Shown in pieces: positions 1 through 14,591 of a stretch of 14,591 nt of DNA. Numbering within the stretch: the stretch's first letter is position 1; each line of letters begins with the position of its first letter. The notes below the pieces were generated by a model. The model saw only the letters and a program-made list of their open reading frames with translations. It made no database searches and was not told the DNA's origin. The position numbers and the translations under genes are program-made. Source of the DNA: a virus (Duplodnaviria; Heunggongvirae; Uroviricota; Caudoviricetes); the IMG/VR virus record IMGVR_UViG_3300037455_001096; one strand, 5' to 3'.

Positions 1-79
1 CTCGGTATTCCACCTTGACTTCGTAAGGCAACCTCGCGCAGAGGTCGGCACAAAACAGTTGTTGTTCTTCTTTTGTCAT
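1..79 (-). CDS. Paralog family copy 0 (N-terminal part only; runs off the window)
   Basis: Manual translation MTKEEQQLFCADLCARLPYEVKVEYR contains the family block A. An alternative ATG at 85 overlaps the stop of the upstream copy. Not in the ORF track. Confidence 0.9.
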   Translation of the reverse strand, partial: MTKEEQQLFCADLCARLPYEVKVEYR

Positions 80-84
80 AATCA

Positions 85-651
85 TTATTTTTTGGATTCG
101 TACATTCCTTTGGGTGCTTCCAAAGCGATACCTTTTTCAATCAACCCACGGTAGTCAAAGTGATGGGCGTTGAGCCAGTCGATTTCTTCAATATAAGAAC
201 CTCGACCTATATACACCGCTGAAATAACTTCTTTATCATTTTCATCCTTATAGACAATTTGTACATACCAACAACTATCAAGGAAAAATTCCGTTTCCTT
301 TATCCTCAAGTCTTTTCTATATCTTTTATCTCTTGCGAGATAAAGAGTAACCAATTCCAGTTTCTCCTCCTCGGTCATACTTGACATCGGTCGGAGATAT
401 GGAAGATTTTTGTCAAGATGTAAAGCCCTTGAAGCACTTGACATTCCGCATCCTTTATATTCAGTATAGCCTATCCATCCATCACTGTTTGTCTTAATTA
501 AAAGACCGCTTTCACTATATGCAGGAGCGTGCAGTATTTCAATTTTCCACTTATGAAAATCATACTCATCTTCTTTATAGTTAACTATTACCCCATAAGG
601 CAACCTCGCACAGAGGTCTTTTAATAGCAACTCCTTATCTTCTTGTGTCAT
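85..651 (-). CDS. Paralog family copy 1 (188 aa), hypothetical protein
   Basis: KDLCARLPY...LPYLRPMSSMTEEE...DWLNAHHFDYRGLIEKGIALEAPKGMY. Start taken at ATT-ATG 651 (alternative 657). Confidence 0.92.
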   Translation of the reverse strand: MTQEDKELLLKDLCARLPYGVIVNYKEDEYDFHKWKIEILHAPAYSESGLLIKTNSDGWIGYTEYKGCGMSSASRALHLDKNLPYLRPMSSMTEEEKLELVTLYLARDKRYRKDLRIKETEFFLDSCWYVQIVYKDENDKEVISAVYIGRGSYIEEIDWLNAHHFDYRGLIEKGIALEAPKGMYESKK

Positions 652-656
652 AATCA

Positions 657-1034
657 TTATTTTTTGGATTTGTACATTCCTTCGGGTGCTACCAAAGCAA
701 GCCCCTTTTCAATAAGCCCGTGGTGGTCGAAATGACGCTCGTTTAGCCAATCAACGTATGTCGGTATGGAATCTTCCACGCCGCCTTCGATGTCGTCCAA
801 AAAGGCGCATTTTCTCGCTTCCTCGCTTTCGGTCATATCCGACATCGGTCGGAGGTATGGTTTGATGGTTTCCTTTTCGCCAAGCGATTCGATAAAATAC
901 CCAAATCCACCGATAACGTCATCTTCTATGCTTTCCGTGAACTCAAAGTCCTCGTTCCCCCTGCGGACTACGAACCCGTAGGGCAACCTCGCGCAGAGGT
1001 CGTTGAATAGAATTCTTTTCTGATACTTATTCAT
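657..1034 (-). CDS. Paralog family copy 2 (125 aa)
   Basis: NDLCARLPY...KPYLRPMSDMTESEE...DWLNERHFDHHGLIEKGLALVAPEGMY. Start moved to ATT-ATG 1034 because the track start 1064 overlaps the upstream gene. Confidence 0.92.
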   Translation of the reverse strand: MNKYQKRILFNDLCARLPYGFVVRRGNEDFEFTESIEDDVIGGFGYFIESLGEKETIKPYLRPMSDMTESEEARKCAFLDDIEGGVEDSIPTYVDWLNERHFDHHGLIEKGLALVAPEGMYKSKK

Positions 1035-1045
1035 AATGTTTCGGA

Positions 1046-1345
1046 TTAAATTTTGTTTTTGCAAATCCCGCTATTATACACGTTATCTTCCGAATGGCTT
1101 ATCTCAAACGGAACGAAATCATCGCTGACCTCGATGGATTCAATGCACGGGGTTTCACATCTGAACATATCGCCGTATTTCTTGAACCATTCGTCACGAA
1201 GCCAATCGCGGAAACTGTTCAGTTCATCAAGATGCTTTTCCGCATTCTCTCTGTTCGTGTACCAAACGCTGCATTTGTAGTACCACCGCTCCCATTCGCA
1301 GGTATCGGCGTTGTTGTATCTGAAAATCGCTCTGTATATAGTCAT
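1046..1345 (-). CDS. Hypothetical protein (99 aa), unrelated to the family
   Basis: Fills the gap between copies 3 and 2 on the coding strand. Trp/Tyr-rich; no motif recognised. Confidence 0.8.
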   Translation of the reverse strand: MTIYRAIFRYNNADTCEWERWYYKCSVWYTNRENAEKHLDELNSFRDWLRDEWFKKYGDMFRCETPCIESIEVSDDFVPFEISHSEDNVYNSGICKNKI

Positions 1346-1374
1346 AGCATTACTAAACTTTTGTAATCAATTTA

Positions 1375-1758
1375 TCATTCAAAAACATACATACCTTTTG
1401 GCGCGGGCAGCGCAAGCCCCTTTGCAATCAAACCTCGGTAGTCGAAATGATGCTCGTTCATCCAATCGAACAACATCGGGCTTATCGAATATTTCACCTG
1501 CGACAGCGCGTATTCTATGAAAGGCTCTTCCGTCAAGATGAACAATTCGCTGTCAAACCAATCTGACAAAATACGGGAAATTCTGCTGTATTCCTTTTCC
1601 GTCATATCTGACAGCGGGCGGAGATACGGTTTGCAATCCTCCATTCTCACGGAGCGGCTGTATTCTGTGTAGTCCACAGTACCGCCGCGATACTCCACCA
1701 TCGTATGGTAGGGAAACCGTGCGCACAAATCCTTAATCAGAAGTTCTTTTTCTCCCAT
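1375..1758 (-). CDS. Paralog family copy 3 (127 aa)
   Basis: KDLCARFPY...KPYLRPLSDMTEKE...DWMNEHHFDYRGLIAKGLALPAPKGMY. Confidence 0.92.
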   Translation of the reverse strand: MGEKELLIKDLCARFPYHTMVEYRGGTVDYTEYSRSVRMEDCKPYLRPLSDMTEKEYSRISRILSDWFDSELFILTEEPFIEYALSQVKYSISPMLFDWMNEHHFDYRGLIAKGLALPAPKGMYVFE

Positions 1759-1763
1759 AACCT

Positions 1764-2210
1764 TTATTCAATGTTATATATTTCTTTTGGTGCTGCTATC
1801 GCAAGACCTTTCTCAATAAGTCCGCGATAATCAAAGTGATGTTTGTTCAGCCAATCAATCTGCTCGACCGCTTTGATGAACGGGAATTTGACGTTGTAGA
1901 ACACAGATTCAATTTCCGTCATATCCGACAGTGGGCGCAGATAAGGTTTCACTTCGCTGATGTCCACCCATTGGCTGTCAAACTGTTCTTGGAAATACTC
2001 GTTCTTATCATCATTTTCGTCACACAGAACAAGGTGCAGTGTTTTTTCGTCCGTGTTGGCTTCGAGTACCCAAGCGGGAAAATCCACGGTGTTGTATTCG
2101 CTGTGGAATTCATAGTCAACGTCATAGTCTATTTCGACATAGACATAAACGTCATAGGGAAGCCGTGCGCACAAATCCAAAAACAGAAGTTCTCTCTCGT
2201 TGTCGCTCAT
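1764..2210 (-). CDS. Paralog family copy 4 (148 aa)
   Basis: LDLCARLPY...KPYLRPLSDMTEIE...DWLNKHHFDYRGLIEKGLAIAAPKEIY. The first variable segment is very acidic. Confidence 0.92.
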   Translation of the reverse strand: MSDNERELLFLDLCARLPYDVYVYVEIDYDVDYEFHSEYNTVDFPAWVLEANTDEKTLHLVLCDENDDKNEYFQEQFDSQWVDISEVKPYLRPLSDMTEIESVFYNVKFPFIKAVEQIDWLNKHHFDYRGLIEKGLAIAAPKEIYNIE

Positions 2211-2211
2211 A

Positions 2212-2913
2212 TCAAAGTTCGTTTAAATCTGCGGTGATGTATGCAATCTCGTCTATCATAATGTCGAATGTGGGGTATGCCGTTATAGCGGTTTCAAGTT
2301 CAAGTTCGGTCAGCGTTTCGTCAATGAGACCCCTCACAAGGTACTCTGGCACATTCTCGCACCTCTCGTACATCGAGTCAAGCCTCTCCAAAAACGGTGT
2401 TTCGTCATAAATGGTTTTGCCTTTCAGCATATAGCGGAGCGTATTGTACGATGACATACCGATGTGCTTGTGGCTGTTGTCGCATTCGTACATACCTGCG
2501 GGGGCTTCAAGTGCCAAGCCTTTCCCAATCATACCGCGATAGTCAAAATGGTGTTCGAGTAGGTAATCCACAAATTCGGGAAGGTCGTGTTCATAGATGA
2601 GGTAGTCCACGCAGTTAGAACCGTAATCGTGTTCTTGTCTGTAGAAGTCGATTTCCTTTTTCTCATCCTCGCTCATACTTGACAGCGGGCGCAAATAGGG
2701 TTTGATTACATCGTTGCTGTTCCACGGGTCGATAACGACTTCGTATTCATCGCGGTAATCCAACCCCTTGGCATCATCGTGGAAGCAGAAGTAGTTGAGC
2801 CTCCTGCCCGTCAAGGTCATAACCTTACCGTTTGTCGGAACATAGCATTTGAGGTCGTATGGCAACCTTGCGCACAGTTCCTTTCTTATGAATCCCAATT
2901 GTTCTGCAAGCAT
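2212..2913 (-). CDS. Paralog family copy 5 with a C-terminal extension of about 90 aa (233 aa)
   Basis: KELCARLPY...KPYLRPLSSMSEDE...DYLLEHHFDYRGMIGKGLALEAPAGMY, followed by an extra acidic, probably helical region (2212-2487). Confidence 0.92.
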   Translation of the reverse strand: MLAEQLGFIRKELCARLPYDLKCYVPTNGKVMTLTGRRLNYFCFHDDAKGLDYRDEYEVVIDPWNSNDVIKPYLRPLSSMSEDEKKEIDFYRQEHDYGSNCVDYLIYEHDLPEFVDYLLEHHFDYRGMIGKGLALEAPAGMYECDNSHKHIGMSSYNTLRYMLKGKTIYDETPFLERLDSMYERCENVPEYLVRGLIDETLTELELETAITAYPTFDIMIDEIAYITADLNEL

Positions 2914-2915
2914 AA

Positions 2916-3452
2916 TCAGTCGTTTTTGGTTACATACATATTTTCGGGGGCTTTCACAGCCAACCCTTTTCTAATAAGACCGCGATGGTCAAAATAGTGG
3001 CTGTCAAGCCATTGTTCGAGCCATTTGTAATCCTCGAAGTCGGCATCCGTGTCATTGTCCAAAAAACCTTGGCTGTGATGTCTGATGCTGACATTATCGC
3101 AACAAATGTCAAAAACGTAGTTCTTTGACAATTCCCCGCGTTCATCTTCGGTCATATCCGAAAGCGGGCGGAGGAACGGGCGGACTCTCTGTTTAGTGAG
3201 GTTGTTTAATACTTGGATTCTTTTGTGCTTCTGCTCAAAGAAACCTTTCGGATTCAATTCGGGGGTGATGCTGTGCGTGATAAGCGTTGTTTCCCCGCCG
3301 ACCCCGATTATCTTGTAATATTGGGGACATTTATCCGAAGGTGTCGCCGACTTGTTGTCATTGTCGTACAACGGCGACTTTTCCACAATGACACCCTGCG
3401 GAAGTCTTCGGCAGATGTCAAACATAACCAATGCTTGTTCTTCTTTTGTCAT
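2916..3452 (-). CDS. Paralog family copy 6 (178 aa)
   Basis: FDICRRLPQ...RPFLRPLSDMTEDE...QWLDSHYFDHRGLIRKGLAVKAPENMY. Confidence 0.9.
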   Translation of the reverse strand: MTKEEQALVMFDICRRLPQGVIVEKSPLYDNDNKSATPSDKCPQYYKIIGVGGETTLITHSITPELNPKGFFEQKHKRIQVLNNLTKQRVRPFLRPLSDMTEDERGELSKNYVFDICCDNVSIRHHSQGFLDNDTDADFEDYKWLEQWLDSHYFDHRGLIRKGLAVKAPENMYVTKND

Positions 3453-3592
3453 TTCACTCTGAAATATAGTTTACCAAATAAATGAATCCTTCCGTTGTTC
3501 ACGGGGTCATAATCTCTGTGCGGAAAAAACCATTTCCACCACTCCAATCTCCCGAAGGAGATGTATTCGCCAGTTATAACTTCGCTGTTCAT
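3449..3592 (-). CDS. Small hypothetical protein (47 aa), not in the ORF track
   Basis: Manual translation MNSEVITGEYISFGRLEWWKWFFPHRDYDPVNNGRIHLFGKLYFRVK*. ATGA stop/start overlaps at both ends (3589-3592 and 3449-3452) fill the gap exactly. Confidence 0.75.
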   Translation of the reverse strand: MNSEVITGEYISFGRLEWWKWFFPHRDYDPVNNGRIHLFGKLYFRVK

Positions 3593-3870
3593 AATGAGTT
3601 TACAATTTTCCAACATTTGTCCTCAACGTGCCAAACCTCGTTGTTCTTCAGATGTCCGAGTATCTCCCATTTCAGCACCTTCCAAGCGACAGCCTCATAG
3701 AAGAAAAACGGGTTGTCGGGGTTCATAGAGTTTACAACGTCTATTGTCGCATATATAATACTCGACACAAGTTCTTTCGTTGCATCGTCCATTTTTTCCA
3801 ACTCTTCCCGTCCGAGTTTTCTCAATTCAAAATCGTTGAGCGGTTTCTTTGATGATTCTGCGTCATTCAT
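3589..3870 (-). CDS. Hypothetical protein (93 aa)
   Basis: Coding-strand ORF between copies 7 and 6. Start moved to GAT-ATG 3870, just after the copy 7 stop. Confidence 0.8.
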   Translation of the reverse strand: MNDAESSKKPLNDFELRKLGREELEKMDDATKELVSSIIYATIDVVNSMNPDNPFFFYEAVAWKVLKWEILGHLKNNEVWHVEDKCWKIVNSL

Positions 3871-3874
3871 ATCA

Positions 3875-4306
3875 TTATTGTTTAATTTCATACATCCCCT
3901 CTGGGGCTACCAAGGCGAGATTCTTCGCGATAAGCCCGTTGTAATCGAAATGATGGGCGTTAAGCCAATCCGCGACAAAGCCGCACATAGCAAATGTGAT
4001 GAGCGAACAGTATTCTTCAAGCGTGCATCCTTCAGAGAAATAAATGCCGATGTTGTCCACCTGCTCGGCATCGTAAATCCTTTTCAGTTCGTTCTTCTCG
4101 TCCTCCGTGATGCTTGCCATCGGACGCAGGTAAGGTCTGATTGCATAGATACTCATACCGTTCAGCAACTTATGCGCGTTGTATGTGTTGAGAACAATAT
4201 CCGCGTCCTCGCCGTTCTTGTGGAAATGCGCGTGCTTGACTTTCACGTTGTACGGAAGTCTGCCGCACAAATCCCTTAACAAAATTGATTTTTCCTCTTG
4301 TGTCAT
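3875..4306 (-). CDS. Paralog family copy 7 (143 aa)
   Basis: RDLCGRLPY...RPYLRPMASITEDE...DWLNAHHFDYNGLIAKNLALVAPEGMY. Start 4306 (MTQEEK) matches the starts of other copies. Confidence 0.92.
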   Translation of the reverse strand: MTQEEKSILLRDLCGRLPYNVKVKHAHFHKNGEDADIVLNTYNAHKLLNGMSIYAIRPYLRPMASITEDEKNELKRIYDAEQVDNIGIYFSEGCTLEEYCSLITFAMCGFVADWLNAHHFDYNGLIAKNLALVAPEGMYEIKQ

Positions 4307-4308
4307 AG

Positions 4309-4563
4309 TTAATCGTTCCAATTGATAACACCGCTTGTTTTTACGCTCACCTTGACTTCGGGTATTGTCATAGGTCTGTTGCTTCTGCGACCGTTTCCGC
4401 TGTAATGCACGATGTTTATGCTCGCCGTCAAGTCAACGGTCATTTTCATAGCAAGGCAAGCCTCGCTGTACCTTTGCAGGAATTCGTCAGTTTCCTTTCT
4501 GATTCTGTCGGCTAACTGACTTTTCATTTCCTCCAAAACCTCGTCTGTTTTTTCTTTTTCCAT
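4309..4563 (-). CDS. Hypothetical protein (84 aa)
   Basis: Fills the gap between copies 8 and 7. Start at ATT-ATG 4563, or at 4575 by ATGA overlap. Confidence 0.75.
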   Translation of the reverse strand: MEKEKTDEVLEEMKSQLADRIRKETDEFLQRYSEACLAMKMTVDLTASINIVHYSGNGRRSNRPMTIPEVKVSVKTSGVINWND

Positions 4564-4571
4564 AATCAATA

Positions 4572-4988
4572 TCATTCTTCGTTATACATCTCCCTGCTCG
4601 CCTCGATTGCCAATCCCATTTCAATGAGACCTCGGTAGTCGAAGTGATGCGTGTTCAGCCAATCCAATGCCCGCACGCCGAGCGTGAATATCTTCGGCTT
4701 ACCCTGCACCCCGCATCCGAAATGGATTCCGTTGTCGGTCTTGACAGCCTTTTGGAATTCGTTGTACTCGCTTTCCGTCATACTCGACATATGGCGCAGG
4801 TACGGTTTCGCCGAACCGCAGTAAGTCAGCCATTCCAAATCGTTAGCGTCAAGGATTTTGTCATAGACATCGTTTTTCACTTTGTCCGTGTCCCAATCCA
4901 TTCGCGGGAACGTGCCTTTCACCCTAACTCCGTAGGGCAACCTCGCGCAGAGGTCGGCAAACACAAGTTTTTTGTCTTTCTTTTTCAT
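4572..4988 (-). CDS. Paralog family copy 8 (138 aa)
   Basis: ADLCARLPY...KPYLRHMSSMTESE...DWLNTHHFDYRGLIEMGLAIEASREMY. Start moved to 4988 (MKKKDKK). Confidence 0.92.
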   Translation of the reverse strand: MKKKDKKLVFADLCARLPYGVRVKGTFPRMDWDTDKVKNDVYDKILDANDLEWLTYCGSAKPYLRHMSSMTESEYNEFQKAVKTDNGIHFGCGVQGKPKIFTLGVRALDWLNTHHFDYRGLIEMGLAIEASREMYNEE

Positions 4989-5101
4989 ATCAAATGAAAT
5001 GCTGATAATACAAACAGCCCACCGAGAAACGCCCCGATAACAAGACCGATTGAGAACCAATTTCCGTCAGCAAGCAACATATCCTTTGTCTCTTTTTTCA
5101 T
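4985..5101 (-). CDS. Small single-pass membrane peptide (38 aa), not in the ORF track
   Basis: Manual translation MKKETKDMLLADGNWFSIGLVIGAFLGGLFVLSAFHLI*. Hydrophobic stretch with GxxxG motifs, GTT-ATG start, and ATGA overlap with copy 8. Confidence 0.7.
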   Translation of the reverse strand: MKKETKDMLLADGNWFSIGLVIGAFLGGLFVLSAFHLI

Positions 5102-5107
5102 AACTTT

Positions 5108-5827
5108 CTAACTTCTTGTGAATGGACATTCCTCTGGAACAAAATCAATTCTCTGATTCGGCGTATGGTTGCGAGCCGTACACGAAGTCTTGTTCCAAGG
5201 AATGCGTTTGTAAACATTTTTCTTCATTTTCTTGCAGTATATGTCGCAGTTTTCATCGCTGCCCTTTGATGTTTTGACATTTGCGAGCGGGCATTCGCTG
5301 CAAAATTCAATGTCAACCGACATCGTGAGAATAGCCTTGGTTGTTTTCATCGACTTCGGAGGATAGAGATATTTTGGTGCTTCGAGTGCCAAGCCCATAC
5401 CGATAAGACCGCGATGGTCGAAATGATGCTCGTTCATCCAATCGATGAGCGTGTCGCAATCGACATCTTTGACATAGGTGCATTCAGAACCCGTATGCCA
5501 ACCACCATCGTTTGCATTGGAGAGTTTTGAGTTATTCACGCCGTATTTGCTTGCGTAGAACCTTTTGTCCGTGGTGTCTAATATAGCCTTAATCTCTTCC
5601 TCGCAGATGCTTGTGATGGGGCGAAGGTAAGGTATGCACTCACCGAACCCGCATTCCAACGGATATTCGTAATCGAATGTGAGTTTGAGGTTTGCATAGT
5701 CTATCGACTTCAGAATGGCATCAACCATTCCGTCACCGCTGTCAACACGGCACATAACACCGCAATGGAGTCTTGCGCCAAGTTCCTTCATCAAAAGTCG
5801 GATTTCGTGTTCAGTACGTTTTTCCAT
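5108..5827 (-). CDS. Paralog family copy 9 with a C-terminal Cys-rich domain of about 80 aa (239 aa)
   Basis: KELGARLHC...IPYLRPITSICEEE...DWMNEHHFDHRGLIGMGLALEAPKYLY, then MKTTKAIL...CSECP...CDIYC...C...CP. True start is ATT-ATG 5827; the track prefix is a shifted-frame reading of copy 10. Confidence 0.9.
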   Translation of the reverse strand: MEKRTEHEIRLLMKELGARLHCGVMCRVDSGDGMVDAILKSIDYANLKLTFDYEYPLECGFGECIPYLRPITSICEEEIKAILDTTDKRFYASKYGVNNSKLSNANDGGWHTGSECTYVKDVDCDTLIDWMNEHHFDHRGLIGMGLALEAPKYLYPPKSMKTTKAILTMSVDIEFCSECPLANVKTSKGSDENCDIYCKKMKKNVYKRIPWNKTSCTARNHTPNQRIDFVPEECPFTRS

Positions 5828-5831
5828 AATC

Positions 5832-6332
5832 TTACGCTTTAATATTGTACATACCTTTGGGTGCTGTGAGTGCCAACCCCTTTTCGATAAGACCACGGTG
5901 GTCGAAATGATGCGAATGCAGCCAATCCATAAGCCAACACCAATCTTCCATATACACCCGCGCAGTGTGGTGTTCCTCGGTGCAGTCATCATCATCCATA
6001 TCGAAGTAGTCGCCGACAAGCACGATTTCGTCATTGTAAATCACGCCGTTTTCGTTAGCCCAAAATTTCTCGGTATCTTGCAATGCTTTCCTTTCCCTTT
6101 TTGTCATACTCGACATAGGGCGCAGGTACGGCTTGACATCCCATATACGTTTCCAACCGCTTTTCCAAGGGTCGCTCGCCCTCAAATGAATCAATTCCCC
6201 GCTTTTTGTCGCGTTGATTTGGGTAAGCGTCCCGTCAAACGATTCTCCATCGGATTCGCAGCGGCAAACCACTTCGCAAGTGAGCCTGCATCCGAGGTCT
6301 TTGACTAACAGTTCGGTTTCTTTTCTTGTCAT
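5832..6332 (-). CDS. Paralog family copy 10 (166 aa)
   Basis: KDLGCRLTC...KPYLRPMSSMTKRE...DWLHSHHFDHRGLIEKGLALTAPKGMY. Start moved to ATT-ATG 6332. Confidence 0.92.
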   Translation of the reverse strand: MTRKETELLVKDLGCRLTCEVVCRCESDGESFDGTLTQINATKSGELIHLRASDPWKSGWKRIWDVKPYLRPMSSMTKRERKALQDTEKFWANENGVIYNDEIVLVGDYFDMDDDDCTEEHHTARVYMEDWCWLMDWLHSHHFDHRGLIEKGLALTAPKGMYNIKA

Positions 6333-6339
6333 AATCGTA

Positions 6340-6813
6340 TTATTTGTACATTTCTTCCGATGCGTTGACCGCCAACCCCATTTGGATAAGACCGAGAAAA
6401 TCAACGTGATGCTCGTATAACCAAGTATAGTAATCGTAGTTGCCATAGAACTCGTGGACGCTGCACGGGATTTTCTCCCCGCTTTTGCCTTCGATTTCAA
6501 ATTCGAGTTTCTGCAATTCCTCCAAGTCTGTGTGCTTCAGTTTCATATTGTAGATATGCGCCATTCGCAATCGGCTTGCCGTAAGAATGTCATTTTTCGG
6601 AAGGTCGCGCAGTCTGTATAGGCAGGGTTTGAAGTTTTCCATAACACAGTTGAAACGGACTTTGCCATCCTCTACAACGGTAAGCCGAATGTCGCCTTTG
6701 TTGTACGTTATGCCTTCGAGAACGCACTTGTGTCCTTCATTGTCGAGAACCAATGAATAAGGCAGTCTTGTCGACAGTTCCCTATACAATATCTGTTTCT
6801 CTCTCTGTTCCAT
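6340..6813 (-). CDS. Paralog family copy 11, most diverged (157 aa)
   Basis: RELSTRLPY...KPCLYRLRDL...TWLYEHHVDFLGLIQMGLAVNASEEMYK. Start moved to GAT-ATG 6813. Confidence 0.88.
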   Translation of the reverse strand: MEQREKQILYRELSTRLPYSLVLDNEGHKCVLEGITYNKGDIRLTVVEDGKVRFNCVMENFKPCLYRLRDLPKNDILTASRLRMAHIYNMKLKHTDLEELQKLEFEIEGKSGEKIPCSVHEFYGNYDYYTWLYEHHVDFLGLIQMGLAVNASEEMYK

Positions 6814-6820
6814 ATCTTTG

Positions 6821-7252
6821 TTATTTGTACATTCCTTTTTTTGCGGGAAGCGCGAGACCCTTTTCAATAAGCCCGCGATAGTCAAAGTGCCTTGCGACCA
6901 ACCAATCCAAGTAATCGTATGCTCTGTGCGCGAATGTCCATTCCTCTTTCTGCGGTTCTCTCGTGAATTTCACGATTTCGTCCCGCTCCTCGTCAGTCAT
7001 ACTCGACATAGGGCGCAAATACGGCGTGAGTATAAGTTTCCGCTCACCGTAGTTCTGCGCGACAAAGGAGTTGAGCAGGTTGCTCTTTCCGACTTTCAGT
7101 TCGGTGTCATACGGCTCTCGCTCGTCATAAAACCAATCGCCCGTGACTTTCACAACGACACCTTTCGGCAGACGTGCGCACAAGTCGGATACCAACTCGG
7201 AGAATTCTTCCTCGCTCATAATGCTTTTGTCAAGTTTTCTTCTGATTACCAT
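6821..7252 (-). CDS. Paralog family copy 12 (143 aa)
   Basis: SDLCARLPK...TPYLRPMSSMTDEE...DWLVARHFDYRGLIEKGLALPAKKGMYK. Start at 7252, or at the later MSEEE ATG. Confidence 0.9.
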   Translation of the reverse strand: MVIRRKLDKSIMSEEEFSELVSDLCARLPKGVVVKVTGDWFYDEREPYDTELKVGKSNLLNSFVAQNYGERKLILTPYLRPMSSMTDEERDEIVKFTREPQKEEWTFAHRAYDYLDWLVARHFDYRGLIEKGLALPAKKGMYK

Positions 7253-7256
7253 AATG

Positions 7257-8108
7257 CTAATTGTCGTTTGTTGTTTCTTCGCCCGCCCAACCGACAAGTT
7301 TCTTCACGATTTCCCAAATATCATCGGGCATCTTATACGAATATCTGTCGGTGTTGTGGACATCACCGAATCGTTTGTCCACTCTGTCGGTAATGTAAGT
7401 CCTTTCGTGGATTCCCAAATACAAGGCGTAATCCAACATAAACCTCGGCGTGTTCTTGTAGCAACCAATAATGCCACTCGACCTTTCGGCGAGTTTTTCC
7501 CGCTTCTCTTCGAGAGAATTCGCGGTTTCCTTGACATCATACGGGTCATACGTCATTTCCAACCATTCCTCGACCCTTCTGAACATATACCCTGGGTGTA
7601 TTGATTCGTATGACGAGAAATCGTCAGTCTCGCAATCAGACAACTTGGTTTTCTGTTCGATAGCCCATTCGTTGCCGCAGTCTTTGCACTTGTTCACGGG
7701 ATAGGTATCCAACTCACCGTCAATCTTCGAGTGGAACGATGCGTCCGACACGTGGCTTGAAATGAATAATCCGCTCGAACTGTGCGATGATGCGTGTCCG
7801 CTGCCTTTGCCGTGCAGTTCACCCTTGACCCTTTTGATGTGATGAATGACATTCTTGCTCTTGCAGTTCGGACACACTTCGTTTTTTTCACGCACAACGC
7901 TTTCGCGGGATTCATATATCTTCACGGCTTTCTCCGTTTCCCTTTTATGATAGCCTTTCAGCCAATCCTCAATCATTTTCTTGCGCTCTTGGTATGCCTC
8001 GCGAGCCTTTTTAGCGTCTTCAAGACGCTTCTGTTCCGCAGCCTTTTCTTCAGCCTGCTTCTTGGCAAGCCTTGCCTGCCGTCTTGCTTTTATTCCGAAT
8101 AAGTCCAT
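7257..8108 (-). CDS. Hypothetical protein with an N-terminal charged helix and a CxxC...CxxC zinc-ribbon-like motif (283 aa)
   Basis: Lys/Ala/Glu/Arg-rich N-terminus, then VCPNCKSKNV ... KCKDCGNEW separated by a Ser/Gly/His-rich insert. Start moved to GAT-ATG 8108. Confidence 0.85.
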   Translation of the reverse strand: MDLFGIKARRQARLAKKQAEEKAAEQKRLEDAKKAREAYQERKKMIEDWLKGYHKRETEKAVKIYESRESVVREKNEVCPNCKSKNVIHHIKRVKGELHGKGSGHASSHSSSGLFISSHVSDASFHSKIDGELDTYPVNKCKDCGNEWAIEQKTKLSDCETDDFSSYESIHPGYMFRRVEEWLEMTYDPYDVKETANSLEEKREKLAERSSGIIGCYKNTPRFMLDYALYLGIHERTYITDRVDKRFGDVHNTDRYSYKMPDDIWEIVKKLVGWAGEETTNDN

Positions 8109-8119
8109 ATCTTTATTTT

Positions 8120-8368
8120 TTAGTCGGTTATCATATCGTTGATTTTCTCCAAGATGTCGTTGTACGCTTTCTCTTTCGTTGGACACATAGAACAGAGATA
8201 GTACCAATAACTCTTGCTGTGTACGTGGGCGGGTTGGTTGTTTTCGTCATAGTAGCCGTAACTCCACCAATCCTTGAACATCTCGTCATCGTAGGTGTCG
8301 ATTGACAATGTGTATGTAACACCCCCATACACTATGCTTTTCGGTAATTTTTCTTTTTCTGCTGCCAT
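8120..8368 (-). CDS. Hypothetical protein (82 aa)
   Basis: Tyr/Trp-rich ORF. ATG 8368 lies immediately after the promoter-like motif at 8369-8391; the track start lies inside that motif. Confidence 0.8.
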   Translation of the reverse strand: MAAEKEKLPKSIVYGGVTYTLSIDTYDDEMFKDWWSYGYYDENNQPAHVHSKSYWYYLCSMCPTKEKAYNDILEKINDMITD

Positions 8369-8404
8369 ACTATAATATAATAAAAAAATCGGAGACGCAC
8401 AAAA
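8369..8404 (-). promoter_or_regulatory. Repeated promoter-like motif B, copy 1
   Basis: The minus strand reads TTTTGTGC-N5-CGATTTTTTTATTATATTATAGT directly before an ATG. The 23-bp core is identical to 13259-13281. Confidence 0.7.
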
Positions 8405-8408
8405 CAAT

Positions 8409-8948
8409 TTAAATTTTTCCGATTACGCTCGCGCTTTCCGCTATGTAGTTGTAATGCAGGAACTCGCGGCTTGACGACTCGTAATAGTCGCCGTCCGATG
8501 CGTAACCCACAACGTAGGTTTTATATGTGCCGTCACATTTCGACTTCTTTATCTCGCACACGTTCCACATATTGCCAATTCTCGACTTTTTGATTGCGAA
8601 TTCCATAGCGGCGACCTCGCTGTCCGTGAGGTAGCATTCGTCTATGTTAGAACTGACAACGCAATACTTGTAGTTCGGATTCACCGACTCGGCTGCGTGC
8701 TTTCTCTCGGTGTAGATGATGTCCTTCAGTTCGACATCGCCGTATGCAATGGCGTTGTTTTCGGCAATATCCTTACCCTTGGTGTCGAATATGCTTTTAG
8801 CCTGCGGCAAGAATTGGCTCAACAACTGCGCGTCAGTAGGCTCGCCGTCAATCACATTAACATCGTCAATGTGGTAATCCACATACGCTTCCACGAAATT
8901 CAGTATCTCCGTGAGCGCGGTCAATTGGGTTTGGGTTATATTGTTCAT
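8409..8948 (-). CDS. Hypothetical protein (179 aa)
   Basis: Long coding-strand ORF, tightly packed with its neighbours; no motif recognised. Confidence 0.82.
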   Translation of the reverse strand: MNNITQTQLTALTEILNFVEAYVDYHIDDVNVIDGEPTDAQLLSQFLPQAKSIFDTKGKDIAENNAIAYGDVELKDIIYTERKHAAESVNPNYKYCVVSSNIDECYLTDSEVAAMEFAIKKSRIGNMWNVCEIKKSKCDGTYKTYVVGYASDGDYYESSSREFLHYNYIAESASVIGKI

Positions 8949-8952
8949 TTCT

Positions 8953-9369
8953 TTACAGTTTTTCGATTATGCTTTTGATTAGTTTTGCGTCCACGGCGTT
9001 TTTGTATCCGCCTTCTAACTTGGGCTTGTTTGACGCTGTGAAATAGACGATGCTTCCATCGCTTTTGTCGAGCATCTCTTGCAGTTTGGATTTGCATTCC
9101 TTCACTCCGCATTTCTTCACGAAGGCAACGATTATGTCAGAAGCCTTTGAGTAGTCATAGTAGGTGGGCGACCAAGTTCCGCCGAGGACGTTGCTCGACT
9201 TGACAACGAATGAGTTTCCCGACAAACGTTCCTCTATGCACGGGGATTCCTTTGATTCGCCCTTGACCACACAGATGATTGCATCCATAAGTTTGCTTTC
9301 GATTGCGGTCTTCTTTGCCACGATTTCTTCGAGTTCCTTGTAAATCTTTTCTATTTCTTTCATAACCAT
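8953..9369 (-). CDS. Hypothetical protein (138 aa)
   Basis: First gene downstream of the left inverted-repeat promoter. Start at 9369 or 9363. Confidence 0.82.
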   Translation of the reverse strand: MVMKEIEKIYKELEEIVAKKTAIESKLMDAIICVVKGESKESPCIEERLSGNSFVVKSSNVLGGTWSPTYYDYSKASDIIVAFVKKCGVKECKSKLQEMLDKSDGSIVYFTASNKPKLEGGYKNAVDAKLIKSIIEKL

Positions 9370-9371
9370 CG

Positions 9372-9456
9372 TTTTTGATTACGCTGCAAAAATACAAAAT
9401 TTTTTATACACTCGGCATTTTTTTCTGAAAAAGTTATCAACAAAGTTATCAACAAT
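9372..9456 (-). repeat. 85-bp perfect inverted repeat, left arm; contains an outward-facing TAnnTTTG promoter element and a 12-bp tandem repeat
   Basis: The reverse complement is identical base for base to 10951-11035. Contains AAAGTTATCAAC x2 (9430-9453) and TATTTTTGCAGCG on the minus strand. Confidence 0.97.
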
Positions 9457-9470
9457 TATAAATATAAATA
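9457..9470 (+). promoter_or_regulatory. Two overlapping TATAAATA octamers (T4 late-promoter-like)
   Basis: TATAAATA at 9457-9464 and 9463-9470, ending 18 bp before ATG 9489. It matches the T4 gp55 late consensus but lies in AT-rich DNA. Confidence 0.45.
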
Positions 9471-9488
9471 TTGAAAATAAATTGAAGT

Positions 9489-9716
9489 ATGGCACACATA
9501 ATGAGAATTGACGAATACGCAAGCAACAACAGCCAAATCAACGCTATTCTTCGTGAACTCGAAGCGAAGAAACGCGACTATGAGTTGGATGGTGTTGAAC
9601 TTACGGAAGAAGATGCCCAAACGGTCATCAACTTTATGAACAGCGATAATATGTCGCAGGAAGAGGCAATACAAGCGACATTAAGCGGAATCAGCGATTG
9701 CCTTTCACAAGAATAA
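9489..9716 (+). CDS. Small acidic hypothetical protein (75 aa), N-terminus MAHIMRIDE
   Basis: ORF after an AT-rich leader; shares its N-terminal motif with the next gene. Confidence 0.85.
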   Translation: MAHIMRIDEYASNNSQINAILRELEAKKRDYELDGVELTEEDAQTVINFMNSDNMSQEEAIQATLSGISDCLSQE

Positions 9717-9724
9717 AGAAAATT

Positions 9725-10108
9725 ATGGCACACATTAAAACTATTGACGAAATGCAAGAACACGGCGGACGTGTCGTGAACGAGGAATTCCATTCCCACC
9801 AATTTGACAACCAACTTCGTTTCTTGGAAAACATCATTGACGACAACGACCTCGCTGTCTTAATCAAGGACGTTTCGGAAAACACACCGTACAAACCAAA
9901 CGAGGTTGTTGATGACATAGAGGATTTCTTCTATGAGTGCAAGGGTATGACCGAAACCTGCAACGGTACAAACGAGGTCACTTGCAGGGATAATCTATCG
10001 TACAACATTGCCATCATCGATGAAAACGGCGAAATGTACGCGAGCATAGATTTCCAACTCATATACTACAACGAAAACACGGTCAGTGCGCTGCAACAGA
10101 GATTCTAA
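9725..10108 (+). CDS. Acidic hypothetical protein (127 aa), N-terminus MAHIKTIDE
   Basis: Start moved to ATT-ATG 9725, 8 bp after the upstream stop. Ends shortly before the terminator hairpin. Confidence 0.85.
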   Translation: MAHIKTIDEMQEHGGRVVNEEFHSHQFDNQLRFLENIIDDNDLAVLIKDVSENTPYKPNEVVDDIEDFFYECKGMTETCNGTNEVTCRDNLSYNIAIIDENGEMYASIDFQLIYYNENTVSALQQRF

Positions 10109-10133
10109 TGTTGCGGAGACCGCGTATCAATCG

Positions 10134-10168
10134 AAAAAGGCGACACAAACCGTGCCGCCTTTTCTTTT
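10134..10168. terminator. Bidirectional intrinsic terminator between convergent genes
   Basis: AAAAAGGCGACAC-AAACC-GTGCCGCCTTTTCTTTT: a GC stem with one mismatch, an A-tract on the left and a T-tract on the right, lying between the stops at 10108 (+) and 10167 (-). Confidence 0.8.
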
Positions 10169-10583
10169 ACATATATCCGAACTTCTTTATGTGTTCAATC
10201 ATATCGTTCTGTTTTATGATGAACTCAACGTAGTCCTCTATCTCCTTATACAAAGTGTCGCATTTCTTTATCTCCTTCTTGCTGATGTTCTTTTTCCCGT
10301 ATGGGAGTTCGAACAGCCGCTCCGTGAAGTCGTAGAATTTCTCCCTAACGAGACGTTGCGAGAACGCGCTCGTCTTTTTCAGTCTGTCTTTTTGCGATTG
10401 CAGGTATTTGGACAGAACGAGGTTGCGGACGGACAGTTCCCAACATTTAGTATAGTAGCCAGCGGTGGTGTTTATCGTCCCGTCCGTGTAAACGACATTG
10501 CCATCCTTGGAGGATATAATCTGCTTCAGTTCCCCCTCGTTGTCAAAAATCCAATCGCCAACCTTAAAGTCCTTCAAATACAT
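10167..10583 (-). CDS. Hypothetical protein (138 aa)
   Basis: The N-terminal FKVGDWI is reminiscent of SH3/KOW-like starts in phage proteins; the C-terminus looks helical. Confidence 0.82.
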   Translation of the reverse strand: MYLKDFKVGDWIFDNEGELKQIISSKDGNVVYTDGTINTTAGYYTKCWELSVRNLVLSKYLQSQKDRLKKTSAFSQRLVREKFYDFTERLFELPYGKKNISKKEIKKCDTLYKEIEDYVEFIIKQNDMIEHIKKFGYM

Positions 10584-10603
10584 ATATAATACATATATTA
10601 TTA

Positions 10604-10879
10604 CTATTTTAATTCGGTAAGCCCGTAAAGTTCAGCCTGCGTTATAGGCTCTTCCCGTTTCGGGTCTATTCCGTAGATGGACGCGATTAGCGGGAAGTCC
10701 ACAATTTTCTTCGGGTCAAGTAACCAATCGTTTTCCTCATATTGGAAAGCCCAAGCCGTTCCGAATCTCGAAACCATAATCTTGCGTGCATCCGACCAAG
10801 AATCGGCGGTTATCACCGTGTAGCAGTTTCTGTGCGGGTCGTCAATGCCGCAGCCGAATGTGAAATAGTATTTTTTCAT
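10604..10879 (-). CDS. Hypothetical protein (91 aa)
   Basis: The YYFTFG...AR..M...FG..WAFQYE pattern resembles small phage hypothetical proteins (recalled, not searched). Ends TAG-TAA. Confidence 0.82.
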   Translation of the reverse strand: MKKYYFTFGCGIDDPHRNCYTVITADSWSDARKIMVSRFGTAWAFQYEENDWLLDPKKIVDFPLIASIYGIDPKREEPITQAELYGLTELK

Positions 10880-10894
10880 ATCTTTGGTTTTATG

Positions 10895-10914
10895 TAATAT
10901 AATAAAAAAATCGG
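10895..10914 (-). promoter_or_regulatory. Repeated promoter-like motif B, copy 2
   Basis: The minus strand reads CCGATTTTTTTATTATATTA, sharing a 19-bp core with the other copies, 15 bp upstream of ATG 10879. Confidence 0.65.
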
Positions 10915-10950
10915 AAAACCGTCAGAATTTGTGTATTTATCAAGCATTCG

Positions 10951-11035
10951 ATTGTTGATAACTTTGTTGATAACTTTTTCAGAAAAAAATGCCGAGTGTA
11001 TAAAAAATTTTGTATTTTTGCAGCGTAATCAAAAA
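10951..11035 (+). repeat. 85-bp perfect inverted repeat, right arm; contains an outward-facing TAnnTTTG promoter element
   Basis: Identical to the reverse complement of 9372-9456. TGTTGATAA at 10953-10961 and 10965-10973; TATTTTTG at 11013-11020, 23 bp before ATG 11044. Confidence 0.97.
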
Positions 11036-11043
11036 GCGAAGAT

Positions 11044-11664
11044 ATGAAACAGTACAAATTCGTCAGAGTACACAAGAAAGGAACGAGTGAATACGGCTGT
11101 TGGTATTTCAAGCCGCAGAGCCTCGATGACGTCAATCTCCATTGGAAAGAGATTTGCGGTTCTGAAATCAAGAAGCACGTGCAGGAGCGTTTTGAAAAAT
11201 CCGTTCTTGTGGAGCGCGAGGGCAAAGAGCCGTATATATCCGCACCTCATCCGACAACGCAGTTCGGTATGGGTGTCGAAGCGTACCTGCAAGTCGTGAA
11301 CGGCAACTATGCTCTCGGTATGCTCGAATTGGAAAACATCGCATACAAGACAAGGGTTGAATCCTATATGAAAGGGGATGACATCTACCTTGCCAACGGT
11401 ATGACCATCTATATGATTGACGACCGATTCTTTGAAATCGCCGAAACAGTCGAAACCGACAAATTCGCGTTTCCGACAAAAAAGGATTGGTCGCTCGATG
11501 ATGTCCGATATATGCAGTGGAATATGCTCGGCAACAAAGGTCAGCATTGGTACGCGAAAATCGGCAACCGCGACATCTACGATGAAGCGGGCAGAATGAA
11601 ATGGGACACCAAGGACGAGGCTACGAAAGCCGCCGAATGGTTCATCAGCAACAAACTGAAATAA
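11044..11664 (+). CDS. Hypothetical protein (206 aa)
   Basis: First gene after the right inverted-repeat promoter; GAT-ATG start. Confidence 0.85.
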   Translation: MKQYKFVRVHKKGTSEYGCWYFKPQSLDDVNLHWKEICGSEIKKHVQERFEKSVLVEREGKEPYISAPHPTTQFGMGVEAYLQVVNGNYALGMLELENIAYKTRVESYMKGDDIYLANGMTIYMIDDRFFEIAETVETDKFAFPTKKDWSLDDVRYMQWNMLGNKGQHWYAKIGNRDIYDEAGRMKWDTKDEATKAAEWFISNKLK

Positions 11665-11688
11665 TCGACTATGTTAAAATAAAGAATT

Positions 11689-11904
11689 ATGGCACAGACT
11701 AAAATGACTCTTGATAATTTCATCAAGTTCCTCACGAAAATCAGAGACAAGAACAACGCGGGTGACTACATTGTTATGAATACAAGACTCGACCACCGCA
11801 GACACGGCATATATGAATACCTTGTGAATATGCAGAGAGGCGACATCTTTGTAGACGACAACAACAAGAGTGTGGAAATATCACCGAGAATCAATTTTTT
11901 CTAA
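11689..11904 (+). CDS. Hypothetical protein (71 aa)
   Basis: ATT-ATG start; co-oriented within the cluster. Confidence 0.78.
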   Translation: MAQTKMTLDNFIKFLTKIRDKNNAGDYIVMNTRLDHRRHGIYEYLVNMQRGDIFVDDNNKSVEISPRINFF

Positions 11905-11922
11905 CAATAAAAGCAACGGATT

Positions 11923-12348
11923 ATGTTAAAGAAAGAATCACAACTGCTTTGCTCCGACCTCTGCGCAAGATTGCCGTATGGGGTTATCTGCCGCACCATT
12001 GTCGGGGACTATCGTTTGCTCGGCATAGACTTCGACCGAGAAACGTACAGATTCGACTCCCCGATTTACGAGGAGGGCGATGACATATTCGATTTCCAAC
12101 ACGGCGGGGTCAAGCCATATCTCCGCCCGATGTCGAGTATGACAACGAAGGAGTGGTGCGAATACAGCAACAGTGTAATCGAGGACGACAAATCCGCCGT
12201 TTTGGTCAGAAACGCATACAGATTTGTGCCAACCAAGCATCGCGAGAATTGGCTTAATGCACATCACATTGATTACAACGGGCTTATCGAAAAGGGTCTT
12301 GCCCTGCCAGCCCCCGATGGTATGTATCAAACAATCAATAACAATTAA
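11923..12348 (+). CDS. Paralog family copy 13 (141 aa), isolated on the opposite strand
   Basis: SDLCARLPY...KPYLRPMSSMTTKE...NWLNAHHIDYNGLIEKGLALPAPDGMY. Confidence 0.92.
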   Translation: MLKKESQLLCSDLCARLPYGVICRTIVGDYRLLGIDFDRETYRFDSPIYEEGDDIFDFQHGGVKPYLRPMSSMTTKEWCEYSNSVIEDDKSAVLVRNAYRFVPTKHRENWLNAHHIDYNGLIEKGLALPAPDGMYQTINNN

Positions 12349-12360
12349 AAAACAGCAATT

Positions 12361-12591
12361 ATGGATTACAACAGTTTTATGACATTTGCGATGATATTCC
12401 TTTTGTGTGTTGTCGGATTTCTTGTGGTGTTCACCAACGTGTTCAGCATAAAAATTGTGTTGGAGGATTGTGTGAAAAAGAAAAACAGAACAAAGGGCGA
12501 CATTTTCTTCGCTATAATAATTTCGTTTCTTGTGATTCTGCTTGATTGCATTTCCGCAATCGGAGTCATAGTGTGTGCAATTTCAAAATAA
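12361..12591 (+). CDS. Small two-TM membrane protein (76 aa)
   Basis: Two hydrophobic stretches separated by a basic loop (KKKNRTK); paralog of the next gene. Confidence 0.82.
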   Translation: MDYNSFMTFAMIFLLCVVGFLVVFTNVFSIKIVLEDCVKKKNRTKGDIFFAIIISFLVILLDCISAIGVIVCAISK

Positions 12592-12613
12592 CAACAATTA
12601 AAAAACGGCAATT

Positions 12614-12841
12614 ATGAATTACGAAAGTATATTGTTATTCGCGGCAAAGTTTATCGCCATCGTGGTGACTTGGCTCATAGTAATCGTCAATATCCTTGTG
12701 GTGAACAACGTGGTTGATTGGATAAAGGAGGACAAAAAAGACATCATAGATTGGTTCTATATCATTGTTGCATCATTATCACTCGCACTGCTTGACTTCA
12801 TTTGCGTTATCGGTGCTGTTCTCTTTTTTACGATAATATAA
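12614..12841 (+). CDS. Small two-TM membrane protein (75 aa), paralog of 12361-12591
   Basis: MNYESILLFA vs MDYNSFMTFA; LLDFICVIG vs LLDCISAIG; near-identical leader. Confidence 0.82.
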   Translation: MNYESILLFAAKFIAIVVTWLIVIVNILVVNNVVDWIKEDKKDIIDWFYIIVASLSLALLDFICVIGAVLFFTII

Positions 12842-12858
12842 TTGTTTCACAGATAAAA

Positions 12859-13236
12859 ATGAATGTTATGAAAATCTCATTGGTTATCATTATTGTAATC
12901 GCCGCGATTGTTTTGTGGGGGATAATCGCTTTGCTGTCATTGTTTTTCGGTGACAATGAACTTGACATCCACACCTATACGAATCCAGACTATGAGACGT
13001 ATAGTGAGAACTATCCCGAATTTGCGAAGTTGCATCCCGCCGAATCGCAAAAGGATTTGGAAAACTGCTACGAGGGTTGGGTGAACATCTTTCTCACGGA
13101 CACGCATAAAATCTATGCGGGCAGGAAAATCGGTCACACGCTTGTCGGCGCGGTGGAGGATGCCAATCTTGACAAAATCAGCAATGACGACACACGAATC
13201 GCCACGGTGAAGGTTGTGTTCAGCAGCCCAGCGTAA
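12859..13236 (+). CDS. Membrane-anchored hypothetical protein (about 125 aa)
   Basis: N-terminal hydrophobic helix (ISLVIIIVIAAIVLWGIIALLSLFF), then a soluble domain. Start at 12859 or 12868. Confidence 0.8.
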   Translation: MNVMKISLVIIIVIAAIVLWGIIALLSLFFGDNELDIHTYTNPDYETYSENYPEFAKLHPAESQKDLENCYEGWVNIFLTDTHKIYAGRKIGHTLVGAVEDANLDKISNDDTRIATVKVVFSSPA

Positions 13237-13246
13237 GGAGATTGTT

Positions 13247-13281
13247 TTTGTGCATTTACGATTTTTTTATTATATTATAGT
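13247..13281 (+). promoter_or_regulatory. Repeated promoter-like motif B, copy 3
   Basis: TTTTGTGC-N5-CGATTTTTTTATTATATTATAGT upstream of ATG 13287/13293; the core is identical to the copy at 8369-8391. Confidence 0.7.
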
Positions 13282-13292
13282 ATAGAATGATT

Positions 13293-13904
13293 ATGGAAAA
13301 TAATGACAAATTTGAAAAAGGACGGTATGCACTGCTCGGCATAACGGGTTGGCATCTGCGGAAGATTCTCAAAAACAGAATCGTGGAAGTCGTGTACGCC
13401 ACTATGGATGACTTTGGTTCGGTCATATTCGAAAGCGACCCCATTGAGGAATTCGGCGACTTCGACAAGAATGCGCTTTACATTCTCAAAGAGTACAAAA
13501 AAGATAACCTTGAGGTCAACGACAAACGCACTTGGACAAAATCGGGATTGAGCATACTCGGCATAACGGGGTTGATTGACCTTCTTTCCAACGAGGAAAT
13601 CGAATCCTGCGCTGACAAAAGCGATTCCGAACTTGTTGAGTTCATCGTGAGCCGTTTCAGCGACTGCATAGGTTTCGAGGTCGGTGACGACAACGGGGTT
13701 ATGAAATTCGCCGCGCTCCACAAAGTTGTGGATAAAAGCAAGTCGTTTTCGGACAAGACAGTCGAGATTATGAAAACAAGGGAAGAACGCGACAGACTTG
13801 AAGCGGAAATCCAAAAACTTACGAAAAAGAAGCACGATTTGACGCTGAAACTGAACAAACTCCAAACCCAACAAAATTACAGAGAAAGACAAATCAAAAA
13901 ATAA
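13293..13904 (+). CDS. Hypothetical protein with an internal LGITG repeat and a C-terminal coiled coil (203 aa)
   Basis: ALLGITG / SILGITG repeat; heptad-like C-terminus (RDRLEAEIQKLTKKKHDLTLKLNKL). Alternative start at 13287. Confidence 0.85.
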   Translation: MENNDKFEKGRYALLGITGWHLRKILKNRIVEVVYATMDDFGSVIFESDPIEEFGDFDKNALYILKEYKKDNLEVNDKRTWTKSGLSILGITGLIDLLSNEEIESCADKSDSELVEFIVSRFSDCIGFEVGDDNGVMKFAALHKVVDKSKSFSDKTVEIMKTREERDRLEAEIQKLTKKKHDLTLKLNKLQTQQNYRERQIKK

Positions 13905-13909
13905 TTATT

Positions 13910-14323
13910 ATGTGGTGTTTATTAACTTTTATCATTGCAATCGCGGTGGGTATCGCCGCAGGCGTTTTGAGTGAAAAACGCGAATGGTATAGATGGGAAC
14001 CAGTTACAACCCCCGTGTGTGTTCTATCCCTTGCCTACGGAATCATCGGGCTTCTTGCATTCATATTCACGGATAGTGCCGAAACGGATTACCGAAAGTA
14101 TATGAAGGCTAAATCCGAGTGCGAACTCCTCAAAACGGAAGCCAATGTGTCTATGGAAACCGTGACATATTTCACGGAGTACATCGATTCGATGAACAAG
14201 CGTATCGAGAAGTCGAAAAAATACAAAGACCATTGGTATCTCAAAAACTTCTACAACGAGGAAACAGCCGCGCTCGAACCGCTCAATTACGATACAGTCA
14301 ATGTCAAAATCGTTTTAAAATGA
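13910..14323 (+). CDS. Membrane protein with two N-terminal TM segments and a soluble C-terminal domain (137 aa)
   Basis: Hydrophobic stretches at residues ~2-20 and ~33-53, followed by a charged helical region. Confidence 0.83.
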   Translation: MWCLLTFIIAIAVGIAAGVLSEKREWYRWEPVTTPVCVLSLAYGIIGLLAFIFTDSAETDYRKYMKAKSECELLKTEANVSMETVTYFTEYIDSMNKRIEKSKKYKDHWYLKNFYNEETAALEPLNYDTVNVKIVLK

Positions 14324-14328
14324 GAATT

Positions 14329-14591
14329 ATGAAAAACAGCAAATCAAACGGATGCTTAATCTCGATTCTTCTCGTGGTTATGCTTTTGCTATACGCAATG
14401 GCAATCCTTTCGGGATGTTCGAGAACCAACACGTCAGACGGCGTGAAATCCGAAATCGGGTTCGAACCGAATGGATTGGACAATTCCGATACAGTCACGG
14501 TCGGCATTGGCACAAAAACATTTATCAAATCGTTTGTCGGTGCTGACAAGGCGGCTGACTACGTTGACGAATGCTACGCCAAATTCGGCGA
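14329..14591 (+). CDS. Putative lipoprotein, N-terminal part (runs off the window); not in the ORF track
   Basis: Manual translation MKNSKSNGCLISILLVVMLLLYAMAILSG-CSRTNTSDGVKSEIG...: basic N-region, hydrophobic core, LSGC lipobox (Cys codon 14416-14418). Alternative start at 14320 by ATGA overlap. Confidence 0.78.
   Translation, partial: MKNSKSNGCLISILLVVMLLLYAMAILSGCSRTNTSDGVKSEIGFEPNGLDNSDTVTVGIGTKTFIKSFVGADKAADYVDECYAKFG

Follow-up and report, generated by a model that had tools for sequence, protein, structure and literature searches.

Introduction

Cassette-based variation is known from pilE/pilS of Neisseria, from vlsE of Borrelia and from mosaic phage genes such as those of tail fibres. 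T4 internal proteins and the hyperplastic accessory regions of T4-like phages are another kind of variable gene set and presumably act against host defences. Here we describe a window of 14,591 nucleotides (the whole stretch of DNA that was analysed), part of the genome of a huge, uncultured phage of the rumen or gut, which carries 14 genes of an unnamed and very large protein family. In this family three conserved blocks (A, B and C, forming the frame) alternate with two variable segments (V1 and V2).

As in pilE/pilS, vlsE and the mosaic tail fibres, the conserved flanks are crossover sites, and many combinations are obtained from a pool of segments. Unlike in pilE/pilS and vlsE, each phage copy is complete, intact and probably expressed, and there is no single expression site with silent cassettes. 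Unlike in all three systems, segments move between paralogs and between phages, and the protein made is small and probably cytoplasmic, rather than a surface antigen or a receptor binder. With the T4 internal proteins and hyperplastic regions the array shares the character of a variable set of small accessory genes of a large phage, differing between close relatives, but its family has a three-block structural core in place of the short N-terminal capsid-targeting sequence of the T4 internal proteins. Like the targets of diversity-generating retroelements, the members of this family are phage accessory proteins with their variability concentrated on a stable scaffold; unlike in those elements, variation is by replacement of whole segments with change of length, not by adenine-directed substitution. 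No reverse transcriptase was found among the Pfam-scanned ORFs (no window ORF is longer than 316 aa), and no template/variable repeat pair was found in the window.

Organization of the Array

Twelve copies at 2-7219 on the minus strand are intact, and another is truncated at the window edge. The truncated copy 0 (2-79) retains the N-terminal 26 residues (MTKEEQQLFCADLCARLPYEVKVEYR) and shows block A only, the rest being left of the window. It is followed by copy 1 (85-657; 190 aa), a mosaic with a V1 of 63 aa and a V2 of 61 aa, and by copy 2 (657-1034; 125 aa), whose stop overlaps the start of copy 1. Copy 3 (1375-1758; 127 aa) has the shortest V1 (25 aa), copy 4 (1764-2210; 148 aa) has a V1 of 68 aa and a V2 of 17 aa, and copy 6 (2916-3452; 178 aa) has the longest V1 (71 aa). 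Copies 5 (2212-2913; 233 aa) and 9 (5108-5827; 239 aa) are extended at the C-terminus by about 90 aa (about 95 aa in copy 5; about 90 aa and Cys-rich in copy 9), additions for which no homologues were detected among the fetched loci and proteins except near-identical copies of the same genes. The remaining copies are copy 7 (3875-4306; 143 aa), copy 8 (4572-4988; 138 aa), copy 10 (5832-6332; 166 aa), copy 11 (6340-6813; 157 aa), which has the most divergent frame (LSTRLPY / PCLYRL / HHVDFLGLIQMGLA), and copy 12 (6821-7219; 132 aa), the first array gene in the direction of transcription. A dispersed 14th member, copy 13 (11923-12348; 141 aa), is on the plus strand outside the tandem array.

Every complete copy contains blocks A (DLCARLPY), B (KPYLRPMSSMTEEE) and C (DWLNxHHFDYRGLIEKGLAxxAPxGMY), and the patterns [DE]L[CGS]xRLP[Y], KPYLRP[ML]SxMTxxE and DWLNxHHFDYRGLIxKGLAxxAPxxMY were found in this order in 13 of 13. 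V1 measures 25-71 aa and V2 17-61 aa. Within the window neither segment can be aligned between copies while the blocks are conserved, and on clustering of V1 and of V2 each copy stands alone in its own cluster for both. The initial annotation had described 12 complete copies and one truncated copy in 1-7252, with all complete copies as intact ORFs; the ORF listing, motif scan and alignment give the same picture, and the segment lengths are exactly those it had estimated. Its description of the array as head to tail needs a small correction, since three unrelated small genes are interleaved, also on the minus strand (1046-1345, 99 aa; 3589-3891, 100 aa; 4309-4575, 88 aa), and the arrangement is not strictly of this kind. 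The first two of these are conserved in a near-identical relative, L097.

The array genes are closely spaced on the same strand (gaps of -17 to 136 nt), and this spacing suggests that the copies are probably made together by co-transcription. In scans of the window, sigma-70 promoters and terminators were at chance level, the Bacteroidota-type promoter pattern TTTG-N17-23-TAnnTTTG gave 0 matches, and no tRNA was found. The only long near-identical repeat in the window is an intergenic inverted repeat (9358-9456 / 10951-11049).

Family Size and Distribution

The resemblance of the copies is far beyond chance: a family HMM matches 13 of 13 complete window copies, and a profile search of a wider sequence library finds 7,160 clusters at 50% identity. 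Related 20-kb loci carry 1-23 copies each, and family matches number 3-48 in each of five whole phage records (132-413 kb). The family is thus expanded in phage contigs of 130-413 kb, with a maximum of 48 matches per genome, and it occupies a visible share of huge-phage genomes: the 48 matches in the 413-kb record correspond to roughly 5% of its length by estimate.

The sole family model matched was PHROG 10841 (phrog_10841, function unknown). A first profile search matched 10 of 10 copies (E 5e-9 to 2.3e-4), and in total 12 of the 13 complete copies match it (E 5e-9 to 1.4e-3; 1.2e-5 and 1.4e-3 for copies 10 and 11), with the block A/B and block C regions covered; copy 9 is the only complete copy with no match at E<=0.1. 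A tblastn search with two copies against 50,697 GenBank phage records gave nothing even at E<=1, and megablast of the whole window against GenBank phages gave no match. Because the matches to phrog_10841 are weak and partial and the tblastn search was empty, the window copies can be placed in a branch, from huge phages without cultured members, to which this model gives little coverage.

The Pfam search gave sub-threshold noise and no family model, no NCBIfam model was matched, and the two collections revealed no known anti-defence or immunity family among the window copies. The family has no name, no Pfam model and no solved relative, in line with its initial description as uncharacterised. 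A link to Bacteroidota phage proteins, mentioned in that annotation, has weak support from PHROG 10841 and from rumen MAG contigs labelled Prevotella/Bacteroidales. A single weak hit in the PDB sequence-profile search, the fibronectin-binding protein 9mlu_C (E 0.0093, about 50 residues), was rejected as chance. Fusion partners of the family (DUF6794, a WDGH domain, an Aldolase_II-like fragment and long unknown N-terminal regions) are varied and uncharacterised, and none was informative as a functional clue. A full-text literature search gave nothing on the family or on DUF6794.

Cassette Exchange and Selection

Independent assortment of V1 and V2 was examined in 376 non-redundant family members. 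Between random members, mean identity is 19.8% in V1 and 15.9% in V2, while it is 77.9% in the frame. V1 is shared at 60% identity or more in 172 pairs, and in these V2 is either below 25% (124 pairs) or at least 50% identical (35 pairs), only 13 pairs being intermediate. The reverse comparison, of V1 in 183 pairs that share V2, gave 120, 35 and 28 pairs in the low, high and intermediate classes, respectively. V1 and V2 are thus shown to assort independently with a bimodal pattern. Pairs with 100% identical V1 and a background-level V2 of different length include L072/P0061 and L036/L050, and the member P0249 combines a V1 like that of window copy 1 with a V2 like that of window copy 3. For copy 1, V1 is 62-70% identical to that of five outside members carrying unrelated V2, and V2 is 87% identical to that of an L002 copy carrying unrelated V1. 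Detection of similarity is weak in segments of 17-60 aa; the bimodal result and the breakpoints in DNA described below are independent of such detection.

Direct evidence for renewal of the repertoire comes from two nearly identical phages with breakpoints inside conserved blocks. L097 is 97-100% identical to the window at 703-4571 except for two replaced tracts, one at 1720-1316, starting in block A of copy 3, and the other comprising everything left of about 715, starting in block C of copy 2. Copy 2 is accordingly identical through DWLNE and different thereafter, and copy 3 is replaced from block A on, with an unrelated V2. A small V1 patch of copy 7 (4240-4181) also diverges, with 85% identity. 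Diversity in this family is generated by cassette exchange at conserved blocks and not by fast point mutation.

Computed by block against L097, dN/dS is 0.31 in the frame, 0.21 in V1 and 0.41 in V2, and V1 and V2 are under purifying selection between these close relatives. The interleaved gene at 1046-1345 is also under purifying selection (pN 0.008, pS 0.10). In comparisons among the paralogs of the window, the frame shows pS 0.76 and pN 0.26 and is maintained by selection at the protein level; exact nucleotide runs common to paralogs reach 30 nt at most (median 11 nt). Recent gene conversion was rejected as the source of frame conservation because synonymous sites are saturated.

The constant frame with two variable segments and the character of a diversified repertoire, both proposed initially, are supported. 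The picture of amplification is changed: every window copy has its nearest relative in another phage and not in its own array, and the array did not originate from recent local amplification.

Predicted Fold and Dimer

AF2 models were obtained for two copies (copy 4, pLDDT 87; copy 3, pLDDT 83). In both models blocks A, B and C form one conserved core, while the V1 and V2 segments are unlike each other between the copies in length and fold. Block A provides an N-terminal helix and LPY, block B the last beta strand and a helix cap, and block C the C-terminal helix and an extended tail. V1 contributes beta strands running on into block B, with the shape of a short hairpin in copy 3 and of a Tudor/SH3-like barrel in copy 4. 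The initial annotation had pictured V1 and V2 as surface inserts on a shared core; the common core is found in the two models, but V1, with its strands leading into block B, is no loose insert. A family-wide rule of a beta V1 and a helical V2 was dropped, as composition showed no clear difference.

In fold searches, copy 4 matched SAWADEE, TDRD3 Tudor and SGF29 with VIA Z scores of 5.3-6.0, which are commonly reached (rmsd 2.0-3.1 A over 60-70 residues; Z up to 6.0 over 65 residues), and its Foldseek matches had E values of at least 0.039. The likeness to Tudor, SAWADEE and SH3-like barrels is confined to the V1 cassette of the copy 4 model. For copy 3, the minimal copy, no solved analogue was found (best Z 2.5, Foldseek E at least 0.55). 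Searches of the PDB, BFVD, AFDB clusters and ESM Atlas yielded only unnamed viral clusters and weak small-barrel matches (Pelota N-terminal domain, PemK and Tudor).

The core of blocks A, B and C is predicted to pair as a homodimer. The prediction for copy 3 gave an ipSAE of 0.46, the best of three controls being 0.00; of the calibration proteins, 20 of 30 whose solved structure is a pair and 1 of 23 whose solved structure is a single chain score this high, counts that are approximate here because our own alignment was fed to the dimer prediction. Three runs agree in at least 93% of contacts, and the partner pLDDT is at least 73. The predicted interface comprises residues 3-22, 43-67 and 91-124, that is, blocks A, B and C, and includes 41 of the 51 positions conserved at 70% or more (odds ratio 12.3, p=7e-10), an overlap that is partly circular since conserved residues would equally build a monomer core. 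Contacts across this interface join conserved polar residues (e.g., 108 with 10 and 104 with 14). A shared dimer core would explain in structural terms why three blocks are fixed. In at least six clusters, two family domains are naturally fused in frame; these fusions are possibly read-through or assembly artefacts.

The same conservation could have another meaning. The frame might be a docking surface for one conserved phage or host partner, V1 and V2 choosing what is brought to it, which would make the family an adaptor set. In that case the predicted homodimer would be a proxy for the true complex; AsiA of T4 is a parallel, its dimer face doubling as the sigma-binding face. The contrast between a frame that is 77.9% identical in random members under protein-level selection and V1 and V2 at background level fits an adaptor set, and the conserved positions include many polar ones (D, R, H, H, D, R, E and K), exceeding what a simple dimer core usually needs. 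However, the homodimer passes with controls at 0.00, conserved polar residues find partners across its interface, no candidate partner of the frame was found, and the fusion partners are varied and uncharacterised. We consider the adaptor set unlikely.

Possible Role of the Repertoire

We propose that the array is a 14-member repertoire from a huge-phage-specific family, in which blocks A, B and C would form one conserved core, predicted to pair as an intertwined symmetric dimer, with V1 and V2 as the variable modules borne on it. Recombination inside the block-coding DNA would swap V1, V2 or gene halves between paralogs and phages, with no role for rapid point mutation in making new variants. 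The likeliest role of the copies would then be that of bivalent binders for variable proteins of hosts or competitors, acting in host takeover or counter-defence. The anatomy and the exchange mechanism taken alone are very probable, and the whole explanation, with the dimer and the bivalent-binder role added, is offered tentatively, at somewhat less than an even chance. With pI values of 4.3-6.9, the copies range from neutral to acidic, a charge more in keeping with binding of proteins than of nucleic acids, and a role in DNA or RNA binding was set aside as unlikely on this account. No functional analogue of the copies was found in Pfam, NCBIfam, PDB sequence or fold searches. If the copies bind host factors, the family would offer a large natural library of small binding proteins with two modules each, and would mark phage-host conflict in Bacteroidota of the rumen and gut.

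A further idea, which we regard as improbable, is that co-expressed paralogs pair freely via the shared dimer core modelled here, giving mixed bivalent proteins. With such mixing, n copies could give up to n(n+1)/2 proteins (105 from 14 copies and more than 1,000 from 48), and the extreme conservation of the frame would follow because every copy must stay compatible with every other. Cassette swapping in DNA and subunit mixing in proteins would then be two layers of a combinatorial recognition system in a virus; to our knowledge, combinatorial diversity by subunit mixing has not been reported for phages.

Two other readings accept a variable repertoire and assign it another task, and both are quite unlikely. 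In one, the proteins would be packaged in the virion and injected like the internal proteins of T4, among which IPI has a role against host restriction; packaging would depend on the frame, and the variable parts would work inside the newly infected cell. The logic of a variable repertoire fits this, but the conserved part is in three blocks across the protein, with no short cleavable N-terminal tag, and the array sits among small unknown genes and not among structural genes. In the other, each copy would neutralise a different toxin, either a host abortive-infection effector or a toxin of competitor bacteria or phages. Tandem diverged paralogs of one small-protein family are reportedly typical of such polyimmunity loci, and the proteins are indeed small and mostly acidic; against this, no toxin genes or known immunity families were found in the window, and up to 48 copies per phage genome would be unusual for an immunity set. 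Ordinary old divergence of tandem duplicates, with V1 and V2 as fast loops and no cassette exchange, might by rate differences alone produce unalignable segments between conserved blocks within the window, but it is contradicted by the bimodal identity of the second segment when the first is shared and by the sharply bounded replaced tracts in L097, and pairs with 100% identical V1 and unrelated V2 of different length, together with low short-term dN/dS in V1 and V2, leave it hardly any probability.

Organization of the tandem array

The description of this region in the initial annotation as a tandem array of paralogs with three fixed blocks and two hypervariable segments was borne out by the ORF list, by motif scanning in six frames and by aligning the 13 complete copies. 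Twelve intact copies occupy the minus strand from 85 to 7219, a copy at 2-79 is cut by the left window edge after its N-terminal 26 residues, and a 14th copy lies dispersed on the plus strand at 11923-12348. Blocks A (DLCARLPY), B (KPYLRP...) and C (DWLNxHHFDYRGLIEKGLAxxAPxGMY) form the conserved frame, with segment V1 between A and B and segment V2 between B and C; the measured lengths of these segments, 25-71 aa for V1 and 17-61 aa for V2, are exactly those first estimated. When the ATG about 10-13 codons ahead of block A is taken as the start codon, the N-terminus MxxxEKxLL becomes uniform across the copies.

Adjacent array genes are spaced by -17 to 136 nt, several stop/start pairs overlapping or almost touching, and three unrelated small genes are interleaved (1046-1345, 3589-3891 and 4309-4575). 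C-terminal extensions of about 95 aa and about 90 aa, the latter Cys-rich, are carried by copy 5 (2212-2913) and copy 9 (5108-5827), respectively, and a search of the fetched set for homologues of either gave none. In the related locus L097, the extension of copy 5 is retained under purifying selection (pN 0.012, pS 0.099).

Replaced tracts and selection

L097 is a 4-kb contig from a different sample, has the same gene order as the window and is 97-100% identical to window positions 703-4571, except for two tracts. In the first (window 1720-1316), identity drops to 40-65%, and the left edge of the tract is inside block A of copy 3 (1375-1758); the two copy 3 proteins are identical through VEYRG, after which V1 is moderately different and V2 is unrelated. 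In the second, the sequences diverge left of about 715 and a different gene comes next. Since copy 2 (657-1034) is alike in both up to DWLNE and different after it, this breakpoint falls inside block C. An identical fixed array in related phages, which the initial annotation had named as evidence against a diversified repertoire, was thus not found in L097, which differs by replaced tracts.

Among the window paralogs, synonymous sites of frame codons are saturated (pS 0.76, with pN 0.26) and exact nucleotide runs in common are short (median 11 nt, maximum 30 nt), showing that protein-level selection, rather than recent gene conversion, keeps the frame, which still supplies short homologies for recombination. 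Measured against L097, dN/dS is 0.31 in the frame and 0.21 in V1; the 0.41 of V2 is raised by the replacement of copy 3, and the extensions and interleaved genes have values of 0.11-0.14. These low values place V1 and V2 under short-term purifying selection, and their diversity arises by segment replacement. Both the breakpoint evidence from a near-identical relative and the selection analysis are new here.

Cassette exchange across the family

For a test of exchange, the fetched loci and proteins yielded 376 non-redundant members in which all three anchors are present. V1 was at least 60% identical in 172 pairs, and the global identity of V2 in these pairs was below 25% in 124, at least 50% in 35 and intermediate in 13. 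The reverse test, in which V2 was alike and V1 was scored, gave 183 pairs (120 below 25%, 35 at least 50% and 28 intermediate). Background identity stands at 77.9% in the frame, against 19.8% in V1 and 15.9% in V2. Frame identity is at background level (80%) in pairs alike in V1 only, versus 94% in pairs alike in both segments, and the latter pairs are therefore regarded as orthologues.

In some pairs, a 100% identical V1 is combined with V2 segments that are unrelated and of different length. The V1 of copy 1 (85-657) is common to five outside members, all with unrelated V2, the V2 of the same copy is 87% identical to that of a protein with unrelated V1, and one fetched protein (P0249) joins a copy-1-like V1 to a copy-3-like V2. 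Because the closest relative of every window copy was found outside the array and not within it, the array did not arise by recent local amplification.

Predicted structures and homodimer

The model of copy 4 (1764-2210; pLDDT 87, pTM 0.82) starts with an N-terminal helix (block A), four long beta strands (V1) and one further, final strand, KPYLRP of block B, and continues with a helix from MTExE, a short V2, and the DWLN helix with an extended C-terminal tail (block C). As modelled, V1 extends the sheet of block B and is not a loose loop. Copy 3, which has the shortest V1, was modelled with pLDDT 83; elements A, B and C recur in it, with V1 reduced to a short hairpin and V2 formed by three helices. 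Comparison of the two models indicates that A, B and C make up a common core and that V1 and V2 are modules structurally different between copies.

Copy 4 weakly resembles Tudor/SAWADEE/SH3-like barrels (VIA Z up to 6.0, rmsd 2.0 Å, 65 residues; Foldseek E at least 0.039), and no solved structural analogue was found for copy 3 (best Z 2.5; Foldseek E at least 0.55), so that the barrel likeness is a property of a single V1 cassette and the frame has no match of its own. Fold searches of AFDB, BFVD and Atlas gave unnamed phage proteins only, among them a 216-aa cluster with a DUF6794 fusion. The finding that the minimal frame lacks a solved analogue is new here, as is the predicted dimer core.

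Two-copy prediction of copy 3 gave an ipSAE of 0.46, and none of three controls scored above 0.00. In calibration, 20 of 30 proteins solved as same-chain pairs and 1 of 23 single-chain structures attained this mark, counts that hold only roughly for copy 3 because a custom alignment was used. Contact agreement among the dimer runs was at least 93% and partner pLDDT at least 73. Blocks A, B and C form the predicted interface (residues 3-22, 43-67 and 91-124). On the symmetry axis of the model, residues 12, 13 and 97 of one subunit touch the same residues of the other, and conserved polar residues are paired across the predicted subunits (e.g., 108 with 10 and 104 with 14). Positions conserved at 70% or more fall inside the interface in 41 of 51 cases (odds ratio 12.3, p=7e-10), an overlap that is partly circular.

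Two family domains are fused in frame in at least six clusters, which fits domains acting in pairs; alternatively, the fusions could be artefacts. Proteins P0121, P0122, P0125, P0126, P0129 and P0133 (272-388 aa, from other metagenomes) contain two different family domains and a short in-frame linker, e.g., ...GMYKMIGMTQEEKE..., and look like adjacent genes minus the intervening stop codon.

Distribution of the family

Searches of Pfam and NCBIfam with the copies gave no matching family, and PHROG 10841 (function unknown) was matched by 12 of the 13 complete copies with E-values of 5e-9 to 1.4e-3. A profile built from the window copies detected 7,160 clusters at 50% identity (E≤1e-3), 3,691 of them with E≤1e-10, and a search with one copy gave 2,185 proteins of similar length, nearly all unnamed metagenomic sequences. 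Relatives are encoded on 311 stretches in IMG/VR, mostly contigs of 80-413 kb. Related 20-kb loci have 1-23 copies, and whole records of 413, 388, 353, 361 and 132 kb have 48, 29, 20, 16 and 3 family matches, respectively; the family is confined to large phages. Megablast and tblastn gave no match in GenBank phages, and full-text literature searches did not turn up the family in any paper.

Among species-representative genomes, matches occur in rumen MAGs labelled Prevotella, Bacteroidales and Paludibacteraceae. Several family copies are present on each of two single contigs, ONIZ01000001.1 (410 kb; loci L086 and L091), deposited as MAG 'Firmicutes RUG343', and CACYXI010000001.1 (286 kb; loci L085, L088 and L089), deposited as MAG 'Bacteroidales RUG12352'. 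Both are probably huge-phage genomes put into bacterial bins.

Possible function

No target of the proteins was identified by the searches made here. With pI values of 4.3-6.9, the copies range from neutral to acidic; they are small and closely packed among small genes without known family, they are confined to large phages, and array content differs between close relatives with each variant under purifying selection. On these grounds we favour, tentatively and with considerable doubt, a putative repertoire of bivalent proteins that would bind variable targets from the host or from competitors. The frame-plus-cassette anatomy and the exchange mechanism, which we hold with high confidence, are much better supported than this binder role. 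Rival readings are an adaptor whose frame docks on one conserved partner, proteins packaged in the virion and injected, and a polyimmunity set. Plain old divergence without exchange is contradicted by the V1/V2 pair-identity test and by the replaced tracts in L097.

Other features of the window

Outside the array, the window contains small genes without known family. The 316-aa gene immediately upstream of the array (7257-8207), for which family searches gave weak sub-threshold matches only, has a Lys/Glu-rich N-terminal part, probably a coiled coil, and two CxxC pairs (zinc-ribbon-like). A 99-nt inverted repeat (9358-9456 and 10951-11049; 94% complementary) flanks a 1.5-kb segment with four small genes, two on each strand, and each arm is directly upstream of an outward-facing gene run (8953-9369, minus strand; 11044-11664, plus strand); the repeat may be a duplicated promoter/leader region or may delimit an invertible segment. 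An AT-rich motif (TATAATATAATAAAAAAATCG...), possibly a promoter or terminator of the phage, occurs in both orientations in three intergenic regions (8367-8404, 10872-10917 and 13246-13283).

Two adjacent genes (12361-12591 and 12614-12841) are paralogous, encode membrane-protein-like products of 75-76 aa and are 80% identical over a 54-nt stretch covering the ribosome-binding and start regions. Genes 9489-9716, 9698-10108 and 11689-11904 have a similar start region, AATAAA..ATTATGGCACA, with proteins opening MAHI.. or MAQT..., a pattern suggestive of a small group of paralogs or of a translation-start cassette present in several copies.
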